Below are positions 1 through 60,028 of a stretch of DNA of 60,028 nucleotides, one piece after another (positions within the stretch are counted from its first letter, which is position 1; every line of letters starts with the position of its first letter). The position numbers and the translations under genes are program-made. Source of the stretch: Parcubacteria group bacterium (GTDB lineage: Bacteria; Patescibacteriota; Minisyncoccia; 2-02-FULL-40-12; IGHO2-01-FULL-4-A). The notes beneath the pieces were generated by a model. That model saw nothing but the letters and a program-made list of their open reading frames with translations. It had not been told where the DNA came from and made no database searches. The stretch is taken from contig JBDRCU010000038.1 of NCBI GenBank assembly GCA_043821485.1, positions 1-60,028 of the forward strand. The letters run 5' to 3'.

Positions 1-445
1 CAAGTTTTTTCATCCAATATTCTCCTTGTGTGTTTTCCGGAACCATAAGAAAGGTTTGACCTGAATTTGATTTTGATTTCGAGATATTAAGATCATATCC
101 GTGTTTGCTCCAAAAAGGAGGAAGAACAGTTTTGAGAGCTATACCCAGAGGTGTGTAATAATAGCTTGCGATATATTTTGCAATATCAAACTGCCAATCA
201 GAGACTTGAGGCTCATGACTAATGACACGGGATATATTTTTCAATTCAAATGAAGCACTTTTACGCAAAGCAATTTTGCGCTGTTTTATTGTTCCAGATC
301 CAATCACAATAGCCTTGATTTTTCGACGCCCAAGAGGAACCTCAACAACAGCACCACGCTCCAGAGATTCAGAGTGAAAATAGCTCAAAATTTGAGGTTG
401 AGGACGGGGAATGAGAACCAATGGAATAACGTCGATTATGTACAT
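1..445 (-). CDS. priA: Primosomal protein N' (PriA) N-terminal part, runs off window start
   Basis: Manual translation from ATG at 445: MYIIDVIPLVLIPRPQPQILSYFHSESLERGAVVEVPLGRRKIKAIV...QFDIAKYIASYYYTPLG, matching the PriA 3'-DNA-binding domain pattern (LSY, G..V.VPLG.R, A.YY..PLG); not in ORF track because truncated. Confidence 0.8.
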   Translation of the reverse strand, partial: MYIIDVIPLVLIPRPQPQILSYFHSESLERGAVVEVPLGRRKIKAIVIGSGTIKQRKIALRKSASFELKNISRVISHEPQVSDWQFDIAKYIASYYYTPLGIALKTVLPPFWSKHGYDLNISKSKSNSGQTFLMVPENTQGEYWMKKL

Positions 446-555
446 GGTTAACATCAGTATAGCACAAATAACCCTTGACTTTATACTAAAATATGATATT
501 CTATATTCATATTCCGAAACGTTTCGGGACGTTTTCCCGAGAAAAGAGGAGGATC

Positions 556-789
556 ATGTTTATAAGATCTTTAAACTCGAAGACGACAATAAAAATTGTC
601 GAGGCCTTAACCCCTCTTGTTAAATCCCGGGTTATCGAGATCGGCGGAGGCATCGGTAAACTCGAAGATGGAGCAAAGGATCCCGAAGGCTACGGTGACA
701 CATTTTCTGTACGTGTCATCGAGGGACGCAGAAAGGCAATAGAGGCCCTTCTGAAGGCAAATCTTATTGAAGGTATTGTTTGTCAGTAA
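556..789 (+). CDS. Small hypothetical protein (77 aa)
   Basis: Within ORF 493..789; ATG 556 preceded by SD AGAGGAGG and promoter-like TTGACT(475)-16-TGnTATTCT. Confidence 0.6.
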   Translation: MFIRSLNSKTTIKIVEALTPLVKSRVIEIGGGIGKLEDGAKDPEGYGDTFSVRVIEGRRKAIEALLKANLIEGIVCQ

Positions 790-1094
790 AATCGTGACAC
801 ATCGGTAAATGCACTCATTGAAATTTGTGTTGCGGTCCATGTGCCCTCTTTAATGTAGATAGAGGATACTAAACAGTTCATTCGGCTTTATATATAGTAG
901 CCGAGAGAGCAAGCGTGGGTTCGGACCAACCCCGGATGTATAAAGTTCTTTTAGCTTCAAAAAGCACGGACGAAATCATTACTGTATCAAAAATATTGGT
1001 ACGTTGATGAGTTCACATTCCCGTGCTTTTTGGTTGACAAGAGATTTATATAGTAGTAAAAAAGATTAAGGGAAGACTAAGAGAGGTGCTTGTC

Positions 1095-1352
1095 ATGGAT
1101 AAGCAGAAAGAAAAAAAGGCTCAAGCTTTCCTCCGTTTTTTCCGTTCTGTGGCGTTTTTAGAGATGGAGGAAGCAGAAAGGGCAGGCGTTCTAGGCCGTG
1201 CAGCTAAAGAAATCGAAGCTTGTATCACATCTCCTTCAGGTGAATCCGAATCACTTCTCTCTCAGCTTTGCAACGGCAATATCGAGGAAGAATCACTCGT
1301 GCGGTTGGAGGAGCTATGCGGGTTAAGAGAAAACACTCCCCTCCGCACTTAG
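1095..1352 (+). CDS. Small hypothetical protein (85 aa)
   Basis: ORF 1086..1352; GAGAGG SD before ATG 1095; followed by strong hairpins. Confidence 0.6.
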   Translation: MDKQKEKKAQAFLRFFRSVAFLEMEEAERAGVLGRAAKEIEACITSPSGESESLLSQLCNGNIEEESLVRLEELCGLRENTPLRT

Positions 1353-1363
1353 GTACCATCCGA

Positions 1364-1431
1364 CCGACGGCGGCTGCTGTATAGCCGCCGTCGGGAAAGA
1401 ACTTTTCAGGCAGTGTAAGCCTGATTTTTTT
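1364..1431 (+). terminator. Two hairpins (12-bp GC stem 1364-1394; 6-bp stem plus T-run 1406-1431)
   Basis: CCGACGGCGGCT...AGCCGCCGTCGG and TCAGGC...GCCTGA-TTTTTT. Confidence 0.6.
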
Positions 1432-1447
1432 GTGATATAATTACTTC

Positions 1448-2857
1448 ATGGCTGAAAAGGTACGAACACGTATAGCACCGTCGCCAACGGGTTTTTTGCA
1501 CATTGGTACGGCTCAGATTGCGCTTTTTAATTGGCTTTTTGCCCAACATGAAAAGGGTGAGTTTTTGGTTCGTATAGAAGATACAGACAAAGAGCGTTCC
1601 AAAAAGGAATTTGAAGATGATGCACTTGAGGGTCTTAAATGGTTAGGCCTTGAATGGGATGAATTTTATCGCCAGAGCGACAGAACTGATATCTATAAGA
1701 AATATATTGAGCAATTACTTGATTCTGGTAAGGCGTTTTGGTGCCATCATACAAAAGAAGAACTTGAGAAAGAGAAAAAAGCACAACAGGAGAGAAAAGA
1801 GGCGCCAAGGCATTTGTGCGAGTATAAGAAGGAGGGTGGCACAGGCGTGGATCGCGGGATAATCCGTTTATCAGTGGATCATGATTCTGACAAAAAGATC
1901 CGTTTTACAGATTTGATTAAAGGCGAGATAGAATTCGAGGAGAAACTCATCGGAGATTTTAGCATTGCAAAAGATCAAGATACTCCGCTTTTTCATTTAG
2001 CAAATGTCGTAGATGATTTTGAAATGAATATTACAAACGTGATAAGAGGAGACGATCTTCTTGCAAATGTTCCCAGACAAATACTGCTAAGGGAAACTCT
2101 TGGACTCACAGGAATTCAGTATGCTCATATGCCAATGATATTGGCTCCGGATAAATCTAAACTCTCTAAACGTCATAGTGCCACTGCTTTGCATGAATAC
2201 CGTGAACTGGGGTACTTGCCAGAGGGAATTATAAACTATCTAACACTTCTTGGATTTTCACTTCCTGAAGATAGAGAAATAATTGAGATTAATGAGTTGA
2301 TTAAGATATTTGATCTGACCAAAGTACATCAATCAGGCGCTGTTTTTGATATTAAAAAATTAGGCTGGGTCAACGGAGAATACATCAAAAAAATGTCGAA
2401 CAATGATTTAGCTGAAATGCTCAAACCAATGATAGAGCAAATATTCAAAACGGATATTAAAGAAGAAACGCTTTTGCAGTTGACTCCGCTGTTTCGTGAG
2501 AGAATGAAGAAGCTAAGCGATATTAAAGATTTCGACTATTTTTTCAAGGAGCCTGAATACGATAAGGAATTATTGATTTGGAAGGCTCGAACAGATAAGG
2601 AGGTAAAGAACTCGCTTACAGAGGTCAGGAGAATATTGGAATCAAATGGGTTAGATGACATTCAAAAGCTTCGTGAGCAACTCGATGAGCTTGGTAAACG
2701 TCTAAAAGATAGGGGATTAGTCTATTGGCCATTGCGTGCAGCCTTGACTGGCAAGGATAAATCCCCAGATCCAGTAGATATTGCTGGAGTTTTGGTTAGC
2801 AATATGGGCATTGACGAGATTTTAAAAAGGATAGATAAAGCGATAGGTAAATTATGA
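1448..2857 (+). CDS. gltX: Glutamate--tRNA ligase
   Basis: RIAPSPTGFLHIG (HIGH), RIEDTD, VIRGDD, KLSKR (KMSKS) motifs. Confidence 0.97.
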   Translation: MAEKVRTRIAPSPTGFLHIGTAQIALFNWLFAQHEKGEFLVRIEDTDKERSKKEFEDDALEGLKWLGLEWDEFYRQSDRTDIYKKYIEQLLDSGKAFWCHHTKEELEKEKKAQQERKEAPRHLCEYKKEGGTGVDRGIIRLSVDHDSDKKIRFTDLIKGEIEFEEKLIGDFSIAKDQDTPLFHLANVVDDFEMNITNVIRGDDLLANVPRQILLRETLGLTGIQYAHMPMILAPDKSKLSKRHSATALHEYRELGYLPEGIINYLTLLGFSLPEDREIIEINELIKIFDLTKVHQSGAVFDIKKLGWVNGEYIKKMSNNDLAEMLKPMIEQIFKTDIKEETLLQLTPLFRERMKKLSDIKDFDYFFKEPEYDKELLIWKARTDKEVKNSLTEVRRILESNGLDDIQKLREQLDELGKRLKDRGLVYWPLRAALTGKDKSPDPVDIAGVLVSNMGIDEILKRIDKAIGKL

Positions 2858-4110
2858 GATTCATTTTGAACAAAATATCGATTGTAATTCTTCTGGTGCT
2901 TTTTGTGGCTATAGGTATGAATTTCGCTTTGGCTGCAAGCAAGGAAGATCGCATTCTTGATTTGAGGCAACAGATCGAAGAGCTTACTAGGCAAGCAGAA
3001 CAATTCAGAAAAAATGTTTTGGACAAACAGCAAGAATCAAATACTTTATCCCGTGAGATTTCAATAATTAATAATCAGATTTCAGCTCTCCAAGCAGAGA
3101 TAAACAGAACTTCCAATGAAATAGAAACAACTGAAATTGAGATAGTAGACCTTGAGGGTCAAATTTTTGATACAGGACAAACCATAGATACGCACAAAAG
3201 AACATTAAGCGAACTCATGGTTTCCATGTACGAACGTGATCAGATGGGGATGGTCGTAATGCTTCTTAGTAATGAACACCTGTCAGATTTTGCAGATGAA
3301 GCACAACAAATTGAAACGCTGAATGCGCAGTTATCAAAAATAGTTACTGATTTAAAAGAACAGAAGAATTTTCTTGAGGATAATAAGAATGAGCTTTCAG
3401 ATAAGAGGGGTAATCTACTCGTACTTAACGATCAGCAATTCAATCAACGAAACTCGCTTGGTTCTAGCCGTAACCAAAAAGATAATGTCCTGAGTGAGAC
3501 AAAAGGAGAAGAAAAGAAATATCAGGAATTACTGAATGAGGCTGAACAGAAGAAAGCCCAATTTTTTCAGGAGCTACAAGCGCTTGAAAGTGAAGCACGT
3601 GAAACAGGAACATTTATAGTCCATGTAACAGCCAGTAATGTACCTGCAAGAGGAACAGAGCTCTATCAGTGGCCATATGAAAAATTTGTTAATACACAGG
3701 GATACGGATATACAGCTTATGCAAATCGTGGAGCCTATGGAGGGGCCCCGCACAATGGAATAGATATTGTTAGTGGTTATGCTAGTCCAATCAGATCAAT
3801 AGGGGATGGTAATGTTTTGACTGCAGGTTTTAATAATGGATTTGGAAACTGGGTAGCAATTCAACATGACAATGGCATGGTCAGTCTCTATGCTCATATG
3901 AATTCTCCTGCACGTCTTGGGAATGGTACGGATATTAAAGCAGGGGATACAATAGGGTTTGAAGGTTCCACAGGGAACTCGACGGGGTCGCATCTTCATT
4001 TGAGTTTATATACCGATTTCTTTACATATATAAGGCAAAGTAATGGCCAGATATACTTTAATTATTTTGATGGTACGGTTAACCCATTTGACTATTTGGT
4101 AAAAAGATAG
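2854..4110 (+). CDS. Secreted coiled-coil protein with C-terminal M23 peptidase domain (murein hydrolase)
   Basis: Signal/TM N-terminus, long coiled coil, HNGID, YAHM, GSTGNSTGSHLH M23 motifs. Confidence 0.88.
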   Translation: MRFILNKISIVILLVLFVAIGMNFALAASKEDRILDLRQQIEELTRQAEQFRKNVLDKQQESNTLSREISIINNQISALQAEINRTSNEIETTEIEIVDLEGQIFDTGQTIDTHKRTLSELMVSMYERDQMGMVVMLLSNEHLSDFADEAQQIETLNAQLSKIVTDLKEQKNFLEDNKNELSDKRGNLLVLNDQQFNQRNSLGSSRNQKDNVLSETKGEEKKYQELLNEAEQKKAQFFQELQALESEARETGTFIVHVTASNVPARGTELYQWPYEKFVNTQGYGYTAYANRGAYGGAPHNGIDIVSGYASPIRSIGDGNVLTAGFNNGFGNWVAIQHDNGMVSLYAHMNSPARLGNGTDIKAGDTIGFEGSTGNSTGSHLHLSLYTDFFTYIRQSNGQIYFNYFDGTVNPFDYLVKR

Positions 4111-4116
4111 TATACT
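4088..4116 (+). promoter_or_regulatory. Consensus sigma70 promoter TTGACT-17-TATACT
   Basis: Exact spacing read from sequence; overlaps the M23 gene end and points to ORF 4241. Confidence 0.6.
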
Positions 4117-4240
4117 TTGAATACAAGAATGAGATAGGTGACAGATCCTTCCCGGGTGTGCCGAGCACAGTCCAGGGTCCAGGGAAGGGGATTTCCACTC
4201 AGCTCAGGACTTTTTTCCCTTCGGGGACGGAGGTAATGAG

Positions 4241-4429
4241 ATGAGGACTGAATTGACCTGGAGCGAGGCGGTCGGCCTTCTCTCCGGAGCTCTCGATGGC
4301 GAGAAGTACAGGAGGAAGGAGATTGAAAGAATCTCCATGAGGAAGGCAGCCCATTCTAGGGCGGTGGCGAGATTCGCTGTGAAACGTCATCGTCAGAACA
4401 AAAAGAGCGACGGAAAGAAAGGGGACTAG
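4241..4429 (+). CDS. Small basic hypothetical protein (62 aa)
   Basis: GGAGGT SD 9-10 nt before ATG, upstream promoter, downstream AAGCCCGC...GCGGGCTTTT stem (4479-4521). Confidence 0.6.
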   Translation: MRTELTWSEAVGLLSGALDGEKYRRKEIERISMRKAAHSRAVARFAVKRHRQNKKSDGKKGD

Positions 4430-4720
4430 ACCCCTTCAAACCGTTGCCAGCACCCATGGTAATATCACCATAGGCTAGAAGCCCGCAGTATCACTTCACG
4501 ATACACTTCACGCGGGCTTTTCAACTTTTAGAAACAAAAAAATAGATACCCATACCACGGAGCAGGGGAGTAGTGGCCTTTTTTATAAAATAGAATCTAT
4601 AATTTCATATAAAAATATTTCTATCCCTTCCTTGTGCCATCCAAGATATTTTATTGCATGTTACAAAATATGAAATGTCAAATGTTTCACGAAACGTAAC
4701 AACTGTGGATAACTTTATGC

Positions 4721-4748
4721 ATGTCGCACAATATCGGGTCTATTGAAA
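4721..4748. other. dif/Xer-like recombination site candidate 1 (11-6-11)
   Basis: ATGTCGCACAA-TATCGG-GTCTATTGAAA; left arm resembles the XerC arm of dif. Confidence 0.35.
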
Positions 4749-5121
4749 AGAGGAGTGATACGTAAACATACTGATTCATATATTGATAGATATGTCCACT
4801 AGTTTGTCTGGCTACTTGAGTAGTATCAATAGGGGTATATATATGTGTTTTTATAACAATTCTCTGTTTCATTCTTATTATCTATCTCTTTAATATCTAT
4901 ATGTATTTAAGGCGTTCTAGAATCGTTTCTAACGGTCTTTGATATACCAAAAGGTACAATCACCCTCGGAGAAGATTATCTTTAGTTTATATAACAAAAT
5001 AGAGCATTAAAGAGGATACATATGTATACTAGGGAGTCATTAAATGGTCTGTAGGCCAAAGGTAGTTCGAGGCTCTAATATATTAAGTATTCGTTATATA
5101 TAGATATTCAAAGAATATACT

Positions 5122-5149
5122 ATGTCGCACAACCTACATTGTGCGACTG
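5122..5149. other. dif/Xer-like recombination site candidate 2 (symmetric 11-6-11)
   Basis: ATGTCGCACAA-CCTACA-TTGTGCGACTG; left arm identical to site 1, arms are 9/11 inverted repeats. Confidence 0.45.
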
Positions 5150-5387
5150 CATATATTTCAGAAAAGGTCACTTTTTGTATTACTCCTCTATTCCATAGTA
5201 TTAGTTATCTCAATTGAATTTTATTTATTAGTAATAAGGAGCATATCTTTTAAAAGTCATCTCGTTCTCTCCTCCCCCATAGGTAGCTTTTTTTATACGC
5301 TTGATTAATTCCGATTATTATGGTATATTAATATTATTAAATCGGGCCACTCCCCTGTCTCATTTAAATGGGGGTATGGAGGATCCG

Positions 5388-5555
5388 ATGGGAAAGAGGG
5401 AAAAGAAGGAAGAAGAGAAATTTGATGGACAGTTCGGGCTTTTTGAGACCGGGCTGAACATCAGCAAAAAGCCTCCACTTCCAGTAGAGCTGGAGATGGA
5501 ACAGATCCGAGCCAGAGTAGCTCGGAGAGAGGAGAAAAAAGAAGTACACGCCTAA
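5388..5555 (+). CDS. Small charged hypothetical protein (55 aa)
   Basis: Within ORF 5301..5555; GGAGG SD before ATG 5388; TTGATT(5301)-17-TATATT promoter; downstream hairpin. Confidence 0.55.
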   Translation: MGKREKKEEEKFDGQFGLFETGLNISKKPPLPVELEMEQIRARVARREEKKEVHA

Positions 5556-5704
5556 TCCGCCCCCAAGGACAACACCTCGTCCTACGGGGCGTTGTTCGTT
5601 TTCTGGGGTTCTGATGTTGAATGATTTTTCATTTTATAGTATATCTTTTTATAGGTTTCCAATTTGTTAACGTTAACGCCGAAGGACCAAGAGAGGTATT
5701 CGGA

Positions 5705-6082
5705 ATGAAGGTAAAGATTCCTCCAGGCGAGATTCCTGTATCTCGTGGTGTTCTAGAGCGACTTTTTCCAAAAAACTTCGGCTCGGTCGAAGCGAGGCAA
5801 AATACCTGGCTGAGCGCTACAGGCGAACTTGCAGGAGAACAAGAGTCAGGAGGGTATAAACTACTTGGCGTCATTGGTTTGGGTGGCGGTGACGTCGAAC
5901 TGATAGGTAAGCTCTCCAGATACAGGGCCAAGGGTCCAGAACACCTCATTCGCCTGTTGCAAACAGTTATCTCAGACAAGCGTTGCGCTCAGGATGCCAT
6001 GGTGTCCTTTGCTCTCGAGGGAGAAGGAATTCTTGATATCGCTCCCGATCGTATCACTTCCAGACACAATCTTGGTTCCTGA
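5705..6082 (+). CDS. Hypothetical protein (~125 aa)
   Basis: Within ORF 5621..6082; AGAGAGGT SD before ATG 5705; downstream GCAGACG...CGTCTGC-ATTTTT stem. Confidence 0.55.
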   Translation: MKVKIPPGEIPVSRGVLERLFPKNFGSVEARQNTWLSATGELAGEQESGGYKLLGVIGLGGGDVELIGKLSRYRAKGPEHLIRLLQTVISDKRCAQDAMVSFALEGEGILDIAPDRITSRHNLGS

Positions 6083-6207
6083 TTGCATAGAGGAGCCGGT
6101 TGCGTGGAACACGTTCCTCTTGTCGCCTCAGCAGACGTACTCATTCCGAGTTATCCAGCTGGGGCGTCTGCATTTTTGACGAGATAATATGCTAAGATTA
6201 TTAAACA

Positions 6208-6960
6208 ATGTTTTATAAAACCCTTAAAGAATTTAAAGAAGATAACGGATACGAAATAGAAGGCATTTGGTATCCTCGTGTTACATCTATTGTTTCAATA
6301 AAAGCTAAACCGGCACTCCTTCACTATTATGGAGGTCACAAGAGCTATGCTCATGCAGAAGCTGCTATGAATCGTTCAGCAGAGGAAGGTACGCTAGTCC
6401 ATGAAGTAGTAGAGGCTATTTTCAATGGTGACTCCCCCGCTGTTCCGGAAGATATTGAGCCTGTCATTAGTGAATTTATAAGTTTTAATAATCAAAGAAA
6501 TATTATTGCTCATCAAATTGAGCCTCAAGTTATTAGTAAGAAGCATAATTATGCCGGCACACTAGATGTGATTGCAGAGATTGATGGAAAGCTTGGCGTT
6601 CTGGACATCAAAACATCACAAGCAATCTATAGAGATTATAATATTCAAACCGCCGCATATGTTGAAGCACTCAAAGAAGATGAATCTGTTCCAGAACTAA
6701 CTCGTTGGATACTTAGACTCGATCAATCACGGCCATGTCTTAATGGTTGTGGAGCGAAACTTCGTGAAAAAGGAGGGAATGTAAAAGTTTTAAACTCATG
6801 GAATGGTAAAGCCAGAACATGTTCGCATTCATGGGGACCTGTTACTGGCGAAGCTGAACTCAAAGAATTAGACAATCTCGAACACGACACCAAGGCATTC
6901 CTTGCAGCAAAACAACTCTGGGAATGGGAACACCATGAATGGTTAAGTCAGATTACCTAA
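6208..6960 (+). CDS. PD-(D/E)XK (RecB-family) nuclease-like protein
   Basis: PRVTSI, GTLVHE, YAGTLD...LDIKTS and Q-x-x-x-Y motifs typical of RecB/phage-exonuclease-like nucleases. Confidence 0.8.
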   Translation: MFYKTLKEFKEDNGYEIEGIWYPRVTSIVSIKAKPALLHYYGGHKSYAHAEAAMNRSAEEGTLVHEVVEAIFNGDSPAVPEDIEPVISEFISFNNQRNIIAHQIEPQVISKKHNYAGTLDVIAEIDGKLGVLDIKTSQAIYRDYNIQTAAYVEALKEDESVPELTRWILRLDQSRPCLNGCGAKLREKGGNVKVLNSWNGKARTCSHSWGPVTGEAELKELDNLEHDTKAFLAAKQLWEWEHHEWLSQIT

Positions 6961-6970
6961 TATTATTCTA

Positions 6971-7372
6971 TTATTCCTTGCAATTCCCTGCTAAGTGATA
7001 ACCAGCAGCAATAGCTGCCTCTGCATTCTGAAAGACGACCTTATTCTCCTCTTTAATCTGTTTAGCACCCGGGCACCAAGGATAGTGGAATACGCCTGAC
7101 TTACTCTTTCCAGATATGATTACTTCTACATCTTTGAGGCTTCTGGCTATGGGCGTAATTTCAGGTATATCTATCTCCGGTTCAGGCTCACTGGACCCTA
7201 TATTTGGCTCAAAATAGGCCTCTGGAGCCGTGATTGGGCTCTCAATGCTTATTTTCCCATTTGTCTTGCTATATACGTAAATTCGGCCCAAATTGAAGCT
7301 AAGGAAACCTACCAGAATTATAGCTAAAATAAGGACTATTTCTCTATTGTATCGTTTGACGATATCGAACAT
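6971..7372 (-). CDS. Membrane-anchored protein with C-terminal Ada-like metal-binding domain
   Basis: N-terminal TM; SGVFHYPWCP...F...EAAIAAGY...NC motif; ATG 7372 preferred to ORF-track start 7408. Confidence 0.7.
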   Translation of the reverse strand: MFDIVKRYNREIVLILAIILVGFLSFNLGRIYVYSKTNGKISIESPITAPEAYFEPNIGSSEPEPEIDIPEITPIARSLKDVEVIISGKSKSGVFHYPWCPGAKQIKEENKVVFQNAEAAIAAGYHLAGNCKE

Positions 7373-7409
7373 ATTTGGTAAGCTATCCTCTACGTTATAA
7401 TTCAACACT

Positions 7410-7682
7410 ATGGCACATACAAAAGCCTCGGGTACAACAAAATTAGGTAGAGATTCTGAATCAAAACGTCTTGGCGTAAAACTTCACGATGGCCAGAAAG
7501 CCATAATCGGCAATATCATCATCCGTCAGAGGGGTTGCAAATATACACCAGGGAAAGGAGTTAAGATTGGAACCGATGATACTATCTACGCTATAAAAGA
7601 TGGCGTGATTAAATTCATAACAAAGAAAAAAGTAAAATTCGACGGACGCAAAAAAGAGATCAAGATAGTGAACGTCGTTTAA
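7410..7682 (+). CDS. rpmA: 50S ribosomal protein L27
   Basis: MAHTKASGTTKLGRDSESKRLGVK...IIIRQRG. Confidence 0.97.
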   Translation: MAHTKASGTTKLGRDSESKRLGVKLHDGQKAIIGNIIIRQRGCKYTPGKGVKIGTDDTIYAIKDGVIKFITKKKVKFDGRKKEIKIVNVV

Positions 7683-8112
7683 CAGTCAGTAAGATGCTAG
7701 CTTTTTCTTCTCCTGGAAGATCAAGCTCTACACTGTGTTCGCCTATTTCTTTAATGGGGTGTTCAAGTTTTAAATCTTCGGGCTTAATCTTCAGCCCTTT
7801 CTCACTAGCGCTTTCAGCGATCTTGCGTGCATCAAGAGATCCATACAAACTCCCCTCTTCGCTTGCTTCCATCTCAAATTCAAGTTTCAAGTCAGCTGCT
7901 TTACTTACAATTTCTTTTGCCCATTTAATCTGCTCTTCGCGATTAACTTCGCGTTTTTTCTGTAATGACTTTGCCTGACTCATGGCATCAACATTTGCAA
8001 TACGAGCAATACCCTCGGGTATTAGATGATTGCGTGCATATCCAGAAGATACATCCTTAATATCCCCTGCCTGTGCTGTGCCCTTGACGTTTTGTAGAAA
8101 TACAACTTTCAT
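7660..8112 (-). CDS. rplI: 50S ribosomal protein L9
   Basis: MKVVFLQNVKG..GDIKDVSSGYARNHLIP; GSLYGS; IKEIGEH. Confidence 0.95.
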   Translation of the reverse strand: MKVVFLQNVKGTAQAGDIKDVSSGYARNHLIPEGIARIANVDAMSQAKSLQKKREVNREEQIKWAKEIVSKAADLKLEFEMEASEEGSLYGSLDARKIAESASEKGLKIKPEDLKLEHPIKEIGEHSVELDLPGEEKASILLTVKRRSLS

Positions 8113-8129
8113 ATGTTTGAATAATTAGT

Positions 8130-9368
8130 CTATAGATTATTCAATATTTCTATTGCTTTTTCAAGCTGTGGGTCTTCTTCATTTTCTGTATGCTCTTTTG
8201 TATGTTCTATTTCAATATCCGGTGTAATCCCCTCATCATTGATAGATAATCCGCTCGGAGTTAACCATTTAGCTATGGTAACCTTGAGTGATGTGTTTTG
8301 TCTTAAGTCTTCGACTTGCTGTACAGAACCTTTTCCAAATGATTGCTCTCCGACAATTGTAATGCCTAATTGATCACGAAGTGCTCCCGCAAGAATCTCT
8401 GAAGCAGAAGCAGAACCTTTATTAATAAGTACAACAACAGGAAATCCTGCAAGTTGTGCATTATGATTTGATTTAAATGCATTTTCACTTCCATTACCAA
8501 ATCGTTCCGTAACCACAACTACATCTGGTTCGAGAAAATAACTAGCAAGGTTTACAGAGGAATCAAGTAACCCGCCTGGGTTATTACGTAAATCCAATAT
8601 TATACCTGTTGCGCCCTCATCAATTAATTCTTTTGCCGCATCACGAAATTGATCGTCAACTTTTTTATTGAATGTATGCACACGAATGCGTGCCAATTTT
8701 TTGCCTTCATTTAGCTCATATTTTTCTCCATCTATAAATGACAATCTGACTGTAGGTATCTCAATCGTGTCTCTTACAACACTAATGTCTTTAGGGTCTC
8801 CATTTCCTTCGCGTGCAATAGTAAGAATTACAGCAGTTCCAATCGGACCCCTAATTTGTTCTACTGCTTCAAAGAGTTGAATGTCTATCGTGTCCTTGCC
8901 ATCAATTGCGATTATAAAATCTCCTGCAAGTAATCCTGCCTTTTCCCCTGGTGTTCCTTCAAGTGGCGCAATTACTGTAAGGCGTTCTTCTCTTATCCCT
9001 ATTTCAATCCCTACACCGCCGAATTCTCCTTTGATAGAATCTGTGAATGCTTCAGTCTGTTCTTTATTCAAAAAAACAGTATATGGATCTCCAACCGCAC
9101 CTACCATTCCCTCAATTGCACCATATACAAGTTTTTGCGTATCAAGGTTTTCTCTATCAACGTATCGATCCTGAATCACATTATATGTATCCCAAAAAAG
9201 TGAAAAATCCACTCCCTCGGGTTTACCTGTGTCTCTGTTATCTATAGTTAAATTTGCAGTAATTGTTTCTGCCTCTTCTACTCTCTCATTGAAATAGCGT
9301 CCGCCTGCAAATCCTATTGCAAGGGCAATAATAATAAGGACAAGAAATGCTGTTTTGTTTTTAGTCAC
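8130..9368 (-). CDS. ctpA: S41 family carboxy-terminal processing protease
   Basis: DPYT, PDZ domain (GVGIEI), DLRNNPGG, SASASEI, FGKGSVQ motifs. Confidence 0.92.
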   Translation of the reverse strand: MTKNKTAFLVLIIIALAIGFAGGRYFNERVEEAETITANLTIDNRDTGKPEGVDFSLFWDTYNVIQDRYVDRENLDTQKLVYGAIEGMVGAVGDPYTVFLNKEQTEAFTDSIKGEFGGVGIEIGIREERLTVIAPLEGTPGEKAGLLAGDFIIAIDGKDTIDIQLFEAVEQIRGPIGTAVILTIAREGNGDPKDISVVRDTIEIPTVRLSFIDGEKYELNEGKKLARIRVHTFNKKVDDQFRDAAKELIDEGATGIILDLRNNPGGLLDSSVNLASYFLEPDVVVVTERFGNGSENAFKSNHNAQLAGFPVVVLINKGSASASEILAGALRDQLGITIVGEQSFGKGSVQQVEDLRQNTSLKVTIAKWLTPSGLSINDEGITPDIEIEHTKEHTENEEDPQLEKAIEILNNL

Positions 9369-10193
9369 TTAAAGATTCTTTTTAAAGACTTCCAGTGTTC
9401 GGTATTTCAGAAAAAATTTGACCGCGCTTGCAACATGCCAGCGGGTCTTTTGATTGAGTATTACATCCAGTACCCCGAACTTAGACTTGGATTGTCTTTG
9501 ATGATAATGATAAAGTTGTGCTTCTGGATAATACACAACCTTGTATCCATTATGCCAGAATCTGCGTGCCCAATCAACGTCTTCAAAGTACATAAAGAAA
9601 CGTTCATCCATTGGACCGACTTTTTTAAGTGCTTTTTGTGATGTTAAGAGTGCTGAACCCATGATCCAATCAGGTGTTTGAATTTCATTTGGATCAGTAT
9701 CCAACATTAAGAAGTCGTCTAACTCGCGTTTCATTGATGGAAGTTTGCCTAGAAATGTTCTTCGTGCAATAACAGTTTTGGGTGTATAGAATTTAAAATA
9801 GTTTCTCTGATGCTCGCCATTGAAATGAAGCATTTGAGGAGCAAGCAAACCTATATCTTCATGCTGTTTCATGTATGAAAGCATCTTAGGTATGGCTTCT
9901 TCTGTGAATATGGTATCAGGATTAACAATTAGAATATATTGTCCTTCAGAAATAGCTATTCCGGTATTTACACCTTTTGAATATCCTAGGTTTTCTTTAC
10001 GCGGTATATATTTGAATCTAGCAAAGCGTTCTTTCCACGCCTGTGCCAAATCCTTCGATACTCTAGTTGCAGAATGGTCAACCACAATCACTTCATACTC
10101 AATATCCTGAACTTTATTCAGTATGGAATCTAGGCAGATTTTCAGGAAATCAGGCGTCCTATAGTGGACGATTATTATTGATAATTCAGGCAT
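9369..10193 (-). CDS. Glycosyltransferase family 2
   Basis: LSIIIVHY, NLGYSKGVN, NPD, FFMYFEDVD. Confidence 0.9.
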   Translation of the reverse strand: MPELSIIIVHYRTPDFLKICLDSILNKVQDIEYEVIVVDHSATRVSKDLAQAWKERFARFKYIPRKENLGYSKGVNTGIAISEGQYILIVNPDTIFTEEAIPKMLSYMKQHEDIGLLAPQMLHFNGEHQRNYFKFYTPKTVIARRTFLGKLPSMKRELDDFLMLDTDPNEIQTPDWIMGSALLTSQKALKKVGPMDERFFMYFEDVDWARRFWHNGYKVVYYPEAQLYHYHQRQSKSKFGVLDVILNQKTRWHVASAVKFFLKYRTLEVFKKNL

Positions 10194-10255
10194 TGAGGAC
10201 TACTCTATCATATATTCCATTCATATCAAATTAAGAGCATGTTAAACTAAATTCA

Positions 10256-11347
10256 ATGAAGGCCTATCAAAAAAAGGTTAAAGAATTTATAGAGAAGTAC
10301 GAAAGATATCTCTCTCCTGGAGCCCTAATATTCGGATTCATTGTAGACATTCTCACGCTAACGCGGGTAGATTTGGTATTTGATAATTTTGTATTTCTTT
10401 TCTATTTGACTCTATCGGGTATCGTGATCTGGATGCTTAATGCCTATGAAGCTAATAAGTTGCGTTCACATTTTGTAGAAAAGTATTATCCATGGCTTCG
10501 TTTTGTTTTGCAGTTCGCATTCGGCGGAATGTTTAGCGGATTTGTAGTGCTTTATTCTCGAAGCGCATCTATTGCCGGAAGTTGGCCATTTATTTTGGTG
10601 CTGGTTGTCCTTTTCTTGAGCAATGAATTCTCAAAAGATAAAACCAAACACTTCAGGCTCGTATTTCAGCTCGGAGTATATTTTCTAGCTATTTTCTCAT
10701 ACTTAATTTTTGCAATTCCAGTTGTTATAGATCATATGGGTCCAGGAATATTTATTGCAAGCGGTATAATCAGCCTTTTCCTTATAAGAATGTATGTCCT
10801 TTTATTAGAGCGTACAATTCCATGGAAGGTTTATTTTAATCAGGCTAGTATTGTTAAAACAATAGGTTTGATTTTTATAGTTTACAACTTTTTGTATTTC
10901 ACTAATATCATCCCTCCGATTCCCCTTTCATTAAAAGATTTAACTCTTGCTCACTCTGTAACCAAACAAGAAAATATCTATACCGTACAATATGAAGATG
11001 CTCCATGGTATAAATTTTACAGAGAATTCGATTCGACATATCATTGGAGGCCAGGAATGCCAGTTTACGTTTATAGCTCTGTATATGCCCCTGCACAATT
11101 AAGAACAAAAATAGTTCATGAATGGTCATATCATGATGGAGATGACTGGATCGTTGTAAGCGAAATCATATATCCTATTGCAGGCGGACGCAAGGATGGC
11201 TATAGAGGCTATTCAGTTAAAAACAACATCTCTCCGGGCAAATGGCGAGTGGACGTTCAGACAGAACGAGGGCAAATGCTAGGCAGAACAGAATTTGAAA
11301 TATTAGAATCAGATATCACGCCTGAATTAAAAACAAAGTATAGGTAA
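10256..11347 (+). CDS. Multi-pass membrane protein with C-terminal DUF2914-like domain
   Basis: About 7 TM helices then GGRKDGYRGYS.K...PGKWRVDV.T..G. Confidence 0.75.
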   Translation: MKAYQKKVKEFIEKYERYLSPGALIFGFIVDILTLTRVDLVFDNFVFLFYLTLSGIVIWMLNAYEANKLRSHFVEKYYPWLRFVLQFAFGGMFSGFVVLYSRSASIAGSWPFILVLVVLFLSNEFSKDKTKHFRLVFQLGVYFLAIFSYLIFAIPVVIDHMGPGIFIASGIISLFLIRMYVLLLERTIPWKVYFNQASIVKTIGLIFIVYNFLYFTNIIPPIPLSLKDLTLAHSVTKQENIYTVQYEDAPWYKFYREFDSTYHWRPGMPVYVYSSVYAPAQLRTKIVHEWSYHDGDDWIVVSEIIYPIAGGRKDGYRGYSVKNNISPGKWRVDVQTERGQMLGRTEFEILESDITPELKTKYR

Positions 11348-11420
11348 AGTTTACAAAAAAAAGCTGATAAGTGTTATACTATTCCTAGCACATTTATCAG
11401 AAGTTTAAATAATTTTCATC

Positions 11421-12404
11421 ATGAAAAAAATATTAGTATTGTTGATATTGATAATCCTTCTATTAGCTGTCTATATTCTCTTTTATACAAAAGGGGCAAC
11501 TAGTATAAAAGCAACAGGAGAGTGGATGACAGTAGAGAACGAATATAGTGGCTATGAATTAGAGATAGATTCTTCTTGGAACTGGTTTTTGGATTTCCCG
11601 CAAGATAGAAACCCAGCTACAAGTTACAGGAATGTCATGTATTTAAATTCTAATGAAATGCACGACTCAGATGATTTTTTCACTAGTGAAATAAAAATTT
11701 ATGCCTTCAAAAGTCATAAAAGATCATCGGAAGATAAGTCGGCTAACTTGTTAGAAAATAATTGGGTATTAGAAGAGGCTACACTTGGAGGGTTGGATGC
11801 TACTAGGGCAACTATTGCAGGAGAACAAGACGAATTCTACGGAGAGGGAGAGTTTGCTTTTCATCAGGTGTTTGCAGATGACACAAATAATACTACCTAT
11901 GTCTTGGAATATTACGATGAAAATAATAAAGAAGAGTACCTTGACTTATTCAACCATATAGTCGACACATTTGAATTAACTGATGCACGTGAAGATACGG
12001 ATCACACTCTAGATGAAGATCTTGAATACGAAGAATATTCTCTATCTACTAGTTTTATTGATTCTGGTCTAACAGTTTTGACTGTAGCAGAAAATCCACA
12101 CGGAGATTATTCTATAATAGTTGCAACAGAGACTAATGAGAACGACGACTACTGTGGTTCAAAGACATATTCAGGTAATTCCTGCTACTTTTTCATCAAG
12201 CCTAAACATACATACGAGACATTTGGGGACATGGAATTAATAGCTGTATGGTCTGGTACATTGGATGGGCTAGATAAGAATTCGTTTGTGTTCAAAGATT
12301 CAAATAATATAGAGTTTACCTCCTCTTTTGGTGATTCCGTTGCGCAGGGTACGTTACATTGGAAATTAGATGTCGAGAGAAAAACAATTACAGAGTTGAA
12401 ATAG
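11421..12404 (+). CDS. Exported acidic hypothetical protein
   Basis: 327-aa ORF with N-terminal hydrophobic anchor; no recognised family. Confidence 0.75.
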   Translation: MKKILVLLILIILLLAVYILFYTKGATSIKATGEWMTVENEYSGYELEIDSSWNWFLDFPQDRNPATSYRNVMYLNSNEMHDSDDFFTSEIKIYAFKSHKRSSEDKSANLLENNWVLEEATLGGLDATRATIAGEQDEFYGEGEFAFHQVFADDTNNTTYVLEYYDENNKEEYLDLFNHIVDTFELTDAREDTDHTLDEDLEYEEYSLSTSFIDSGLTVLTVAENPHGDYSIIVATETNENDDYCGSKTYSGNSCYFFIKPKHTYETFGDMELIAVWSGTLDGLDKNSFVFKDSNNIEFTSSFGDSVAQGTLHWKLDVERKTITELK

Positions 12405-12412
12405 TCTTAAGT

Positions 12413-13504
12413 TTATTCTAAAATCGTTCTAAATAATTCTTGTATTGCATCGTAATTATCTTCTAACGGCAGTAAGATATATTCTCCGCTGAAGCCGTGG
12501 GATTCACGGAGTAAGTTTTGAGTCGTTAATACGTAATGTTCTATGTCAGGTGTATTGCCTACCGATTCTGCTATTGCGAGTAAGTCTTTGACTTCCCATA
12601 TTTGAAGATCGGTTCTTACATTACCTTTCAGATCATCTAGCAAAGATAGGACTTTTACAGGATTTGTGAGAAAGCCTAATGAACTAGCCTTGTCTTTAAT
12701 AGCCTGTATAACCTGTTGCTGTCTTCGTGCACGATCGAAATCATTAGAGCCATATCGTGAACGTACATAGTACAGAGTGTTTTGTCCGTCTAAATGATTT
12801 TCTCCTTCGGGTAATTCAAATGGATAACCCCATTGTTTGGATTCACTGAAGGGTTTATTAAGATAGATATCGATACCGCCCAATGTATCAACTATGTCTT
12901 GAAATGCTTCAAAATCAAAAACAATTCCGTAATCAATGTATATTCCGGAAAATTTTGAAACTACTTGTTTGGCAAGTACAATTCCTCCGTCTTTCGACAA
13001 CCCCTTAACATAGACTTCGTTAATTTTTCCTCTGACTCTATAATCGTCGTCATATTCTGGAACAGGCATATCGATATAGAAGTCACGTGGGATTGAAATC
13101 ATTGCAACCTCTTTCGTTATCTCGTCATAACTTAAAACAATCATTGTATCAGTAAGCCATTGTCCTGCTGATTCTTCGCCGTCATCTCCGCGCATACCCA
13201 TAATCAATATGTCTATGCGATTAGGCTCTTCTTCAGGTATTGGATTAGGATCTACGAATGCTATTGTTTCGCCTGAATTCAAACCGAATAAACCAGTTAG
13301 ATTTCCCCACCATGATTGCCTGTCTTTCGGTGCAGTATTGTCTACTACGATAGTGTTATATGCCAAACCAAAACTTACAACACTATAAAGTATTGCCAGA
13401 AACAATAATCCACCCACATAGATGTACCACTTTTTATACCACCGTTTTTGATTGCGAGGTTTATATGTATAGATTTGAAATTGTCCTTCTGGTTTTGAAC
13501 TCAC
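12413..13504 (-). CDS. LytR-CpsA-Psr (LCP) family glycopolymer transferase
   Basis: TM anchor; TDTMIV, SIPRD, KINE, YVRSR...DFDRARRQQ. Confidence 0.92.
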   Translation of the reverse strand: MSSKPEGQFQIYTYKPRNQKRWYKKWYIYVGGLLFLAILYSVVSFGLAYNTIVVDNTAPKDRQSWWGNLTGLFGLNSGETIAFVDPNPIPEEEPNRIDILIMGMRGDDGEESAGQWLTDTMIVLSYDEITKEVAMISIPRDFYIDMPVPEYDDDYRVRGKINEVYVKGLSKDGGIVLAKQVVSKFSGIYIDYGIVFDFEAFQDIVDTLGGIDIYLNKPFSESKQWGYPFELPEGENHLDGQNTLYYVRSRYGSNDFDRARRQQQVIQAIKDKASSLGFLTNPVKVLSLLDDLKGNVRTDLQIWEVKDLLAIAESVGNTPDIEHYVLTTQNLLRESHGFSGEYILLPLEDNYDAIQELFRTILE

Positions 13505-13509
13505 TTATA

Positions 13510-14535
13510 TTATTTACTGATATATCCTCTCATTTGTGACGCAGAGATTTTTGCTTTTTTCATAGTTTCTTTCCGTTTTCGCAACATGCCTGGTAAAAGC
13601 CTGAAGAACCTTGGATATTCCAAAAACACTCCAGCCTCTATGAATAATGTGTAAAAAAATACCCCGAGCTCACGAGCAATGATCCAAGGTAAATCACGTA
13701 GTATGTTTACTATATAATCATTTTTGATGATTGTAAAACGAGTATTAGCCCAATCAAGGCGGCGCTTCTTCAGTGGAATGCTTTTTCTTTTCCCAATGCG
13801 TCCCATGTGATTCATTAGGCCGTGTGAGATATCTTTCGTTGTCGCGCGATCATGGTAGGCAATAACTTCCGGACTGTATATCTGTTTCCATCCAAAAAGT
13901 GTTATGCGCCAAGCAAGATCAAAATCATCTCCATACCAAAAATAATCCGGATCAGCAAAACTGCCTTCAATCTTGATATCTTCAAGTGTTTTTTTGCGAA
14001 AAATCGGAACAGCACCCTCTACTCCGAAAATTTGTTTTTCTTTATTGTACTGACCTCTGTCTGCTTCGCCATGACCTTCATTAATAAGTCTTCTTGAACA
14101 AAACATCTTGAATCCTACTGTATCAATCATGCGTTCCTTTCTGTCGTAGCTGTCATAGCTATACACCTTAGCCTGAACAGAACCAATCTTTTTATCTTTC
14201 TCAAAAACAGTTACGGCATTTTCTACAAAATGCGGATTTAATATAGTGTCTAAAGAAAGGGCAATAATATATTCCCCCTTGCTGTATTCAAGAGCTTCAT
14301 TCTGTGTTGTCCAAAGCCCCGGATTATCTTTGCGTTCAATTAGATTAAATTCAGGATGGTCTTTTTTAATAATTTCTAGCGTATCGTCACTTGAATTATT
14401 ATCAATAAGATTAACTTCGATATTTTTGTAAGTTTGTTTTTTAATCGAGTCTAAGCAGGGACGTATATAGCGTCCATCGCCTAGCTTTGTTGCATTCCAA
14501 ACAACTATATTAATTGTTACGATCGGTTGAGACAC
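13510..14535 (-). CDS. Glycosyltransferase family 2
   Basis: INIVVWN, DNNSSD, YGDDFDL motifs. Confidence 0.88.
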   Translation of the reverse strand: MSQPIVTINIVVWNATKLGDGRYIRPCLDSIKKQTYKNIEVNLIDNNSSDDTLEIIKKDHPEFNLIERKDNPGLWTTQNEALEYSKGEYIIALSLDTILNPHFVENAVTVFEKDKKIGSVQAKVYSYDSYDRKERMIDTVGFKMFCSRRLINEGHGEADRGQYNKEKQIFGVEGAVPIFRKKTLEDIKIEGSFADPDYFWYGDDFDLAWRITLFGWKQIYSPEVIAYHDRATTKDISHGLMNHMGRIGKRKSIPLKKRRLDWANTRFTIIKNDYIVNILRDLPWIIARELGVFFYTLFIEAGVFLEYPRFFRLLPGMLRKRKETMKKAKISASQMRGYISK

Positions 14536-16072
14536 GATAACTTGTTATTAAAGCTACTGTTATGACAAATAGGAGGAAGGCTCTTTCATCAAAAAGTGCA
14601 AAGTCAGTCATAGAATAACCCAGTACCCAGACGATGAATATTAAACCAGCGCCACTATATATTTGTATAATACGATTTTTTGAATTTATAAATTGTGAAT
14701 ATTCCCTGCGAAGCAATATCCAGATGAACCAAAGGGAAACCAGAAGTGCTGTTATTCCCATCTCTGCCGCTATATGAAGATAGAGATTATGTGCGGATGA
14801 ACCTGCTTTTGATAACGCTATATCCTGATTAAGGACAACTGGAAAATTTGCAATCCCAACACCTCGCAAAGGTTTATCTGCGATCGATTTGATTGTAGTT
14901 TTCCATATCTTTATACGAGCCGCATTAGACATCTCTGCCCAGTTAAAAACTGAGCGTAAACGGTTGCGAAGTAATGCATCGTCATCCTTTGAAAGCTGAA
15001 ATTGATCAGATGTAAATATTGGCTGTGTAATTACGAATAAAAGCATAAATATCACAAAGAAAACAGATATATACTTTATGATATTTTTTTTATCTTGAAT
15101 TAATCTCTGTCTGAAAAAGGCCATGAATATACCCAAAACCAGAACTGTACCTATGACAGCTGCCCATATTCCACGCGTCCCAGTTAATATCATTATGAAC
15201 ATTATCAAAGGGATCCATAAAATATGCATCTTAGCGCGTGTCCTTATAGCTGTTTTGAAATTAGTAAAATCAATATTTTTCAAAGCAATGGCAAACAAAG
15301 CTGGCAATCCAAGCAATAGAAATATCGGGAACGAATGCGTGTCCGGGAATAGCGAGAATACTCTAAGAGATAATTGAGGTCCATAATATGCAAACCAAGT
15401 ATTACCCGTTTCCACCGCAATGGTACACCATTGCTGACCAAATTGACGGCATTGGATTCCCCATCCCCAAATATCCACAAAACCATATATATCTACAAGA
15501 TACGTTGAAAGAAGTTGTAATAATCCTGCTAGTGTTACGATAACAACTGGTATTGCAATATTCTTAATTAAACGTTCTTTCAAATCAGGAATTTTACCAA
15601 TGAGATCATAGATAACTATTCCAATCAGAGATAAGTTTACGAAATAGATGACTCTTTTGATGGCTGCCATTGCATCAATTGCAACAAGTACAGATACAAG
15701 AGCAAGCAATAGCAGTAGTACCAGAGCCAATAGAATATTGTCTGAATGAAAACGTGTTAGATTCTTAATTCTTGTTTTTATCCATTCAAAAGGATTCACC
15801 CTAATAAGCCCCCATTTGATGAATAGAATTGCTGAAATGATTCGCCATGTATTTAAAGAATCGAATGTCTCCGTCAAAGGCAAAGCGATAAATAGCGGGA
15901 TCGATCTTATGAAAAGCACTATGCCGTCTTCAATAGGTGCAGTGATTGTATAGACTGCGAGTATTACTAATAGGTATAGAGCAAAAGAACGCGGTACAAT
16001 ACCTAAAATTATCAAAACAAAAAGCAGGACTTCAAAGACAAATACTATATTTAATAATGAGGGTTTTCTCAT
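14510..16072 (-). CDS. O-antigen ligase (WaaL/Wzy_C)-like membrane protein
   Basis: Many TM helices; LTGTRG, R..IW, GVG..NF, HNLYL..AAEMGI motifs. Confidence 0.85.
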   Translation of the reverse strand: MRKPSLLNIVFVFEVLLFVLIILGIVPRSFALYLLVILAVYTITAPIEDGIVLFIRSIPLFIALPLTETFDSLNTWRIISAILFIKWGLIRVNPFEWIKTRIKNLTRFHSDNILLALVLLLLLALVSVLVAIDAMAAIKRVIYFVNLSLIGIVIYDLIGKIPDLKERLIKNIAIPVVIVTLAGLLQLLSTYLVDIYGFVDIWGWGIQCRQFGQQWCTIAVETGNTWFAYYGPQLSLRVFSLFPDTHSFPIFLLLGLPALFAIALKNIDFTNFKTAIRTRAKMHILWIPLIMFIMILTGTRGIWAAVIGTVLVLGIFMAFFRQRLIQDKKNIIKYISVFFVIFMLLFVITQPIFTSDQFQLSKDDDALLRNRLRSVFNWAEMSNAARIKIWKTTIKSIADKPLRGVGIANFPVVLNQDIALSKAGSSAHNLYLHIAAEMGITALLVSLWFIWILLRREYSQFINSKNRIIQIYSGAGLIFIVWVLGYSMTDFALFDERAFLLFVITVALITSYRVSTDRNN

Positions 16073-16073
16073 T

Positions 16074-17216
16074 CTATTTTGCTACATCTTTACATAATTG
16101 TAAAAATCGTTCTGTGTGTTGAGACCACGTAAATCGTTTTGTAATTTCATCTGCGCTGTCTTTAATCTTTTCACGTTTAGCTGTATTTGTTAAGCTTTCG
16201 CGTAATGCATCTGCCATGGCATCTACGTTATGTAATTTCTGAACAAAGAAAGCATTGTCTCCGTAAAGTTCATGTGATAATGCATTATCTGCCACAACAG
16301 GAATACTGCCTAGAGCAAGAGCTTCAAGAGGAGGCAAGCCGAATGCTTCGCTATCAGATACATATACAGTCAAAAGAGCATATTTATATAACCTTATTAG
16401 CACTTCATCCTTCTCTATATAATCTTTGCGTGTAATGCGTTCAGATCCTAATTCAGAATTTATTTTTTTAATCAAAGAGTCCAGTATCGGTGGCCTATAT
16501 TTATCTCCTCCTACTATATGCAATTTAAGTTCTGGAAAATCCTTTGAAATCTTTTTGAATGCCAATATCAATTCGCGCGCATGACGTCTTGGAAAGGCTT
16601 GAGCAATGCACGCTATATATTTATTTGAATCATCGCCCTCGCATTCTTTATCTTTCAGCCCAATAGCACGTTCCATAATATCAATACCAAGATGATTAAC
16701 CGTAATACGTCTTGAGTCTATTTTAAATAATTTTGCGATATCTTTTTTGGCTGCATGAGATAATGTCATTAAATGTGTTGCGTGCTTTACTGCCCAATTA
16801 ACGAAGATCCTATATGCAACTCTATGTCTTAGCTTCTGCGCAGGAGAACGCATTTCATAATAGATATCATTTGTCATATGAACAATAGATTTGCCTCGGA
16901 ATAGGATCGGTAACATGTAGTTAGGTAGGAATACAATATCAAGCTTGTGAAACCAAAGGTACACTGGAAGTAGGATATAATAATACAAACTAAAAGACGA
17001 AAACCATTGCCATGGCAAACGAATTAACTTTTTTTCAAAAATTGGATTATCTAAAAAGGGCAAATCTGGTATATGACGTTTGAAGTATAGAAAAAACTTG
17101 AACTCACTTTTAAGCTCCGGGCGTTCATTTATTTCTTTCAATATTTGAGTTACGACCCTGCCTAATCCCCATCCGTTATCTTCAATAGATTCGCACTCAA
17201 TGCCGACTTTAATCAT
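16074..17216 (-). CDS. Glycosyltransferase family 4
   Basis: EAFGLPPLEALA GT-B signature. Confidence 0.9.
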   Translation of the reverse strand: MIKVGIECESIEDNGWGLGRVVTQILKEINERPELKSEFKFFLYFKRHIPDLPFLDNPIFEKKLIRLPWQWFSSFSLYYYILLPVYLWFHKLDIVFLPNYMLPILFRGKSIVHMTNDIYYEMRSPAQKLRHRVAYRIFVNWAVKHATHLMTLSHAAKKDIAKLFKIDSRRITVNHLGIDIMERAIGLKDKECEGDDSNKYIACIAQAFPRRHARELILAFKKISKDFPELKLHIVGGDKYRPPILDSLIKKINSELGSERITRKDYIEKDEVLIRLYKYALLTVYVSDSEAFGLPPLEALALGSIPVVADNALSHELYGDNAFFVQKLHNVDAMADALRESLTNTAKREKIKDSADEITKRFTWSQHTERFLQLCKDVAK

Positions 17217-17219
17217 TTT

Positions 17220-18140
17220 TTAGAAAATCTTTTGGCCGAATTGTCTCTTTTTATAATCCTTAAGAGCCGTAATTATCATCCTTGATATTTCCGTATTGCG
17301 TCCAATAAACATCTTCAATTGTTGTTTCAGTATAGTAAAAAACACCCACAACGGCAATAAAAATTTAATATACCATGGTGCATACTGTTCAGCTAATAAA
17401 AGCATGTTTCGATAGTTGTAGTACATTATTTTTGCATTTCCCAAAGAGCCTGCAGAAACAGACATCTCGTGAAAAATGAGAGATCTTTTTGCAATGGCTA
17501 TAGTCCATCCTTTCGATCTGGCGCGCAAGTTATATTCGATATCCTCTCTGTATAAAAAATATATATCATCCATTGGCCCGATATCCTCTATCAATTCACG
17601 TTTAATTAACATGGATGCGCCTATCGCATAATAGCCAGATTCAATAATATGATTGCCGGGTTCAAGCGTTGAGTGTTGTCCGTAGGGATTTAACCAGCTT
17701 ATTGGTCCGCCTGCATAGACTTTATCCCCTTCTTCAGCTATTACTGATTGCACTATACCAATTGATTTATCGGATTCAGCTATTTTAACCATCGCATTAA
17801 GAAAATCTGGATCTACTGTAGTATCGTTATTTAAAATTAATACATAATCCGCATTATTTTCCATGGCATATTTTATTCCAGTATTATTTCCTCCTGCATA
17901 ACCTAGATTATTATCATTTGAAATAAATAGAAAATCACGCTTACCCTCAAAATCTTGTTTGATATATAGCCGAGTGCTATTTGCGTGTTTTGCATCTGAT
18001 GCATTGTCTACAACAATTACTTTAAAATCCGGATATGTAATTTGTTGCAATGAATCAAGACACTTGAATGTCTCTTCTGAATGATTGTATTGCAATACAA
18101 TTATGAAAACTTTTGGATAATTATTCTTCTCTTGATTCAT
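17220..18140 (-). CDS. Glycosyltransferase family 2
   Basis: NLGYAGGNN, LNND, YFLYREDIE; ATG 18140 (ORF track starts 18152). Confidence 0.88.
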   Translation of the reverse strand: MNQEKNNYPKVFIIVLQYNHSEETFKCLDSLQQITYPDFKVIVVDNASDAKHANSTRLYIKQDFEGKRDFLFISNDNNLGYAGGNNTGIKYAMENNADYVLILNNDTTVDPDFLNAMVKIAESDKSIGIVQSVIAEEGDKVYAGGPISWLNPYGQHSTLEPGNHIIESGYYAIGASMLIKRELIEDIGPMDDIYFLYREDIEYNLRARSKGWTIAIAKRSLIFHEMSVSAGSLGNAKIMYYNYRNMLLLAEQYAPWYIKFLLPLWVFFTILKQQLKMFIGRNTEISRMIITALKDYKKRQFGQKIF

Positions 18141-19266
18141 GAAGTTTTTCAATTACAAATTGTCTTATTTCTTTTTCAAAACGTTCAGGCCCAAATGGTA
18201 ATGCTGTTTTTCTGATGATTTCCGGATTAAATTTATCTAGACTCTCTTTCAATATACGTACGCCATTTGCAAGAGAGGCTTCTGTGGGATCTTCAAAAAA
18301 AATTCCATTTATACCCTCATCAATATATTCTACCGCACCACCAGCCTTGAGTGCTACTACTGGCTTGCCATAACTCATTGCTTCAATAGGTGTCAGACCA
18401 AAATCTTCCTCCTGCGGCATTATGAAAGCTATACAATTGCGATAGTGTTCGGCTACCACTTTATCATCTTGGTATCCCATTAAAGTGACGTTTGGTTCGG
18501 CAAGAGATTTCAATTTTCTGTATTCAGGCCCATCGCCTATTATTACAAGCGGCCATCCGAGTTTATTAAATGCTTTTACTGCAATATCTACATTTTTATG
18601 TTTATAGAGCCTTGAAACGATTAGATAAAATACTTTGTGTTCAGGAGCGGCCCTAGAAGCTATATCAACAGGAGGATATACCATCCTTGAATCCCTATGA
18701 TAATACTTTTTTATGCGTTTCTGCACATTCTTGGATATAGCGATGAAATGATCTACTCTAGTTGCAGCTTTGCTATCCCAGAGTCTTAATATATGTTGGC
18801 TTAATGCAGTAAATATTTTCATTAATGCTGATCTCTCTTGAATCCCTTCAGCAAATCTATCCCATACTTGTCTAGTTGGACTATAGCAATAGGAAATATG
18901 CATTGTCTTAGGCTTTAATATTAAACCTTTGGAATATGCAGTTGAAGAAGATATAACGAGGTCGTACTCACTAAAATCAAGTGATTCAATAGCACTTGGA
19001 AGATATGGCAACATACGACTTGGCTTTTTGCCCGGTCTGAAGTTCTTTTGAAGATGAGTTGCTCGTATATCTGCTTCTGGTAAGAAGTCTCGAGTGAAGC
19101 AAGGGTTAAAAAAAAGGGTATATATTGGTGCTTGCGGAAATATCTTATGAAGTGCTTTGAGTACTCGGTCTGCTCCGCCCATGCCCAATAGCCAGTCATG
19201 TACTAAGGCAATCTTAGTATTAGGAAGTATTGAAATATTTTGTTGTTCAGGGTCGGATAATGGCAT
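18121..19266 (-). CDS. Glycosyltransferase family 4
   Basis: ALVHDWL..MGGADRVL; EDFGLTPIEAMS.GKPV. Confidence 0.9.
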   Translation of the reverse strand: MPLSDPEQQNISILPNTKIALVHDWLLGMGGADRVLKALHKIFPQAPIYTLFFNPCFTRDFLPEADIRATHLQKNFRPGKKPSRMLPYLPSAIESLDFSEYDLVISSSTAYSKGLILKPKTMHISYCYSPTRQVWDRFAEGIQERSALMKIFTALSQHILRLWDSKAATRVDHFIAISKNVQKRIKKYYHRDSRMVYPPVDIASRAAPEHKVFYLIVSRLYKHKNVDIAVKAFNKLGWPLVIIGDGPEYRKLKSLAEPNVTLMGYQDDKVVAEHYRNCIAFIMPQEEDFGLTPIEAMSYGKPVVALKAGGAVEYIDEGINGIFFEDPTEASLANGVRILKESLDKFNPEIIRKTALPFGPERFEKEIRQFVIEKLHESREE

Positions 19267-19402
19267 AGATAATGTTATAAATTTCGTACTTCTGGTGTGC
19301 GGTAATATACCATTTAATCCAAACTTTTGCCATAAAAGACCGAAGTCCCATCCGCTGTTTGAAGTTTATCCAAGTTGTGCGGATGGGACCATAGGTACGC
19401 AT
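19247..19402 (-). CDS. Small basic hypothetical protein (51 aa)
   Basis: Within ORF 19247..19516; AAGGAG SD before ATG 19402, right after the lipoprotein stop. Confidence 0.45.
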   Translation of the reverse strand: MRTYGPIRTTWINFKQRMGLRSFMAKVWIKWYITAHQKYEIYNIIYAIIRP

Positions 19403-19413
19403 AGCCGTCTCCT

Positions 19414-19941
19414 TCACGGCTGTGGCGCGAGCCACTGAAAGGCACCGTTGATGGCCTTGGCTAAGGCTTCCTTCCCATCGATCTCGCAGGAATGGGTGAA
19501 GGCCTTCACGTTGCAATCAGCAGATGTGATGGTAGCCTTGCCCTTCTTCGAGACAGTGAATTCTCCGAGCTGGCAGGGCCAGGAACCTTGGAGTACCCTG
19601 CTCTCGTTAAGGAAGACGATGACCATGGCGGCGGTGTAGCACTCGATACTCCCCTTTGCGTCGACGAGAGTCACTACATCTACCCCTATGGTTACGTCAT
19701 AATCTTCCCCGAGTCTAGCTGGGTGAGCTCCCAAGGAAATCACCATCTTCCTGACCAGGTCGTGAGCCGTATCTCCCACCAGAACATCCTTTTTGTTGAA
19801 TTTCACGTTGATCGAGACAGGATGTCCTTTGAGGTCTACTGCCCAGACCGAAGGTCCGGAGAGGGGCCCCTTGGGCGTCGGTTGCTGGCAACTGCAACTT
19901 GCGATTGCCAGCGACAGGAAAATTGCGACCACGTTTCTCAT
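19414..19941 (-). CDS. Putative lipoprotein, GC-richer orphan
   Basis: Signal MRNVVAIFLSLAIASC with lipobox-like IAS-C; AGGAG SD; TTGACT(19993)-17-TATCGT promoter. Confidence 0.7.
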   Translation of the reverse strand: MRNVVAIFLSLAIASCSCQQPTPKGPLSGPSVWAVDLKGHPVSINVKFNKKDVLVGDTAHDLVRKMVISLGAHPARLGEDYDVTIGVDVVTLVDAKGSIECYTAAMVIVFLNESRVLQGSWPCQLGEFTVSKKGKATITSADCNVKAFTHSCEIDGKEALAKAINGAFQWLAPQP

Positions 19942-19997
19942 GATCCACTCCTTTCGTGATTCACACGATACCCTGTTTTTATCAAAAAGTCAAACAG

Positions 19998-21005
19998 TTA
20001 TCTTTTTGCAACTATGTTCTTCTTGTAGTTTTCCAAATTATCCAAAACAACTCCTGTGCCTCGTGCTACGCAAAGAATAGGATCTTCAGCAATATGCGCG
20101 GACACGCCTGTAATATTAGTAATTAAAGTGTCTATATTTTTTAATAATGCTCCTCCTCCCGATATTGTTATCCCCCGTTCCATAATATCTGAACATAATT
20201 CTGGCGGAGTCTCTTGCAATACATTGCGAACTGTCTGAACTATTTCTTTAAGTTCTTCTTGAATGGCTTCTGTAATTTCATTTGAACCAAGTTCTATGGT
20301 TTTAGGATAGCCGGTAGTTAAATCACGCCCCCTTACATTAATACGTTCTTCCGTAGATTGCCTTACTGCGCTTCCAATTGCTATTTTAATGAGTTCTGCA
20401 GAACGTTCGCCTATTGCAAGACCGTGTTTTTTCTTTACATATTCAACTATTGACTGGTCAATCTTATTACCTCCTACTCTTGCAGAAGACCAGCTTACAA
20501 TTCCGCCAAGACTTATTACCGCGACATCAGAAGTGCCCCCTCCAATATTCAAAATCATATTTCCTACAGGACTGTTAACGGGGATCTTCGCTCCAATGGC
20601 TGCAAGCACGGGTTCCTTAACCAAGTATGCATATTTAGCACCGGCATTTATTGTTGCTTCAATGACTGCGCGTCTTTCAGTAGAAGTGATCCCTGCAGGG
20701 ACTGACACTAATATATCAGGACGATAAATACCAAAATTTCCTAATGACTTTTTTATAAAATATTTAAGCATTGCTTCGGTTACTCTGTAGTCTGCAATAG
20801 CACCATCTTTCAAGGGACGCGAAACTATAATACTGTCTGGGGCTCGTCCTATCATGTCTTTTGCTTCATTTCCAACAGCAATAATCTTATTATCAACTAT
20901 GGAGATAGCCACAACAGAGGGCTCATTAATTACAAGCCCCTTCTTGGGGATAAAAACGATAGTATTGGTTGTGCCTAAATCAATGCCGATCTTCTTAACA
21001 AACAT
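19998..21005 (-). CDS. mreB: Rod shape-determining actin homologue MreB/Mbl
   Basis: IGIDLGTTNT, NEPSVVA, IGGGTS, SGGGALL. Confidence 0.93.
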   Translation of the reverse strand: MFVKKIGIDLGTTNTIVFIPKKGLVINEPSVVAISIVDNKIIAVGNEAKDMIGRAPDSIIVSRPLKDGAIADYRVTEAMLKYFIKKSLGNFGIYRPDILVSVPAGITSTERRAVIEATINAGAKYAYLVKEPVLAAIGAKIPVNSPVGNMILNIGGGTSDVAVISLGGIVSWSSARVGGNKIDQSIVEYVKKKHGLAIGERSAELIKIAIGSAVRQSTEERINVRGRDLTTGYPKTIELGSNEITEAIQEELKEIVQTVRNVLQETPPELCSDIMERGITISGGGALLKNIDTLITNITGVSAHIAEDPILCVARGTGVVLDNLENYKKNIVAKR

Positions 21006-21037
21006 GGAAGAAGTATACTATTTACTATAGAGAAATC

Positions 21038-21063
21038 AAATAGAGGCCTTTCGGCCTCTATTT
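21038..21063 (-). terminator. Intrinsic terminator of the ribosomal protein/alpha operon
   Basis: AAATAGAGGCC-GAAA-GGCCTCTATTT perfect stem after the rpsI stop. Confidence 0.8.
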
Positions 21064-21066
21064 ATG

Positions 21067-21621
21067 CTATCGTTTACTCCATTGAGGAGCCTTACGAGCC
21101 TTTTTGAGGCCATATTTACGACGTTCCTTGACTCGCGCATCGCGTGTTAAGTAAGATGCCTTTTTGAGTTTCTTTGCAAAGTTAGGATCAAATAAGACAA
21201 GAGCTCTGCTCAATCCGAGCTTAATTGCATCTGCCTGTCCTGTTGATCCGCCTCCGCGTACATGTGCTGTTGCCTTGAATCGATTAAGTGATTTTAATTT
21301 CTTTAAGGGGGACTCTACTATCTCTTGCAGATTTTCAGCTTCGAAATACTCAAAATACGGCACATCATTAACTATTATGATGGCTCTATCTTCTCCTGGC
21401 AGTTCATCTGTAGATTTTTTTGTAAAAACACGAACACGGGCAGTAGCTTCTTTTCTGCGTCCTATGGCTTCATAATATTTCTCCGGACCAGACCTCTTAT
21501 CATCTCCAGTCTCTTCTTCAGCCTTTTCTTCAGTCTCTTCAACTTTAACTTCAGGCTTTTCTTCAACCTCAAGTTTTCCCTCAACTCCTGTTTCTGTGTT
21601 TTTTACTTCGTCTTTTGTCAT
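21067..21621 (-). CDS. rpsI: 30S ribosomal protein S9 with acidic N-terminal extension
   Basis: GRRKEATARV, GGGSTGQA, RDARVKERRKYGLKKARKAPQWSKR. Confidence 0.96.
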   Translation of the reverse strand: MTKDEVKNTETGVEGKLEVEEKPEVKVEETEEKAEEETGDDKRSGPEKYYEAIGRRKEATARVRVFTKKSTDELPGEDRAIIIVNDVPYFEYFEAENLQEIVESPLKKLKSLNRFKATAHVRGGGSTGQADAIKLGLSRALVLFDPNFAKKLKKASYLTRDARVKERRKYGLKKARKAPQWSKR

Positions 21622-21959
21622 TTGATTATTAAATTCTTAATTATTTCATCGCGTATTTTATTAGGTGCAAGCATTTTATACACTGCAGTACGAAGCACCC
21701 AAGCCGGGTCATCACGAAACTTATCTTTTAACTTCCGTTCTCTCATTCCTCCAGGATAACCAGAATAATGATAATACTTCTTCTGCTCTAGCTTATTTCC
21801 AGAGAATTTAACCTTTGCTATATTTTCAACTATAACTTGCTCACGCGGCATTTTGTACGGTTGATAATCAGGCCTTATCTTGCCTCGTAAAACAATGGCT
21901 ATTCTTGATGCCAAACGTCCCAATGCTTTGCCTGTTGCGTCTATAGTATGTGTATTCAT
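21618..21959 (-). CDS. rplM: 50S ribosomal protein L13 (short form)
   Basis: IDATGKALGRLASRIA..LRGK; HSGYPGG-like YSGYPGG. Confidence 0.95.
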   Translation of the reverse strand: MNTHTIDATGKALGRLASRIAIVLRGKIRPDYQPYKMPREQVIVENIAKVKFSGNKLEQKKYYHYSGYPGGMRERKLKDKFRDDPAWVLRTAVYKMLAPNKIRDEIIKNLIIK

Positions 21960-22312
21960 TAGTCTTTTAAAAATTCAATTATTGCCATTTTAGCCCCATC
22001 GCTTAATCTCGGTGCCAGATGACGAATCCTTGTATATCCCCCTGGACGATTCATAAATCTGGGACTAAGTTCTTTTATTATTTTTGCTGCCGACTTCTTA
22101 TCCAGTTTAGCAATTAGATTACGAGTTATTGCTAATGTAGCTTTTTTGCCTTTAGTTATCATCTTTTCAACGATAGGTCGCAAGCCTTTTGCTTTTGCCA
22201 GGGTTGTAGTGATTTTCTCTTTTTCAATTAATGCAACTACCAAAGACTTCATTAGAGCAACTCTTTGCTTTGTGGGTCTACCGAATTTCTTTTTTCCTTT
22301 ACCATGTTGCAT
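21959..22312 (-). CDS. rplQ: 50S ribosomal protein L17
   Basis: ITTTLAKAK; RPGGYTRI..L.PR..DGA.MA.IE. Confidence 0.95.
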   Translation of the reverse strand: MQHGKGKKKFGRPTKQRVALMKSLVVALIEKEKITTTLAKAKGLRPIVEKMITKGKKATLAITRNLIAKLDKKSAAKIIKELSPRFMNRPGGYTRIRHLAPRLSDGAKMAIIEFLKD

Positions 22313-22313
22313 A

Positions 22314-23075
22314 TTATTTCTTTTTTGAATCTTTATCCTTAATTTCCTCTGACTCCTCTGCCTTTATCTTTTCTTCTATCTCACTTGAACCATCATCAAC
22401 GATTCTATTCATTGTTTGAAAATGTTCAATCAGGATATCGTTTGCTCTTTTGAATGCATCCTCAGGACTTATACTTCCATCTGTTGAGATTTCAAGCAAT
22501 ACCTTATTGTAATCAGTTCTTTGACCAACACGCATATTCTCTACTGTAAAGTTCACGACCTGTATTGGCGAAAATATTGCATCAATTGCGATTTCTCCTA
22601 CTGTAAGTTTTTCCTTCTGTCTTTGTTCAACAGGAACATAGCCTACGCCACGTTCTATAATAAGTTCTAATTCTAATTCGCCTTTCTTGTCGGTTATCGT
22701 TGCGATCTTTTGATTTTGGTTTATGATTTCTATATCAGCTGTGGTCTTGATATCCTTAGCTGTAACTTCTTTCTGCCCTTTAACGCTTAATGCCAAAGTA
22801 ATAGGCTCATCCTTAAACATTTTAAACCTTACCTTTTTGAGATTCATTATGATAACCGCCACATCTTCAAGGACATTCGGAATTGTAGTAAATTCATGAT
22901 CAACACCTTTCATCTTTACTGAAACAATTGCTGAACCCTCTATTGAGGATACCAACACTCTTCTTAGAACATTTCCTATTGTAGTACCATACCCAGGATA
23001 AAGCGGAGCTATTTCAAAAACAGCTCGATTGTCTTCTTGCGGAACGACTCTTGAATTGATTGGATACTGTATCAT
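22314..23075 (-). CDS. rpoA: RNA polymerase alpha subunit, N-terminal domain only (253 aa)
   Basis: PLYPGYGTTIGNVLRRVL.SS, DAIFSPI..VNF.VEN.RVGQRTDY; operon position. Confidence 0.93.
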   Translation of the reverse strand: MIQYPINSRVVPQEDNRAVFEIAPLYPGYGTTIGNVLRRVLVSSIEGSAIVSVKMKGVDHEFTTIPNVLEDVAVIIMNLKKVRFKMFKDEPITLALSVKGQKEVTAKDIKTTADIEIINQNQKIATITDKKGELELELIIERGVGYVPVEQRQKEKLTVGEIAIDAIFSPIQVVNFTVENMRVGQRTDYNKVLLEISTDGSISPEDAFKRANDILIEHFQTMNRIVDDGSSEIEEKIKAEESEEIKDKDSKKK

Positions 23076-23149
23076 GTTTCTAATAACGATGTTTTATTCC
23101 CTAGCTGACGATTCCTATACAAAATCGCGATCTAGACAATCCTACATGG

Positions 23150-23785
23150 CTATCGTGAATAAAATTCGATGACAGCTTGTATATCGCTGACATCAAGCCC
23201 ACTGTCCTCAATCGTTGGAATACCAGTTATCTCCGCCCTAAGCGCAACATTGTCCAGCGCTATCCATCGGGGTGGCTGATATTTTTGAATCCATTGAGGG
23301 ACTTGAGTGGTAAAATATGGGGACTTCCTGCTTCCTTCACGTACTTCAATCACATCATCTTTCTTTGTTGAATATGATGGAATTCCGACTTTCTTGCCAT
23401 TTACTGTAATGTGTCCGTGATTAACTAACTGCCTTGCCTGATCTCGCGATTGTGCGATTCCAGCACGATATACAATATTATCTAAACGATGTTCAAGCTT
23501 GGACATAATTGCATTTGATGTTTCTTTTTTGTTCTTCATTGCTTCGCGAATCCAATTTTTAAATTGTCTCTCAAGCATTCTATAGGTTTCCTTAACGCGC
23601 TGTTTGGACTGCAATTGGCGTCCATATTCAGACATACGCATATTTGGCCGCTTTCCATGAACTCCGGGAGGATACATACGGCGTACTGTCGCTGATTTAG
23701 GCGAACTTGAACGCTCTCCTTTTAAGAAAAGTTTTTTTCCTAATCTTCGTTCTCTTTTTTCTTTTGGTCCTGTATAACGTGCCAT
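23150..23785 (-). CDS. rpsD: 30S ribosomal protein S4
   Basis: MARYTGP, SEYG.QL..KQ, LE.RLDNIVYR, ARQLV.HGH. Confidence 0.97.
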   Translation of the reverse strand: MARYTGPKEKRERRLGKKLFLKGERSSSPKSATVRRMYPPGVHGKRPNMRMSEYGRQLQSKQRVKETYRMLERQFKNWIREAMKNKKETSNAIMSKLEHRLDNIVYRAGIAQSRDQARQLVNHGHITVNGKKVGIPSYSTKKDDVIEVREGSRKSPYFTTQVPQWIQKYQPPRWIALDNVALRAEITGIPTIEDSGLDVSDIQAVIEFYSR

Positions 23786-23791
23786 AATATA

Positions 23792-24232
23792 TTAGACTCT
23801 TCTTGGTTTAGGGGCTCGTACTCCATTATGTGCTTGCGGGGTATTATCGACTATGGACATGACGTCCAGTCCACTGCTTGCAATGCCTCGGATTGCACCT
23901 TCACGACCCGGGCCTACGCCTTTAATAACAAGCTTTACTTCTTTGAGTCCAAATCGTTCAGCCTTTTCAATTGCGTCTTTGGCAACCAGCGTTGCAGCAT
24001 ATGGAGTAGACTTCTTAGTTCCCTTGAACCCTATACTTCCTGCTGAAGACCAGGTAACAACTTCTCCTTTGGTATCTGTTATTGAAACAATCGTATTATT
24101 GTATGTAGAAAATACAGTTATAATGCCTGTTGCCATTTGGCGTTTTGTGGTTTTGCGAGGACGTACGGCTCCACGTGATTTATTGCCCCCAGACCTTTCT
24201 CCTGATTTTGTTGCTATTCTTTTCTTACCCAT
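23792..24232 (-). CDS. rpsK: 30S ribosomal protein S11
   Basis: STYNNTIVSITD, GFKGTKKSTPYAA, HNG.R.PK.RRV; ATG 24232. Confidence 0.96.
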   Translation of the reverse strand: MGKKRIATKSGERSGGNKSRGAVRPRKTTKRQMATGIITVFSTYNNTIVSITDTKGEVVTWSSAGSIGFKGTKKSTPYAATLVAKDAIEKAERFGLKEVKLVIKGVGPGREGAIRGIASSGLDVMSIVDNTPQAHNGVRAPKPRRV

Positions 24233-24233
24233 A

Positions 24234-24620
24234 TTATGTTTTTTGTGCTGTTGATTTACGGCCAGAGCCCATGGTTTTTCGTACATTGCCTCGAATTGTT
24301 CGCGAATTAACTCTTGTTCTTCCATGTATAGGCAATCTGCGAGTATGCCTTGAGCCCCTCCATGTACCTATCTCTTTTAATCTCTTCACATTATCTGCTA
24401 CTTTTCTGCGAAGATCTCCCTCTGTCATGTAGTTCTTTTCTAAAATATTCTGGATCTTACTTACCTCTTCAGAGGTTAAATCTTTTGCTCTTTTATCCTC
24501 GTCTATGCTTGCTGACTTTAAAACGATTCGAGAAGTCGTTAAACCCACGCCGAATACATAGGTTAGGGCATAAGCTATTTTTTTATTGTCTGGAATGGCT
24601 ATTCCTGAAATACGAGGCAT
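24234..24620 (-). CDS. rpsM: 30S ribosomal protein S13
   Basis: MPRISGI.IP.NK, EGDLRR, RH.RRLP..GRTR.N.RT. Confidence 0.96.
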   Translation of the reverse strand: MPRISGIAIPDNKKIAYALTYVFGVGLTTSRIVLKSASIDEDKRAKDLTSEEVSKIQNILEKNYMTEGDLRRKVADNVKRLKEIGTWRGSRHTRRLPIHGRTRVNSRTIRGNVRKTMGSGRKSTAQKT

Positions 24621-24628
24621 ATTATTTA

Positions 24629-24742
24629 TTAACCTTGTCTTTGTTTATGTTTAGGATTTTCACATGTGCAAATCAGCTTGCCTTTTCGGCGTACTATTTT
24701 GCACTTATCACAAATCTTTTTTACGGATGCTCTTACTTTCAT
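24629..24742 (-). CDS. rpmJ: 50S ribosomal protein L36 (37 aa, Zn-ribbon type)
   Basis: Manual translation [37 protein letters not shown]; below ORF-track cutoff. Confidence 0.96.
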
Positions 24743-24750
24743 TTTAATCC

Positions 24751-24966
24751 TTATTTCTTATCTCTAAATATTATACGTCCCTTGTCTCCGTCTGGACTAA
24801 GCTCAACTGTTACATTATCTCCTATAATTACACGTATGTAATGAACTCTCATTTTGCCTGCTAGATAAGCCAAAATTTCTCGGCCATCCTCAAGCCTCAC
24901 TTTGAATTTTGTGTCGGGAAGAGTTTCTATAACCTCACCCTCGACTTTTATCTTTTCTTCTGCCAA
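24751..24966 (-). CDS. infA: Translation initiation factor IF-1 (TTG start)
   Basis: EGEVIETLP...GKMR..YIR...GD.V.VELSP...KGRI.FR. Confidence 0.96.
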
Positions 24967-25043
24967 ATTCTATATACATTGGTCAAAAAAACGACTCCGT
25001 CCTAAGACGAAGCTTCTCGCCAATCTGACCTCTGTGATGAAAG

Positions 25044-25072
25044 ATTCTAACAAAATACGCATTAAGAGTCAA
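25044..25072 (-). promoter_or_regulatory. Promoter of infA-alpha operon, TTGACT-17-TAGAAT with extended TG
   Basis: Consensus elements at 25067-25072 and 25044-25049. Confidence 0.6.
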
Positions 25073-27017
25073 GTTCTATACGTATTTCAACGTCTTCTGG
25101 ATTGTCCGGTATGCTATGCACCAGCCATTTTGGGGATAAAACCACACGTACAGATGTAACCCCCTCCATACTGCCAAAATATCCATTAATCTCCTCTTCG
25201 TCCATGCCTAATATGTCATTTTTAATGACCTCTATATCCATATTCGTTATTGCCTTGCCTAATACCTGCACAGAAAAACTCAAAACATCCCCCTCAATAC
25301 TTATCTGCGGATCTGTATATGTAAGGGCTAGAGTATCTGCCAATACTGCTAAATCTCCAGTATCTGACACGTATTGCTCTATTAATTTAATAACATCAGC
25401 TTCTTGGAATGCTATTACCTTTCCTGTGCCTGATATTTTCATATCTAATGCATCTATGGCTTCCCCTATCTCAACATCTGTTTCTGGTTTACTTATTGTA
25501 ATCCCCATTGAGTCGAGCGTCTTAAGACCGGCAGAGGTGCTTTGAATCTCTTGCGTGATTTCATCTCTTAACTTCTGCGTAAGCTCCTCCTCGGCTCCAT
25601 TGTAGTCTTCGCTTGTTACTGTGTCTGCCAATCCAATGATTCCTCCTGACATAGCTTCTTGAGAAGTTGCATAAAATTGATCAAAACGAGGAGTTCCTTC
25701 AAACCCTGGTATAGTAAATCTTCCGGGTTCAATATTATAGTTATCCCCAGGCTTATCTGCAAAAATCGTTACGGTTACTGTTCCAGCTTCTATTTCTCCT
25801 CCGACAAGCGTGCCTGCTGGGACTGTTACGGTTTCAGGGATTCTAAAAATCAATCCATCCGATGACTCAAATCTTGTTGTGGCAACTAATCTTTGTTCAG
25901 ATGTCGTCTCATTAAATACGGTTATAGTACCGCGAGCTTTCTGTGCAACTTCCTGGTCACCGCTAACACTAAAAGTTCCTTCAACTGTTTTATCAATTAT
26001 GAATTGTTGTCCCGGTATTTTATTAAAATCGTAATCAATCTCATTGATTCCATTTGACGCAGACAAATTCAAAGTAAAGTTCAAATCCTGTTGCCGAGGA
26101 CTCATTATTACAGTTGCCTTATGGAAGGTAAAATAGAGTATTGCTACGAGTAGTACTATCGCTATTAGCAAAATTATCAAAGGTGTTTTAGAAAAGATTT
26201 TACCGAAAAATCCAGAAAACAATTTTAATTTCTTCGACTTGCCATATTCGCCGTTAATCAATCCTTCTGATTTTTGACGTTTCTCTTCTTCTGACCAAAG
26301 TTTAGCTATCTCCACGTCTTCCTTGTCACCTTTTTTCTTTTTTTCTTTTCCCCTTTTTTTACCATAAAGATCTTCAAGCATCTCATCTCTATTACTTGTT
26401 TCGTGAGCTACTTCTTCCTCCTCGTCCTCTTCTGTCTCTATATCTTCTGTTCCTATATCTTCGTCTTCTTCCTCCTCTGGCTCTTCTTCCTCTTCTTTTT
26501 GTTTATAACCCTTAACTCTGACTTCCGATTTTGTATCAGGAGCTATTATATCCCTTATCAAGCGCTTGCCAGGATCTTCCTCTGTGTCCTCGTCTTCTTC
26601 ATCTTCCTCTTCGTCTTCTTTTTCATAATCAACACTTGCGAGTTCTGCTTTTGGCTCTTCTTCCTCCTCCTCTTCGTTTTCTTCTGTGTCCTCCTCATCA
26701 CCTTTGTCGTCTAAGTCATCTTCAAATTTTTCATCGGAGGTTAATATAGTTCTTGCGGGTTTCTTCTCTTCCAAAATATTAAAATCACATTCCATTGCAA
26801 GCCGTACTATGGCTGGATCCTGCGACATTATGCTTATCTTTTTATTAAGTTCAAGAGACTCCGCACTTAAGGCTTTAAAATATGCAGCACGCGTAGCAAA
26901 AGCAGTCCCTTTGGGAAATAGAAAAATCACCTCTTGAGCATCTGAGCTTTGAAAAAGATCAAAAATTTCGTCAAAAGTATCTCCCTTTTGAACGTTAATA
27001 ATTTTAGTATTAGGCAT
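25062..27017 (-). CDS. Single-pass membrane protein with long Asp/Glu tract and C-terminal baseplate-J-like region
   Basis: 651-aa ORF; acidic low-complexity stretch, one TM, then A.G.ITVFN...ATTRF...GL.F...A..PG..YNI pattern that I recall from baseplate-J-like CPR proteins. Confidence 0.6.
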   Translation of the reverse strand: MPNTKIINVQKGDTFDEIFDLFQSSDAQEVIFLFPKGTAFATRAAYFKALSAESLELNKKISIMSQDPAIVRLAMECDFNILEEKKPARTILTSDEKFEDDLDDKGDEEDTEENEEEEEEEPKAELASVDYEKEDEEEDEEDEDTEEDPGKRLIRDIIAPDTKSEVRVKGYKQKEEEEEPEEEEDEDIGTEDIETEEDEEEEVAHETSNRDEMLEDLYGKKRGKEKKKKGDKEDVEIAKLWSEEEKRQKSEGLINGEYGKSKKLKLFSGFFGKIFSKTPLIILLIAIVLLVAILYFTFHKATVIMSPRQQDLNFTLNLSASNGINEIDYDFNKIPGQQFIIDKTVEGTFSVSGDQEVAQKARGTITVFNETTSEQRLVATTRFESSDGLIFRIPETVTVPAGTLVGGEIEAGTVTVTIFADKPGDNYNIEPGRFTIPGFEGTPRFDQFYATSQEAMSGGIIGLADTVTSEDYNGAEEELTQKLRDEITQEIQSTSAGLKTLDSMGITISKPETDVEIGEAIDALDMKISGTGKVIAFQEADVIKLIEQYVSDTGDLAVLADTLALTYTDPQISIEGDVLSFSVQVLGKAITNMDIEVIKNDILGMDEEEINGYFGSMEGVTSVRVVLSPKWLVHSIPDNPEDVEIRIELDS

Positions 27018-27101
27018 AGTGATAATGTCCGCATTTATTATAACATACGCGACTTAATTAAATATCAACAAACTGCTTTCTGTACATGGTATAATGGATA
27101 T

Positions 27102-28049
27102 ATGTTGAAATGGCTCAAACATTATTTTATTCCTCACAGGCATAACAATCATAAGCCTCATTTATTGCATTCTAAAACAACTACTTTTCTAATCGGCTTA
27201 GTGCTTGCCATAGAATGTGTATTTTTGTTAACTTCTTTTCTTATTATTCCAAATTCCGGTTTCTTCGCAGCAATCATACCTAATATTTTAGTCAGTTCAG
27301 CAAACGATTCTAGGACAGAGTATGATCTTGGAAAACTAGAAATCAACGACGTACTCGTACAAGCTGCGGAAATGAAAGCCAACGACATGGTAACAAAGGG
27401 ATACTTTGCCCATGTAAGTCCGGAAGGTAAGTCACCGTGGTACTGGCTTGGTCAGGCAGATTACAAGTATATCCTTGCAGGTGAAAATCTTGCTGTTAAT
27501 TTTGTTGATTCGCATGATGTTCATACTGCATGGATGGATTCTCCTTCGCATAAGGACAACATTCTTAACAAGACTTTTACAGAAATAGGGATAGCAACAG
27601 CACAAGGCACGTATCAAGGCCAAGATGCTATATTTGTCGTTCAATACTTTGGTAAACCAGCAGCGACCAGAGTCGCCGTAGTTGAGGATGTTGAAGATAT
27701 TAGACCCAATCTGGATCAGTCTGCTTCACCCGAACCTGCAGAGAGAGTATCCGTGAAAACACCAAAACCGATTGAAACTAATGCAGTAGTTATTGCTGGT
27801 CAAACAGATAAAGCAAACAATACACCAAATATCGCCAATAAGATCCTTTCTCAACCCCATAGGCTAGTATCCGGGGCCTTTCTTTTTGTAACACTAGGCG
27901 TGCTATTTGCCCTTGGGACAACAATTGTAGTCCGAATTGAACGCCATCATGCAGTACCGCTTCTCAACGGCATCCTTGTCGTACTTGTAATAGGATCCAT
28001 GGTTCTGGTTAATGAATTCTTAAGTACTATACAATTAGCGATCTTGTAG
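27102..28049 (+). CDS. CAP (SCP) domain membrane protein
   Basis: AAEMKANDM...YFAH.SP.G, AGENLA, AWMDSPSH..NIL...FTEIG; ATG 27102. Confidence 0.88.
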   Translation: MLKWLKHYFIPHRHNNHKPHLLHSKTTTFLIGLVLAIECVFLLTSFLIIPNSGFFAAIIPNILVSSANDSRTEYDLGKLEINDVLVQAAEMKANDMVTKGYFAHVSPEGKSPWYWLGQADYKYILAGENLAVNFVDSHDVHTAWMDSPSHKDNILNKTFTEIGIATAQGTYQGQDAIFVVQYFGKPAATRVAVVEDVEDIRPNLDQSASPEPAERVSVKTPKPIETNAVVIAGQTDKANNTPNIANKILSQPHRLVSGAFLFVTLGVLFALGTTIVVRIERHHAVPLLNGILVVLVIGSMVLVNEFLSTIQLAIL

Positions 28050-28640
28050 AACATCCTGCAGATCAGTTTGGATTCTCTCTGCTATAACTACAAGCCTTTG
28101 AGCTGTTGAAAAAAGCGGAGCGCAAGTGACCAGTGTAATCTGGTCTTTTTTTGTTGAATCTAATATTGATAAATCCGTAGGTTCAATTATCTTTATCTCG
28201 CTTATCTCATATTCATACATCTCCCCCGCCCAAGTTATTGTTATCCTGTCTCCATTTATTACTTTATCAAGATTATAGAAAGTATTACTTAAAGGGGGTC
28301 GATACTTGAATCTATGCCCGAATATTACAGAATTCGCTCCTTTGTCGGGCGTTGATGTTCCTGGGAACACCCAACCCCCATCTTTCAATACAGAGGCGTC
28401 TTCGCTTTCAAAAATAGGCATATCAACACCGATTTTAGAAATTTTTAATCTACTGGTCTTATCCTCGGGCGCCAAAGATCCCTCGCTTCTGCTCACTCTG
28501 CTCGATGCTACAGAGTTTAAGAAACTAAAATCCGCACTTGTATAAAACGGGACAAAGGGAAAAGTAAGGCCGACTGCTCCGATAACGACTAATACAACTC
28601 CCAAAACTATGAGTTTTATATTTCGATATCCAGTCATCAA
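28035..28640 (-). CDS. Sortase
   Basis: N-terminal TM, GHR, catalytic TLVTC...R motif. Confidence 0.9.
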   Translation of the reverse strand: MMTGYRNIKLIVLGVVLVVIGAVGLTFPFVPFYTSADFSFLNSVASSRVSRSEGSLAPEDKTSRLKISKIGVDMPIFESEDASVLKDGGWVFPGTSTPDKGANSVIFGHRFKYRPPLSNTFYNLDKVINGDRITITWAGEMYEYEISEIKIIEPTDLSILDSTKKDQITLVTCAPLFSTAQRLVVIAERIQTDLQDVLQDR

Positions 28641-28649
28641 ATTTAAATG

Positions 28650-30740
28650 CTAACGAATATCTCTCGAGGTAGTCCCTATGTCTTGAATGAGAGTAGGTAA
28701 TCCTATTTTGCCATAACCAGCGAAGATCAAGAATATTCCAACTACAGTAAGTATTCCGAATAGAGTAAATAGATTTCGATCATTGCTTGAAAAACCCGTT
28801 TCAGGAAGAGTCATATTGCTTGTTGCACCCAGTACTTGGCCTTGAGAATTTGAATTAAGCAAATTCGAATCGCTAATGAATAAAGGGTCATCTATATATG
28901 TAAGGACGCATGTCTTGTGGTCAGAACTGCCAATAATGACATTTCCATCTGCATCACAATCTTGCGTAATACCTTTTAGACTATACCCGGGTAATATTAC
29001 TGTATATACATTATCTATTATAACTGCGCTGACTTCGCTATCAATAGGCATTTCATTAAGACTGAACTCTATATTATTAGCAATATAATGACCAGGGTTT
29101 ACGTCATATTTCACGCCATTAGAAGACCCTGGATCGGTAAAAAGATTTTCGGTATTGCCAGTTGTCAGTAAGCGTACAAAACTATAGAAATCAGAAGGTA
29201 TTGCTGTGCCTCCATTATTGTTCTCAACTTTAGTAATAACGGTTAGAGAAGACCCTGTTGAGCCAGAACCGCTTCCTGGATCTGGGGTAGGTGTTGCTGT
29301 GGCGCCAAGAACTTGTCCGCCTCCACCACCGCCTCCTCCACCACCGCCACTGCTTTGCGTAGATTGATCGTCATTTATTATTGTACAAGTCAGTTGATCG
29401 CCTGCATTGATAGTACCGCTACAATTACCTTGCAAAGTTTTGTTATATAACGTGTCCCATACTTCATCTACAGTATAAGCTCCTGGGTCTAATGTGACTA
29501 TAGTACCGTTTTCATCGCCAGGAAATGAAGGTGAACTTACATTTGTCCCAGTAACAAGCATCGTGAAATCAGATGCTAATGAGGTTTGATCATTATCATT
29601 TATTACCTGCTTAATAACAGTAATGGTTCCAAAAGTAGAAGCTGGAGCCTGCGATTCTACACAGGTATAACCATAAATTTCAGCCCAAGAGATTGCAACC
29701 TGTCCATAAGTACTGCAACTGGCCCAAATAGCATCAGTAGCAGTCAGAGTTATAGTAATATCTCCTGTTAAGTTAGCTAAATTGTATTCGATTGTATTCC
29801 ATACTTCGCTAGAATCTTGTGAGTCTGCGTAGTGACCTATCAAATCTCCATTTGCATATATATTGAAGCTATCTGAATTGCTCATTCCATCCAAAGCTCT
29901 AAGCTTCAATAGATTGGCATAGTTACCACCAGCATGAAGTATGAAGGATGCCTCTCGTCCGCCATCGCTACATTGTGTTTCTTCCACAATCTGCCTATAG
30001 GTACCATCATCCTTTCCTCCATAGCCTCCGGAAATATTCTCTGTGCTCCATCCTGATAATGAATGACCGACTTCATCAGTTGTATCACCTATATTCACAC
30101 TATTCATAAGATTAAATGGTGCTGAGTCTGGAGTAGGTGTTCCAATTGCACAATAGGGAGCTACAGCTGGAGCCGGAGTTGGAGCAGGAGTAGCTGTAGG
30201 TATTGGAGTAGGTGTATCACTTGGCGTTGGTGTAGGCGTTCCAGATGGTGTAGGTGTAGGTGTTGGTGTTGGTGTTGGGGTAGCAGTAGGAGTCTCCGTA
30301 GGAGTCGGCGTTGGTGTTGGAGTATCTGTAGGTGTAGGTGTTGGTGTTGGTGTGACAGCTGAACAACCATTTTCCCAGATTATTTGATTAGCAGAATTCC
30401 AATTCCGTCCATTATATGGAGAGGCTACATCTTCGTTCCCATCACCGTCAAAATCGTAATGGAATGGAGGAATTATATCGTTGACATGATTTCCCTGAGG
30501 GGGATGTCCATTATTAGACTCTGTTACTATAGGCTCTGTTTTCGCTTGAACCTCTGACCAATCAGAAGCTCCATTATTATCATGACAGAGCTTTATTTTG
30601 TCATTGTCTCCAAAAACTTGACCGTTAAACGGGTCGTGATCAGCTCGTGCTATAAAATTTAATGGGGATATCATCCCGGTAATTACAAAACCTCCAAGAA
30701 TTGCAAAGGTTGTAACTAATAATATAATTTTTTTATTCAT
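28650..30740 (-). CDS. Secreted surface protein with Pro-Thr linker, pilin/prealbumin-like repeats and LPETG sorting signal
   Basis: Signal peptide, (PT)n, two T..VI.KV.N.N.....SDF repeats, poly-Gly, LPETG plus TM, adjacent to sortase. Confidence 0.8.
30175..30356 (-). repeat. Low-complexity tandem repeat encoding (Pro-Thr)n linker
   Basis: Repeated GGTGTT/GGTGTA hexamers on + strand. Confidence 0.85.
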
Positions 30741-30796
30741 ACAAAAACTATACCTTTCTAAATAGACCGTGTCAAATGCTCTTATACACCTCTTTA

Positions 30797-32509
30797 TTAT
30801 TCAACAATAGCCCTGATACGTCTACTTCCAGAAGACAATGCTTGCTCTTTGGCTATTTTGAACTTTCCTATCTCACCAGTATGCTCTACATGGGGCCCTC
30901 CGCACAACTCGCGCGAGAACACATAGTTACCATTTTTGTCTCCTACAGTATATACCTTCACTATTTCAGGATATTTATTCTTGAAAAATGATAAAGCTCC
31001 AAGCTTCATAGCTTCTTCGTATGACATTTCTTTAAACCAAACGTCTAGATCCTTTTTAATATTCTCATTCACAATATCCTCGATCTTCTGTTTCTCTTCA
31101 TCTGTTAATTTGCGTGGAAATGTAAAATCAAATCTTAATCTCTCGGGTGTGATATCAGAACCATCTTGTCTGACATCTTTTCCTAGAACTTCTTTTATTG
31201 CCGCCTGAAGCATATGTGTAGCTGTATGAAGACGTAATACTTTCTTAAGTTCTTCCTCATCGCCAGCCTTAAGCTCTCCCGTATCCAGAATCAAACCATG
31301 TCCGCCAAACTTAGCCGCAGAACCTTCACGTGATTTAGCCTGATGTTTCTTGAATTCTTCATCAAAAGCCTCTCTTGTTAGGTCAGACGCCTTAGAACCT
31401 GCAACTTCCTTAATTATCTCATACGGTAATCCATAGCTTTCATATAGTCTAAAAGCAGCTGACGCATCTAAACCTTTAACTTTATCTAGTTCTTTCAGCC
31501 CCCTTTTCAATGTTTTGCCGAATTTCTCTTCTTCTGCTTTAAAAGCATTCAAAACTTTTTCGCTATTCAATTCTGGATAGACTTCTGAATACTGATCTAT
31601 GACTTTTTCTAAAATTTTATATGCAAGGCCTTGCAAATCATCTAGATGAGAATAAACGATTACTCTTCGCATCAGCTTTCTCAAAACATATCCTCTATCT
31701 TTATTCGAAGGTAAAATATCTTCTGAAGACATGAATGCAATACCACGCAAATGATCTGCAATAACTCGTTTCTTTTTAATATCCAAAGTTTTTGGCAATA
31801 GGCTCATGAGTTCAACAAATGTATCTATATCAAAAAGAGTTGATTTGCCTTGAGTCACCATAACCAATCTTTCAAGACCCATGCCAGTATCCACGCCTTT
31901 CGTCTTCAAGGGTTCAAGAGTCCCATCTTTCTGGCAATAATATTCGTTAAAAACAATGTTCCAAACCTCTACTCCATCTACATATATTTCAGTAGTTGGA
32001 CCGCAAGGGCCTTCAGAACCCGTAGGTCCCCAAAAATTATCTTCTTTCCCAAATTTCCTTATCTCTATATTTGGATCTATAGATTTCCAAATTTTTTCAG
32101 ACTCCTCATCTGTTGGTACTCCATCTTCTCCTCCGAATATTGAAACATAGTCAATCTTTAGCCCGAGATCAGTCACAATAAACTCATAACCCCATTTGAT
32201 AGCATCCTTCTTGAAATATCCTCCGAATGAGAAGTTGCCCAACATTTCAAAAAATGTCAGATGCGACTCATCTCCTACTTCGTCAATATCAGAAGTCCTC
32301 ATTGATTTCTGAACAGAAGCAGTATTTAAAGAATCAAAATCTCGCATTGGGTCCAGCTCTCCAGTGTAATATCTCTTGAATTGTTGCATGCCTGCAGTTG
32401 TAAATAGCACCGAAGGGTCTTCAGGTACAAGTGAAGAAGAGGGCACAATCACGTGTCCCCTATCTTCAAAGAAGTCTAGAAATTTTTGACGTATTTCGGA
32501 TGTTGTCAT
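30797..32509 (-). CDS. alaS: Alanine--tRNA ligase, short form without C-Ala domain
   Basis: [36 protein letters not shown], editing HTATH and ELCGGPHV; ends at GSRRIRA. Confidence 0.95.
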
Positions 32510-32518
32510 GAGATAAAA

Positions 32519-33250
32519 CTATTTCTCTTCTCCTTTCTTCTTATCCCGTACAAAATTAGATGCATCTAGAAGCGAATCAAATGTTCCCATGTCAAACCAT
32601 CCGCCTTTAAGAATCTCATGTCGCATCGTACCTTCTTTGATATATATATTATTTAAGTCAGATACTTCTAATTCATTGCGTCCAGATGGTTTTAAAGTTC
32701 TAATAAAATCAAATACTCTCTGATCGTACATATATAGGCCTGTTTGTATAAAATTCGTAGGAGGATTTTTTGGCTTTTCAACTATTTCAACAATTTTACC
32801 ATTCTCAATTCGAGCAACTCCTGAACGCTCTGGATCTAATACTTCTGTGAGTAAAATCATTGCCCCTTTTTCTACTTTTTCAAAACTTTTAATATACGGG
32901 GTTATATCATCTTCAAAATAATTATCGCCGTTTATCACGACGGCTTTGTCTCCTTCGCAAAACTCTTCTGCTACAGAAATCGCATCTGAAATGCCCCTAT
33001 CCCCTCCGGGCTGAAATCCATAAACCAGCCGGCATCCGAAGTCTTCTCCATTTTTAAAATAATTGACATAACTGCCTGCACTTTTTTCACCGGTAACTAT
33101 CATAATATCTTTGATCCCGGCTTTAACTAAAACTTCGAGCGGATACTCGCCCATTAGACGATCATAAACAGGCAACATATGCTTATTAACTAATTTTGTT
33201 AACGGAAGAAGCCTCGTGCCTAATCCTCCGCATAGTATTACTCCTCTCAT
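32519..33250 (-). CDS. rfbA: Sugar-phosphate nucleotidyltransferase (glucose-1-phosphate thymidylyltransferase-like)
   Basis: GVILCGGLGTRL.PLT...NK..LPVYD; EKPK; RNELEV; W.DMGT. Confidence 0.85.
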   Translation of the reverse strand: MRGVILCGGLGTRLLPLTKLVNKHMLPVYDRLMGEYPLEVLVKAGIKDIMIVTGEKSAGSYVNYFKNGEDFGCRLVYGFQPGGDRGISDAISVAEEFCEGDKAVVINGDNYFEDDITPYIKSFEKVEKGAMILLTEVLDPERSGVARIENGKIVEIVEKPKNPPTNFIQTGLYMYDQRVFDFIRTLKPSGRNELEVSDLNNIYIKEGTMRHEILKGGWFDMGTFDSLLDASNFVRDKKKGEEK

Positions 33251-34155
33251 AAATTAGTACATTTAATTTTTAATGCTTGTATATCTTCTTGTGTAAGTTC
33301 AGGACTTTCATAATCCTGCCCTCCCATAATATAGTGCATGATTGCCTCCGGATTGTCCAGATGCTCGATCTCCAATGCATGGCCGAATTCGTGAGCTAGC
33401 AGGAGTACAAGCTCCTGCTCATTCTCAAACTGGTAAACATTTATTGCCTCTCCATTATAATCCCCTTGATCAAACTCTTCCAGAGCGCCGAAACGTTTAT
33501 TATATTCATTTACTGCCTCGTCTATATTTTGTACTAAATCATTAATATCAGATGAAACTAAGTTAATATCTTGAGACAATTTATTGAGTTCTGCGCGTTG
33601 AAGCTCGAATTCTTTTGACCTTTCTCCAAGTTCTACTTTCCTCTCTTCAAGTTCCTTGATCATCTTTGGAGGTACGTCTCCCTGACTGTTCCAAAGCTCA
33701 ACTTCCTCATTATATTTTTTGAGATCTTCTTTATATTTATTAACAGCATTATTATATGAACTCAAAAGCTTCTTATACTCATCCAAAAAATTATCGTATC
33801 TCTCTATCAAGCGTCCATATTTCTCCTCTTTCAGATCGATGCTTTCACGCGATTCAATAGCTTCTATGGTACGCCCCTGTCTTTCATCAAAGATAAAATT
33901 TATTACAAAATCCGCTTCTGGATTGTATACAAAAAACTCATTATCGAATAACGATTCCCACAATAACTCCGCTTTAGATATTGCTTCTAGAAGTTCTTCT
34001 TTTGAAGCATCAAAACGCTCATCAAGTTCACCAATTCTATATTCAAGAGGCTTTTTACAAATATCCTGTGAATCAGCATAGACAAGAAAAACAACACCAA
34101 CCAGAACCAAAACTATGACAGAAATGTATTTTCGAATAGTAGAACGTAGCTTCAT
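33247..34155 (-). CDS. Matrixin-like (M10) zinc metalloprotease with coiled-coil insert
   Basis: HEFGHALEIEH and Met-turn AIM; N-terminal TM. Confidence 0.85.
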   Translation of the reverse strand: MKLRSTIRKYISVIVLVLVGVVFLVYADSQDICKKPLEYRIGELDERFDASKEELLEAISKAELLWESLFDNEFFVYNPEADFVINFIFDERQGRTIEAIESRESIDLKEEKYGRLIERYDNFLDEYKKLLSSYNNAVNKYKEDLKKYNEEVELWNSQGDVPPKMIKELEERKVELGERSKEFELQRAELNKLSQDINLVSSDINDLVQNIDEAVNEYNKRFGALEEFDQGDYNGEAINVYQFENEQELVLLLAHEFGHALEIEHLDNPEAIMHYIMGGQDYESPELTQEDIQALKIKCTNL

Positions 34156-34204
34156 ATGAATTTAGTTTAATACAAAATATACGAAATATGAAGTTAAAGT
34201 TTCC

Positions 34205-35962
34205 CTATCTCAAAACTTGTTCTCTGAGTCGAACTGATTTTGGAGTAATTTCTAAATATTCATCTGATGCCATATTATCAAGTCCGGTTTCAATGCTAAG
34301 CTTCATGGGCGGAGTTAATTTAATCGCATCGTCGCTGCCTGATGCACGCATATTGCTTAATTGCTTACCCTTGGTTGGATTAACTGTCATTTGCTCGCCC
34401 TTGGATGTATTGCCAATAACCATGCCTTTATAGACCTGCGTATTAGCTTCTATGTATAGCGTGCCTCTTGTCTGTAAATTATCGAGAGAGAACCCCAAGG
34501 CTTTACCCGCGGTTTGCGAAATCATAGAACCTACTTTTCGTCTTGCGATTTTGCCGGCATGCGGACGATATCCAATAAAATGACTGGCAAAAATTCCCTG
34601 TCCTTTGGTATCAATAATAAATTGATTTCGATATCCAAATAATCCACGGCTTGGACCTTCAAATATCAGCAATACGCGATTTCCATGCGTTTCCATCTTT
34701 GACATAGTTACGCCACGCTTACCAAGATTTTCGATAATCAGACCCTGGAACCCACTTGGCACATCAATAACCAGCTCTTCAAACGGCTCACTCTGAACTC
34801 CGTCTATTTCTTTCATGATTACATTAGGTTGTGACACTTGCAGTTCATATCCTTCTCGACGCATGTTTTCAATTAAAATCGCAATATGCAATTCCCCTCT
34901 GCCATAGACTGTAAATTGATCAGCATTACCAGTATCAAAGTCAATCTTCAATCCAACATTTACCTCGAGCTCTTTTTCTAATCGTTCTCGCAATTGACGA
35001 CTTGTAACAAATTTACCTTCTGTACCTGCAAATGGCGAATCATTTACCAGAAAGGTTAGTTTGATAGTCGGTGCATCAACTGCGATTGCCTCAAGCAATG
35101 ATGCATCTTGATCAACGCAAATAGTATCACCGATATATACATCGGGTAATCCTGCAATAATAGCAATGTCTCCTGCTCCGACAGTATCTACTTCTTTACG
35201 TGCAATCCCATTGAAAGTAAAAAGTTTTACAATTTTGTTTTTTTGAATTTCACCTGATTCTTTTTTTACATAAACATTATCTCCAGTGCTAACACTACCA
35301 TCATATACACGCACAACAGCAAGACGTCCCAAAAAATTATCATATGCTAAATTAAACGGCTGGGCTTTAAACGGCGCATCTTGATCACCAGATGCTACCG
35401 GCACTTTCTCGAGTATCATATCCAGCAGTGGCATAATATCTTCTGACTCATCTTCTAGCTCACGTTTTGCCATACCCTTTTTCCCAATAGCGTAAATCAT
35501 TGGAAACTCTAACTGTTCTTCGGTTGCTCCAAGTTCAACAAATAGATCAAAAACTTCATTGTGTACTTTTGCAGGATTAGCAGCGGGTTTATCAATTTTA
35601 TTAATTACTAATATAGGCTTGAGTCCTAATGACAATGACTTCTTGAGTACGAACCGAGTTTGAGGCATTGGACCTTCTTGTGCATCTACCACCAACAGAA
35701 CAGAATCAATTGATCTAAGCACGCGCTCAACTTCTGAACCGAAATCAGCATGTCCTGGGGTATCTACTATATTAATTTTTGTACCTTTGTATTCAATTGA
35801 AGCATTTTTTGAATAGATCGTAATTCCACGCTCCTTTTCAAGCGTATTACTATCCATACTAACAAACTCATTGCCAGCTCCTGTCTGGCGCATCAAAGCA
35901 TCAGTTATTGTTGTTTTCCCATGATCAACATGGGCAATAATAGCAATGTTTCTAATTTCCAT
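34205..35962 (-). CDS. typA: Translational GTPase TypA/BipA
   Basis: [42 protein letters not shown]. Confidence 0.96.
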
Positions 35963-36250
35963 AAAATGCTGAATTTAGCGAAAAAAAATGGCATGCCCAA
36001 TGGACATGTTTAATAAACTATAACAGTTTCTAATTAACTTGTCTAGCAAAAAGGGCTTAACAAAACCAATACCTAACTAAGTCTCTCGAAGGCCTTAAAA
36101 AATGGCTTGATGCGCCTATGCCTGAGAAATAGCTAGATTCTACTGAAAGAAACGAGATACTGGCTTTATTAAGCCCTAGATGGCTCAATAACGAAGTATT
36201 TAACTATAGCACCATTATATCAAATAATATCATCTTGTCAATAGTTGTCC

Positions 36251-37096
36251 TTACCTGTAGAGCTTTTTTATGCCAGTAATGTCCCCTGCGTTAAGATCTC
36301 TCTTTTTTATTTCTGCAAAATTAGCATACGCATACATAGTTTCATCCAGGCAACTACCTTCTGGGTGTCCCATTCCTGCAGCGTGTCCGACTTCATGTAC
36401 TGCAATGTTCTGAAAGTCCATTCTGCCATCAACTCCTATGACTTCCGTGCTCCAGTCAAAATCAGCTTCATCAAAAATCATATCCCACTCAACTAATGCT
36501 CTCTGCGAAGGAGGACCGCTAAAAATTCCCCACACAATAGTTACTGCAATTGCACCCTGACTTGATACGTCGCCAAAAAGCACCTCATTTTTTCCGTCTG
36601 GACTTGACTGATCCACGCCGTCAACAATGCCTGCTGCCTCTATTCCAAAAACATCCGCTGTAACTTCTCCGTCCCAAATTTCCACGCTTTCAGATAAAAG
36701 ACTTCTAAGTATTGTTTCATCCAAGTTTTCGCTATTGGTAGCATCAAAAAGATAATCTTCGGTACTGTTCCATTCGGCACCATTGGCTAAGAATGCATAA
36801 CAGGATGAGCCTCCTCCGGCTGGTTTACCTTTACCGTTGTCCTTTCCATTACTCTTTCCAAAATCTTTTTTATAATGGACAAAAGCGATACCCTCGACAG
36901 TCTTTCCGCTTGCGGGATCAAGAGCTGTTCCTAAAGAGATAACTGGAGAGTGATCGGCAGCTGGAGGAAGCAAAAGCGTTCTGTTCGTACCCGGAGTATT
37001 GAGTTCGGAAGACACCATATGCGGCATAGCAAAAACGGGGCTCACCGCAAGCATCATGCTTATTATTGATGATGTGGCAATAATCTTTTTAATCAT
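36251..37096 (-). CDS. Secreted matrixin-like zinc metalloprotease
   Basis: Signal peptide; HEVGHAAGMGH; TM Met-turn. Confidence 0.8.
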   Translation of the reverse strand: MIKKIIATSSIISMMLAVSPVFAMPHMVSSELNTPGTNRTLLLPPAADHSPVISLGTALDPASGKTVEGIAFVHYKKDFGKSNGKDNGKGKPAGGGSSCYAFLANGAEWNSTEDYLFDATNSENLDETILRSLLSESVEIWDGEVTADVFGIEAAGIVDGVDQSSPDGKNEVLFGDVSSQGAIAVTIVWGIFSGPPSQRALVEWDMIFDEADFDWSTEVIGVDGRMDFQNIAVHEVGHAAGMGHPEGSCLDETMYAYANFAEIKKRDLNAGDITGIKKLYR

Positions 37097-37146
37097 ATAA
37101 CTTAGATATTTAATATTATTTAATAATTATATCCTATCCAGTCTTT

Positions 37147-37175
37147 GAGTCCAATCGCCTCCAATATTCGAACCT
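37147..37175. repeat. Degenerate B repeat (left boundary)
   Basis: GAGTC-N13-TATTCGAACCT: same 29-bp length and both ends conserved versus B. Confidence 0.5.
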
Positions 37176-37183
37176 CTCTTACA

Positions 37184-37462
37184 TCATTCGGATGTGGGAT
37201 ATTGCTCTAATGTTTTCAGGGTCGCTTGCACGGATGAATTATCTGTGTTCAGAAAAGTTACAGTTTCATACGTCTCTTTGAGTCTGGTAATAACTTCATC
37301 GGCCCACGAAGGCGCCAAAACCTTTACGCCCTCAAAATCAACTTCGATCGGCTCTGTTTTTGATAAATCGCGCGTGATATACGCAGACAACGCTAAATAT
37401 GCTTCGCGGCCTGCGGGTCGAGATACCAATATATCACCAAATTTTTTGAGTTCAATGCGCAT
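37184..37462 (-). CDS. STAS-like DUF4325 protein
   Basis: L.SRPAGREA, DFEGV.V.APSWADE pattern; coupled to upstream ATPase-like gene. Confidence 0.75.
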   Translation of the reverse strand: MRIELKKFGDILVSRPAGREAYLALSAYITRDLSKTEPIEVDFEGVKVLAPSWADEVITRLKETYETVTFLNTDNSSVQATLKTLEQYPTSE

Positions 37463-37464
37463 TT

Positions 37465-38046
37465 TTAAAATGACAAAATCGCTAAACAACCCCGTATTTT
37501 TTCTCTCTCCTTTATCTCGATTGTAGTATTAAGTATTGCTTCCGCCGATCCAGAGCTAAAACTGAGATGCAATTTTTGATCTGATACGCTTTGCTTTACG
37601 AATTTAAGACCATTACCTCTGTTCTCTGGTGCACGTCCCGATAAACGCTGGGTAAAAGCTACCTCAAGTGCTTCTTTATCGTCCAATAAATCAGGCTTCA
37701 CCTTCCTAAGTGTTGTAAATACCCCACGTCCCCGGTCGGCCAAAACAATTTGTTTAGTATCTGATTCTAAATAGTACCCAAAAAAAATTCCAATCACATC
37801 GGGCCAGTTACCTATATTATGATCAAATGAATTGTTACCAATCTCACCGACAATTGCAGAGACAAGATAGGCAGTGTCTTCAGGGATCTGATCATTGTCC
37901 AATAGTTCGCTTGTTAATGAGTCTAATCGTGTTTGAAAAACATCTCGCGTCTCGCAATAGTATGGCTTATCAAGCGTAGTTACAAGAATAGGCTCGTCTT
38001 GCATCCATGCCGTAGCATTTTCTTGTAGTTTTGTCGTTTCTTTCAC
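37465..38046 (-). CDS. Histidine-kinase-like ATPase domain protein (anti-sigma/GHKL-like)
   Basis: EIGNNSFDHN, ADRGRG, GRAPENRGNGL motifs; GTG start. Confidence 0.7.
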   Translation of the reverse strand: MKETTKLQENATAWMQDEPILVTTLDKPYYCETRDVFQTRLDSLTSELLDNDQIPEDTAYLVSAIVGEIGNNSFDHNIGNWPDVIGIFFGYYLESDTKQIVLADRGRGVFTTLRKVKPDLLDDKEALEVAFTQRLSGRAPENRGNGLKFVKQSVSDQKLHLSFSSGSAEAILNTTIEIKEREKIRGCLAILSF

Positions 38047-38117
38047 AATATCTAAAGTATAGGATTAGCGGTAATAAATAGCAATATTATGATTCTCATA
38101 AGGACCTTCATTCGTCA

Positions 38118-38146
38118 GGGTCAGGAAGTACTAGCTGTTCGAACCT
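38118..38146. repeat. B repeat copy 1 (29 bp)
   Basis: GGGTCAGGAAGTACTAGCTGTTCGAACCT. Confidence 0.9.
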
Positions 38147-38186
38147 ATATTGTACAAATATAAATTTAATTATGAACAAAATGAGT

Positions 38187-38558
38187 CTATGATATTGATA
38201 TCATAACAAGAATCAAGAAGACAGTAATCGGCACTAGAGACAAGATACTCCGTCTTAGACCCTCTTCGTGAATGCCTCTCTTTCTTTTTAATCTTATTTG
38301 TATAATTCCTACAATCGAAAATATTGACCCCCAAAAAATGATTATCAAAAATATGAATTTGACTATATCTAGTACAGAGTCAATCAGATAATATATATCT
38401 GAATCAGACACCACTCTTCCCTCCATATCTGTAATAACAGGTGGTTCGATTCCAATACCAATTATAATTGCGAAAATAATCAAAACAACACCAATCAGTA
38501 CTATCCAAGAACCTATCAATGCAAACCTATTTAATTTTCCTTTATTGTCGGTATCCAT
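38187..38558 (-). CDS. Hypothetical membrane protein (3 TM)
   Basis: 123-aa hydrophobic ORF between A and B repeats. Confidence 0.7.
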   Translation of the reverse strand: MDTDNKGKLNRFALIGSWIVLIGVVLIIFAIIIGIGIEPPVITDMEGRVVSDSDIYYLIDSVLDIVKFIFLIIIFWGSIFSIVGIIQIRLKRKRGIHEEGLRRSILSLVPITVFLILVMISIS

Positions 38559-38577
38559 AATACTTTATAAGGTACCT

Positions 38578-38696
38578 CAAAATCCTATCATAATTCTATG
38601 ATCTCTACTATCTACAGTAAGCATGGTGCCGTCGTAAGGGATGTTAGAAGTATTTTTGAAAGGATGGATGACGCTACAGTCTACATTCCTACGATT
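38578..38696. repeat. A repeat copy 1 (119 bp)
   Basis: CAAAATCCTATCATAATTCTATGATC...GGTGCCGTCGT..GGGATGTTAGAAGTATTTTTGA...ACGATT. Confidence 0.9.
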
Positions 38697-38699
38697 TGA

Positions 38700-39032
38700 C
38701 TACTCGATTTGTATAACGGCAGACTTTTTGGCTCCATATTTATGTTTCATCCATTTCCTACATTCTTCAAGCATCCATAATCCATATTCGTTGTCTGGAA
38801 CAAGTTGAAAATCAACAGACCATTCTTCTTTATTCTTTTTTGATGGGGTCTTCAATAAAATAATTACATCTATATCCTGCGGTCTCGCTTTTGCTGTGGT
38901 AAAGCTACCAAGCAGGTGAATAGATGAGATGGGAAGTATTTTTTTTAATTTCCCTATCACGCCTTTAGCGTTTTTCCACATTTCTTTACGGTACTTCGTA
39001 TTAAGCATTTCTGGTGGCATAAATGATTTCAT
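38700..39032 (-). CDS. Minimal nucleotidyltransferase (MNT-like) domain protein
   Basis: LLGSF......DIDV...VD Pol-beta-type signature, 110 aa. Confidence 0.7.
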   Translation of the reverse strand: MKSFMPPEMLNTKYRKEMWKNAKGVIGKLKKILPISSIHLLGSFTTAKARPQDIDVIILLKTPSKKNKEEWSVDFQLVPDNEYGLWMLEECRKWMKHKYGAKKSAVIQIE

Positions 39033-39087
39033 AAATAAATTAATTAATCTATTCTTAACTCTTTATTTTTCCAACATCCCATAGGCA

Positions 39088-39116
39088 GGGTCAGGAAGTA
39101 CTAGCTGTTCGAACCT
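39088..39116. repeat. B repeat copy 2
   Basis: Identical to copy 1 over 33 bp (39086-39118 vs 38116-38148). Confidence 0.9.
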
Positions 39117-39177
39117 ATTTAATATATAAAATCTATAAAAATTTAAAAATATCACTGATTACTCTATACTCAAAATT

Positions 39178-39405
39178 TTATTTTAATAACTTCTCAAAAT
39201 CTTTTTTACTAAGCTGAACATCTCTTATTATTTTTCTTAAAAGTCCCTTGCCTATCTTTTTATGATCTGGGACTGTGATGGGCTTCTTACTCCCGTCTTG
39301 ATGATGCAACCTTATATGACTACCTTTTTTGCGGACAATAAAATAACCCATTTTCTCAAGGACTCTAATGATGCGAGATCCCGACAATTGTTTCAGAGAC
39401 GGCAT
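39178..39405 (-). CDS. hicA: HicA family toxin
   Basis: LEK.GY.IVR.KGSH..L.H......TVP.H..I.KG.L.KI. Confidence 0.88.
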   Translation of the reverse strand: MPSLKQLSGSRIIRVLEKMGYFIVRKKGSHIRLHHQDGSKKPITVPDHKKIGKGLLRKIIRDVQLSKKDFEKLLK

Positions 39406-39411
39406 TATTAG

Positions 39412-39657
39412 CTACAAGGTAATAGTATGTAAACTCATTTCCTGCGGTTTATACGAATTCACTATTTCACGATTTTCTTTCTCTTCAAGAATAAGGTTAA
39501 TTACTTCTCTTATGCCAACTAAGGCATCGTCCAATGTTTTTCCCTGGGTATAACACCCATCAAATAATGGACATTCTATAACATAAAAACCATCTTCGTC
39601 TTTTTCTACAAATAAAGGTAACTGGCGTCCGCGAATTGTAGTTAATGTCTTACGCAT
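39412..39657 (-). CDS. hicB: HicB family antitoxin (short form, upstream of toxin)
   Basis: EKDEDG.YV..CP.F.GCYTQG.TLD.AL..I.E; ATG 39657. Confidence 0.85.
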   Translation of the reverse strand: MRKTLTTIRGRQLPLFVEKDEDGFYVIECPLFDGCYTQGKTLDDALVGIREVINLILEEKENREIVNSYKPQEMSLHTITL

Positions 39658-39717
39658 AAAAAGAGTATACCACCCCAAAAAACTCTATGCAACCTCTACT
39701 CTTCTTCTACAAATCTA

Positions 39718-39746
39718 GGGTCAGGAAGTACTGGGTATTCGAACCT
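39718..39746. repeat. B repeat copy 3
   Basis: GGGTCAGGAAGTACTGGGTATTCGAACCT. Confidence 0.88.
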
Positions 39747-39772
39747 GTATTAGCTCATGAGTCTAAGTGAAA

Positions 39773-40180
39773 TTACAATGCTCTTATTTTTCCAACTACA
39801 TCGTAATACACATTCAAACCATAATAGTCGAGAGGGAGAGAGATGAATGAAGGCACTTGTTTTTCAAGAAGTACTCCTATCGCATAATCATTACTCTGGT
39901 CATCTGGTGCGTGCGGATCTAAAAGTCCTACCTTTGAAAGGCCTACCCCGTTAATATACTCCGACCAGGGTTCTTTGCTCATATATTCAACAACAAACTT
40001 ATTTTGAATAATTTCTGCTTCTTCTATAGTAATGGTGTCTGCCTCAGTAGTTTTTGAGTAATCTCTTTCTGTAAAATTGAGGACTGCATCCTCAGATGAT
40101 TTATCTCGAATTACGTAATAGAAAATCAATGAAAATAAAATCAGTATGATTATGATTAAATAAATTTGTCTTTTCTTCAT
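39773..40180 (-). CDS. Membrane-anchored hypothetical protein
   Basis: N-terminal TM; ATG 40180 lies 3 nt from A repeat copy 2. Confidence 0.7.
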   Translation of the reverse strand: MKKRQIYLIIIILILFSLIFYYVIRDKSSEDAVLNFTERDYSKTTEADTITIEEAEIIQNKFVVEYMSKEPWSEYINGVGLSKVGLLDPHAPDDQSNDYAIGVLLEKQVPSFISLPLDYYGLNVYYDVVGKIRAL

Positions 40181-40183
40181 ACT

Positions 40184-40302
40184 CAAAATCCTATCATAAT
40201 CCTATGATCTCTACTACCTACAATAAGCAGGGTGCCGTCGTGGGGGATGTTAGAAGTATTTTTGAGAGATTGAACGATGCGAGTGTTTACATACCGACGA
40301 TT
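40184..40302. repeat. A repeat copy 2 (119 bp)
   Basis: Same length as copy 1, high identity over the first ~85 bp; fills the whole intergenic gap. Confidence 0.9.
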
Positions 40303-40933
40303 ATGTCATAGCCGATAATATTGTTAAAATCTCTTCTGGGGTTCGTGCCAAATATTCAGGATTTTCTTTTTGTAATAGTTTTTCCGAATTATAGCCCCAA
40401 GTAATTGCAATAGTTTTTATATTTGCTTTTCTTGCTCCTATGATATCCCTATTCTCATCCCCAACATATAAAATCTCGACTGGCTTAATTTTATATTTTT
40501 TGCACATATTTTTCAAAATCAAGTGTTTGCCGAATATCGAACTACTGGAATAAATAAAATCAAAGTCATCTGCTATTCCGTATCTTCTCAAAACATTCGA
40601 GATATTTTCACTCGAGTTGCTTGAAACAATTCCGAGTTTATAATTACGACTCAGCTCTTGAAGTATCTGGGGCATATTAGGGAATAGCTTTATGTCCGTT
40701 TTCTTTCTCAGCTTAAAAAGAACATCTTTAACGAGTTTAGGAAGTTTCCAAAGAGGTATTCTTGCCCGCTTCATTAATCCCGAGATTCCATAATTCTTTA
40801 TATCATTCATATCGACATCGACTTCTTTGTCTGTTTTCAAGCCGTTCACAATATCCAGAACGTCCTTAAATGTATCTGCCATAGTCCCATCAAAATCAAA
40901 AACGATATATTTAATTGTCATTTTCTCACTCAT
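40301..40933 (-). CDS. HAD-IA family hydrolase (phosphoglycolate-phosphatase-like)
   Basis: FDFDGTMADT, VSSN, YVGDE.RD, TWGY. Confidence 0.9.
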   Translation of the reverse strand: MSEKMTIKYIVFDFDGTMADTFKDVLDIVNGLKTDKEVDVDMNDIKNYGISGLMKRARIPLWKLPKLVKDVLFKLRKKTDIKLFPNMPQILQELSRNYKLGIVSSNSSENISNVLRRYGIADDFDFIYSSSSIFGKHLILKNMCKKYKIKPVEILYVGDENRDIIGARKANIKTIAITWGYNSEKLLQKENPEYLARTPEEILTILSAMT

Positions 40934-41013
40934 TACTCAAATAGTAGCACGGCTTTTAAGATTTCTCTATCTATTTTCGACTTTCGAGACTCGAACCGAA
41001 TCTCTCAATATCG

Positions 41014-41068
41014 GAACCAAAAACACCCTGCTATTACAGGGTGGTTTTGATGTCATTCCACGATGGGT
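41014..41068. repeat. 55-bp copy of the tRNA-His 3' flank (hairpin plus TTCCACGATGGGT)
   Basis: 44/55 identical by manual count to 43113-43167. Confidence 0.85.
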
Positions 41069-41093
41069 CAGGAAGTACTGGCTGTTCGAACCT
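41065..41093. repeat. B repeat copy 4
   Basis: GGGTCAGGAAGTACTGGCTGTTCGAACCT. Confidence 0.9.
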
Positions 41094-41095
41094 GT

Positions 41096-41503
41096 TTATT
41101 TAAAATTCTTTAAAAAATTATCAATGGTTTTAACAGGGGCCCATCCTGTCCATGAAAATCTTTTTTGAAAATAATCGCTCTCTTGTCCGTTGATTTCTAA
41201 ATAGGTCCTCTTACTATTGGTTCTCATCTCTAGTGCTGCTTGTGGAAGATCGTAACTAACATCATATATAGAAATCTGTTTTCCTACCAATGTTCCCGCC
41301 AATAAATAAACTATATCACTGCCATCTTTATATTTTGGTCTAGAAAAACCAAAAAACTTTTTACCTTTATTATGACTTGTGAAACTTAGTCCATATTTAT
41401 TTGCTAGCTTATTAAGCTTATAGGTCCTAAGTAGATAGTGATTTATACAAAATACAACTGCAACAGCAAGTACTATAGATGAAATAATCCATGAAGTATC
41501 CAT
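41096..41503 (-). CDS. Membrane-anchored hypothetical protein
   Basis: N-terminal TM; ATG 41503 lies 3 nt from A repeat copy 3. Confidence 0.7.
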   Translation of the reverse strand: MDTSWIISSIVLAVAVVFCINHYLLRTYKLNKLANKYGLSFTSHNKGKKFFGFSRPKYKDGSDIVYLLAGTLVGKQISIYDVSYDLPQAALEMRTNSKRTYLEINGQESDYFQKRFSWTGWAPVKTIDNFLKNFK

Positions 41504-41506
41504 ATC

Positions 41507-41578
41507 CAAAATCCTATCATAATTCTATGATCGCTACTACCTACAATAAGCAGGGTGCCATCGTGGGGGATGTTAGAA
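41507..41578. repeat. A repeat copy 3 (72-bp core)
   Basis: CAAAATCCTATCATAATTCTATGATCGCTACTACCTACAATAAGCAGGGTGCCATCGTGGGGGATGTTAGAA. Confidence 0.88.
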
Positions 41579-41627
41579 CTAGGATTAGACAGTTTCAAGG
41601 GTATATCCGTCTTCCTATTGTTAGCAT

Positions 41628-42569
41628 TTAAGTTGCCGTATTTAATATTGCATCATAACCAATCTCACCTTTTCTAGCTAAACTTATATTTTCTTGTAAC
41701 GCTCCCTTTTTTTCTTTATCATCGCTTTGTAAAATCTCATGCATTGCCTTAAATGCCCGTTCTATATCACCTGCACCAACCGCTTCAATAAAAGCCTCTG
41801 CATCTAATGTTCTGCGAGCTTGTTCTTTGACATATTCATTCTTTAGCTCAGCGCTTTCAACAACCGCTTTACTGGCGTCAAGAAAGGCATCACGATATTT
41901 CAAATCGCCCTTTCTCATTTGATAAATACCAAAAGCTACAGCAATAAACTCCCTTGCTGACAATAGATTATTTTTTTCGCTATATCCTGCTTCATCAGAC
42001 TCTAAAATCGCACCTTTTTCCTTATTACTAAATTGATAAAGATGTGCTAACTCATGCGATAAAACATTTCGTAAATATACGTTTCTGTATGTTTCAACTG
42101 AACCCGTTGCATTATCACTATCTATCAACTCCCTCATCTCTACTCCGAGTTTATATAGCTTTCCATAAAACGTATTCTCCTTGAAAACGTCACTTGAAGG
42201 TAGGACAACAAACGGAGTCACGTCTTCAGGAACGATGGGGTATTCTTCTGAACTTCCATTAAGTTCTTGCGACCTGCCACCGATCTCAGAAGTAAAACGA
42301 GACCAGTTTTCTTTACATAAAATAACTACCCTTGCGGTAGCTCCTGCTTGTCTACTAGTATCTAAAGATTTTTTTATTTCAATTATGTGTTCAATATCTG
42401 AAGCATCAAGAGGCTCATCGCTGTACAGTTCAATCCCATTTGCAGTTAAATCTTGATTCTCATATTTACCTACATTTGTTTCAATCCAAAGAGAAGCGTC
42501 TCTGATTTGCCGTTTCCGTTTATCTTGCGGTAATTCTTGCTCTGCATTAGCCTTTGGCATTTCGTCCAT
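41628..42569 (-). CDS. Hypothetical protein with HExxH motif
   Basis: 313-aa ORF containing SHELAHLY...E. Confidence 0.7.
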   Translation of the reverse strand: MDEMPKANAEQELPQDKRKRQIRDASLWIETNVGKYENQDLTANGIELYSDEPLDASDIEHIIEIKKSLDTSRQAGATARVVILCKENWSRFTSEIGGRSQELNGSSEEYPIVPEDVTPFVVLPSSDVFKENTFYGKLYKLGVEMRELIDSDNATGSVETYRNVYLRNVLSHELAHLYQFSNKEKGAILESDEAGYSEKNNLLSAREFIAVAFGIYQMRKGDLKYRDAFLDASKAVVESAELKNEYVKEQARRTLDAEAFIEAVGAGDIERAFKAMHEILQSDDKEKKGALQENISLARKGEIGYDAILNTAT

Positions 42570-42606
42570 AGAATTTGTTAGATGGGTAACTCTTCATTTT
42601 GCATTA

Positions 42607-43074
42607 TCAGTTTCTATCTCCTAGGTCTTCATTGCTACTAAGATAAACCTTGTCATCGGAACAACTCATTGTTTGATAATCACCACGAGCATTAGTGAGT
42701 AAAACCTTAAAACCTCCTTCATCTGGATCTGGATCATCATGGAAGGTAATTTTCACTACTTTCCATCCTTTAGAAAGTCTTTCCTCTTTGTAATATGTTT
42801 GCATCGTTTCTAAGTCTTCCTTGTCACTTCCCGAAGCTTTCTTAATGGCATCGTTCCAAGTACTAAACTCTTCTTGCGGTGGTAGCAATACTTGGTCTCC
42901 TGTCTCCAAGTCGACTACTCCATGTCCTGCTAGTTCCTCTGACTCTTCAGGACTCATTTTTCTCGTACGTCCTGCTGTCTTATCTGCTGTATTCTTTGAA
43001 GGCAACGGGACTAAAGATTCTATTGTAGATTTTGCCATGTTGTATATGTTAGCTAATATCAAATTGTTGTTCAT
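42607..43074 (-). CDS. Acidic hypothetical protein
   Basis: 155-aa ORF; first gene downstream of tRNA-His, preceded by a partial A motif (43092-43108). Confidence 0.6.
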   Translation of the reverse strand: MNNNLILANIYNMAKSTIESLVPLPSKNTADKTAGRTRKMSPEESEELAGHGVVDLETGDQVLLPPQEEFSTWNDAIKKASGSDKEDLETMQTYYKEERLSKGWKVVKITFHDDPDPDEGGFKVLLTNARGDYQTMSCSDDKVYLSSNEDLGDRN

Positions 43075-43164
43075 ATCATAAGAGGATATATCAAAATCTT
43101 ATCATAATACTAGAACCAAAACCATCCTGAATTATCAGGATGATTTTGATGCGATTCCACGATG

Positions 43165-43236
43165 GGTGGCTAGAGGGAATTGAACCCTCGATTCCGCTGC
43201 CACAGAGCGGTGTTTTACCACTAAACTATAGCCACC
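43165..43236 (-). tRNA. tRNA-His(GTG)
   Basis: G-1, GTGGCTA/TAGCCAC acceptor stem, C73, anticodon arm CCGCT-CTGTGGC-AGCGG, TTCAATT loop. Confidence 0.93.
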
Positions 43237-43259
43237 ATAATAACCATATAATATGGTTG

Positions 43260-43332
43260 TCTCCCCGGAGGGAATCGAACCCCCAACCTACTGGTTAGAA
43301 ACCAGTTGCTCTATCCGTTGAGCTACGGGGAG
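43260..43332 (-). tRNA. tRNA-Arg(TCT)
   Basis: CTCCCCG acceptor, ACTGG-TTTCTAA-CCAGT anticodon arm, GGTTCGATTCC. Confidence 0.93.
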
Positions 43333-43410
43333 CTAAAATCAGATTATACTTTACCACTATTTTACTTGAACGTAAAGGAAAATAATGCTATCATTCTTTA
43401 ACTTTTGTCA

Positions 43411-43481
43411 CGGGCCGTGGTGTAATGGTAGCACGGGACGTTTGGGACGTTCTAGTCCGAGTTCGAGTCTCGGCGGCCCGA
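43411..43481 (+). tRNA. tRNA-Pro(TGG)
   Basis: CGGGCCG acceptor, anticodon loop TTTGGGA, GTTCGAGTC. Confidence 0.92.
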
Positions 43482-43503
43482 CAGAGTATTGCTTTAAAAT
43501 ATT

Positions 43504-43529
43504 AAAACCGCGCTATACAGCGCGGTTTT
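43504..43529. terminator. Bidirectional terminator
   Basis: AAAACCGCGC-TATACA-GCGCGGTTTT between convergent tRNA-Pro and ORF 43550. Confidence 0.75.
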
Positions 43530-43549
43530 AATATGGGTATCTTTGAAAA

Positions 43550-43756
43550 CTATTCTTCTGGAGCTACTTCAGGTGTCTCTTCGTCTAGTACATCTCCTTC
43601 ATCTACTGTACCCTCTACATCTCCGTCAGGGCTTACCTCTGGACTTACTTCACCAGAAACTTCCGGTGTTGGGGTCTCATCTGTTGTCTCTTCTCCGCCA
43701 CGGAATAAGAAGAACAATACAACGATGATGATAATGATGATAATTAATGCTTTCAT
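43550..43756 (-). CDS. Small membrane-anchored acidic protein (68 aa)
   Basis: N-terminal TM followed by E/D/P-rich tail. Confidence 0.65.
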   Translation of the reverse strand: MKALIIIIIIIVVLFFLFRGGEETTDETPTPEVSGEVSPEVSPDGDVEGTVDEGDVLDEETPEVAPEE

Positions 43757-43843
43757 CGGTTTTATATTATTAAATAATAAATCGTCGAATTCGACCGTAC
43801 TGCAATGGTTTATAACATCCCTAGATTAAAAACACAACCTTGA

Positions 43844-44326
43844 CTATTCAACAATTATGGTGCCTTTATGAGATGGGCTAAGGTGATTATGATAAGACCA
43901 TTCACCTAGCTCATCAAATGTAAAGGTCCATGCTAGGCCTGGAATCTTGCCTATACATGAATCGAATACAACTTCACGTTCTGATTCTTCAAGGTCACAC
44001 TTCTCTATACCGGAATTAGGATAAGCAGTATGTGTTGGATGAACATCTGACGCAGTCCATAAGTCTTGAGTGCTTTGATTGTTAAATACAACTGTATCCC
44101 CTTTTTGAATTCTAACTGTTTGAGGTGAATAACCAATATCTGTATATTTTACAAAATACAGTTCACCCTCATATATTATTTCTGGTTTGCCTATTTGGGT
44201 TAGCGTTGCATCAGCAGATCCATTATCACCATCCCGATCCTCTGACCCGCCTGTCATCACAAAAAAGAGAACAACAAGCAATATCATGATCGCTACTATG
44301 AGTAAAATTAAATAAGAAGTTTTCAT
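43844..44326 (-). CDS. Membrane-anchored cupredoxin-like protein
   Basis: GYSPQTV.I.KGDTV.F.N...F.F...G.W.YHNHL......G.I.VE pattern. Confidence 0.7.
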   Translation of the reverse strand: MKTSYLILLIVAIMILLVVLFFVMTGGSEDRDGDNGSADATLTQIGKPEIIYEGELYFVKYTDIGYSPQTVRIQKGDTVVFNNQSTQDLWTASDVHPTHTAYPNSGIEKCDLEESEREVVFDSCIGKIPGLAWTFTFDELGEWSYHNHLSPSHKGTIIVE

Positions 44327-44405
44327 ATTAAAATTATACGACACAAAAGGATCTATTACTATAGAAATCTGTTTATACTTCTGATATTATAGAATCCACA
44401 CGCAT

Positions 44406-44480
44406 GCGGGTATCGTATAGTGGCTATTATATTTGCCTTCCAAGCAAAAGACAGGGGTTCGACTCCCCTTACCCGCTCCA
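44406..44480 (+). tRNA. tRNA-Gly(TCC), CCA encoded
   Basis: GCGGGTA acceptor, TTTGC-CTTCCAA-GCAAA, GGTTCGACTCC, ends TCCA. Confidence 0.94.
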
Positions 44481-44539
44481 ATAAAAGACTCCGCTTTTGG
44501 CGGAGCTCTTTTATTTTTATAAACTCAATACGTATCGTC

Positions 44540-44821
44540 TTATAATACTGCCTCCTTGAGTGCTTTCGAAGGCGTGAACTTCGCTTTCTTGGAAGCCTTA
44601 ATGTGAATCGCTTCTCCTGTCTTTGGGTTTCTGCCCATTCTTGCTTTACGGTCTGCTACCTTGAAGATTCCAAATCCGCTCAAATTGAGCTTATCTCCTG
44701 TCTTCATAATCTTCAAAATCTCATCCAGCATCATTTCTATAGTCTCTCCTGCTTTTTTCTTTGGCATCTCCCACTTCTCTGCCATTAAAGCAGTGAACTG
44801 GTTCTTTGTTACTGATTTCAT
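44540..44821 (-). CDS. hup: HU family DNA-binding protein
   Basis: GFG.FKV..R.AR.GRNP.TGE.I.I.A.....F...K.LK. Confidence 0.93.
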   Translation of the reverse strand: MKSVTKNQFTALMAEKWEMPKKKAGETIEMMLDEILKIMKTGDKLNLSGFGIFKVADRKARMGRNPKTGEAIHIKASKKAKFTPSKALKEAVL

Positions 44822-45036
44822 ATGTTCTTTACTTCTAAAACTCTGGCAAGCAACTTGGAGTTGCTTAGCCAATAAGGCTTTAGAATAAAATTATAGATTG
44901 AGAACTTTTTGCACACGAGATACTTGACCATAGGTATCATTCGTGTCTTTTTGGTTTCCAAAATACTTATGCCTAGAATTTTACTTATTTTATAAGGGTT
45001 TTTCAACCTTCCTGTGCATAACTTCTTCTAGGTGCA

Positions 45037-46569
45037 TTATCTTGCATGCTCAATAGCACGCGTCTCTCTTATTACTGTCACCTTGATTTCACCTGGATAT
45101 TTCATCTCTAATTCTATTTTTTTCGCTACATCGCGGGCTAATTTCATTGCAGAAAGATCATCAATCTTTGTAGGGGTAACAAATATACGCAATTCTCTTC
45201 CAGCTTGTACTGCATAGGATTTTTCAACTCCTTCAAATGAAGTTGCAATACGTTCAAGGTCTTCCAATCTCTTAATATACACTTCTACAGTGTCTCTACG
45301 CGCTCCTGGACGTGCAGCAGATATAGCGTCAGCAGTTTGAACAATGCGCGACTCAAGCGACGTATAAGGATATTCCTCATGATGGGATTCCATTGCCTTT
45401 ACTACGGCATCGTCAACGTTAAACTTTTGCAATAACTTCCTCCCTATCTCAACATGAGTACCTTGCACTTCATGATCAACTGCTTTACCAATATCATGAA
45501 ATAGTGCGCCTTTTTTAGCGATACTCACATCGGCACCAAGTTCAGTTGCGAGGATTCCTGCAATATGAGCCATCTCAATGGAATGTATAAGTACATTTTG
45601 TCCAAAACTTGTACGGAATGCTAAGCGTCCAAGCAGAAAGGTAAGTTTTGGATCGATTGTTCCTATCCCAACTTCAAAAGCTGCTGCCTCTCCTGCCTGT
45701 TGAATCTTTTCAGTAAGCTCTTCTTTCGCTTTTTCAACCATTTCTTCAATCTTCGCCGGATGGATTCTACCATCAGCAATAAGCTTATCTAGAGCAAGTT
45801 TGGCTACTTGTCTTCTGACTGGGTCAAATCCGGAAATCACGAGGGTCTCAGGCGTGTCATCAATAATGATATCTACTCCAGTGAGACGTTCTATTGTTTT
45901 GATATTACGTCCTTCTTTTCCGATTATCTTACCCTTCAATTCGTCCGAGGGGAGACTTACTACGGTCGTGGTAGCATCAGAAATATGCGAACCCGCATAT
46001 CTTTGTACAGCGAGCGTAAGAAGTTCTTTAGCCTTCTTATCTATCTCTTCCTGACTGCCTCGTTCAAGTTTCATTGTCTTTTCACGAAGCTCTTCTGTAA
46101 ATTCTTCTTCCAAATTTGCAAAAAGCTGTTTCTTTGCTTCATCTTTTTCAAGTCCTGCAATCTTCTGTAACTTTTCTATCTGTTGCTCGCGCTTTTCTTC
46201 AATCTGAACTAATACCTCTTTGACTTTTTCTGTCTTTTCCGTAAGAGATATTTTTTCTTGTTCAAGTTCTTTAACGCGAGTATCTAATTCAACCTCTTTT
46301 TTAGAAAGCAAACTTTCTATCTTCGCAAGATGCTTGTTCCGTTCCTCCTCCTGCTTCTTGGCATCTTCAAGAATACTAAAGGCTTTATCTTTAGTCTCAA
46401 GTAATACGTCTTGTGCTTTTGCCTTGGCTTCAGAAAGCAAACGTTCCGCACGCTCTCGTGCAGAAGTAACCTTTTTAGTAGTTAAAAATCTATCTAATAG
46501 ATATCCTAAAACGATACCAAATGCCAAGAATAGAAGTCCTTCTAATAAGGGATTTATTCCCGCTAACAT
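45037..46569 (-). CDS. rny: Ribonuclease Y
   Basis: TM, coiled coil, KH (KGKIIGKEGRNI), HD (HDIGK), AGRELRI. Confidence 0.96.
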   Translation of the reverse strand: MLAGINPLLEGLLFLAFGIVLGYLLDRFLTTKKVTSARERAERLLSEAKAKAQDVLLETKDKAFSILEDAKKQEEERNKHLAKIESLLSKKEVELDTRVKELEQEKISLTEKTEKVKEVLVQIEEKREQQIEKLQKIAGLEKDEAKKQLFANLEEEFTEELREKTMKLERGSQEEIDKKAKELLTLAVQRYAGSHISDATTTVVSLPSDELKGKIIGKEGRNIKTIERLTGVDIIIDDTPETLVISGFDPVRRQVAKLALDKLIADGRIHPAKIEEMVEKAKEELTEKIQQAGEAAAFEVGIGTIDPKLTFLLGRLAFRTSFGQNVLIHSIEMAHIAGILATELGADVSIAKKGALFHDIGKAVDHEVQGTHVEIGRKLLQKFNVDDAVVKAMESHHEEYPYTSLESRIVQTADAISAARPGARRDTVEVYIKRLEDLERIATSFEGVEKSYAVQAGRELRIFVTPTKIDDLSAMKLARDVAKKIELEMKYPGEIKVTVIRETRAIEHAR

Positions 46570-46574
46570 ATGTT

Positions 46575-46757
46575 TTAAGCAGAGAAACTGTCACGTGTGA
46601 TTCAAACAAAGAAATACAGCACGCTGTATGGAGATTAGAATTTACTGTAAATTGTGAAGTTTAGAGACATTCAGTTTTTAGTAACGGTAACCATCAATAG
46701 AGCATCCGTATTTCTCTGGGAGAGTTAATCGCTTAGATTAAATATTCAATATAATAC
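46575..46757 (-). ncRNA. Candidate 6S-like RNA or structured rny leader
   Basis: TTGACT-17-TATCAT promoter (46792-46764), ~188-nt ORF-free leader with long-range stems. Confidence 0.35.
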
Positions 46758-46814
46758 ACAATTATGATAATTCATATCTATAAAAAAGTCAATGTTGATG
46801 ATATAATTAATAGA

Positions 46815-48386
46815 ATGATTGAAGTCAAAAACCCCGTCGTACTTCTGATTCTTGATGGCTGGGGACATAGCACTAAAACAATAGGGAATGCTATACACGA
46901 AGCACGTACTCCGGTCTTTGATATGATGGTGAAAAACTACCCAAGAATACTGCTTCAGGCATCCGGCCCTGTTGTTGGCATGAGTTGGGATGAACCGGGC
47001 AATAGCGAAGTCGGACATATTACGCTTGGAGCGGGCCGAATAGTAAGACAATATCGCGCACGCATTCAAGCCACACTCAAAGATGGATCTTTTTTTTCGA
47101 ATAAAGTACTCTTAAATGCTTTTACTCATGCCAAACAAAATAACAGGCCATTGCATCTTCTTGGACTTCTGACGGCTGGATCAGTTCATGCTGACTTTGA
47201 ACAACTTGTAGCACTTATCCAAATAGCGCATAAGCAGGGCTTTAAGGATCTTATACTCCATATGTTTTCAGACGGAAGAGATTCGGGACTTAAGGAAAGT
47301 ATACCTCTTTTGAAAAAGTTAAATGACGTCATTTCTAAATATGGGGTTGGTAAAATTGCGACTGTTATTGGGCGGACATTCGCAATGGACAGAGCAAAAA
47401 ACTGGGATCGTACCCAGAAAGCTTACGATCTAATGCTTTCAGGCAAAGGAGAATTTACAAATCATATTCAAACAACTTTGACCAAGTACCATAATGAAGG
47501 TACATACGATGAATTTATGCCTGCCTTGAAATTAGATGAACAATTTTCAGGGATAGAGCCTAATGATGCATTAATATTTTTCAACTTCAGGGAAGACAGC
47601 ATGAGACAAATATTCCGCGCTTTCATAGAACCAAACTTTAAAGAATTCCCGCAAAAAGATCTCTCCCAAGCATATATATGTTCAATGACTGAATATTTAC
47701 CCGACCAGAGGCAACCGATAGTCTTTGACAAACCAGAGATACCAAACAGCCTTGGTGAAGTTTTGAGCGAATTCGGCAATACCCAGCTTCATTTAGCAGA
47801 GACCCAAAAATATGCTCACGTAACATATTTCTTAAATGGCCTTCATGAAGAAGTTTTTCCAGGCCAGGAAAATGTATTTATAGAGTCCTACAAAGACCCT
47901 AAAGCCAATCCGGAAATGAAAGCTCTTGAGATAGCTGAACATATACAAAATGCTCTTGATCAAAGGAAGTACAACTTCATTGTTGCCAATATTGCTAATG
48001 CTGATGTCGTTGCTCATACAGGAGATCATTCGGCCACTCTCAAGGGCGTAACTGCTACAGATAAAGCGTTGGGCATCATTTATAATACTGCGATCCATAA
48101 TGGCGCAACACTATTTGTGACATCAGATCATGGCAATGCAGAAGAATTAATATATGCAGGCACAGGAGAACCAGAGAGTAAGCATAATAAAAATCCAGTA
48201 CCTTTGATTATGATTCGACGAGAATATGCAATGAATAAAACTCAAGATCAAATATCAAAAGAAATCCGCACAATACCCGGTATGTTAGGAGATGTAGCGC
48301 CAACGATTCTTGCAACGATGGGCATTGCCAAACCAGCTGAAATGATGGGAACAAATTTACTCCCAGCTCTAGGATTTAATGAATAA
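46815..48386 (+). CDS. gpmI: 2,3-bisphosphoglycerate-independent phosphoglycerate mutase
   Basis: LLILDGWG, GNSEVGH, DGRD, AETQKYAHVT, DVVAHTG, TSDHGN. Confidence 0.94.
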   Translation: MIEVKNPVVLLILDGWGHSTKTIGNAIHEARTPVFDMMVKNYPRILLQASGPVVGMSWDEPGNSEVGHITLGAGRIVRQYRARIQATLKDGSFFSNKVLLNAFTHAKQNNRPLHLLGLLTAGSVHADFEQLVALIQIAHKQGFKDLILHMFSDGRDSGLKESIPLLKKLNDVISKYGVGKIATVIGRTFAMDRAKNWDRTQKAYDLMLSGKGEFTNHIQTTLTKYHNEGTYDEFMPALKLDEQFSGIEPNDALIFFNFREDSMRQIFRAFIEPNFKEFPQKDLSQAYICSMTEYLPDQRQPIVFDKPEIPNSLGEVLSEFGNTQLHLAETQKYAHVTYFLNGLHEEVFPGQENVFIESYKDPKANPEMKALEIAEHIQNALDQRKYNFIVANIANADVVAHTGDHSATLKGVTATDKALGIIYNTAIHNGATLFVTSDHGNAEELIYAGTGEPESKHNKNPVPLIMIRREYAMNKTQDQISKEIRTIPGMLGDVAPTILATMGIAKPAEMMGTNLLPALGFNE

Positions 48387-48387
48387 C

Positions 48388-49431
48388 TTATTTGATAATT
48401 CCTCCTCCGAGAACTTCTGATCCTCTATAGATCACTGCTGATTGACCCGAAGCAAGAGCAAATGCGGGTTTCTTAAAATACAACCTATTTCCACGCTTCA
48501 CCTGCACAGGCATTTCTTTCTGTTGATAACGTATCTTAACAGATAGCCTATCTAATGCTTCAGGCATTTTGCTTATCCAGCTTACATTTTTCAATCCAAC
48601 TTCACTCGACTCCAATATTTTTTTATCCTTTGTTACATAAAGAATATTTTTCTTTATGTCTTTTTTATAAACATAGTAGGGACCTCCTCCAATTTCAATA
48701 TCAAAACCATGACGCTGTCCTATTGTATAAAAACATACGCTATCATGTTTGCCAACTACTTTTCCTGTTTCATAAAGCACAATTTCACCTGTCTTGATTG
48801 GTATATATTTACTCAAAAAATCTTTCATATCTAATTGCCCCACGAAACAAACTCCCTGACTATCCTTTTTATCGTGCGTCCCCAATCCCATACGCTTAGC
48901 TATCTTTCTTACCTCATCTTTCTTATAGCTCCCTATTGGAAAAATACTATGCTTCAATTGCTTCTGGTTGAGCTTCCAGAGAAAATATGACTGATCCTTA
49001 TCTAGATCTAATCCCTTAAGTAATGACATGGTCCCATTCTTATTTTTTCTAATACGTGCATAATGACCTGTTGCAATACAGTCTGCACCTTTCTTAAGAG
49101 CCTCTTCCAAAAATATCCCAAACTTTATTTTCTGATTACATATGACATCAGGATTTGGCGTAATACCATTTTTGTATGAATCAATCATATACTTAGTCAC
49201 TTGCTCGCCGTACTCACGCGAAAAATCCCACGTCTCAAACCTTATGCCCAGCTCAACTGCTACGCGCATAGCGTCCAGACGGTCCTGTTGCCAATTACAG
49301 TAACTTTTATCCCTTGAATCGGACCATGGCTTAAAAAACACTCCAACAACGCTAAAACCGCGCTTTTTCACAAGCGCAGCAACAACAGAGGAATCTACTC
49401 CTCCTGACATTGCAACATAAACTGTTTTCAT
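48388..49431 (-). CDS. mnmA: tRNA-specific 2-thiouridylase
   Basis: AMSGGVDSSV, PNPDV.CN..IKF, ATGHYA, KDQSYFL, KKDSQGVCF, GQSAV. Confidence 0.96.
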   Translation of the reverse strand: MKTVYVAMSGGVDSSVVAALVKKRGFSVVGVFFKPWSDSRDKSYCNWQQDRLDAMRVAVELGIRFETWDFSREYGEQVTKYMIDSYKNGITPNPDVICNQKIKFGIFLEEALKKGADCIATGHYARIRKNKNGTMSLLKGLDLDKDQSYFLWKLNQKQLKHSIFPIGSYKKDEVRKIAKRMGLGTHDKKDSQGVCFVGQLDMKDFLSKYIPIKTGEIVLYETGKVVGKHDSVCFYTIGQRHGFDIEIGGGPYYVYKKDIKKNILYVTKDKKILESSEVGLKNVSWISKMPEALDRLSVKIRYQQKEMPVQVKRGNRLYFKKPAFALASGQSAVIYRGSEVLGGGIIK

Positions 49432-49442
49432 ATAGATTCTTC

Positions 49443-50309
49443 TTATCTAAAGAATCCTACAAAAGCATCTCCAATAAGTCCAGTAAATCTACTCCAAAAA
49501 CCTGCTTCTTCTACAACCTGTAAATTATTACGCTCAAGTAATGACCTAAAGTCATGTGTTGGTGTTGGCCTTGGAGTTCTCATTGGTCTGGATGTAGGAT
49601 CTGGGTACGGCAATGGCCATGCAGTTGCTGTTGGAATGGGGGTTCTCTGTGGAGTCCTAGTCGGTCTTGGAGTTCTAGTTATATCCGGAATCGGAGTCGA
49701 TGTCGGTGTTTTGCGATTTCTTTCTTCTCTTCTTTCTTTTTCTTCCTGCCGTTTCCTTAAGACTTCCCTCATTTGTTCTGTTCTTCCTGGTGGCAAAAAA
49801 CCATGCTTTTCTGCAAATTCAATACACTTGAGTTGATTCTCTTCTCTCTCGCAGTGTCTCAAACATTCTTTCTCTGAACCGCATCCAATATCTCCCCTAT
49901 TTTCATCTAATGCTTTTTCGCGTTCAGCACGCTCACGAGATATTAGGCCGTTCTCTTCTGCATATTGCAGACATAAAGCGCTATTTTCTTTATTAGAACA
50001 AACTTCACGGCAAGACTCCTGACTATCACAATTTTTAGGACCACCGTCTAATAGCAATAGTGCCTTCTCGCCTTTCTTTTCCGAAATCAAACCATTTTCC
50101 ATTCCGAAAACAATACAAATTCTTTTGACTTCATTATCTTCTGAATCACAAGTTTGCTTGCATTCTTTAACAGTCTTGCATCCGAATGGTCCTTCCCCCA
50201 ATTGATCTAATACTTCTTGCGCACTGACTTTTGCTTGGACTGTATTATTGACTCCAAGAAGTAATAGCAGTCCTAGTCCAAAAAATATTACTAATGTGAT
50301 TTTTTTCAT
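49443..50309 (-). CDS. Secreted protein with Cys-rich repeats and Pro/Thr/Arg tail
   Basis: Three C-x5-C-x3-C-x8/10-C repeats. Confidence 0.75.
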   Translation of the reverse strand: MKKITLVIFFGLGLLLLLGVNNTVQAKVSAQEVLDQLGEGPFGCKTVKECKQTCDSEDNEVKRICIVFGMENGLISEKKGEKALLLLDGGPKNCDSQESCREVCSNKENSALCLQYAEENGLISRERAEREKALDENRGDIGCGSEKECLRHCEREENQLKCIEFAEKHGFLPPGRTEQMREVLRKRQEEKERREERNRKTPTSTPIPDITRTPRPTRTPQRTPIPTATAWPLPYPDPTSRPMRTPRPTPTHDFRSLLERNNLQVVEEAGFWSRFTGLIGDAFVGFFR

Positions 50310-50314
50310 ATTAT

Positions 50315-50560
50315 TTATTCTTCAAAAGGATTTATATCGCTACTTTCAATGTCTCCAAATGGATCCTGATAATCTCCGGAGTTATCATTTTCATCTAATT
50401 CATCAAAAGGATTCACAGAATTAATTTCTTGCGTTGGCGTTGGACTTGCCAAGACACTCTCAGGCTCATCTTGTCCGACTTTTTCCCAAAGTAAAAACCC
50501 TCCATAGCCTATCACTGCTATTATTATAACAAGTATGATTATATATGCTGATCTAGACAT
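50315..50560 (-). CDS. Small membrane-anchored acidic protein
   Basis: 81 aa; TM then NPF/DPF repeats. Confidence 0.65.
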   Translation of the reverse strand: MSRSAYIIILVIIIAVIGYGGFLLWEKVGQDEPESVLASPTPTQEINSVNPFDELDENDNSGDYQDPFGDIESSDINPFEE

Positions 50561-50568
50561 AATTTATA

Positions 50569-51834
50569 TTAATTTAAAGTTGATAATATATTAAGTTTAT
50601 CAATTATCTTATATTTCTCAATGTAGTCTCTCGTTTCTTCTCTAAAAATTGGACTATCTGCCCAACCAGAACCATATTTATTTACGGATTGTATTGTCCG
50701 GCTTGGTCCGCCATTGTATGTAGCTGCCAACATCTCTTCTGTGATTCCTTCTGTAAGCTTATCCTCATTAATACTTCTCTGAAGAGAAGCCTTATGACTA
50801 TCCAGAAACAATACCATAGCTTTCATAGCATTAACGTGATCACCCATCCCTAATCTATAGTCCTTAATCATCTCCGCTTCTGGATAAAGTTCTACCATAC
50901 CGTCATAAGTAGGCTCAATAAATTGTGCAATTCCTGTTGCTCCGGCAGAGGATCCAGTATACTTATATGCCCATTCCTCATTTGAACCCAAAATAACCAA
51001 AACCCGTTCAACAAGCCTTTTCCCTTTATCATCAGACATTAAGAGCGCCCTTGTGTCTGTTTGTTCTGTGAATATAATATTACTCAAAATTTCTTTAGGA
51101 ATCACATCTGTAATAAGTTCTTCTGGCGAAGCAAGAGATATTACATCATTATCTTCAAGTTCTTCATAGGCTCTGTCTATATTTTTTAATAAATAATCTT
51201 TACCTTCTTTCATAACATCAATCCAATGTATATCCTCTGAATACGGCACATATACCATGTCTGTATATTTACTTACAGGGCCATCAAGACTAAGCAGAAG
51301 TGTTGTCTGCTCTGGCAATTCATCCCTCTCAATTAAATATTTATTTGCTATAACCATCAAATGCGGATCATCTGGAGTATCATACATACTATTGAAGCTA
51401 TTCCACCATCTTACCGTAACTCGCAAAGGATCTGGGTCATTTTCTAATGGGACTAAAGAAAGTATTCCTGTTTCCCGAGCTTTTTGAGCTTGCGATTCAT
51501 CCATCCAAAATCTTTTTTCAAATATATCTCCTGTTTTTTTATCAAGAATTGCGAATGCTATCTGTTTCTTTCTAAGAGCTCCGCTGTGAGTGCCATTGCT
51601 TGTCTCATATTGCAAAGGCGGAGATGATTTCAAAAGTGAAATTCCTTCTTTTATTTTTTGATCTACGTCTTTAATCTCATATTTTTCTGAAGCGGGAAAT
51701 ATAAAAAAATTCTTGGATGTTCCTGCACCTACGAAAAGCATCCCCAACATCAAAACAAAAACAGAACCCGCAACGATTAAACTTTTTTTGTATTTTTGTG
51801 CAATATTTTTAAACTTCTCTATGTCTATTCTCAT
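50569..51834 (-). CDS. Membrane-anchored protein with C-terminal lytic-transglycosylase (SLT)-like domain
   Basis: SSAGA.GIAQF...T, AATYNGGP, ET..Y motifs. Confidence 0.75.
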   Translation of the reverse strand: MRIDIEKFKNIAQKYKKSLIVAGSVFVLMLGMLFVGAGTSKNFFIFPASEKYEIKDVDQKIKEGISLLKSSPPLQYETSNGTHSGALRKKQIAFAILDKKTGDIFEKRFWMDESQAQKARETGILSLVPLENDPDPLRVTVRWWNSFNSMYDTPDDPHLMVIANKYLIERDELPEQTTLLLSLDGPVSKYTDMVYVPYSEDIHWIDVMKEGKDYLLKNIDRAYEELEDNDVISLASPEELITDVIPKEILSNIIFTEQTDTRALLMSDDKGKRLVERVLVILGSNEEWAYKYTGSSAGATGIAQFIEPTYDGMVELYPEAEMIKDYRLGMGDHVNAMKAMVLFLDSHKASLQRSINEDKLTEGITEEMLAATYNGGPSRTIQSVNKYGSGWADSPIFREETRDYIEKYKIIDKLNILSTLN

Positions 51835-51837
51835 ATA

Positions 51838-53190
51838 TTATAAGTTGGCTCCGATTATAGCGGCCTTTTCCTGAACTAAATTTGCATAATAGTTACAAAT
51901 ATTTGATGAACATGTTGTACTTCCACCAACATATGCTTTGGCTGCACCTATTTCGGATGCATAGGTTTTTGCAGTAGCTCCTGCACTTGCAAGCTTAATA
52001 GCTGCTGCTGTGAATGCATCTTCAATATTCCATGGATCTGGTGGATTATGCCCAGTAAGTTGAGCTACCCTATCTCTGTATCCCATCCATGTTGTAGGAA
52101 TGAATTGTGCAGGACCCATGGCTCCTCCGCATCCATACGCTGGCTCTGCAGAGACTTTAACGCTATTCGGATCAAGGCCAAGTTCATTTATTATTGTAAA
52201 GAAAGCATTCTTCTCATTTTCTGCGCGTTTATGATAATAGTCTTTCTTGTGCGGATAATATATATCTCCAAGCCTTAGATAACATTGATACATATCATCA
52301 TTCCAATTCCCTGTTCCCTGATATTTTCCTATTCGTGTTTCAACTTCAAGTACTCCCAATAGAAACTCAGGTCTTATACCTGCCCTGATCGCAGCAAGTT
52401 GTGCCTGTGCTATTGCCTCATCCAGACTAAGACCATTTTGCAATAAAAATGTTATCTGTTCACGAATGGCTTCTATATCACGCTTCTTTTCAGTGACTAA
52501 ACTTTGATATTTCGCTTCTTCGCCTTTTGTTTCTTTCAATAAAGAATCTTTTGCCCATTTATTTTGATTCAAATTATTTCTTTGCGAAGCTTGAATATTA
52601 AGCAATGTTTCAAGTTCATTTTTCTTACCCTCCAATTCTTCGTACTCATTCTCATACCTTATCTTTGCTTCCTTGATCGACTGAATACTGATACGCAAAT
52701 TATCCTGCGACTCTGTTATATCATTCAGGTCACCAAAAAAATCAGACAAATGTTCATGCTGCAACAATATCTGCGTCAAATTCTGTTGATCAAGCTCATA
52801 CATTATACGAAGAGTGCTTGCAAGCGCTATTTTATGCGCTTCAATCTCTTTCTGCGCTTCTGAAATAGCGCCCTCGGTTATCACAATCTCATCTCCTGTT
52901 TGATCTATCGCAAGATTTAAACTTTGTATCTCTAATTGAATCTTGCTAATTGTTGCATTCAATCGTGCAATCTCGCCAGACAGCGTAACTGACTTACCCT
53001 GATTCAATTGGATTTGTTGCTGGTACGCTGCGATCTGTCTCTCAATTTCAGCTATCTGTTGATTGCGTTCATCAATCTCTGATTGAGTGCTAGCAGTAGC
53101 CTGATCCATTCCCAAAACAAAAACTAAACACAGGACGAGTGCTATTGCAAATCCTACAGAATACCTTATTATATTGCTCTTCATGAACAT
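51838..53190 (-). CDS. Secreted coiled-coil protein with C-terminal lytic-transglycosylase-like domain
   Basis: Coiled coil then LGVLEVET..G, GGAMGPAQFIPTTW, DPWN.EDA..AAA..L. Confidence 0.8.
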   Translation of the reverse strand: MFMKSNIIRYSVGFAIALVLCLVFVLGMDQATASTQSEIDERNQQIAEIERQIAAYQQQIQLNQGKSVTLSGEIARLNATISKIQLEIQSLNLAIDQTGDEIVITEGAISEAQKEIEAHKIALASTLRIMYELDQQNLTQILLQHEHLSDFFGDLNDITESQDNLRISIQSIKEAKIRYENEYEELEGKKNELETLLNIQASQRNNLNQNKWAKDSLLKETKGEEAKYQSLVTEKKRDIEAIREQITFLLQNGLSLDEAIAQAQLAAIRAGIRPEFLLGVLEVETRIGKYQGTGNWNDDMYQCYLRLGDIYYPHKKDYYHKRAENEKNAFFTIINELGLDPNSVKVSAEPAYGCGGAMGPAQFIPTTWMGYRDRVAQLTGHNPPDPWNIEDAFTAAAIKLASAGATAKTYASEIGAAKAYVGGSTTCSSNICNYYANLVQEKAAIIGANL

Positions 53191-53224
53191 ATATATTATA
53201 TCAATATAATGGTAAAATTTAAAC

Positions 53225-54565
53225 ATGAGATCTACACTTCTTAAGACGTTACTCAACAGGAAAACGTTACTTATGGGGTCAGGAGTCCTGGCTTTCACAA
53301 CCATCCTAAGCTATATCTTAGGACTTTTTCGCGATCGCCTGCTTGCTACTACATTTGGAGCTACAAGAATTCTAGATACATACAATGCTTCTTTTGTATT
53401 GCCTGATTTGATTTTAAATATATTCGTTGCCGGCGCCTTGTCAGCTGCATTCATTCCGATCTTCAGTCAACTGCTTCAAAAAGAAGACTGTGAACAAATG
53501 TCAGAATTCATGAGTAGTGTTCTGACGAGTGCTTTAATCGTAGTCTTTGTTGTTGGTTCTTTAGTATTTATCTTTGCTCCCCAGCTTAGCAATTTTATTG
53601 TACCGGGTTTCAGTGATGCCGAACGTAGTCTCTATACATCTCTAACCAGAATACTGCTTCTCTCCCCTCTTCTTTTTGCAGTTAGTAATACTTTAGGAGG
53701 AATACTTGTTAGCAAAGAAAAATTTTTCTGGTTTGGCATTTCTGCTCCTTTGTATAATTTAGGAATTATCGGAGGTATAGCTTTCTTGAGTTCTCAATAT
53801 GGAATCTTTGGAGCTGCATATGGCGCTCTTGCCGGAGCATTATTGCATACATTAATACGTTTACCCGGAATAGTACGATCTGGCTTGAGATATAGACCTC
53901 GAATACGAGTCACAGACTATTACAAAAAATTCCTTCGCTTAATGACCCCGAAGATGATAGGTCACCCATTAGAACAAATTACATTCCTTGGATATACAAT
54001 AATTGCTTCTTCTCTCGGTGCTGGTTCAATTGCAATACTAACTTTTGCACGCAATTTTCAATATGCGCCTATTGCAATAATTGGAATAAATCTTGCTCTT
54101 ACAATATTTCCTACTTTATCGCGTGAAGCTGCTTCTGGCGACCGCAAAGCATTTCTTAGTAGTCTTTTCTTTACATTAAAAACAATAATTGTAACAACTG
54201 GCTTATCTGCTATTGCAATATATATTGCTAGATTCTGGCTTGTTGGCTTATTGCTTGGCGGTGGAGAGTTTGGAACTGATGCAGTTGCGCTAACTGCATC
54301 TGCACTCGGTATATTCACCCTTGCCATTCCAACTGAAAGCGTAAATCAACTTCTTGCAAGAGCATTTTATTCATTACAAAACAGTGTAACACCAGTTGTC
54401 ATTGGAATCATTGGATTGATTATTGCAATAGGCACAGGCTATATCTTCTCACGAACAATGGGAGTAAATGGTTTAATATTAGGATTCTTTATTGGCAGTG
54501 TTATAAAAGTATTACTGTTATCCATTCTTCTTAAAAAAGAAATTAGACAAAAGTTATCCTCTTAA
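53225..54565 (+). CDS. murJ: Lipid II flippase MurJ/MviN family
   Basis: SYILGLFRD, D.YNASF.LPD, GALSAAFIP.F, RAFYS.Q....P. Confidence 0.88.
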   Translation: MRSTLLKTLLNRKTLLMGSGVLAFTTILSYILGLFRDRLLATTFGATRILDTYNASFVLPDLILNIFVAGALSAAFIPIFSQLLQKEDCEQMSEFMSSVLTSALIVVFVVGSLVFIFAPQLSNFIVPGFSDAERSLYTSLTRILLLSPLLFAVSNTLGGILVSKEKFFWFGISAPLYNLGIIGGIAFLSSQYGIFGAAYGALAGALLHTLIRLPGIVRSGLRYRPRIRVTDYYKKFLRLMTPKMIGHPLEQITFLGYTIIASSLGAGSIAILTFARNFQYAPIAIIGINLALTIFPTLSREAASGDRKAFLSSLFFTLKTIIVTTGLSAIAIYIARFWLVGLLLGGGEFGTDAVALTASALGIFTLAIPTESVNQLLARAFYSLQNSVTPVVIGIIGLIIAIGTGYIFSRTMGVNGLILGFFIGSVIKVLLLSILLKKEIRQKLSS

Positions 54566-54573
54566 ACACAATC

Positions 54574-54601
54574 GAGCCAATTCCTAAAATGGAATTGGCT
54601 C
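54574..54601. terminator. Bidirectional terminator
   Basis: GAGCCAATTCC-TAAAAT-GGAATTGGCTC, perfect 11-bp stem. Confidence 0.75.
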
Positions 54602-54940
54602 TCTTGGTACTTGTAGAAGGGGGCCGACCGGAACAATCGGGGAACCCCAACGAGTGAGTGATCCTTTATGAGACCATACTCTCCAACTTCTGCGCCTCAT
54701 GTCCCGAAAGTGATCCAGGGCTGGTTGAAGGAAAGACTAAGTCCTCATCGTGGACTTACAGCCCCGTGAGAGCGCCCTATACTCTCACTAAAACCCGCTC
54801 CCGGCAGATCGACGTATAGTAACCCGGAGGTTGGTCCGAGCAACCCGTCGTCTGGTCGAAAGCGTCAAGAGGGTCCCGTCGTCCGTGTCGTGCGTCGCTA
54901 GGCTAATCCTTTTGAACGACGAGTCGGGCGAGGTGACCTG
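54574..54940 (-). ncRNA. Candidate ~370-nt structured non-coding RNA of unknown class
   Basis: TTGACG-17-TATCTT promoter (54974-54946), GC-rich, multiple stems, no SD-led ORF, closed by terminator. Confidence 0.5.
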
Positions 54941-54988
54941 TTAAAAAGATAACTCCTTATTTAAAAATCGTCAAGGGAGAAACTATAC

Positions 54989-55013
54989 AAAAATAAAAAA
55001 ACCCTTTCGGGAT
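54989..55013 (-). terminator. 25-bp terminator, copy 1
   Basis: Minus strand AATCCCGAAAGGG-TTTTTTATTTTT. Confidence 0.7.
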
Positions 55014-55063
55014 TGAATTTCGGGATTTAACGGGTCGGTCGAAGTCTCCTAACAACGACCGAC

Positions 55064-55282
55064 CTAATGTACGCCTCCTGCTAGTTCAGATAGGACGACT
55101 TCTACCCAAAGCACTACCAAGACGTTGATCAAGGTCTTGAGTGCTTCGTCTCTGTTCGCCTTACTGTAACCGGCTGAAAAAAGACGAGTGCCGTCCCGCC
55201 TGAGCAACGCGCCTGCTGGCAACTCGGAGTTTATTCGCGAAAGTACTTTTGGCTTCCGCCACCAGTATGACACAGTCTCCAT
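55064..55282 (-). CDS. Small hypothetical protein (72 aa)
   Basis: ORF with upstream TTGACA (55330) and downstream hairpin plus terminator. Confidence 0.5.
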   Translation of the reverse strand: METVSYWWRKPKVLSRINSELPAGALLRRDGTRLFSAGYSKANRDEALKTLINVLVVLWVEVVLSELAGGVH

Positions 55283-55340
55283 CCTTTCCGAGGGTCATTA
55301 ATAAATACCTTGTTATATTCCTCGTGTCAAATGTTATTTA

Positions 55341-55365
55341 AAAAATAAAAAACCCTTTCGGGATT
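55341..55365 (-). terminator. 25-bp terminator, copy 2 (identical to 54989-55013)
   Basis: Exact direct repeat AAAAATAAAAAACCCTTTCGGGATT. Confidence 0.7.
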
Positions 55366-55484
55366 CGTCTTGGGTGGGCGGGGTCGTTGACCCCGCCCAC
55401 CCAGCGCAGCAGCCGGGGCAGGAAACCACGACTGTAACTCGGCGCACGCCCTACGGCGTGCCTTCAGCAGGAGAGATGAGCTCT

Positions 55485-55652
55485 CTAGGGAGCTCTGTTG
55501 AGGTGCCCCCAGAAGTCGTCTCTGTCTTCTCGGGTGTCTGCGGAGTAGTTCTCTGCAAGCCACTTTTGGGGAAGCTTCTCTACTCCCTCTAGTGACAGGT
55601 CTCCGAATAAGACAATGACAACTCCTTCCTCGTTCTTTTTATCCTCGTTCAC
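55485..55652 (-). CDS. Small acidic hypothetical protein (55 aa)
   Basis: GTG 55652 after GGAGAGGAGG SD; TTGACG(55719)-17-TATTGT promoter. Confidence 0.55.
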   Translation of the reverse strand: MNEDKKNEEGVVIVLFGDLSLEGVEKLPQKWLAENYSADTREDRDDFWGHLNRAP

Positions 55653-55715
55653 GTTCGCATCCTCCTCTCCTGTGCTGATTGTGTAATTACACAATATGCC
55701 AATAATCCATATCCG

Positions 55716-56948
55716 TCAAGTCATTTTCAAATACCTCCTTTTCCTTAGCTTCTTTGGCATAAAATCTTGTTCTGCTTCTTTTTTATCCTTGTATCTCGGC
55801 GTATATTTATAGTCCTTCCCAAAGCCTAAATTCTTCATTAACTTTGTTGGCGCATTACGTAAATGTAATGGCACGGGTTCATTCGGCAATTCGCGTACAT
55901 CTTTCTTTACTTTTTCATAAGCTTGGTATAGAGCATTGCTTTTCTTTGATTTAGCCATATATACAACTGCTTGAGCAAGAGCTGTGTCGCATTCAGGCAT
56001 TCCGATAAAATGGCAGGCTTCATATGCTGATATTGCTTGCGGTAGTGCAAACGAATTAGCGATTCCGATATCTTCTGATGCAAATCTGACAAGACGCCGT
56101 GCTATGTATAAAGGGTCTTCACCGGCTTCAAGCATTCTTCCTAACCAATAGAGTGACGCATCTGTATTTCCCCCGCGCATACTCTTATGAAGTGCTGAAA
56201 TAATATTGTAATGCTCGTCCCCTGCCCGATCATAAAGAAGATGCGTACGTTGCAAAGATTCAGAAATCATCTTCTCATCAATTTTTAATTGTTTACCACG
56301 GCTACCCTTACTAGTATTCACTGCAAGTTCAAGAGCATTGAGTGCTACACGTGAATCCCCTGCAGACATACTCGCAAGATATTTAATTGTTTTAGCACTA
56401 ATATCTATTTTGCTATTTCCCAGTCCACGTTTCTTATCTGCCAATGCTCGTTTAATGATTGTTTCAATTTCTTTTGTATCAAGAAGGTTCAATACAAAAA
56501 CGCGAGATCGTGAAAGCAAAGCTGAATTAATTTCAAAGCTTGGATTTTCTGTTGTTGCTCCTATAAATGTAACAATGCCTTTTTCTACATGAGGCAATAG
56601 TCTATCTTGTTGTGCTTTATTAAAACGATGAATCTCATCAATAAAAATGATTGTCTTAGTACCCAAACGTAAATCAATAATTGCACGTTCAACTGTTCTT
56701 TTAATGTCTGCTACTCCGCCAGTTGCCCCGCTAAGCCGTACGAAGTTAGAATCAGTCGTATTGGCTATAATATGGGCAAGAGTAGTCTTGCCGGACCCCG
56801 GAGGACCCCAAAACACTATAGATGGGATAGACCCCCCCTCAATTGCACGACGAAGTATTTTGCCCCTGCTAATGATATGTTCCTGGCCGACAAATTCACC
56901 CAAATTAACGGGCCTCATCCTATCAGCAAGCGGTTGAGAATTATCCAT
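55716..56948 (-). CDS. rarA: Replication-associated recombination protein A (AAA+)
   Basis: PLADRMRP, WGPPGSGKTT, DEIHRFNKAQQD, ATTENPSF, ISALHKS.RG, ASEDIG. Confidence 0.96.
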   Translation of the reverse strand: MDNSQPLADRMRPVNLGEFVGQEHIISRGKILRRAIEGGSIPSIVFWGPPGSGKTTLAHIIANTTDSNFVRLSGATGGVADIKRTVERAIIDLRLGTKTIIFIDEIHRFNKAQQDRLLPHVEKGIVTFIGATTENPSFEINSALLSRSRVFVLNLLDTKEIETIIKRALADKKRGLGNSKIDISAKTIKYLASMSAGDSRVALNALELAVNTSKGSRGKQLKIDEKMISESLQRTHLLYDRAGDEHYNIISALHKSMRGGNTDASLYWLGRMLEAGEDPLYIARRLVRFASEDIGIANSFALPQAISAYEACHFIGMPECDTALAQAVVYMAKSKKSNALYQAYEKVKKDVRELPNEPVPLHLRNAPTKLMKNLGFGKDYKYTPRYKDKKEAEQDFMPKKLRKRRYLKMT

Positions 56949-56952
56949 TAAC

Positions 56953-58626
56953 TTACACTACCTTATTTTTGATAATTTCCAAGTCGTGGGCTTTGAGTTC
57001 TTTCAAAAATCCAAGACCTGGGTCTTCTTCTATGCCCCTACCCAGATAATGCCCTGCTGTAAGCATAGGAAATATGACATAATGCGCTCCTGCTTTGTAT
57101 AGCAGTTTAGTATCTCGCGAAGTGTTTGCTCGTACAATAATTCTCTGTCCCTTTTTCTTATATTTCTTTGCCTGCTCAAGCAAAAGCATATTATCGTCAA
57201 AAGTCTTACTGGTTGATATTATAAGCTTGGCTCTTTCAAAGCCTGCTTTCTCGCGTATTTCCTCATCTGAAATATCCCCGAGCATTGCAGTACGGCCCTC
57301 ACTCTGGAGCTTGCGCACAACATCGGGGTCATAATCAATAATCAATAACTTTTCTTTAGGTACATGGAATACAATACTTTCACCAGTACGATTTGCGCCA
57401 ATAAGAATAATCGGCATATTAAAACTATCGTCTATGAATTCAATTTCTTTAATATTTTTACGTTCAAACATTCCGAGAAATTTTGACATTTTTCTTGCGA
57501 TAGGGTCTCCATACATTATCAAATACGTAGACAAAGTAATTGTAATTATTCCCACAGCAGTGATGAGTCCTACTATTGGTTCGTCAATATGTCCGATACG
57601 AAGCCCCATCCATGCAAGCACAAGACTGAATTCTGAAATTTGCGCAACAGTAACTCCAGCCATAAAACTAGTCCGTTTCCTATAGCCCATAGTGCCCATA
57701 AGAATGAGGACTATTAATGGATTACCCAAAAGTACGAAAAGCGAGAATACAATTATTGGCAAAGATAATCCTGAAAAATCAAAGATCACAAGCGAAGATC
57801 CGAGAATTACAAAGAAAATCAATAAAAAGAAATCCTGCAGAGATTTAATTCTTCCTGCAATCTGAAAGTTTTCAGATGAATTCGCTAATGCAAGTCCTGC
57901 AAGAAATCCGCCGATCTCAATAGAGAATCCCAGCTTCACTGAAAGGGAAGCAAATATGAAAAGCCATGCAATACTTGTTATAAAGAGTAATTCCTGCGAT
58001 CGCGCAACACGATCAAATATTGGCGGAAACACCGTACGTCCAAGCCACAAGACTGCAGCGAATAATCCGATGCCTTTAATGACGGTAATCAATACATCCC
58101 ATATAACTATACCTTCTCCGGCATCAATGCCTGCTAATATGATAAGTAAGAGTATTGCAACAATATCCTGAACAAGCATGAATCCAATACTAATCTTGCC
58201 ATAAAGGCTATTCATGTCGCGTTTCTCCGAAAGCAATTTGATAATAATGATTGTGCTTGAAAATGTCAGCGTGATTCCGATATATGCGCTTGTTAAAGAA
58301 CTGAAACCGAATGCAGAAGCAATCAAATAGCCTATGCCAAATGTAAATACAATCTGGCCCAATCCGACAATAATGGCGGTCTTACCCACCATACGAAGAG
58401 ATGAGTAGTTAATCTCAAGGCCAACCAGAAACAACAAAAACATTATTCCCAGATTTGAAAATATGTGAAAACTTTCAATTTCAGCAACATTAAAAACTCC
58501 AAAAAGAGCAATCACTGCTCCTGTTATTAAATAAGCCAGTATAACTGGCTGTTTAAGAAGCCTTGCAATAATGCCCAGTACGGATGCTATCGAAAAAATT
58601 ATTGCAAGTTCAAAGATTCCTGTCAT
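56953..58626 (-). CDS. CPA2 cation:proton antiporter with TrkA-N (KTN) domain
   Basis: LLFLVGLE, LTFSST.IIIK.L, QD, QISEF; C-terminal G.NRTG...DYDP...GD. Confidence 0.88.
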   Translation of the reverse strand: MTGIFELAIIFSIASVLGIIARLLKQPVILAYLITGAVIALFGVFNVAEIESFHIFSNLGIMFLLFLVGLEINYSSLRMVGKTAIIVGLGQIVFTFGIGYLIASAFGFSSLTSAYIGITLTFSSTIIIIKLLSEKRDMNSLYGKISIGFMLVQDIVAILLLIILAGIDAGEGIVIWDVLITVIKGIGLFAAVLWLGRTVFPPIFDRVARSQELLFITSIAWLFIFASLSVKLGFSIEIGGFLAGLALANSSENFQIAGRIKSLQDFFLLIFFVILGSSLVIFDFSGLSLPIIVFSLFVLLGNPLIVLILMGTMGYRKRTSFMAGVTVAQISEFSLVLAWMGLRIGHIDEPIVGLITAVGIITITLSTYLIMYGDPIARKMSKFLGMFERKNIKEIEFIDDSFNMPIILIGANRTGESIVFHVPKEKLLIIDYDPDVVRKLQSEGRTAMLGDISDEEIREKAGFERAKLIISTSKTFDDNMLLLEQAKKYKKKGQRIIVRANTSRDTKLLYKAGAHYVIFPMLTAGHYLGRGIEEDPGLGFLKELKAHDLEIIKNKVV

Positions 58627-58652
58627 TACCTAATTATATTACATCTTGCGCT

Positions 58653-60028
58653 TTACTTAAATGTCTCAAGCAATTTTACCAACAGTTTCACCGGAGATCC
58701 TGACGCTCCTTTTGCAAGATACTGGCCTTCGATAGTTGTCATTGTCGGCGCTATATCCAGATGTACCCATGGATAATTTTTTGCAAATTGATAAAGAAAC
58801 ATAGCAGCTGTTATTGCACCAGCAAAACTCGGAATTTTGCCAAGATTTGCCCAATCTCCAAATGTTCCTTTTATATCTTCTTCGTATTCTTCCCACAATG
58901 GCAGAGGCCACATATAGTCTCCTGTTTCTTCTCCTAAATCACGCATCTTCTTTTCTATTTTCTCATCTTTTGTAAAAATAGCCATGGCTTTTTGCCCAAG
59001 CCCTGCAATAGCTGCCCCTGTTAAAGTTGCTATATCAATTACCAACTTAGGCTTGTACTTCTCTGCATATGTTAAAGCATCAGCAAGGATTATTCTACCT
59101 TCTGCGTCAGTATTAATAACTTCTATTGTCTGCCCTGACATACTTCTCAAAACATCTGAGGGCTTATAGCTTGAGCCTGAAGGCATATTTTCTACTGCGG
59201 GCACAAGACCTATTACATTCTTTTTGATCTTCAATAACGAAGCAGTAATAACTGTATGTATAACAGCGGCACCACCTGCCATATCCATATGCATTTCATT
59301 CAAAAGTCCACCTTGCGACGGCTTGAGATTTATCCCGCCTGTATCGTATGTCACGCCCTTGCCAACTAGTAAAATAGGCTTCTCTGTTTTCTTAGTTCCA
59401 TAATATTCAAGGATTATAAATCTTGGTTCATTCTTTGATCCTTGTCCTACGCCAAGCACTCCTCCCATTTTAAGAATCTTCATATCATCCACATCCAAAG
59501 CTTTAACATTGACCTTAGTTCCTTTTGATACAAGCTTTGCTTCTTCTGTAAGAATCTCTGGGGTCATATCTCCCGCAGGCATATTTGCAAGATCACGACA
59601 ATTATTAACTTCAACACCTATTATCTGTCCTTTCTTAAATGCTTTAGCAATCAAATCATTAGTATTCATCACAATAAGATCTTCTATAAAATCCCATCCT
59701 TCCTTCGGCTCTTTCTTAAAATTAACAAATTCATAATTTGCCATTGTCATATTCGCTCCAATCAACTCACCCAAATCAGCATCTTTAATTTTTAAATGTT
59801 TAAATTTAAAATCTTTAAAATCAATTCCAATATTCTTCAATCTATATTTGCGTGCTTCTGCGATCACTCTACGTACAACCAAAAACGATTTTCTTTGTGT
59901 AATATCTTTGAATTTGCCGATGCCAATAATGAGTGTCTTTTGTTTACCCTTAACTTCAAAATATGCTGTCTTTTCTTCTGACAGCTTAACAAGAGTAAAT
60001 CCTTCATCTAATTTATTCTTAAATACAA
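58653..60028 (-). CDS. pepA: Leucyl aminopeptidase (M17), 5' end beyond window
   Basis: VGKGVTYDTGG, DMAGGA, NTDAEGRIILAD, DIATLTGA; frame stays open to 60028. Confidence 0.93.
   Translation of the reverse strand, partial: VFKNKLDEGFTLVKLSEEKTAYFEVKGKQKTLIIGIGKFKDITQRKSFLVVRRVIAEARKYRLKNIGIDFKDFKFKHLKIKDADLGELIGANMTMANYEFVNFKKEPKEGWDFIEDLIVMNTNDLIAKAFKKGQIIGVEVNNCRDLANMPAGDMTPEILTEEAKLVSKGTKVNVKALDVDDMKILKMGGVLGVGQGSKNEPRFIILEYYGTKKTEKPILLVGKGVTYDTGGINLKPSQGGLLNEMHMDMAGGAAVIHTVITASLLKIKKNVIGLVPAVENMPSGSSYKPSDVLRSMSGQTIEVINTDAEGRIILADALTYAEKYKPKLVIDIATLTGAAIAGLGQKAMAIFTKDEKIEKKMRDLGEETGDYMWPLPLWEEYEEDIKGTFGDWANLGKIPSFAGAITAAMFLYQFAKNYPWVHLDIAPTMTTIEGQYLAKGASGSPVKLLVKLLETFK

Follow-up and report, generated by a model that had tools for sequence, protein, structure and literature searches.

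A probable dif site of a single-recombinase Xer system and a lone Xer arm beside it in a Parcubacteria genome

One 11-bp sequence occurs twice, at 4721 and at 5122, in a contig of a Parcubacteria group bacterium, and the DNA between the two copies is non-coding. An earlier note, made from the sequence alone, read the copies as two 11-6-11 sites of the dif type, possibly at the replication terminus, and took the pair for a dif site plus the scar of an Xer-integrated element. So we asked whether a dif site is present here, and what the other copy of the arm is doing next to it. The window is the whole stretch of DNA that was analysed (60,028 nucleotides), which is contig C38 of an 877-kb assembly in 63 contigs. 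The features of the locus are collected in Table 1.

Table 1 Features of the dif locus and its conserved neighbours in the window
Feature	Position	Strand	Description
M23 peptidase gene	2854-4110	+	Pfam PF01551, E = 4.8e-24; conserved left neighbour of the dif locus
DnaA-box motif CTGTGGATAACTT	4703-4715	+	Perfect; TGTGGATAA is the reverse complement of TTATCCACA; upstream promoter edge
Lone arm ATGTCGCACAA (putative Xer arm)	4721-4731	+	Same 11 bases as the left arm of dif, without a partner; operator position in a decayed promoter
Non-coding filler, 390 bp	4732-5121	.	Slot of a membrane-protein gene (113-153 aa) in relatives
Promoter and leader remnant	4739-4755	+	-10-like TCTATT 4739-4744 and SD-like AAGAGGAG 4748-4755; no ORF behind
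Probable dif site	5122-5149	+	Left arm ATGTCGCACAA 5122-5132, spacer CCTACA 5133-5138, right arm TTGTGCGACTG 5139-5149
PD-(D/E)XK (Cas4-like) nuclease gene	6208-6960	+	Pfam PF12705, E = 7.5e-6; conserved right neighbour

Sequence, copy number and conservation of the site at 5122-5149

The two copies of the 11-mer in the window are exact matches, as had been claimed, and the whole genome holds five copies where about 0.4 would be expected; the remaining three lie inside coding sequence and have no extended similarity. The copy at 5122 belongs to a complete site. Its arms form a perfect 9-bp inverted repeat (GTCGCACAA/TTGTGCGAC) with 9 of the 11 arm positions complementary, and the near-symmetric form with a 6-bp spacer that the earlier note described for this site holds up; it has the architecture of dif, about 28 bp with two inverted 11-bp arms. 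The same cannot be said of 4721, where the position expected for the right arm reads GTCTATTGAAA and has at most 2 of 9 bases in common with the arm, so 4721 is a lone arm without a partner, and only one of the two proposed 11-6-11 sites stands. The full 28-base palindrome occurs once in the 877-kb genome, which means that the motif is not scattered genome-wide.

Of 61 relatives from the same family and order, 33 have TGTCGCACAA-N6-TTGTGCGACT with up to 3 mismatches, nearly all of them a single time; the reversed-pattern control was matched in 6 genomes. At class level, 216 of the 401 genomes sampled, from 164 of 283 genera, have the pattern GTCGCAYAA-N6-TTRTGCGAC with up to 2 mismatches, and its reversed control was matched in 13 genomes. 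We counted both results over their controls in support of dif, and the conservation of the 28-mer across Parcubacteria, which had been suggested as a check, is found in the family, the order and the class. Across the class the arm TTGTGCGAC hardly changes, and the opposite arm (GTCGCAhAA) is more variable, with forms such as GTCGCATAA, GTCGCAAAA and GTCGTAAAA, an asymmetry that the XerD and XerC arms of classical dif also show. At these mismatch levels, about 40% of the relatives with a conserved Xer had no site. The bases CGCAyAA and TTrTG in the inner parts of the arms resemble GCGCATAA and TTATG of E. coli dif.

The replication terminus and the Xer recombinase

In the closed genome of relative G036 (615,149 bp, assembled from 31 pieces), the only site lies at 60,654, which is 6.6 kb from the global maximum of the cumulative GC skew at 67,297. 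The skew minimum is at 389,639 and dnaA adjoins it at 385.6 kb, so the site lies opposite the origin. On long contigs of five further relatives (G003, G005, G016, G008 and G048) the site is 0.8-16 kb from the plus-to-minus skew switch. The window is concordant with these relatives, with its cumulative skew maximum at 6853, 1.7 kb right of dif, and this maximum coincides with the turn of gene orientation at 6960/6971. The gltX gene (1448-2857), the M23 gene and every ORF up to 6960 are on the plus strand, with the nuclease gene as the last one ahead of the orientation and skew switch, and most ORFs from 6971 on are on the minus strand. The convergence of genes seen earlier is real, but its turning point is at 6960/6971 and not at the site, and the proposed location at the replication terminus agrees with the skew of the window and of these six relatives. 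The dnaA gene of this genome is at the minus-to-plus switch of contig C37. With 63 contigs the terminus of this genome is placed at contig level only, and a 12-kb contig (C49) has another local plus-to-minus switch without the motif. In a look for KOPS-like polarity in G036, the most replichore-polar words were G-rich (GAGGGGA, GCAGGGG), a pattern that bias from coding and SD sequences could equally produce.

A single PF00589 recombinase, of about 303 aa, and one FtsK with a gamma domain are encoded in the genome, so the look for xerC/D proposed in the earlier note ended with a single Xer-type enzyme. The xer gene lies on a separate contig (C57:48458-49366) and is unlinked to dif. Of the 61 relatives, 56 have a conserved Xer, in most of them as one copy with 61-78% identity. 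The Xer of this genome scores about equally on the NCBI models of XerD, XerC and archaeal XerA, passing only the XerA cut-off (233 bits against 220), and the XerS model NF003462 gave only 113 bits. Enzyme and site are co-distributed: in all 7 relatives whose Xer is less than 55% identical the motif is absent, as enzyme-site co-evolution predicts. It is a single-recombinase system with nearly palindromic arms.

We regard 5122-5149 as very probably the chromosomal dif site at the replication terminus, serving to unlink sister chromosomes. We infer that one Xer monomer would bind each 11-bp arm and that strand exchange would take place across the 6-bp spacer; in this way Xer would resolve chromosome dimers at the terminus, and it would probably depend for its direction on FtsK with its gamma domain.

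The neighbours of the site were compared as well. In genus g7 the M23 gene is likewise left of the dif locus. Homologues of the nuclease gene are directly downstream of dif in many loci of the family and on metagenome contigs, and the 25 metagenome loci collected by their relationship to this nuclease gene confirmed the linkage of dif and nuclease; all 25 were too distant to reveal whether the site is empty or occupied within this lineage. In family f3, the downstream neighbour is a PolB-exo-like exonuclease gene, and some loci have neither.

The RNA of the region was also considered. The fold of the region 4732-5210 is better than that of its shuffles (z = -3.3); the palindrome forms a hairpin in it, and its closing stem is 4740-4766/5172-5198; a counterpart of this stem was sought in the relatives and none was found. 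A structured RNA in 4050-5450 was rejected, with no Rfam match at gathering scores and only chance-level matches at E up to 5. ARAGORN gave no tmRNA, and no tRNA was found between the 4721 and 5122 copies.

The palindrome at 5122 could in principle be a transcription-factor operator for the nuclease gene, or an RNA hairpin or terminator, and not dif at all. The location of the site 50-100 bp upstream of the PD-(D/E)XK gene in many family members would suit an operator, and the fold would suit a hairpin. However, the downstream neighbour varies, which argues against an operator of one particular gene: the site is conserved in family f3 next to a different neighbour and at loci with neither gene, and in this genome the nuclease gene is 1 kb away. 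The palindrome has no T-tract and no Rfam match. Moreover, the site tracks the skew switch in 7 genomes, it is missing where the Xer of relatives has diverged, and it has CGCAyAA...TTrTG in common with canonical dif, so we consider this reading very improbable.

The lone arm at 4721 and the slot between it and dif

The sequence around the lone arm was compared in an alignment of 24 loci. The promoter of the relatives has the order DnaA box, -35, arm, -10 and ribosome-binding site. In G012 and G015, the arm TGTCGCAAAA is between -35 and -10 and the small gene behind it is intact. The arm TGTCGCACAA is held by G011, G021 and G006; in G011 it is upstream of an intact small gene, and G006 keeps an SD remnant, GGCAGGGAAGGGG..ATG, behind its arm. 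G011 and G021, from separate genera, have almost the same junction of box and arm, CTGTGGATAACTTTTTATA(A)TGTCGCACAA. About 20 of the 24 loci (families f1 and f4) have the DnaA-box motif at a distance of 0.02-0.55 kb from dif and with unchanged orientation, and from its consensus CTGTGGATAACTT is a predicted DnaA-binding sequence.

The same arrangement is recognised in the window in a decayed form. The remnant at 4739-4755 aligns with ATGTCGCAAAATATTG-TCTAAT-GAGAGTAGGGGGG...ATG of G012, and the arm is 5-7 nt before the -10 in this genome, G012 and G015, a geometry that also occurs in some xer promoters. No canonical promoter was predicted at the lone arm, where the -35 is degenerate and the box and arm are perfect, and no start codon or ORF follows the SD remnant in the window. 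Homology to promoter and leader on both sides of the arm, together with the intact gene in relatives, indicates that this is resident, inherited sequence. Extra exact arms 0.2-0.6 kb from the full site were found in 7 of about 33 relatives, against an expectation of about 0.006 per genome; those of G018, G007, G006 and G021 are 0.2-0.4 kb from it and have CTGTGGATAACTT directly to their left. The arm-bearing genomes are dispersed over the Xer tree. In a related organism from a groundwater run the box is kept and is followed by ACGTCGTACAATATAGG.

In the relatives the slot between arm and dif is taken by the gene of a small membrane protein, which has the conserved C-terminus LKAIAILAINLFLIVIQT..LKALLPFL and ends about 50 bp before dif. 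For most of the family, and likewise for f4, the box stands directly ahead of a -35/-10 promoter and a strong ribosome-binding site that serve this gene. Of 26 family genomes, 12 have the gene; the genome analysed here does not. The earlier description of the insert as non-coding is right, since neither a credible ORF nor an Rfam match was found between the two arm copies. A remnant of the small gene was sought in the filler by tblastn and by profile search of six-frame translations, and none was found, which ruled out a recognisable pseudogene and means that decay of the gene and its replacement by other DNA cannot be told apart. A mobile repeat was rejected too: the filler occurs only once in the genome, and no other locus compared has it. 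The fillers of different genera are mutually unrelated, and G017 has none.

The lone arm is thus probably an inherited promoter arm next to a vacated gene slot, to judge from these alignments. It would be an Xer-binding arm that was passed on vertically in a conserved promoter, and not a recombination junction. This lineage would have lost the small gene, with unrelated non-coding DNA of about 390 bp now in its slot, and would have retained the DnaA box and arm despite the loss. The perfect box and arm beside a degenerate -35 may point to a role of the pair beyond the promoter; the arm at 4721 may be vestigial here, or may have a role at the DNA level instead of that of an operator.

The scar of an integrated element that the earlier note proposed has to be weighed against this. 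An IMEX of the CTX-phage type would have integrated at dif by Xer recombination. It would have left a hybrid site at 4721, in which the chromosomal left arm is joined to a spacer and a degenerate right arm from the element, then 373 bp of remnant, and a dif made whole again at 5122. A good arm with a degenerate partner, a filler and then a full dif is the outcome of a CTX-type integration, the unrelated fillers from genus to genus would fit, and in G017 the DnaA box abuts a single dif like an empty site, with the arm plus 184-202 bp in its congeners G006 and G021. But the -10-like and SD-like sequences right of the arm are homologous to the resident promoter and leader of relatives, where a foreign junction would be expected, and G017 is alone in having the box abut dif. 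In G012, G015 and G011 the arm is within the promoter of an intact orthologous small gene, and the near-identical box-arm junction in the two genera of G011 and G021 speaks for inheritance and not for separate integrations. When G021 is compared with the left arm of the empty site in G017, its arm on the flank side is different and the arm of its full site is identical, the opposite of what a simple integration would give. The TATCGG after the 4721 arm resembles the bottom-strand spacer TGTAGG and not the top-strand CCTACA, so a direct-repeat bracket is not established, the first site being single-armed with an inverted spacer reading. The filler is without genes, is present once only and does not resemble the viral contigs with this type of site. 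We consider the scar rather improbable for these reasons. A swappable slot like that of a dif module, with the lone arm and dif as its borders and with contents that Xer would occasionally delete, invert or replace, is an alternative that is also unlikely. On this model, Xer would perhaps use another arm-like sequence as well, and the arm would have a working role in recombination or as an accessory site, and not as an operator. The contents of the slot vary strongly by genus, down to their absence in G017, and both borders (the box with its arm, and dif) are kept, so turnover driven by recombination would also fit; the arm is perfect here though the promoter looks dead, and in genus g8 the box is on the other side of the arm and inverted, as after an inversion breaking at the arm. 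However, the usual synapse of four monomers is impossible from a single arm, three public runs gave no junction reads or polymorphism (at a locus depth of 2-5 and with short contigs), equally variable slots with an ordinary -35 and no arm occur in G008, G001, G043 and G003, and arms are found on xer promoters too, where there is no cassette.

Viral contigs with this type of site were also found, but they do not account for the filler. In IMG/VR, 70 contigs have an exact GTCGCAYAA-N6-TTRTGCGAC, against 2 for the reversed control. In the parts examined, a tyrosine recombinase was seen in only 2 of the 70, distant at 24-32% identity, and the host Xer, the M23 gene and a close nuclease homologue were not found. 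Phages that exploit Xer probably exist for this type of dif. The filler was rejected as a phage remnant, its likeness to the 70 contigs being confined to the site itself.

Arms on xer promoters and comparison with known Xer systems

Lone arms are also found at the xer gene itself. In this genome TTGTGCGAC is at C57:48422-48430 and is followed by 15 nt, TATACT, 6 nt and the GTG start of xer. Among 30 xer loci from three families, 21 have an arm with up to 1 mismatch in the 150 nt ahead of the gene; about 0.07 per locus would be expected by chance. The usual xer promoter reads TTGTGCGAC-N14-16-TATAAT with the start codon 3-7 nt past the -10, so by this spacing xer is predicted to be a leaderless gene with the arm serving as its -35. 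In some genomes, GTCGCACAA is 6-7 nt before the -10 of xer, the geometry of the small-gene promoter. At both promoters the arm has a fixed position in the core promoter and is conserved over species.

These positions make it most likely that the lone arms act as operators, and the promoter sequences suggest that Xer doubles as a repressor. An Xer monomer on a lone arm would block RNA polymerase, and Xer would repress its own gene (autorepression) and the promoter next to dif. Signs of a wider Xer regulon were sought in the rest of the genome, where the 9-mer occurs at about chance frequency with its copies in coding sequence. A second locus with a DnaA box plus arm, in genus g6, was rejected since it proved to be conserved coding sequence. 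A full-text literature search of incomplete coverage found no description of Xer half-site operators. The best explanation of the locus as a whole is a dif site with an inherited lone arm, a lost gene and an operator role of the arm, and we give it a probability of roughly 0.6. A further extension is possible but tentative: the single Xer could have a second job as a transcription factor with the lone arms as its operators (one at xer, the other beside dif together with a strictly conserved DnaA box), the terminus could be a cell-cycle module that reads DnaA and Xer, and the box and arm could outlast the gene by acting on dif itself. They might do so by loading Xer or by shaping the synapse.

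Several known systems have one tyrosine recombinase and a two-arm site near the terminus, namely XerH/difH of Helicobacter and Campylobacter, XerS/difSL of streptococci and lactococci, and XerL/dif of Legionellales (PMC5357621; PMC1914069; PMC9765430). The system described here is like them in its single recombinase, the presence of FtsK and the mimicry of the site by mobile elements. It differs from XerS/difSL in that the recombinase has the length (about 303 aa) and sequence type of XerC/D and is not XerS-like, that the site is a classical 11-6-11 site of 28 bp and not the 31-bp difSL, and that xer and dif are unlinked. Lone arms at the xer promoter and beside dif, as seen here, are undescribed for XerH, XerS and XerL in the literature searched. 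The archaeal XerA/dif system also has a single recombinase, with a conserved 28-bp dif of nearly symmetric arms and a variable linkage of xer and dif (PMC2958812; PMC5357621). The present system shares the single recombinase and the near-symmetric 28-bp site with it, and its Xer passes the XerA cut-off. But XerA is independent of FtsK and its dif is often not opposite the origin, whereas here an FtsK with a gamma domain is encoded and the site is opposite dnaA at the skew maximum.

XerCD/dif of E. coli and B. subtilis is alike in the 11-6-11 form, the single copy, the location at the terminus or skew switch and the better conservation of one arm, but here there is one Xer paralogue and the arms are nearly palindromic. 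Like IMEX (the CTX, VGJ and TLC phages of Vibrio and LME-1 of Legionella), the locus has a full and a partial dif-like site bracketing DNA, and viral contigs carry the same type of site; unlike IMEX, its partial site is in a conserved resident promoter, and the bracketed DNA has no genes, copies or viral similarity. The dif modules of Acinetobacter, flanked by pdif sites, are likewise short variable segments bounded by Xer-type sequences (PMC12907356; PMC9947245). A complete XerC/XerD site stands at either end of those modules, and they move between plasmids; the slot described here has a single arm as one of its borders, and no sign of transfer was seen.

A repeated dif arm beside dif is, by itself, no evidence of an integrated element. 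For the large group of uncultured bacteria with tiny genomes to which this organism belongs, the analysis gives a dif consensus that holds class-wide, GTCGCAhAA-N6-TTGTGCGAC, together with an Xer system of the single-recombinase kind. We found neither of them described in print, and no paper that combines Patescibacteria, Parcubacteria or CPR with dif or Xer came up in the full-text search, whose coverage is incomplete. As a sequence landmark of the replication terminus, the site is an aid to orienting and checking fragmented CPR assemblies, and it is also useful for spotting phages and elements that insert at dif. The arms in promoters suggest that a housekeeping recombinase regulates genes in these bacteria, its own included.

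A dif arm at the xer promoter

The genome has a single Xer-type tyrosine recombinase gene, xer (approximately 303 aa, contig C57), and its promoter is leaderless, with the dif arm TTGTGCGAC as the −35 element, followed by 15 nt, TATACT, 6 nt and the GTG start codon. Of 30 relatives, 21 also had an arm no more than 150 nt 5′ of xer. Xer probably represses its own gene.

The xer reading frame was 735 aa in two relatives, G033 (C43:18366-20540) and G057 (C17:5073-7241). Both matched Xer in two pieces, residues 1-255 and 252-303, with about 1.2 kb and no stop codon between them, and this extra stretch is probably an intein.

Genes and motifs beside dif

In 12 of the 26 family genomes, a small-protein gene was located directly 5′ of the 28-bp dif site, and the encoded proteins (113-153 aa) had a signal-peptide-like N-terminus, a conserved hydrophobic C-terminus (LKAIAILAINLFLIVIQT..LKALLPFL) and no Pfam domain. 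This gene was not present in the window. The DnaA-box motif beside dif was kept in about 20 of 24 loci from two families, even in loci without the small gene and its promoter, and in one relative (G017) it was only 10 nt from dif.

At the tabulated loci the first gene 3′ of dif encoded a nuclease, and its type differed by family: PD-(D/E)XK (Cas4-like) in the window's family, whereas family f3 had a PolB-exo-like 3′-5′ exonuclease. It is possible that this nuclease is functionally tied to the terminus.

Coordinates of features around dif and xer
Feature	Position	Remarks
GC-richer stretch	window 4110-4530	between M23 gene and AT-rich promoter region
DnaA-box motif CTGTGGATAACTT	window 4703-4715	perfect match; DnaA binding predicted only from consensus
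27-nt inverted repeat	window 4740-4766 / 5172-5198	81% complementary; encloses dif and the 390-bp non-coding filler
Outward-facing second arm pair (relatives)	L015:1448-1473; L125; L126	
Dif arm TTGTGCGAC	L001:1126-1134 = C57:48422-48430	5′ of xer (C57:48458-49366)
Small-protein gene (relatives)	L012-L017, L026, L226-L236	
Nuclease genes after dif	window 6208-6960; L002:1633-2337; L004:652-1338	

Sequence around dif and skew

The only ORF in the GC-richer stretch would encode a 62-aa basic protein (4241-4429) and was followed by a hairpin with a T-tract (approximately 4479-4522). A metatranscriptome contig covered 4181-4343, and the whole stretch was missing in G017. The RNA fold of 4732-5210 had a z of −3.3 with the 27-nt inverted repeat as closing stem, and no counterpart of this repeat was found in four relatives. 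Some relatives had a second, outward-facing arm pair, TTGTGCGAT-N8-GTTGCACAA, about 30-40 bp from dif.

Another local plus-to-minus GC-skew switch was seen at about 7.6 kb in the 12-kb contig C49 of the window's genome. The dif motif was absent from this contig, and the switch probably reflects a local change in gene orientation.

Dif-type sites in viral contigs

An exact site of the window's dif type occurred in 70 IMG/VR viral contigs (L149-L218), compared with 2 for the reversed control. Within the portions fetched, a tyrosine recombinase was present in only 2 of the 70. These contigs are candidates for integrase-less phages that would exploit the host Xer.

Follow-up and report, generated by a model that had tools for sequence, protein, structure and literature searches.

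The 29-bp B repeat that bounds the gene modules stacked behind tRNA-His in this contig of an uncultured Parcubacteria (CPR) bacterium may be the distal att-type end of trans-mobilised, recombinase-less mini-cassettes, probably a serine-recombinase half-site, a reading drawn from sequence to which we give slightly better than an even chance. B is nearly invariant, recurs at every module boundary and ends in the same ACCC as the tRNA, and the 3' flank of the tRNA gene is found a second time directly past one copy of B. The window, i.e., the whole stretch of DNA analysed, comprises 60,028 bp.

Architecture of the array

The array consists of tRNA-His followed by five B-bounded units on the same strand. 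In gene-strand order it runs from the ACCC of tRNA-His through flank and genes, B4, the flank copy and genes, B3, HicBA, B2, B1 and B0 to the chromosome, with the following features:

43164 to 43235, minus strand: tRNA-His(GTG), anchor of the array; 3' end ...GCCACCC, of which ACCC is common to B; of the CCA end only one C is encoded
43113 to 43163, minus strand: tRNA-His 3' flank, copy 1; ATCGTGGAAT, followed by a hairpin of terminator type (CATCCTG/CAGGATG) and a T tract
41094 to 43112, minus strand: presumed youngest block (flank copy 1 to B4); 155-aa and 313-aa genes (function not assigned), A repeat 3 and a 137-aa membrane protein gene
41065 to 41093, minus strand: B4; gene strand AGGTTCGAACAGCCAGTACTTCCTGACCC; begins 2 nt past the 137-aa gene's stop codon and leads into the copy of the tRNA-His 3' flank
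41014 to 41064, minus strand: tRNA-His 3' flank, copy 2, immediately following B4; approximately 77% identity, the change in the stem being compensated (CACCCTG/CAGGGTG)
39747 to 41013, minus strand: module B4-B3; HAD phosphatase (40301-40933), A repeat 2 and a 137-aa membrane protein gene
39718 to 39746, minus strand: B3; 27/29 identical to B4; after the 137-aa gene (39773-40186), before the HicB/HicA module
39117 to 39717, minus strand: module B3-B2; HicB-like antitoxin (39412-39678) and HicA toxin (39178-39405)
39088 to 39116, minus strand: B2; 28/29 identical to B4 and the same as B1; after HicA (39178-39405), before the DUF6932 nucleotidyltransferase gene
38147 to 39087, minus strand: module B2-B1; DUF6932 nucleotidyltransferase (38700-39032), A repeat 1 and a 123-aa membrane protein gene
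38118 to 38146, minus strand: B1; after the 123-aa membrane protein gene (38187-38558), before the HATPase-like/DUF4325 pair
37176 to 38117, minus strand: module B1-B0; HATPase-like 193-aa gene (37465-38046) and DUF4325 STAS-like 101-aa gene (37184-37489)
37147 to 37175, minus strand: B0, an incomplete copy at the end of the array; the 11 nt nearest the genes, AGGTTCGAATA, match exactly, and the other 18 nt are unrelated apart from GAC.C

Units measure 0.6-2.1 kb and carry one or two genes each with their own promoter-like sites, and the GC content of the array lies approximately 3-5 points below that of its flanks. The cargo (HicAB, an orphan nucleotidyltransferase, HATPase/STAS, HAD and small membrane proteins) is of a kind typical of mobile cassettes.

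Conservation of the B repeat

Four copies of B (38118, 39088, 39718 and 41065) had been described from the sequence alone, and these were confirmed: all four match the plus-strand pattern GGGTCAGGAAGTACTRGSTRTTCGAACCT with 0 mismatches, as did none of 100 dinucleotide-preserving shuffles, and no match is expected by chance. Pairwise identity among the copies is 93-100%, and 26 of the 29 positions are invariant. Variation is confined to positions 16, 18 and 20 in plus-strand numbering, equivalent to positions 10, 12 and 14 of the gene strand, which fall inside the central 5 nt and leave blocks 1-9 and 15-29 invariant. All copies are direct, in one orientation, with the gene (minus) strand ending in ...CCTGACCC. 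A Hamming scan of both strands of the 60,028-bp window detected no further copy with fewer than 11 mismatches, and outside the 4-kb array the 60 kb holds no B on either strand. A dispersed repeat of the REP/MITE type was rejected on that ground and because B is not palindromic as a whole. The two short palindromes earlier picked out in B, GTTCGAAC and AGTACT, are present, though AGTACT and TTCGAA occur at ordinary frequencies within the window.

B is present at every module boundary and separates modules with mutually unrelated genes, lying 2-61 nt past the last gene of a module and 40-130 nt ahead of the next start codon. The flanks past B1-B3 bear no significant likeness to each other, and the sharp stop of conservation at CCC claimed by the sequence-only reading therefore holds for these three copies, but not for B4, where the flank is homologous to that of tRNA-His. 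Both the A repeats (65-85% identical) and the duplicated flank (77%) are far less well kept than B, which argues for constraint on B or for its resetting by recombination.

Conservation of this kind could also stem from a cis-acting role apart from recombination, with B serving as a 3'-UTR RNA signal (processing/stability, or a T-arm mimic) or as a protein-binding site, shared among separate transcription units of some other origin. Such a role would suit an element that always lies in sense orientation just past a stop codon and ahead of the next start, opens with the T-loop-like GGTTCGAA, could form a 4-bp stem from CAGG...CCTG and holds two short palindromes, as well as the finding of array genes in a groundwater metatranscriptome. 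However, B folds no better than shuffles as RNA or DNA on either strand (z -0.4 to +1.2), its three substitutions yield no compensatory pairs, and it has no match in Rfam even at E up to 5. Moreover, one would expect such a signal at numerous further genes, yet B is confined to the array within the 60 kb, and the duplicated tRNA flank past B4 would be left unexplained; we regard a cis-acting role as quite unlikely. No terminator or promoter shape was found in B, the terminator-like sites sitting instead in the tRNA flank copies. An intrinsic terminator or structured RNA family was rejected given the lack of a stem-loop with T tract, the lack of an Rfam match and z values near or above 0. RNA structure and termination, which the earlier reader had named as grounds for abandoning an att-like site, were thus sought by folds, Rfam and terminator shape and not found.

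The plus strand of B does read GQEVL(A/G)(V/I)RT(Y/C), as had been noted. The frame is open in all four copies and shares its register with the W-G codons of serine recombinases linked to tRNA-His; of the three substitutions, one is synonymous and two are conservative (A/G, V/I). Such a pattern might be expected if B were the 3' end of a plus-strand coding sequence (GQEVLAVRT...), the remnant of a recombinase C-terminus kept at the protein level. Against this, no plus-strand gene enters any copy, the plus strand upstream of each copy lying opposite the leader of the following module and meeting stop codons within a short distance, a few codons away; B ends no ORF, and the copies have no common ORF end, as the frame stays open past B over another 4 to >30 codons of unrelated sequence and is closed at no shared stop. 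Selection is not demonstrable from three substitutions, and a similar C-terminal peptide was found in 0 of 55 recombinases. A coding remnant is therefore very improbable, and a present-day coding role of B is close to refuted.

The duplicated tRNA flank and the site of exchange

The 51-62 nt past tRNA-His are repeated past B4, 2,099 bp downstream, with 77% identity, a displaced 3' flank of the type found in tRNA-anchored islands. Recurrence of this flank makes the 2.1-kb block between its two copies look inserted by exchange at or next to ACCC. Both tRNA-His and B4 are intact, their common flank starts exactly past ACCC, and the partner arm (...ATTCCACGAT) is common to these two sites only, not to B1-B3. 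Read from the alignment of these ends, exchange appears to be placed at or immediately next to the ACCC common to B and the tRNA-His end. Apart from ACCC, B has in common with tRNA-His a displaced GGTTC.A, and the two agree at 7 of 29 positions in ungapped register; a repeat of the RNA gene's 3' end at each boundary (typically at least 15 bp) is thus not what B represents. A crossover at CC/CCC, as first suggested, agrees with the ACCC ends and with the flank duplicated past B4, but B0 fits it less well.

The proposal that 37147 marks a degenerate copy stands as far as B0 has 11 exact bases, on the same strand, at the end of the array 8 nt past its last gene; its overall match to B (15/29 positions) is not unusual, being equalled by 156 29-mers in the window. 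The right 11 nt of B0, TATTCGAACCT, are the same as in B3, and B0 contains the sole extra TTCGAACCT in the window, while a promoter-like site of the M10 peptidase gene (TGGACT-16-TATAAT) extends into the distal part of B0. Since only the first 11 nt of B are kept, exchange inside B or a later deletion fits B0 better than exchange at ACCC.

Exchange inside B, with cassettes delimited mid-repeat, is the outcome predicted if B were a complete tyrosine recombinase core site (arm-spacer-arm, like dif, lox or the integron core). All three variable positions are indeed central, between invariant blocks; a weak dyad can be drawn between AGGTTCGAA and the reverse complement GGGTCAGGAA; 29 bp is the size of a dif-type site; and B0 comprises exactly the first arm plus 2 nt, then other sequence ending in GAC.C, reminiscent of a secondary-site hybrid. 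Yet pairing in the dyad reaches only 6-7 of 14 positions (approximately 3.5 expected), and the hybrid tRNA and hybrid B4 that such exchange predicts are contradicted by two intact sites with a flank starting exactly past ACCC. In addition, the matching stretch of tRNA-His is 5 nt shorter, such that the spacers would differ, no tyrosine recombinase was found among the scanned ORFs of the contig, and the boundary has neither an attC-like hairpin nor GTTRRRY. We consider a tyrosine core site unlikely.

B as a putative serine-recombinase half-site

A serine-recombinase att half-site spans approximately 20-25 bp on one side of a 2-bp crossover; in B, 29 bp are kept up to a stop at GGG/CCC, with unrelated flanks at B1-B3. 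Serine recombinases need 2 nt in common at the crossover, and the 4 nt common to B and tRNA-His would therefore suffice. Both arms of a serine-recombinase attP are expected to be conserved; B1-B3 lack conservation on their other side. Moreover, attL-like sites in an array are not a normal substrate of a large serine recombinase (LSR), and classical attL/attR sites do not permit stacking without a directionality factor.

The attP half-site of an LSR is 25 bp long, and its zinc-ribbon motif is shifted by 5 bp between attP and attB (PMC3783163). Similar to the half-sites of Listeria A118-type integrases (Rutherford et al. 2013, PMC3783163), B exhibits one-sided conservation with a stop at the crossover, a comparable length (27-29 bp vs 25 bp), few bases common to the partners, and perhaps an outer motif placed 5 bp farther out in the presumed attP arm (B) than in the presumed attB arm. 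It differs in that the second arm is kept only at B4 and tRNA-His and in that B sites are stacked in an array. B (27-29 bp, one-sided conservation) may accordingly be read as a putative attP-type half-site and the tRNA 3' end as a putative attB-type half-site.

The distance to the common GGGT is 28 nt for the T-loop-like TTCGAACC of B and 23 nt for TTGAACC of tRNA-His, a single case. This 5-nt offset recalls the attP/attB shift; the role of the motif in B and the tRNA is assumed, and chance could give the same value.

Recombinases and tRNA-His in other genomes

No recombinase or integrase gene was found among the ORFs of at least 150 aa scanned in the 60-kb contig, and three public collections yielded no relative of B at all, be it near a recombinase, near a tRNA or elsewhere. 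The att-like character ascribed to B thus draws on its presence at each junction of unrelated modules and on its ACCC, equal to the tRNA-His end, but finds neither a recombinase among the scanned ORFs of the contig nor a recombinase- or tRNA-associated homologue in those collections. Contigs from the only public run with the organism were short and ended at repeats.

Among 55 loci of one LSR family (many CPR, some Bacteroidia), 28 have a recombinase gene that runs into an antisense tRNA gene and stops within it, with tRNA-His as the overlapped tRNA in 18; proteins with Resolvase, Recombinase and Zn-ribbon domains likewise terminate within antisense tRNA-His at 4 of 33 loci. The resemblance to recombinase C-termini overlapping their att sites that the sequence-only reading proposed holds in its general idea for these gene ends but not as to a VRT[YF] ending, which none of the 55 recombinases has. 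The LSR frame TGG GGT/tRNA (W G ...) is, with the common GGGT aligned, the frame that gives GQEV... in B; this is a single observation that chance could give. Nothing like B was seen at the candidate distal end of LSR elements in other genomes, a low-confidence mapping.

Homologues of the cargo elsewhere lie directly 3' of tRNA genes, of tRNA-Arg for the 313-aa protein and of tRNA-Ile for the nucleotidyltransferase (two contigs). Other CPR genomes exhibit additions at the tRNA-His end itself: in L044 a recombinase-less module of 2 kb lies between duplicated flanks, and L016 and L029 have inserts of 65-111 nt.

Comparison with known systems

By analogy of layout, the closest published analogue of the B array is the set of tandem ssrA islands of Dehalococcoides, which use the large serine recombinase DsiB (McMurdie et al. 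2011, PMC3146451), the gene for which overlaps the ssrA att site on the antisense strand (PMC3146451). In both, the units follow one another in a single orientation downstream of a tRNA-type gene's 3' end; the boundary repeat shares its ending with the RNA gene, ahead of which comes a conserved motif foreign to that gene (15 bp in Dehalococcoides, the first 25 nt of B here); and some units have no integrase (cis-mobilisable elements). A recombinase gene antisense over the att site is seen for tRNA-His in CPR relatives. In contrast, the Dehalococcoides repeat copies 20 bp of ssrA, whereas B has only ACCC in common with the tRNA, and those islands are 10-30 kb long with a six-gene integration module, as compared to 0.6-2.1 kb and one or two genes. 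The B array further differs in having no recombinase among the ORFs scanned within 60 kb, in targeting tRNA-His and in an incoming block that carries the tRNA terminator flank. On this comparison, the array is most likely a miniature variant of known tRNA-linked genomic islands.

Integrons (IntI, attI, attC) resemble the array in their one-directional small cassettes, each ended by a repeat, with mixed cargo including toxin-antitoxin genes and the newest cassette adjoining the anchor. The array differs in having no intI among the scanned ORFs and no GTTRRRY core, in cassettes that are apparently self-promoted and in an anchor that is a tRNA end. An attC site is a structure-conserved single-strand hairpin of 55-140 bp with R''/L''/L'/R' boxes and GTTRRRY at the crossover; attC was rejected for B, which is 29 bp long and sequence-conserved, folds no better than shuffles and has ACCC at the boundary, and an integron was rejected in that no scanned ORF holds an integrase domain. 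A dif/pdif site (XerC/D) has 28 bp with 11-bp imperfect inverted arms and a 6-bp spacer, in alternating orientation around modules; a dif/pdif module was rejected given the weak dyad of B (6-7/14 pairs) and its all-direct copies. In tycheposons and other tRNA-linked islands with accreted remnants, cargo reportedly accretes beside tRNA genes with partial tRNA repeats between modules; the repeats are said to be tRNA fragments and the elements to carry tyrosine or other recombinases. The B array is alike in accumulating cargo modules beside a tRNA gene, but B is not a tRNA fragment.

Proposed mechanism

Under the reading of B as an att-type cassette end, a recombinase encoded elsewhere would stack cassettes one by one behind tRNA-His. 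The most likely enzyme would be an LSR like those whose genes end inside tRNA-His in other CPR genomes. A circular cassette in which B adjoins a copy of the tRNA flank would recombine with the tRNA-His end; the new cassette would land beside the tRNA, and older cassettes, together with the old flank, would shift downstream. Because the incoming DNA would bring its own flank and terminator, the tRNA end would be restored and usable again.

It is conceivable, if doubtful, that the array represents an integron-like but non-integron form of gene capture in CPR, in which self-promoted cassettes of one or two genes, ended by a short half-site that is defined by its sequence and not derived from tRNA (B), would be inserted by a trans-acting LSR at the CCA end of tRNA-His, with a flank that regenerates the target. 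If this is true, the incoming flank and terminator would heal the tRNA gene, so that cassettes could stack without limit.

Organization of the tRNA-His-anchored array

The window comprises one complete contig (60,028 bp) of an uncultured, Parcubacteria-type CPR bacterium. All genes of the array lie on the minus strand, and none is common to different modules. The array has a GC content of ∼0.34–0.36, as compared to 0.38–0.42 in its surroundings.

Features of the array in gene-strand order (plus-strand coordinates; B1–B4, copies of the 29-bp repeat B; B0, partial copy of B; A repeat, the other repeat of the array)
43235..43164 (tRNA-His), minus strand: tRNA-Arg, then tRNA-His
After tRNA-His, minus strand: 51-nt tRNA-His flank with terminator hairpin
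After the first flank, minus strand: 155-aa gene, 313-aa gene, A repeat, 137-aa membrane protein, B4
After B4, minus strand: second tRNA flank copy, HAD phosphatase, A repeat, 137-aa membrane protein, B3
After B3, minus strand: HicB, HicA, B2
After B2, minus strand: DUF6932 nucleotidyltransferase, A repeat, 123-aa membrane protein, B1
After B1, minus strand: HATPase-like protein, DUF4325 protein, B0
Past B0, minus strand: M10 peptidase, BipA

The A repeat (38576–38696, 40182–40302 and 41505–41625) is a 120-bp intergenic element between the stop codon of one gene and the start codon of the next, which encodes a small membrane protein, and each A-to-B unit measures 561 to 585 bp. It ends in TAGAATTATGATAGGATTTTG, which resembles a promoter or ribosome site, and the same end is also found after the tRNA-His terminator (43091–43112). 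Also within the repeat is CCACGA(C/T)GG, which corresponds in reverse complement to the CCATCGTGG-type motif found where tRNA-His and B4 meet their flanks. A B-like stretch in the A repeats (16 of 29 positions, ending in ACCC) was dismissed as not significant, since the window has 45 such 29-mers and the three A copies do not count as independent.

Copies and conservation of the B repeat

The pattern given for B by the sequence-only reading matched the plus strand of the window with no mismatches at 38118, 39088, 39718 and 41065 and was absent from all shuffles of the window. A Hamming scan of both strands of the window found no other 29-mer with fewer than 11 mismatches to B, confirming four near-identical copies and leaving no further copy by which B could be a dispersed repeat. 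The gene-strand sequence of B is AGGTTCGAAYASCYAGTACTTCCTGACCC, of which TTCGAACC is a part; pairwise identity between copies is 93 to 100%, and all three variable positions among B1–B4 fall within the central 5 nt. In each case, B starts 2 to 61 nt after a stop codon. The flanks following B1–B3 show no significant likeness, so the sharp stop of conservation described at CCC holds; a leader sequence common to the downstream sides of B1–B3 was likewise rejected as not significant. The fifth copy proposed at 37147 (B0) is only partly borne out: its 15 of 29 matching positions are not unusual by count (156 such 29-mers in the window), but its right 11 nt are exactly those of B3 and, lying on the same strand, are the window's sole extra TTCGAACCT. 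B0 lies 8 nt past the last array gene and is treated here as a real, if partial, copy of B. Identity is lower elsewhere in the array (77% for the duplicated tRNA flank and 65–85% for the A repeats), and the better preservation of B suggests that it is either under constraint or reset by recombination.

The alternative that conservation of B reflects RNA structure or transcription termination was not upheld. Minimum free energies of B as RNA or DNA, on both strands, were no better than those of shuffles; Rfam gave no match even at E values up to 5; and a consensus scan detected neither a terminator nor a promoter shape within B. In the same scan, the tRNA flank copies contained the terminator-like sites, and promoter-like sites fell within the modules, past B. 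Several other identities for B were discarded. As a tRNA 3′ fragment, it has a T-loop-like GGTTCGAA without a matching T stem or acceptor and gives no tRNA model hit; the best such reading, a T arm interrupted by 11 nt, was supported by no tool. As a plus-strand gene end, its GQEVL(A/G)(V/I)RT frame continues for differing distances, and nothing leads into it. As an integron attC site, B is too short, unfolded and devoid of GTTRRRY, with no intI nearby. Restriction-site avoidance of AGTACT and TTCGAA was also unremarkable.

Junction of B4 with tRNA-His

The gene-strand end of tRNA-His is ...CTCTAGCCACCC, followed by ATCGTGGAATCGCATCAAAATCATCCTG...CAGGATGGTTTTGG, and B4 is followed by ATCGTGGAATGACATCAAAACCACCCTG...CAGGGTGTTTTTGG. 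These two flanks are 77% identical over 62 nt, and both fold as terminators, with a compensated change in the stem. Both tRNA-His (70 bits) and B4 are intact, which together with the flank copy indicates exchange at or right next to ACCC. The 2,099-bp block between the flank copies would thus be best explained by exchange at or adjoining the ACCC common to both, at most within ACCCATCGTGGAAT, and the incoming DNA would have had B as one terminus and, as the other, a diverged tRNA flank copy of its own. The att-like reading of B is the best supported one. Past the acceptor stem, the tRNA-His gene (43164–43167) encodes just ...CACC-C-A and so lacks one C of the CCA that many CPR relatives encode in full. 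A further 12 nt (ATCGTGGAATCG) lie between it and the CATCAAAA-hairpin flank, which directly follows CCA at two loci in other genomes (L037 and L038).

Large serine recombinases at tRNA ends in other genomes

No recombinase, integrase or transposase domain was found in the window ORFs of at least 150 aa that were scanned. Among 33 loci in other genomes with the same tRNA-His 3′ end, four have a downstream antisense ORF of 376 to 563 aa that finishes with ...TGG GGT GGC TAG (W G G stop), so that its stop codon falls in the acceptor stem. Their Resolvase, Recombinase and zinc-ribbon domains identify the products as large serine recombinases (LSRs), and a profile of these LSRs recovered 55 loci. 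At 28 of the 55, the 3′ end of the LSR gene falls within an antisense tRNA or just past it (18 tRNA-His, 7 tRNA-Ser, 2 tRNA-Gln and 1 tRNA-Asn). This agrees with the overlap of recombinase genes with their att sites put forward in the sequence-only reading; the VRT[YF] C terminus named there is not borne out, as VRT is the C terminus of no protein among the 55. One clade (L046–L058 and L060) always ends inside antisense tRNA-His and belongs to a common block of ∼4.3 kb, to which variable cargo is added. Its protein identity is 84 to 100% across CPR classes (Nomura-, Falkow-, Magasanik-, Buchanan-, Komeili- and Saccharibacteria labels), which suggests an integrative element that has spread widely among CPR bacteria. 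More distant family members, many of them Bacteroidia, also end in antisense tRNAs (L087–L094, tRNA-Ser; L064 and L084, tRNA-Gln; L062, tRNA-Asn), pointing to overlap of recombinase 3′ end and tRNA as a family trait. In the tRNA-His clade, the last conserved bases on the tRNA side are TGGGGTG, antisense to the CCA end. The CC(A) end of tRNA-His therefore serves as a crossover region in CPR, and it is here that B and tRNA-His coincide in the window.

B as a putative serine-recombinase half-site

B and tRNA-His have four bases in common at the junction. Tyrosine integrases that target tRNAs would usually need more, but four bases are enough for serine recombinases, which favors the latter, and we prefer to read B as a serine-recombinase half-site. 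Conservation of B is one-sided over 27 to 29 bp, which seems close to the 25-bp length of an attP half-site (PMC3783163). The distance from GGGT to the end of the T-loop-like octamer is 28 nt in B, as compared to 23 nt for the real T loop of tRNA-His. If the octamer serves as a recognition motif, this offset, a single case, may be likened to that of the Listeria integrase, whose outer zinc-ribbon motif lies 5 bp nearer the center in attB than in attP (PMC3783163). When B and the tRNA-His recombinase genes are lined up at GGGT, the GQEV... frame of B matches that of their W-G codons. B4 and its flank form an imperfect dyad, read by eye, centered on the last C of ACCC (GTACTTCC-N11-GGAATGAC), but the other-side arm is not conserved at B1–B3. 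Also at odds with a half-site are the stacking of attL-type sites, which are not normal substrates when so arranged, the retention of only the first 11 nt in B0 and the tentatively mapped distal (P′) boundary of one tRNA-His LSR clade (TTTGG|CATATATTATTTATC...), which is uncertain and unlike B. If B were instead the core site of a tyrosine recombinase, with exchange inside B, the confinement of variable positions to its center and the hybrid look of B0 would be better accommodated, but the intact tRNA-His, intact B4 and shared flank would fit poorly.

The overlap of recombinase and tRNA genes has a published parallel in Dehalococcoides, in which the serine recombinase gene of the DsiB/ssrA system overlaps its own att site in a tRNA-type gene (PMC3146451). 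In the tandem ssrA islands of that genus, each 20-bp ssrA repeat is preceded by a conserved 15-bp non-ssrA motif, and some islands lack an integrase (PMC3146451). The array appears to be a small, recombinase-less variant of such known tRNA/tmRNA-anchored tandem islands, with a junction repeat that is not a tRNA copy.

Recombinase-less modules at tRNA ends elsewhere

In L044 (0 to +2113 after tRNA-His), a second copy of 59 nt of the tRNA-His flank (terminator and following sequence) lies 2,054 nt downstream of the first. Between the copies is a module that has no recombinase and is 78% identical to the cargo of a recombinase-bearing element in L046; L025 equals L044 over all the sequence available for it. 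The second flank copy of L044 has no tRNA fragment in front of it, and the 2,054-nt spacing is nearly that of the window (2,099 nt). L016 (+78..+118) and L029 (+25..+70 after tRNA-His) have gene-less inserts of 111 and 65 nt, respectively, between 13-nt direct repeats of the tRNA-His 3′ end; the L029 insert is a GC-rich hairpin. The 313-aa cargo protein has a single homologue (40%; L045, 1450–1540), which lies directly after tRNA-Arg, starting 14 nt after the tRNA. The called gene start overlaps this tRNA, the real start probably being the ATG at 1539, and the tRNA anticodon region reads CTTCGAA. Homologues of the nucleotidyltransferase (71–72% identity) directly follow tRNA-Ile(TAT) in two contigs, and others are found in rows of small genes unrelated to one another. 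In L101 (6790–6840), a nucleotidyltransferase cassette between two tRNA genes is followed downstream by AGTTCGAAC-N17-GACACCC, a layout similar to B (GGTTCGAAC-N14-GACCC) that could be due to chance. A 63%-identical DUF6932 homologue in L103 stands in an archaeal-type context (TBP and topoisomerase VI), which suggests transfer of this small gene between CPR bacteria and archaea.

Occurrence of B and of the array in other data

Exact and relaxed patterns of B gave only single chance or coding matches in unrelated phyla in genome_contigs and nothing in metagenome_contigs or viral_contigs; the recombinase-associated homologue anticipated for B was found in none of the three. Exact look-up of three proteins and a BipA search of genome_contigs returned no close strain. 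The nearest BipA in a large protein collection is 77% identical, with neighbors not syntenic with the window, and the best named matches are Parcubacteria/Patescibacteria. In the groundwater metatranscriptome X1, short contigs are identical to array genes or differ by one base.

Stretches matched by X1 contigs (plus-strand coordinates)
37930–38114
40591–40795
41955–42177
42728–43081

These matches indicate that the organism was present in that sample, probably with cassette transcripts. X1 contigs break at repeats, one stopping 3 nt short of B1, and none spans a B copy. Among the papers searched, none made a relevant link of Patescibacteria with integron attC, or of CPR with serine recombinases at tRNA genes.

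Biological significance

CPR/Patescibacteria have tiny genomes with few recognizable mobile elements, and integrons are not known to have been described in them. Were the array only a fossil, it would be one more tRNA-linked accretion, at an unusually small scale. The 29-bp site and the tRNA-His end offer a directly testable substrate pair, and a cognate serine recombinase, if found, would add a new short-site integrase, one whose natural target is defined. If the reading is true, a tRNA-anchored stack of 0.6- to 2.1-kb cassettes, delimited by a short conserved site and with the enzyme elsewhere, would represent a compact route of gene capture in CPR bacteria for accessory and defense-type genes.

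Follow-up and report, generated by a model that had tools for sequence, protein, structure and literature searches.

A sharply bounded non-coding repeat fills the gaps between unrelated genes in a tRNA-His-anchored array of a Parcubacteria group bacterium

How are the genes of a small accessory array joined to one another, and what might express them once they are in place? CPR/Patescibacteria genomes vary in small accessory genes, and to our knowledge few mobile elements have been recognized in these ultra-small organisms. The question is raised here by a non-coding element of ~120 nt, termed A, that occurs in an uncultured Parcubacteria group bacterium (assembly GCA_043821485.1, contig JBDRCU010000038.1) in three same-strand copies, each filling the gap between the stop codon of one gene and the ATG of the next, with an extra 18 nt in the case of copy A1. 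The copies lie in a 60,028-nucleotide stretch of DNA, the window analyzed in this work, which contains the core cellular genes typA, rny, alaS, gltX and mnmA and gave no phage matches. They belong to a five-module array that lies behind a tRNA-His gene (GTG; 43164-43235, minus strand), its anchor. The modules are delimited by a second, 29-nt repeat, B, and the GC content of the array is 0.345, compared with ~0.39 outside. Our account of A draws on three copies in a single genome and on their sequence.

The two full copies are A1 (38576-38697, minus strand; nhmmer E=8e-40), which runs from the stop codon of a nucleotidyltransferase gene toward the gene TM123, and A2 (40182-40303, minus strand), which starts in the TAA (40301-40303) of a HAD hydrolase gene and stops 1 nt short of the TM137a start codon, an ATG. 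The 18 nt separating A1 from the TM123 ATG are found at 38559-38575. A first-pass annotation of this DNA had described A1 and A2 as 119-bp copies, the second beginning within the upstream stop codon; the two align without gaps over 121 nt at 85% identity, and similarity to A1 indeed begins inside the HAD TAA. The same annotation listed a 72-bp core at 41507. A core shared with the third copy exists (75-81 nt, 95% identical between A3 and A2 and 89% between A3 and A1), but A3 is not truncated: it occupies the entire intergenic gap between orf313 and TM137b (41504-41627, minus strand; 124 nt, versus 120 nt for A2), with the conserved core at 41505-41581 and a diverged distal part at 41582-41627. 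A remnant, A4 (TAGTATTATGATAAGATTTTGA; 43091-43112, minus strand), earlier noted as 17 bp at 43092, extends to 22 nt with 20/22 positions matching; it consists of the -10 region only, immediately follows the terminator of the tRNA-His trailer and leaves 16 nt to the ATG of orf155. Strong conservation is confined to the ~80 nt adjoining the ATG (89-95%). In the distal ~40 nt, identity drops to ~65% for A1 and A2 and A3 cannot be aligned, and total length nevertheless remains 120-124 nt. The edges of similarity are sharp; in A2 and A3 similarity stops 1-5 nt short of the following ATG, where a fixed 3 nt had been given. The repeat is real, and the original observation is partly confirmed.

The genes joined by A, all on the minus strand, have little in common. 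In front of A1 is a DUF6932 nucleotidyltransferase gene (38700-39032) that is full length relative to its homologs, and behind it is TM123 (38187-38558), encoding a small membrane protein. A2 is preceded by a HAD-IA hydrolase gene with an intact C-terminus (40301-40933) and followed by TM137a (39773-40180); A3 is preceded by orf313 (41628-42569), which has an HExxH motif and no family match, and followed by TM137b (41096-41503). TM137a and TM137b both encode small proteins with an N-terminal membrane anchor. The A4 remnant precedes orf155 (42607-43074), and a hicB-hicA toxin-antitoxin module (39178-39678) between B3 and B2 is without an A element. We found no similarity on either side among the genes flanking the A copies, and homology among the three membrane proteins behind A was rejected (z below 1.3). 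Because the genes on both sides are unrelated, A behaves as a portable module; this part of the first-pass annotation stands, the same sharp-edged element lying between three pairs of unrelated genes.

The explanation that we adopt tentatively, as quite possible though short of probable, is that A is a composite seam in which a decaying spacer connects a boundary motif to an expression leader, functionally similar to the promoter-early stem-loop (PeSL) regulatory cassettes of T4-type phages (Arbiol et al. 2010, PMC2839356; Comeau et al. 2014, PMC4122927). PeSL elements, promoter-plus-stem-loop modules of ~100 bp, are a documented case of units that occupy the space between a stop codon and the following ATG and bring about the shuffling of cassettes (PMC2839356). 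Read in gene (minus) strand order, A would open with a ~12-nt boundary motif (ATCGTnGGnATG) that also appears immediately downstream of the tRNA-His 3' end and behind B4, continue with a ~40-nt, weakly constrained spacer holding a decaying inverted repeat, and close with a well-conserved ~80-nt expression leader abutting the start codon of the next gene. This leader would supply a ribosome-binding site, AGGA at a distance of 8 nt from the ATG, and probably also a weak or regulated sigma-70-type promoter, composed of TAGRTA-16-TATGAT or using TAGRAT as the -10 box, and a 16-bp palindrome overlapping the candidate promoter could act as an operator. Copies of A, like those of B, may in addition offer patches of homology for the exchange or loss of modules. 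This leader precedes three genes for small membrane proteins that are unrelated to one another, indicating that it has been moved or copied between cassettes.

Several features of the core are consistent with a role in expression. The Shine-Dalgarno-like AGGA, as read from the sequence, is located at 38583-38586 in A1, 40189-40192 in A2 and 41512-41515 in A3 (minus strand), 8 nt from the ATG in both A2 and A3. The palindrome ATCATA-N4-TATGAT (38587-38602, 40193-40208 and 41516-41531), previously reported in all three copies, is present in each of them, within a 24-mer that occurs three times where shuffled sequences predict zero occurrences. These 16 bp hold tandem -10-like hexamers on the gene strand, TAGRAT and TATGAT, both kept in all copies. 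Scored against sigma-70 consensus boxes, the -10 hexamers match at 5/6 positions and the -35 hexamers at 3-4/6, for a best combination of 9/12 in A1 and of 8/12 in A2 and A3, the latter two falling below the threshold of our promoter scan; matches of at least 9/12 are themselves common in the AT-rich DNA of this locus (36 found versus 23.5 expected in shuffles). Near-consensus boxes lie 4-9 nt ahead of the ATG in the core promoters of this genome; the -10 box of A is 12-18 nt away. The core also contains a C-rich box, at which a sigma-54 or ECF-type promoter was ruled out by unfitting spacings, and a conserved upstream ORF was dismissed because an ATG is found in A1 only.

Additional information comes from the A4 remnant. 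What persists behind the tRNA-His terminator is exactly the -10 region of A, and one relative (L036) has a TATAGT -10 box at the equivalent place after the same terminator. Only two sequencing runs contain the organism, a metatranscriptome (contigs, depth 2-6) and a DNA run of low depth. In these data orf155 is transcribed, and its RNA contig stops at 43081, short of the terminator, which a transcription start within or close to the A4 remnant would predict. At this low coverage, in assembled contigs only, four other array genes were covered and the three genes behind A had no RNA contigs. Expression of the downstream gene by A is plausible from its sequence, and the interpretation offered in the first-pass annotation is, as a whole, partly supported.

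Could A do without a promoter? As the intercistronic spacer of two-gene operons (X-A-TM), it would contribute a ribosome-binding site only, and perhaps act as an RNA processing or translational-control element. The filling of the stop-to-ATG gap, the well-placed AGGA, the weak sigma-70 match and the lack of a separate RNA signal on the downstream genes all agree with such an arrangement, which we nonetheless regard as unlikely. RNA folds of A are no better than those of shuffled sequences, and in scans against Rfam 15, which does not include the IntegronFinder attC model, neither A nor B came close to the gathering threshold of any family; a structured RNA was rejected on these grounds. Moreover, the spacer arrangement leaves unexplained why 80 nt, far more than a ribosome-binding site, would be kept at 89-95% identity before unrelated genes, and why the -10 region alone would survive in the remnant behind a terminator.

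The composite-seam reading also assigns a role to the far end of A, where the boundary motif is found. It occurs on the minus strand at the 5' ends of A1 (ATCGTAGGAATGT, 38683-38695) and A2 (ATCGTCGGTATGT, 40289-40301), in the space separating the terminal CCC of tRNA-His from its native trailer (ATCGTGGAATCG, 43152-43163), and, as a second copy, directly after B4 (ATCGTGGAATGA, 41053-41064). Over their opening ~12 nt, A1 and A2 match the 12-mers that follow the tRNA-His 3' end and B4 (anchored p 0.0012-0.014), tying the far end of A to cassette boundaries; we consider this a weaker link to recombination, one suggested by sequence identity. No significant motif follows B1-B3 or occurs at A3, ruling out a universal boundary motif behind every B. 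The tRNA-proximal copy is part of a segment, D4b (43106-43163, minus strand), in which the motif is joined to the terminator hairpin of the tRNA-His trailer (dG -14.2, z -4.7), and a second trailer copy of 77% identity, D4a (41007-41064, minus strand), lies behind B4. The B repeat itself (AGGTTCGAACAGCTAGTACTTCCTGACCC in B1, where it ends a module) is found on the minus strand at 38118-38146 (B1), 39088-39116 (B2), 39718-39746 (B3) and 41065-41093 (B4), with a weak copy, B0, at 37165-37175. B starts with a T-loop-like GGTTCGAA, ends with CCC like tRNA-His and has nothing further in common with the tRNA-His 3' end, of which it is not a copy in the manner of an att core. A degenerate B copy inside A was also considered and rejected; the two share only TACTTC and a CCC, and nhmmer made no detection.

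These junctions invite a second explanation, in which small non-autonomous mobile cassettes (A-gene-B, 640-660 nt) have A as their left end and B as their right end and are moved by a recombinase or transposase encoded elsewhere, ATCGTnGGnATG and the ...ACCC end of B forming the joint of a circular form that matches the tRNA-His/trailer landing site. The three A-gene-B units are similar in size despite unrelated cargo (538, 544 and 520 nt, counted from where the A core begins through the last base of B), and each repeat is sharply bounded on its outer side. The motif that opens A recurs behind tRNA-His and behind B4 (p ~0.001-0.014), and the trailer copy behind B4 is as expected after insertion at a tRNA end, with the T-loop-like start and tRNA-like CCC of B in keeping with this. 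True copies of the tRNA 3' end occur in three relatives (L036, L016 and L028), and relatives carry mini-inserts bracketed by tRNA-His end copies. However, the scanned ORFs of the 60-kb window include no recombinase or transposase. The ends of A lack inverted repeats and no target duplication flanks A or the A-gene-B units, which sets them apart from MITEs and IS-derived elements, and among the organism's few reads we saw neither an empty site nor a circle or a rearranged version of the array. Within the A core, an inverted match to the motif reaches only marginal significance (p ~0.04), and does so in A3 alone. Finally, neither repeat appeared in any other genome or metagenome searched: exact-pattern scans found no match for A in GTDB representative genomes, IMG/VR or JGI metagenomes and none for B in JGI metagenomes or IMG/VR, BLAST of A against phage and plasmid records was negative, and nhmmer profiles of A and B detected no further copy in the window or in the compared loci, including 33 that share the same tRNA-His 3' end. 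On balance we find it improbable that the units are mobile in this sense. We are a little more skeptical of a specific form of the idea, in which A and B bound previously undescribed, integrase-less Patescibacteria mini gene cassettes that insert serially at the tRNA-His 3' end, their circular joint (B...ACCC plus the ATCGTnGGnATG of A) mimicking the tRNA-His/trailer junction and A doubling as the expression leader. If true, the array would be a functional analog of an integron that operates by mimicry of a tRNA end, with its recombinase encoded elsewhere.

Tandem integrative elements at tRNA and tmRNA genes are known from accretion, CIMEs and tycheposon arrays (PMC5704250, PMC3146451, bioRxiv 10.1101/2020.12.28.424599). 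Like these, the array described here starts exactly at a tRNA 3' end, has the tRNA trailer duplicated at an internal junction and consists of low-GC modules with accessory cargo, in small units without an internal integrase. It differs in that its units measure 0.6-2 kb, no integrase was found anywhere in the 60 kb, the junction repeat B resembles tRNA-His in nothing but GGTTCGAA and the final CCC, and A has no counterpart in those systems.

A further possibility is that A and B are functionless leftovers of a recent segmental duplication or gene conversion. All copies do lie within 5 kb, on one strand and in one genome. The repeats, however, are 85-100% identical with razor-sharp edges, while the coding sequences between them are completely unrelated, and duplication followed by neutral decay would not spare the non-coding parts alone. 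We consider this explanation very unlikely.

The distal part of A had been described as an imperfect inverted repeat, and a recombination unit of attC-like size and tight gene packing, though of different sequence, had been proposed. The repeat is present in A1 (12 bp, with one bulge and one mismatch), but is broken in A2 by changes without compensation (A-T to C.C) and absent from A3. Folded as single-stranded DNA, the check recommended with that proposal, or as RNA, it performs no better than shuffled sequences (dG -1.8 to -5 kcal/mol, z about 0), and an attC-like folded site is therefore not supported. Nor do A1-A3 contain a stable terminator stem-loop (z about 0, no T-run). What A has in common with attC sites is size, at ~120 nt, and tight gene packing: one-way arrays of small cassettes with ~60-140-nt repeats between them and toxin-antitoxin cargo are common to both, and CALINs, attC sites without an integron integrase, likewise lack a local integrase. 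On each feature tested, the attC comparison fails. In contrast to attC sites, A1-A3 and B carry no R''(RYYYAAC)/R'(GTTRRRY) pair on either strand, a single conserved GTTAGAA being without a partner; the hairpin is neither conserved nor stable; and A stands in front of genes, behind only 3 of the array's gene units rather than behind every cassette, with putative expression signals for the gene downstream. With no integron integrase in the window either, an integron-type site is highly improbable.

The composite seam resembles PeSL elements in several respects. Both are conserved non-coding modules of ~100 nt that span the interval separating a stop codon from the ATG behind it, both occur in a hyperplastic region where the neighboring orphan genes are unrelated, and both combine a stem-loop with promoter or ribosome-binding signals, in modules whose direct repeats can act as recombination handles. 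D4b together with the A4 remnant places a terminator hairpin before a -10 region and is the sole variant here with a terminator; the stem-loop of A1-A3 is not credible as one. Other differences are the host, a cellular Parcubacteria chromosome rather than a T4-type phage, the weak promoter match (8-9/12, a candidate by sequence), the absence of sequence similarity between PeSL elements and A, and the second repeat and tRNA anchor that belong to the arrangement described here.

The array has two alternating conserved seams, one of which brings putative expression signals up to the ATG, and it provides a testable case of the way in which genomes of this kind may incorporate and express foreign genes with no integrase nearby. 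If both the promoter and the exchange of modules through A and B prove true, the idea of a cassette with a portable regulatory handle, familiar from PeSL elements and integrons, would extend to a cellular lineage with mostly leaderless core genes. The most similar TypA shares only 77% identity, and the genes around it are not kept in the same order; HAD homologs (60% identity or less) occur in unrelated contexts without A or B. Homologs of two array genes lie directly behind tRNA genes elsewhere.

The best-supported reading of repeat A, a non-coding element of ~120 nt present in three copies (A1-A3) and a short remnant (A4), is that of a composite seam of three parts. These would be a boundary motif in common with the junctions of tRNA-His and of B4 (the fourth copy of the array's 29-nt repeat, B), a decaying spacer, and a leader of ~80 nt that would deliver a ribosome-binding site (RBS) to any gene that follows. 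Judged from its sequence, the leader probably also provides the downstream gene with an operator and with a promoter that is weak or regulated. The case is clean but lineage-specific and built on three copies, and we put this reading at slightly below even odds.

The window belongs to the genome of an uncultured member of the Parcubacteria (CPR). The genes of the region are all on the minus strand and are flanked by the core genes typA, rny, alaS, gltX and mnmA; the closest TypA relatives belong to Parcubacteria/Patescibacteria MAGs, at ≤77% identity. The array starts downstream of tRNA-His (43164-43235), in a 6-kb stretch with a GC content of 0.345 versus ~0.39. Repeat B (AGGTTCGAACAGCYAGTACTTCCTGACCC) organizes this stretch, with four strong copies against none expected by chance, and its similarity ends abruptly at CCC. 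In gene-strand order, the first module comprises tRNA-His, its trailer terminator (D4b), the A4 remnant, orf155, orf313, A3, TM137b and B4; the second, a further copy of the trailer (D4a), HAD, A2, TM137a and B3; the third, hicB, hicA and B2; the fourth, NTase, A1, TM123 and B1; and the fifth, HATPase-like and STAS-like genes and a weak B0. In this last module (37184-38046), an RsbW-like HATPase_c_2 protein (a weak match, E=0.004) overlaps a STAS-like DUF4325 protein, forming an anti-sigma/antagonist-like pair. Copies of B (e.g., 41065-41093) begin with a T-arm-like sequence (CAGG-TTCGAAY...CCTG) and end in ACCC as tRNA-His does; B is not a copy of that tRNA, and ARAGORN made no call on it.

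Repeat search, mismatch-tolerant pattern search and MAFFT alignment confirmed the repeat reported in the first-pass annotation, with some details corrected. A1 (38576-38697) and A2 (40182-40303) are 85% identical over a gap-free alignment of 121 nt, and A3 has the 75-81 nt nearest the downstream gene in common with A2 (95%) and A1 (89%). A 24-mer containing ATCATA-N4-TATGAT occurs three times, versus zero expected. Each copy wholly occupies its stop-to-start gap (A3, 124 nt; A2, 120 nt; A1, 123+18 nt, the additional 18 nt separating A from the ATG). A3, described earlier as a 72-bp core, is not truncated; its distal part has diverged. A2 does begin in the upstream stop codon, the TAA of the HAD gene, and the similarity of A2 and A3 does stop close to the next ATG, at a distance of 1-5 nt. 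Neither A nor B was found outside the window in any other sequence searched.

Conservation within A is strongly polar. The ~80 nt beside the ATG have just seven variable positions across A1-A3 and hold a C-rich box (ACATCCCCCACGAYGGCACC), a 16-bp palindrome in which two -10-like hexamers stand in tandem (TAGRAT and TATGAT, matching at 5/6 each), and AGGA 8 nt upstream of the ATG. Over the distal ~40 nt, by contrast, A1 and A2 agree at ~65% of positions, and A3 cannot be aligned with them. The A4 remnant (43091-43112; 22 nt, 20/22 matching A) is exactly the -10 region of A, immediately after the tRNA-His trailer terminator; a related locus (L036) has a TATAGT box at the equivalent spot behind the homologous terminator.

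A consensus promoter scan scored A1 at 9/12 (TAGATA-16-TATGAT) and A2 and A3 at 8/12, and matches of at least 9/12 are frequent in the window (36 found versus 23.5 expected in shuffles). In core genes of this genome, a TATAAT box close to consensus is separated from the start codon by only 4-9 nt, and these genes therefore seem largely leaderless; the -10-like boxes of A lie 12 and 18 nt from the ATG. Scores, background frequency and box distance all count against a strong promoter. A remains a plausible candidate promoter; an intercistronic spacer supplying an RBS only is an alternative that we consider unlikely. In one groundwater metatranscriptome, represented by assembled contigs only at a depth of 2-6, contigs with 100% identity cover portions of four array genes (HATPase-like, HAD, orf313 and orf155), and at that low depth none lies on TM123, TM137a or TM137b, which follow A. 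The contig on orf155 stops 10 nt downstream of A4, at 43081, and stays outside the terminator, an end compatible, at such depth, with initiation at the remnant. TATAAT-like boxes 4-9 nt before the ATG are seen, for example, at the gene starts at 1448, 19998, 27102, 28650, 43844 and 56953; several array genes, unlike most core genes, depend on AGGA-type Shine-Dalgarno sequences. Another contig of the metatranscriptome (100% identity), over the 5' region of the HATPase-like gene, ends at 38114, 3 nt past the CCC of B1. The gene has a promoter-like site of its own, and the contig end lies ~65 nt upstream of it, which could reflect read-through or processing at B, or a mere coverage limit.

The first 12-13 nt of A1 (ATCGTAGGAATGT) and A2 (ATCGTCGGTATGT) are similar to the 12-mers found immediately behind the CCC of tRNA-His (ATCGTGGAATCG) and behind that of B4 (ATCGTGGAATGA), with p values of 0.0012-0.014 when every 20-mer of the window serves as background. 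This start motif is the one link to cassette boundaries that held up. The same anchored test gave no significance where A3 begins or behind B1-B3, and the motif's inverted copy in the core was marginal (p ~0.04, A3 only). In two loci with the same tRNA-His (L036 and L037), the tRNA runs directly into the CATCAAAA terminator trailer, which makes the 12-mer an addition specific to this array.

Wider evidence of insertion at tRNA ends comes from other contigs, where genes of the array turn up just after a tRNA gene: the sole orf313 homolog (40% identity; L001:1455-2519) starts 12 nt behind tRNA-Arg(tcg), and an NTase homolog (58% identity; L044:1646-2059) starts 8 nt behind tRNA-Ile(tat). Among 33 genomes with the same tRNA-His 3' end, three carry mini-inserts of 65-110 nt behind tRNA-His, and in L036 also behind tRNA-Arg (L036:1985-2165 and 3219-3493; L016:4000-4290; L028:1378-1516), each lying between copies, 19-41 nt long, of the 3' end of tRNA-His (or tRNA-Arg). 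Several of these contain the acceptor end in inverted orientation together with a GC-rich hairpin. The most novel of the rival readings, that A and B are the two ends of mini-cassettes mobilized in trans, we regard as unlikely. Neither terminal inverted repeats nor target duplications were found, nor were recombinase domains in the scanned ORFs of the window.

The three genes downstream of A encode small membrane proteins (123, 135 and 135 aa) with no detectable similarity to one another (no BLASTP match; shuffle z <1.3), and in front are the unrelated families NTase DUF6932, HAD hydrolase and orf313. HAD and NTase are full length against their homologs, so A abuts natural gene ends. We rejected a functionless duplication remnant as very improbable, since A is kept at 85-95%, with sharp edges, between entirely different genes. 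This pattern supports the earlier description of A as portable: it is a non-coding module that is portable or maintained by selection. Least probable of all is the proposed attC-like recombination site, as A lacks R''/R' motifs and a stable or conserved hairpin, and no integrase was detected in the scanned ORFs of the window. The distal imperfect inverted repeat is good in A1 (12 bp, one bulge, one mismatch), broken in A2 by changes without compensation, and absent from A3; folded as RNA or single-stranded DNA, on either strand, it was no more stable than shuffles (z -0.2 to +1.5).

Functionally, A comes closest to the PeSL cassettes known from T4-type phages. Each of these ~100-bp modules combines a promoter with a stem-loop, bridges the distance from the stop codon of one orphan gene to the ATG of the next, and serves as a handle for recombination (PMC2839356). 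A falls outside that family by its host and its stem-loop, and probably also by the strength of its candidate promoter.

The units running from A core to B end measure 538 nt (38118-38655), 544 nt (39718-40261) and 520 nt (41065-41584), near-equal lengths that, despite the unrelated membrane proteins, may reflect a size constraint or coincidence. Right behind the hicA stop, AATTTTGAGTAT (39160-39177) agrees over 11 nt with the 3' end of A2 (GATTTTGAGTATG), which may be the scar of a lost A or a chance occurrence.

Follow-up and report, generated by a model that had tools for sequence, protein, structure and literature searches.

A 62-nt sequence formed by the last bases and the 3′ flank of a tRNA-His gene recurs about 2.1 kb further on in the chromosome of an uncultured, Yanofskybacteria-like member of the Patescibacteria from groundwater, and this repeat most likely marks a small integrase-less module inserted at the tRNA end, which is a known kind of scar in an unusual cassette array. 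More specifically, we lean towards the view that both copies, T1 directly behind the tRNA and T2 at the other end of the module, are attL- and attR-like junction repeats that arose from the recombinational insertion of a recombinase-less module of 2.1 kb at the 3′ end of tRNA-His. The window, i.e. the whole 60-kb stretch of DNA that was analyzed, is chromosomal because it encodes RNase Y, BipA, AlaRS, ribosomal proteins and similar; a phage origin was rejected since positions 36000–46000 had no megablast match among 50,697 phage records. The module, comprising orf155, orf313 and A3-orf137a-B4, is the tRNA-proximal unit of a cassette island of approximately 6 kb, the GC content of which is 0.36 compared to 0.39 in the flanks. 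The island is a co-oriented array of five minus-strand units of 0.6–2.1 kb, each ending in a B site that closes with ACCC (B0 is degenerate), and contains the following features:

43164–43235, minus strand: tRNA-His (GTG), found with ARAGORN and Rfam RF00005 (70.3 bits); junction 1 has the 3′ end of this gene, ...GCCACCC, on its left
43106–43167, minus strand: T1, the 62-nt repeat directly behind tRNA-His, composed of ACCC, ATCGTGGAAT, a 12-bp hairpin (43118–43147) and a U tract
43091–43112, minus strand: remnant of an A-type promoter and 5′-UTR, TAGTATTATGATAAGATTTTGA, fused to T1 and upstream of orf155
42607–43074, minus strand: orf155 (from the ORF list), an orphan and first gene of the putatively inserted module
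41628–42569, minus strand: orf313, HExxH protein with the conserved motif SHE[LM]AHLYQFS
41505–41625, minus strand: A3, promoter/operator repeat with an inverted CCATCGTGG motif
41096–41509, minus strand: orf137a, small predicted membrane protein
41065–41093, minus strand: B4, 29-nt cassette-end site; its end ...CTGACCC is the left side of junction 2
41007–41068, minus strand: T2, second copy of the 62-nt repeat, with the hairpin at 41019–41048
40301–40933, minus strand: HAD-IA hydrolase, first gene of the next cassette (Pfam HAD_2, 4.8e-33)
37147–41064, minus strand: older cassettes as a whole block, the order starting at the HAD gene
B3 at 39718–39746, minus strand: older cassette with HAD and A2-orf137b-B3
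B2 at 39088–39116, minus strand: older cassette HicB/HicA-B2
B1 at 38118–38146, minus strand: older cassette DUF6932 nucleotidyltransferase-A1-orf123-B1
B0 at 37147–37175, minus strand: older cassette with a HATPase_c_2/DUF4325 pair and the degenerate B0

A reading of the sequence alone had described the 55 bp that follow tRNA-His (43113–43167) as recurring at 41014–41068, and the ungapped alignment indeed gives 44 identical positions out of 55. A repeat finder extends the homology to 62 nt (41007–41068 and 43106–43167, 77% identity), the direct copies enclosing 2.1 kb. The junctions quoted in that reading were likewise recovered, with TCTAGCCACCC followed by ATCGTGGAAT on the tRNA side and CTTCCTGACCC followed by ATCGTGGAAT on the B4 side. 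Since tRNA-His occupies 43164–43235 of the minus strand, the repeat consists of the 3′ flank of the tRNA plus its last 4 nt, and ACCC is the only tRNA sequence that it contains. The homology begins at precisely this ACCC, which forms the last bases of tRNA-His in the case of T1 and of the 29-nt site B4 in the case of T2, so that ACCC is common to the tRNA-His end, all well-conserved B copies and the first bases of T. An overlap of T with the conserved B end by exactly these four bases would be expected by coincidence in 1 of 256 cases. The longest perfect run shared by T1 and T2 measures 14 nt, and the best-conserved stretch is the unstructured 14-nt leader ACCCATCGTGGAAT rather than the stem. 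This distribution also bears on the idea that two independent intrinsic terminators came to resemble each other by chance or convergence. Terminators do share a generic form of A tract, GC-rich stem and T tract; however, the tRNA-His flank finds its counterpart in the whole window with a BLAST E of 4e-10, none of 2000 shuffles reached the Smith-Waterman score of T1 and T2, and T has no sequence relationship to the remaining terminators of the window. We consider this idea effectively refuted.

Both copies have the form of an intrinsic (Rho-independent) terminator, namely a GC-containing stem-loop with a 12-bp stem and a subsequent U tract (GGUUUUGGUU in T1, GUUUUUGGUU in T2). The predicted folding energies are −26.2 kcal/mol (z −4.8) for T1 and −22.0 kcal/mol (z −2.9) for T2, the latter scoring as terminator-like on both strands. 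The paired stem change pointed out in the sequence-only reading, CATCCTG/CAGGATG versus CACCCTG/CAGGGTG, was confirmed as a compensatory double change from U-A to C-G. A second stem pair is also altered on both sides, from U-G to C·U, which does not restore pairing. The four stem substitutions are thus confined to two base pairs (chance 0.006), while five of the six loop positions differ between the copies. This pattern fits two terminator copies that, prior to the arrival of the module, may have evolved apart in different lineages while their structure was under constraint. The hairpins probably end transcription, as judged from their predicted form, and the earlier claim of a selected terminator is based on the predicted hairpins and the one compensatory pair. 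Assembled metatranscriptome contigs, at a depth of only 2–6×, match exactly at 42728–42881 and 42917–43081 in the orf155 region and at 40591–40795 in the HAD gene, and none runs across T1 or T2.

Apart from the hairpin, T1 and T2 differ in what follows. T1 is a hybrid, the 5′ part of which matches T2 while the adjoining 22 nt resemble the A repeat that is specific to the cassettes: the remnant at 43091–43112 is identical to the 3′ ends of A1–A3 at 20 of 22 positions, with a score reached by none of 2000 shuffles and a BLAST E of 0.001–0.005. This A-type tail is absent from T2. As the hybrid of T2-like and A-like sequence resembles the element-derived side of a junction, it supports the insertion reading. 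The 29-nt B site occurs in four copies in the window, with none expected by chance, and B4 matches both B1 and B2 at 28 of 29 positions. attC sites are imperfect inverted repeats of 55–140 nt that fold as single-stranded hairpins; in contrast, B folds no better than its shuffles (z +0.2 to +1.2), and neither do the 5′ parts of A on either strand, and hence an attC-type hairpin was rejected for both. The idea that B copies the 3′ end of tRNA-His was likewise rejected, since 1130 of 2000 shuffles score equally and no Rfam tRNA match appears at E values up to 10.

The arrangement of T1 invites comparison with the PeSL elements of T4-type phages, in which a terminator stem-loop and a conserved promoter lie between small, variable and often orphan genes, and recombination between copies yields mini-circles (PMC2839356, PMC4122927). 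One might thus envisage RecA-type shuffling between copies of T, A and B as linkers, by which genes would be acquired, lost or exchanged, T providing a terminator plus promoter, with neither a dedicated site-specific system nor a crossover at CCC. T1, in which a stem-loop terminator precedes a conserved piece of promoter, has exactly this architecture (PMC2839356, PMC4122927); the cassettes carry promoter-like sites of their own; A and B form conserved ends around ORF bodies that are unrelated (that of orf137a to the ORFs behind A1 and A2); and a recombinase is absent nearby. Nevertheless, a mere two T copies of 77% identity with 14 nt as their longest perfect run make a poor RecA substrate, and the edge of homology falls on the exact ends of the tRNA gene and the B site with an overlap of 4 nt. 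PeSL differ further in that they belong to phages rather than a bacterial chromosome, whereas here two terminator copies and three promoter (A) copies are found, the composite of hairpin and promoter tail is seen in T1 and not in T2, and the element is associated with a distinct 29-nt site as well as with a tRNA end. Moreover, linker shuffling does not predict the ties of orf313 relatives to tRNA 3′ ends or the scars in related genomes described below, and we therefore regard it as rather unlikely.

In the module, orf155 has neither a Pfam family nor a homologue among 5.8 billion proteins. orf313 belongs to a family of three, as searching the 5.8 billion proteins and 185,579 genomes yielded only two relatives. 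It has no match in Pfam, PADLOC or the PDB sequences, and its AlphaFold model (pLDDT 70) gave no Foldseek match at an E value of 0.001 or better. All three family members adjoin tRNA 3′ ends. One relative starts 12 nt past a tRNA-Arg gene, and the other is the single gene of a 1.03-kb insert bordered by tRNA-Val on one side and, on the other, by an exact direct repeat of the tRNA-Val 3′ end (16 nt). The right end of this insert shares a 14-nt match with A1 (1 of 1000 shuffles), which was discarded as too weak to use, being one of ten comparisons. The relatives are tRNA-linked independently in other phyla-level lineages, which speaks against the module having originated when an ancestral unit of T, cargo, A, small ORF and B was duplicated locally in tandem, with long divergence and coding replacement thereafter, T1 and T2 then being paralogous in place. 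The two tRNA-proximal cassettes are indeed built in parallel (T1-(orf155, orf313)-A3-orf137a-B4 and T2-HAD-A2-orf137b-B3), and orf137a and orf137b are both listed at 137 aa. Yet the gene bodies share no detectable similarity, the A-type tail sits on T1 and not on T2, and the parts lack a single divergence time, with T at 77% identity but B4 nearly invariant relative to B1 and B2. Such a duplication thus appears improbable.

Comparable scars were found in related genomes. In one locus, a 25-nt stretch that begins in tRNA-Pro, with its final 5 nt, and runs on into the flank recurs 1,062 nt downstream, around one ORF, with the same junction geometry as at tRNA-His. In another, the tRNA-His end and its terminator hairpin (58 nt) recur 233 nt away, and a third contains a 42-nt duplication behind tRNA-Gly. 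The inserts bounded by such duplications of tRNA ends and flanks in related Patescibacteria are small and recombinase-less, and the spacing and orientation of the rny-adjacent Gly/Pro/Arg/His cluster vary among relatives. The insertion reading is supported because both the orf313 relatives and these scars are tied to tRNA 3′ ends. In the search for an empty site, 160 rny-anchored loci from genomes and metagenomes were covered, the nearest of which share about 70% RNase Y identity; none of the 12 island proteins is encoded beside the tRNA cluster in these loci, and no homologue of A, B or T was detected there. The B pattern had 0 matches in genome, metagenome and viral contig collections, and the T junction pattern a single chance match in an Acidobacteria MAG; T and B are thus absent from every public collection scanned. 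No empty-site allele, circular junction or structural variant was found, the two runs that hold the organism (one RNA, one DNA) yielding few, short exact contigs that do not span the junctions, e.g. a DNA contig from run X4 at 41170–41416 in orf137a. No relative with tRNA-His directly followed by the HAD gene was found, as even the nearest sampled genomes reach an RNase Y identity of only about 70%; in its place, the HAD homologues closest to the one of the island are located 1–3.5 kb behind tRNA-Gln genes. A module of ~2.1 kb inserted at the tRNA-His 3′ end is the best reading, with indirect outside support from the tRNA linkage of orf313, the scars of relatives and the absence of the island genes from the 160 loci, and the sequence-only interpretation is supported in part.

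According to the insertion reading, the incoming DNA would have consisted of an A-type promoter, orf155, orf313, A3, orf137a and B4, with no recombinase, and, next to the conserved site B at its right end, would have brought along a diverged version of the tRNA-His flank (ACCC, ATCGTGGAAT and an intrinsic terminator). Exchange would take place in or beside the shared core of ACCC and ATCGTGGAAT, catalyzed by a recombinase that is probably encoded elsewhere. A crossover at the CCC, as proposed in the sequence-only reading, is plausible given the 4-nt ACCC overlap, although the exchange could fall anywhere in the 62-nt block. After the exchange, the tRNA would still have a functional terminator in T1, which is then joined to the module promoter, and the displaced terminator T2 would end module transcripts ahead of the HAD cassette. 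The excised circle would join B4 to T1, reading ...CTTCCTGACCC followed by ATCGTGGAATCGC. The module would be the most recent addition to a ~6-kb island, the cassettes of which are self-contained and carry toxin-antitoxin, nucleotidyltransferase, HAD and other genes, and we infer that it displaced the earlier first cassette. As no T-like remnant is present behind B0–B3, the older cassettes do not stem from the same T-to-T event, and the array as a whole is not accounted for by one simple mechanism acting repeatedly. Counted against an insertion are the repeats, which are only 77% alike and, unlike classical att sites, duplicate only 4 nt of the tRNA, the B site, which is not recognizably tRNA-like, and the recombinase, which is absent in the 60-kb window: no recombinase family was detected by Pfam in any window ORF of at least 100 aa or in any island ORF.

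When compared to already characterized systems, the module has the form of a cis-mobilizable element (CIME), with T1 and T2 at both ends and three ORFs, none of which contains a recombinase or transfer domain; an autonomous relative, the integrase of which might mobilize it, was not found. Accretion and CIME formation by elements at tRNA and tmRNA 3′ ends have been reviewed (PMC5704250). In Dehalococcoides, tandem ssrA islands, 15 of them without an integration module, show a conserved motif immediately in front of every direct repeat, which is carried by the element itself (PMC3146451), and newly arriving tycheposons of Prochlorococcus push older elements away from the tRNA (bioRxiv 10.1101/2020.12.28.424599). 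As in such tandem islands, the putative insert lies directly behind a stable-RNA gene with direct repeats at its bounds, the presumably newer unit is nearest to the tRNA, some units lack a recombinase, and the cargo consists of defence, toxin-antitoxin or accessory genes; B occupies the place equivalent to the 15-bp motif directly upstream of the displaced repeat in Dehalococcoides. Of the hallmarks of tRNA-targeting elements, adjacency to the tRNA 3′ end is evident, as T1 starts in the last 4 nt of tRNA-His, while an element-encoded integrase is absent from the 60-kb window. The differences are that only these 4 nt of the tRNA are duplicated, the repeat being essentially the downstream terminator, that the units are very small (0.6–2.1 kb), that the older ones end in B without a copy of the repeat, and that the repeats are 77% rather than nearly identical.

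The array also resembles integrons and CALINs in its co-oriented cassettes with a conserved end site each, in its toxin-antitoxin and orphan cargo, and in a presumed single fixed proximal insertion point, which would push older cassettes distally; ACCC would correspond to the very short core GTT common to the primary and cassette sites of integrons. Unlike integrons, the cassettes have their own promoter-like sites, and the end of a tRNA gene, instead of an attI beside intI, serves as anchor, with no IntI-type recombinase in the window. An integron-like gene capture of Patescibacteria without attC hairpins is conceivable but unlikely. The tRNA-His 3′ end together with ATCGTGGAAT as an L-box would serve as primary site, every cassette would possess a 29-nt B with ACCC as its end, frequently combined with an L-box at the cassette head, and a recombinase encoded elsewhere would exchange directly behind ACCC (ACCC/N), stacking promoter-bearing mini-cassettes of 0.6–2.1 kb. 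A cassette leaving the first position would take the tRNA terminator along, which would let T reappear after B4, and the HExxH family of orf313 would be a hallmark gene of such elements and possibly a mobility gene.

Patescibacteria (CPR) have tiny genomes with few recognizable mobile elements, and how they acquire accessory and defence genes is, to our knowledge, poorly understood. Only at T1 and T2 does the tRNA-His cassette island allow a base-by-base comparison of an old with a new flank. The junction narrows the candidate crossover to a core of 4–14 nt (ACCC followed by ATCGTGGAAT) and physically ties the 29-nt B site to the tRNA end. If it were merely the scar of a decayed island, it would be ordinary. 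Together with the tRNA-linked orf313 family and the similar scars in relatives, the junction suggests that recombinase-less mini-cassettes targeting the ends of stable-RNA genes are a general route of gene flux in Patescibacteria.

The 60-kb window, a contig from the chromosome of an uncultured, Yanofskybacteria-like member of the Patescibacteria (Paceibacteria), encodes RNase Y (about 70% identical to homologues from Candidatus Yanofskybacteria and other Paceibacterota MAGs), iPGM, MnmA, BipA, AlaRS, MreB, ribosomal proteins and RpoA, together with a sortase and cell-envelope glycosyltransferases. Its tRNA-His gene (43164–43235, minus strand) is clustered with three other tRNA genes, namely tRNA-Arg (minus strand), tRNA-Pro and tRNA-Gly (both plus strand). 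The 6 kb behind tRNA-His are a co-oriented array of small units, with a GC content of 0.36 versus 0.39 in the flanks.

Units of the island, from the tRNA outwards
c4: T1 (first copy of the 62-nt repeat), orf155, orf313 (HExxH protein), A3, orf137a, B4
c3: T2 (second copy), HAD hydrolase, A2, orf137b, B3
c2: HicB, HicA, B2
c1: DUF6932 nucleotidyltransferase, A1, orf123, B1
c0: HATPase_c_2, DUF4325 (STAS-like), degenerate B0
38576–38696, 40182–40302 and 41505–41625: the A repeats

The cassette-end site B reads AGGTTCGAACAGCTAGTACTTCCTGACCC on the gene strand, occurs in four copies with 0–3 mismatches where none would be expected, and yielded no folding. The A repeat, a promoter/operator element of ~120 nt, precedes three unrelated small membrane-protein ORFs, each ending in B; within the repeat, a perfect ATCATA-N4-TATGAT palindrome overlies a -10-like box, and two inverted motifs of ~17 nt (ATCGTAGGAATGTAGA and its complement) stand ~38 nt apart. 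None of the ORFs of at least 100 aa in the window matched a recombinase or transposase family. At 37184–38046, the HATPase_c_2-like protein (193 aa) overlaps the DUF4325 protein (101 aa), by sequence an anti-sigma/antagonist-like pair carried as cassette cargo, and an exact contig of the metatranscriptome reaches over the upstream end of this pair. Groundwater metagenome runs and one groundwater metatranscriptome run contain exact pieces of the window; in the latter, low-depth exact contigs over segments of the HATPase, HAD, orf313 and orf155 genes are consistent with expression, DNA carry-over being possible too.

Along the minus strand, which carries the genes, tRNA-His ends with ...TCTAGCCACCC followed by ATCGTGGAATCGCATCAAAATCATCCTGATAATTCAGGATGGTTTTGGTTC, and 2,099 nt beyond this junction B4 ends with ...CTTCCTGACCC followed by ATCGTGGAATGACATCAAAACCACCCTGTAATAGCAGGGTGTTTTTGGTTC. 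The sequence-only reading had described a 55-bp duplication behind both with 44 of 55 identities, which we confirm; the full repeat spans 62 nt at 77% identity (41007–41068 versus 43106–43167, repeat finder), with a BLAST E value of 4e-10 within the window and a score attained by 0 of 2000 shuffles. The similarity begins precisely at ACCC, upstream of which tRNA and B4 are unrelated. No T-like sequence follows B0–B3, and T and B were absent from every sequence collection scanned. About 20 nt after T2, a 12-nt GTTCGAGTCTCG (40985–40996) matches the T arm of the window's tRNA-Pro exactly; it may be the remnant of a partial tRNA that has decayed, or a chance match (E 0.67).

Each T copy contains a hairpin with a 12-bp stem, a 6-nt loop and a U-rich tail, with folding energies of -26.2 kcal/mol (z -4.8) for T1 and -22.0 kcal/mol (z -2.9) for T2, and both are classed as terminator-like by a pattern scan.

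Differences between T1 and T2
Leader, 20 nt: 2
Stem, both strands, 24 nt: 4
Loop, 6 nt: 5
Tail, 18 nt: 6

All four stem changes fall on two base pairs (chance 0.006 if four stem substitutions were placed at random). One of these pairs is compensatory (U-A to C-G); the other turns U-G into a C.U mismatch. This pattern fits a hairpin under constraint, although one compensatory event in two sequences is suggestive rather than proof; the selected terminator proposed previously is a prediction from folding and this one compensatory pair.

Most economically, T1 and T2 are read as the repeats left at the two junctions when DNA inserted at the extreme end of tRNA-His. The attachment region of the incoming module would then have consisted of B and, behind it, a diverged version of the sequence downstream of tRNA-His, and the resulting arrangement would keep a predicted terminator for the tRNA operon and give one to the module. 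This agrees with the published logic of tandem islands at the ends of stable-RNA genes, among which are units without integrases and in which an element-borne, conserved motif lies upstream of every repeat (PMC3146451; bioRxiv 10.1101/2020.12.28.424599). Since ACCC is common to the tRNA end, every well-conserved B and the T homology, an exchange at or beside ACCC is supported; the crossover at CCC suggested earlier agrees with this 4-nt overlap, but the exchange may lie at another point of a 14-nt perfect block or of the 62-nt repeat. Local duplication could also have produced T1 and T2. Their 23% divergence beside near-identical B copies, however, argues that they already differed when joined, and they look like orthologous terminators of two lineages and not like products of a recent target duplication. 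A stronger rival, and a serious one, would let conserved regulatory linkers recombine by homology, as described for phage PeSLs (PMC2839356). Directly behind T1, 20 of 22 nt agree with the 3′ end of A, which makes T1 a hybrid of a T hairpin and a cassette-type promoter; this tail is missing from T2. For insertion at the tRNA-His end, the B0–B3 junctions without T imply that the older cassettes came by a different exchange, which might be B with B or B with a tRNA end, integron-style, or that their repeats were lost.

The T and A families begin with one common short motif: T1 and T2 read ATCGTGGAAT immediately after ACCC, A1 opens with ATCGTAGGAAT and A2 with ATCGTCGGTAT, and A1–A3 each hold a second, inverted copy. 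The window contains CCRTCGTGG four times, always within the island (0.29 expected), and GGGATGTT[AG]GA likewise four times (0.075 expected), three in A and one 7 nt after B2...ACCC. The cassette after B2 opens with TGCCTATGGGATGTTGGA (39072–39091), a copy of the inverted motif of A, but on the gene strand and at the same 7-nt distance to a CC dinucleotide. As the edge motif was defined post hoc on data already viewed, it is treated only as a candidate site for protein binding.

The orf313 family, with its conserved SHE[LM]AHLYQFS motif, is tied to tRNA genes. Only two relatives were detected (5.8 billion proteins; one genome per species, 185,579 species), and the AlphaFold model of orf313 (pLDDT 70) gave no fold match.

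Members of the HExxH family
Window 41628–42569: at tRNA-His
L162 1455–2519: at tRNA-Arg, starting 12 nt past the gene
L163 (Moraniibacteriota MAG) 5817–6938: at tRNA-Val

In L163, 16 nt of the tRNA-Val 3′ end recur exactly, in direct orientation, 1.03 kb downstream, and the relative is the sole gene in between, by sequence a one-gene insert without recombinase and with classical att-type repeats. Such genomes are estimated to have roughly 5% of their genes next to a tRNA 3′ end; that all three members do so by chance is unlikely.

Related loci contain similar scars. In their conserved rny-hup-tRNA(Gly/Pro/Arg/His) neighbourhood, tRNA orientation varies and inter-tRNA inserts measure 0–5 kb, and among 244 tRNA genes scanned in the loci retrieved, there were many cases in which the tRNA end with its flank recurs directly a short way downstream. 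At tRNA-Pro of L110 (15350–16436), a 25-nt direct repeat starting from the last tRNA bases recurs 1,062 nt apart around a single membrane-protein gene, with the geometry of the window junction; in L078, 58 nt at tRNA-His, terminator hairpin included, are repeated at a distance of 233 nt, and L070 has a 42-nt repeat at tRNA-Gly. Junctions with the geometry of the window thus recur in this group. Related Patescibacteria also have hairpin-rich mini-inserts of ~105–125 nt that follow tRNA-His and tRNA-Gly genes and are bracketed by 42–58-nt exact or near-exact copies of tRNA end plus terminator (L070 versus L064 86% related, the two L078 copies 75%).

Mini-inserts
L078 18780–19070
L078 14146–14397
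L070 13178–13425
L064 13738–13842

Within the tRNA cluster of the window, ~920 nt separate tRNA-Pro from tRNA-Gly (43483–44405); they hold orf98 and orf166, the latter coding for a secreted or membrane protein that has homologues in L001 and L019. This segment is probably another insert, because the gap is only 14–95 nt in several relatives (L076, L104/L105, L007/L096).

The 12 island proteins were absent from 160 related loci. Relatives with the HAD module directly behind tRNA-His, as the sequence-only reading envisaged, did not emerge: the nearest HAD homologues (59–60% identity) lie 1–3.5 kb downstream of tRNA-Gln in other Patescibacteria.

Loci of HAD homologues
L164 2991–5327
L167 2427–4606
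L168 471–4609

They occur with an NYN-domain gene in sets of varying content, a GIY-YIG gene being added in one case and a reverse-transcriptase gene in another, and the region looks like another tRNA-linked variable spot.

Neither an empty site nor a circular form was found in the related loci and run contigs examined. The proposed module insertion at tRNA-His has the junction repeats, the tRNA-linked orf313 family and the scars in relatives in its favour. What is partly supported is a tRNA-end integration scar of a known kind within an unusual recombinase-less mini-cassette array of a CPR bacterium, and the chief value of the tRNA-His scar is what it tells about this larger cassette system.

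Follow-up and report, generated by a model that had tools for sequence, protein, structure and literature searches.

A probably transcribed, non-coding and GC-rich unit beside murJ in a Parcubacteria genome: a candidate ORF-less member of a set of moron-like cassettes

Examination of the region between rarA and murJ in an uncultured, Yanofskybacteria-like Parcubacteria/Patescibacteria bacterium with an AT-rich genome reveals a GC-rich island of 1.15 kb, the last module of which, hereafter unit C, is bounded by promoter and terminator signals and contains no credible ORF. We put at roughly 55% the probability that unit C is an ORF-less, lineage-specific and independently transcribed non-coding member of a group of GC-rich, moron-like cassettes. 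That it constitutes a discrete non-coding transcription unit, and is probably transcribed, follows from the combination of a non-random promoter, an RNA contig confined to the unit, the lack of any coding signal and the lack of a match to known RNA families. Its product could be either an orphan regulatory-type RNA or a functionless transcript. Beyond one 27-bp hairpin and two short ones, the structure of unit C appears to be no more than base composition predicts. The initial annotation had presented it as a novel large structured non-coding RNA, an assignment that does not hold up against a core fold with a z-score of only -1.37, stems and repeats at chance frequency, the lack of homologues and a locus that varies among relatives. 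These analyses would give the same picture for a genuine structured RNA restricted to one species, because MurJ identity to the nearest relative reaches only 57-59%.

The window, by which we mean the whole 60-kb stretch of DNA that was analysed, has a mean GC content of 38.6%. Within it the gap between rarA and murJ measures 1150 nt (54566-55715) and has a GC content of 51% that rises locally to 57-66%. On the minus strand this gap is made up of three consecutive promoter-to-terminator units, A, B and C. The principal features of the locus are:

53225-54565, plus strand: murJ, a gene for a MurJ-type flippase, forming one flank of the gap
54974 to 54574, minus strand: unit C, the third module, with a promoter, ~365-370 nt free of a credible ORF and an 11-bp hairpin
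54989-55331, minus strand: unit B, with promoter TTGACA-17-TATTTA, a candidate ORF of 72 or 45 aa, a 9-bp GC stem and terminator AATCCCGAAAGGGTTTTTT
55340-55719, minus strand: unit A, the first module, with promoter TTGACG-17-TATTGT overlapping the rarA stop codon
55652-55485, minus strand: the ORF of unit A, SD-led, 55 aa, orphan
54989-55030 (unit B) and 55341-55365 (unit A), minus strand: the terminator AATCCCGAAAGGGTTTTTTATTTTT common to both units
55716-56948, minus strand: rarA, a gene for a RarA/MgsA-type ATPase, forming the other flank

The ORF of unit A displays a coding pattern in its codon-position GC content (0.64/0.31/0.60), and a search of 5.8 billion proteins recovered no relative of its product except the product itself. 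The same unit contains a perfect 15-bp stem followed by the terminator AATCCCGAAAGGGTTTTTT, and folds with a z-score of -7.1. The terminator common to units A and B comprises an identical stretch of about 19-31 nt (two exact copies vs none expected), a 24-mer of which is absent from GTDB representative genomes, and the ORFs of units A and B found no match when used as probes in viral contigs. Elsewhere in the window are two further GC-rich mini-units, 4088-4530 and 5340-5610, which carry SD-led orphan ORFs of ~55-62 aa; the one starting at 4088 also shows the TTGAC promoter pattern. Accordingly, the cassette pattern, namely a GC-rich unit with an SD-led small ORF, is confirmed in the window for unit A, 4110-4530 and 5340-5610.

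Other sequence elements were observed in and around units A and B. The half-site TTTCGGGATT is tandemly duplicated in the unit B terminator (55005-55030). A perfect 16-nt palindrome, TTGTGTAATTACACAA, lies at 55680-55695, where it overlaps the -10 box and the start predicted for unit A, and resembles the operator of a dimeric repressor. Unit A is flanked by an imperfect direct repeat of 17 nt (14/17) at 55294-55310 and 55720-55736, with one copy in the 3' end of rarA, which is about the level that chance provides in AT-rich sequence.

Unit C had been described at the outset as a GC-rich, ORF-free stretch, and its GC content is indeed 54-57% against 38.6% for the window. Its body and predicted control signals are:

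54969-54974, minus strand: -35 box TTGACG, 15-20 nt past the T-run of the unit B terminator
54946-54951, minus strand: -10 box TATCTT, at a 17-nt spacing
near 54939, minus strand: predicted transcription start
54610-54939, minus strand: unit body, GC-rich (57%) and non-coding
54574-54601: end hairpin GAGCCAATTCC-6-GGAATTGGCTC, with a perfect 11-bp stem

The promoter TTGACG-17-TATCTT reported by the initial annotation is in place on the minus strand, and the pattern to which it belongs is well above chance. The 60-kb window contains six copies of TTGAC-N18-TATNNT where 1.07 +/- 0.99 are expected, and none of 100 shuffles has as many. All six copies are found at plausible unit starts, and four of them head GC-rich mini-units. 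At the opposite end, the earlier claim of a perfect terminator stands as far as the stem is concerned, which is a perfect 11 bp and above chance, but not for the minus-strand U-tail, which is interrupted (GAUUGUGUUU). The hairpin is AT-richer than the unit body and lies just 9 nt past the murJ stop codon, so that it would also serve as the convergent terminator of murJ.

In light of these signals, the housekeeping RNA polymerase would start at TTGACG-17-TATCTT, just past the unit B terminator, and produce a non-coding RNA of ~330-365 nt. Transcription would then halt at the hairpin common with the convergent murJ, such that no antisense run into murJ would result. We infer the start, end and strand of the transcript on this basis. 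The cassettes themselves were probably acquired from a GC-richer source, as their composition suggests; no donor for the GC-rich island was found, and neither a mobility gene nor an att site was found for it.

Evidence bearing on transcription comes from a random-primed groundwater metatranscriptome of low depth, available as unstranded contigs, which is the only public run containing the unit C sequence and one of the three RNA runs of its study. Of the words sampled from unit C, 90-97% are present in it, vs 29% of those from the whole gap, and the run includes a 331-nt contig that is identical (100%) to 54619-54923 and confined to the predicted unit. Over the 60-kb window there are ~32 contigs, which cover ~11% of it, and no more than two of these are longer than the unit C contig. 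Half of the six contigs in the first 20 kb fall on other GC-rich mini-units, including those at 4181-4343 and 5376-5520, which lie on the mini-units 4088-4530 and 5340-5610, respectively. As a check on the transcription presumed in the initial annotation, a contig confined to unit C is favorable, in data of low depth and without strand information in which both DNA carry-over and GC bias are possible.

The match to the window breaks off ~8 nt short of the terminator stem, where the last 26 nt of this contig (CCCGTCACTTAACCAATTTGTAGAAG, plus strand; 54593-54619) diverge; the 3' end of unit C is therefore only a predicted one. This tail is not an adapter, has no second site in the window and is comparable to similar tips on other contigs of the run; it could represent a strain variant, a cDNA chimera or an assembly tip. 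A contig of depth 18.9 in the same run skips 121 nt at 35602-35724 and has long unmatched ends. Its source is probably a homologous gene in some more abundant organism, not the present genome.

The initial observation that no SD-led ORF lies between the promoter and the terminator is upheld by several lines of analysis. The longest stop-to-stop frame of unit C is 53 aa, and no frame has an SD-led start. The four longest frames have 0.52-0.60 GC at the second codon position, vs 0.30-0.31 for the neighbouring mini-ORFs, which is not coding-like, and a Pfam search of the unit returned no match. A phmmer search with a 50-aa minus-strand frame (54736-54587) against 1.84 billion proteins yielded two matches only, which were rejected as spurious given that both are internally repetitive proteins aligned over 7-8 weak stretches each.

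These results also bear on the possibility that unit C is a decayed small-protein cassette, in which an SD-led mini-ORF was lost through frameshifts and point mutations. Such an origin would be in keeping with a promoter grammar and composition like those of the neighbouring coding units, with an SD-like AAGGAG in the promoter spacer that is not followed by a start codon, and with several overlapping open frames of 39-50 aa on the minus strand. However, the codon-position GC pattern of the neighbouring mini-ORFs is seen in no frame, and at 57% GC chance alone should produce open frames of ~50 aa. Stitched frames, sought with a degenerate pattern and tblastn in GTDB genomes, JGI metagenomes and the viral contigs of IMG/VR, found no relative, and the phmmer and Pfam results point the same way. 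Furthermore, unit C is still among the better-covered RNA contigs. On balance, we regard decay of a coding cassette as unlikely.

Comparison with related genomes shows that the junction at which the island lies is variable. The MurJ of the window is at most 57-59% identical to any of 5.8 billion proteins, with the named matches coming from Yanofskybacteria and Parcubacteria MAGs; it is not itself on record as a called gene, and as a single query against GTDB genomes it returned no locus. The rarA loci, for their part, are too conserved to single out close relatives. In three Yanofskybacteria-like loci (L081-L083) the gene order is SLT, murJ> <xseB <xseA <70-aa (p70) <133-aa (p133) <rarA, while elsewhere among the relatives murJ is followed immediately by xseBA, or the neighbours are quite different genes (DUF5671, PGI and YdjM, for example). 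In L084-L088 and most of L089-L098 there are other genes, or no gap, beside murJ. It is from these differences in gene content that the variability of the rarA-murJ junction is apparent. In the present genome, xseB-xseA (exonuclease VII) is missing from the rarA-murJ locus and from the whole 60-kb window, with the GC-rich island in its place. The island was also considered as a degraded form of xseA/xseB or of p70/p133, a proposal for which tblastn gave only noise.

Searches for homologues of the island were uniformly negative. Units A, B and C compared by nhmmer with 168 related loci gave no match, none of 88 murJ loci of relatives contained a homologue of unit C, and blastn in distant mode found no match to unit C among phages and plasmids. 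These searches are low in power, as the databases contain no close relative of this organism (MurJ at most 57-59% identical). The covarying homologues that the structured RNA of the initial annotation would have were likewise not found across the 168 loci, phages, plasmids, GTDB, JGI metagenomes and IMG/VR, again with weak search power; with no homologues to align, unit C offers no alignment in which covariation could be sought. The initial annotation had itself named a lack of covarying homologues as refuting, and by that rule the strong form of its claim fails, subject to the low power of the search. One of the Yanofskybacteria-like loci does, however, contain a unit of comparable layout:

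4339-4764 of L081, minus strand: an ORF-free unit of 426 nt between xseB and the 3' end of murJ, with a TTGACT promoter and a terminator

This unit resembles unit C in being convergent with the 3' end of murJ, in lying downstream of two small units and rarA, and in having a TTGAC promoter, ~370 nt free of credible ORFs, a terminator and local GC enrichment (up to 73%). It folds with a z-score of -2.0 and is confined to its own species. Unlike unit C, it is separated from the small units by xseBA, and the two have neither sequence similarity nor a common fold. A joint MAFFT alignment and alifold prediction did not exceed what shuffled sequence gives (identity z -1.5, energy z +1.6), and the unit was accordingly rejected as a homologue. 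It is at best a positional analogue of unit C, with no detectable homology. The small units upstream of the L081 unit end in a similar AATCCC...GGGCTTTTATTTTTT terminator.

The internal elements of unit C that had suggested a structured RNA, together with the single well-defined hairpin, are:

54788-54782 / 54772-54766, minus strand: stem GTGAGAG / CTCTCAC
54758-54752 / 54744-54738, minus strand: stem TAAGTCC / GGACTTA, nested in GGGGCTG / CAGCCCT
54765-54759 / 54723-54717, minus strand: outer stem GGGGCTG / CAGCCCT
54738-54788, minus strand: the two short hairpins (GTGAGAG/CTCTCAC and TAAGTCC/GGACTTA), as many as chance predicts
54883-54875 and 54852-54844, minus strand: the repeat GACGACGGG
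54923-54915, minus strand: CTCGTCGTT
54796-54864, minus strand: a 69-nt interrupted hairpin of 27 bp, the only well-defined internal structure

All the stems of the initial annotation, including ATGAG/CTCAT, are found in place, but their number is unexceptional: setting the terminator aside, there are two perfect 7-bp stems vs 1.14 expected (p=0.30). The repeat GACGACGGG is likewise present twice as described, but a repeated 9-mer has a probability of about 0.16, and the alternative pairings of its copies with CTCGTCGTT, from which alternative folds had been proposed, occur at chance frequency. The second repeat, GGATCAC, was also confirmed in two copies. Over its whole length unit C folds with a z-score of -3.85, which is mostly due to the terminator hairpin; once this is removed, the core (54610-54940) has minus- and plus-strand scores of -1.37 and -0.08, respectively. 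Among 110-nt windows only 54875-54766 stands out, with a z-score of -3.4 on the minus strand vs -1.2 on the plus strand, the others ranging between -1.8 and +1.4, and scores near 0 or above are obtained at either end of the unit (5' third and 3' 150 nt). The 69-nt hairpin has a predicted energy of -35 kcal/mol (z -3.38, equalled by 1 of 200 shuffles), and its MFE structure accounts for 64% of the ensemble. No tandem repeats and no direct-repeat family were seen inside unit C, and a guide-RNA or repeat array of the CRISPR or TIGR kind was rejected on the grounds that the unit has neither tandem nor interspaced repeats.

These observations can be set against the proposal that unit C encodes a new functional large structured RNA of ~365 nt, with multiple domains and alternative pairings, acting as a ribozyme, a protein scaffold or a regulator. 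The proposal draws on the presence of a long GC-rich intergenic region in an AT-rich genome, which is the signature used in GC-IGR surveys (PMC11109978), on the unit's own promoter, terminator and RNA contig, on the one hairpin of z -3.4 with its strand asymmetry towards the minus strand, and on the similarly placed ORF-free promoter-to-terminator unit of L081 beside the 3' end of murJ. Against it stand the weak fold of the core and the unremarkable scores of the 5' third and 3' 150 nt, the chance frequency of the stems and repeats, and the lack of homologues in the searched collections and hence of covariation. Moreover, the L081 unit shares neither sequence nor a consensus fold with unit C, most relatives have no gap at the locus, and in GC-IGR surveys most such regions end as 'unnamed' or 'low-ranking' (PMC11109978). 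A functional RNA of this kind thus appears doubtful, and distinctly unlikely on the evidence as a whole.

The GC-IGR approach, developed in the Breaker laboratory, screens for long, GC-rich intergenic regions (PMC11109978, PMC8632094, PMC6429828), and in one survey of 4714 regions 607 were classed as low-ranking, 427 as unnamed and 55 as high-ranking (PMC11109978). Unit C resembles the 'unnamed' and 'low-ranking' regions in being long and GC-rich within an AT-rich genome, in containing no known RNA or ORF, and in having fewer than five representatives, as a consequence of which no consensus model can be built for it. It differs from them in possessing a non-random promoter and an RNA contig, signs that the pipeline does not demand. 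Judged by the standard of GC-IGR, CMfinder and R-scape studies, it is a long GC-rich ORF-less region that lacks several independent representatives, its only other occurrence being the identical RNA contig from one groundwater sample. In GC-IGR terms it would be filed as 'unnamed' or 'low-ranking'.

A further alternative holds that there is no independent RNA at all, with unit C being an inert spacer, foreign filler or the read-through tail of unit B, and the contig arising from DNA carry-over. The depth of the contig (3.9) is consistent with this, as it is not above that of murJ or rarA; so too are the unstranded nature of the contigs, the occurrence of the sequence in one of the three RNA runs of the study, and the potentially better recovery of GC-rich segments from an AT-rich genome. 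However, the promoter pattern is strongly non-random and lies exactly behind the upstream terminator, and the contig is confined to unit C. Coverage is also patchy, with 6, 10 and 16 contigs per successive 20 kb, unlike that expected of uniform DNA, and thus looks more like RNA than DNA carry-over. Furthermore, units A and B are uncovered at equal GC content, with nothing past the first 44 nt of the gap, which lie under a contig running out of rarA; GC bias alone therefore fails to explain the unit C contig. Given these points, we consider it improbable that no independent RNA is made.

A highly divergent housekeeping RNA missed by the Rfam models (RNase P RNA, long SRP RNA, a 6S or an Ms1-like RNA) is very improbable, in that only its size would suit RNase P (about 350-400 nt), whereas comparison of 1.5 kb with Rfam gave no match even at E<=10, the P4 strands universal to RNase P (GGAAAGUCC / ACAGAA...GGCUUA) are absent by inspection, ARAGORN detects no tmRNA at unit C, and the conservation in relatives that such an RNA should have is contradicted by matches in 0 of 168 loci. 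At the gathering score, Rfam 15 recognizes only four tRNAs in the whole window. At E<=10 on 54400-55900 it gives noise of 11-22 bits vs cut-offs of 38-219, with no hit inside 54610-54940; the families considered include RNase P (RF00010/RF00011), tmRNA (RF00023), SRP, 6S, OLE, GOLLD, ROOL, HEARO, raiA, introns and riboswitches. The initial remark that the hallmarks of RNase P, tmRNA and SRP RNAs are wanting is thereby borne out at both thresholds. A type I antitoxin or antisense role was rejected as well, as unit C forms predicted duplexes with the transcripts of unit A, unit B, murJ and rarA whose energies do not leave the range of shuffled sequence (z -2.1 to 0); perfect matches between units A, B and C reach only 8-9 nt.

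With these alternatives weighed, the reading of unit C as a transcribed, ORF-less cassette can be compared with known systems. Phage 'morons' are autonomous extra genes inserted between conserved genes, and single-gene GC-deviant islets have been reported in Patescibacteria/CPR genomes. Like both, unit C is a self-contained promoter-payload-terminator unit of deviant composition, situated between conserved genes at a variable junction, and its tandem arrangement with two such units is a further likeness. It departs from them in that its payload is no protein gene and, in the case of morons, in that its host is a bacterial chromosome and not a phage. Island-encoded orphan sRNA genes also occur in horizontally acquired regions of enterobacteria. 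By analogy, unit C might be viewed as giving a non-coding transcript that is confined to one species and has a promoter and an intrinsic terminator of its own, on putatively acquired DNA. At ~350 nt, however, it is longer than typical sRNAs and has no complementarity to neighbouring transcripts. We know of no chaperone or target for such sRNAs in this lineage.

As a cassette, unit C is much richer in GC than the core genes on either side and occupies a variable junction between conserved genes. It has its own TTGAC-type promoter and its own terminator, both of them predicted signals and the latter common with murJ. In contrast to the other cassettes, it has no SD-led small ORF, such that its membership among the cassettes is based on composition, promoter grammar and position, and it is at best an atypical, ORF-less member.

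A more far-reaching view, which we advance as a long shot, is that the GC-rich cassettes of Yanofskybacteria-like Parcubacteria deliver RNA genes too. On this view unit C would encode a functional RNA of ~350 nt, specific to the lineage and belonging to a fast-evolving, positionally equivalent set by the 3' end of murJ, with the L081 unit as a second example.

The main value of unit C at present is as a calibration case, in which an ORF-free GC-rich region bounded by promoter and terminator mimics a structured RNA by eye; once the terminator is set aside, nothing in its stems, repeats or overall fold energy appears to go beyond base composition, and the region also fits a pattern of orphan, putatively acquired mini-units. 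If the RNA is functional, it would be a rare lead to the regulatory or structural RNAs of the little-known uncultured CPR/Patescibacteria, and would show that small acquired cassettes are able to carry RNA cargo.
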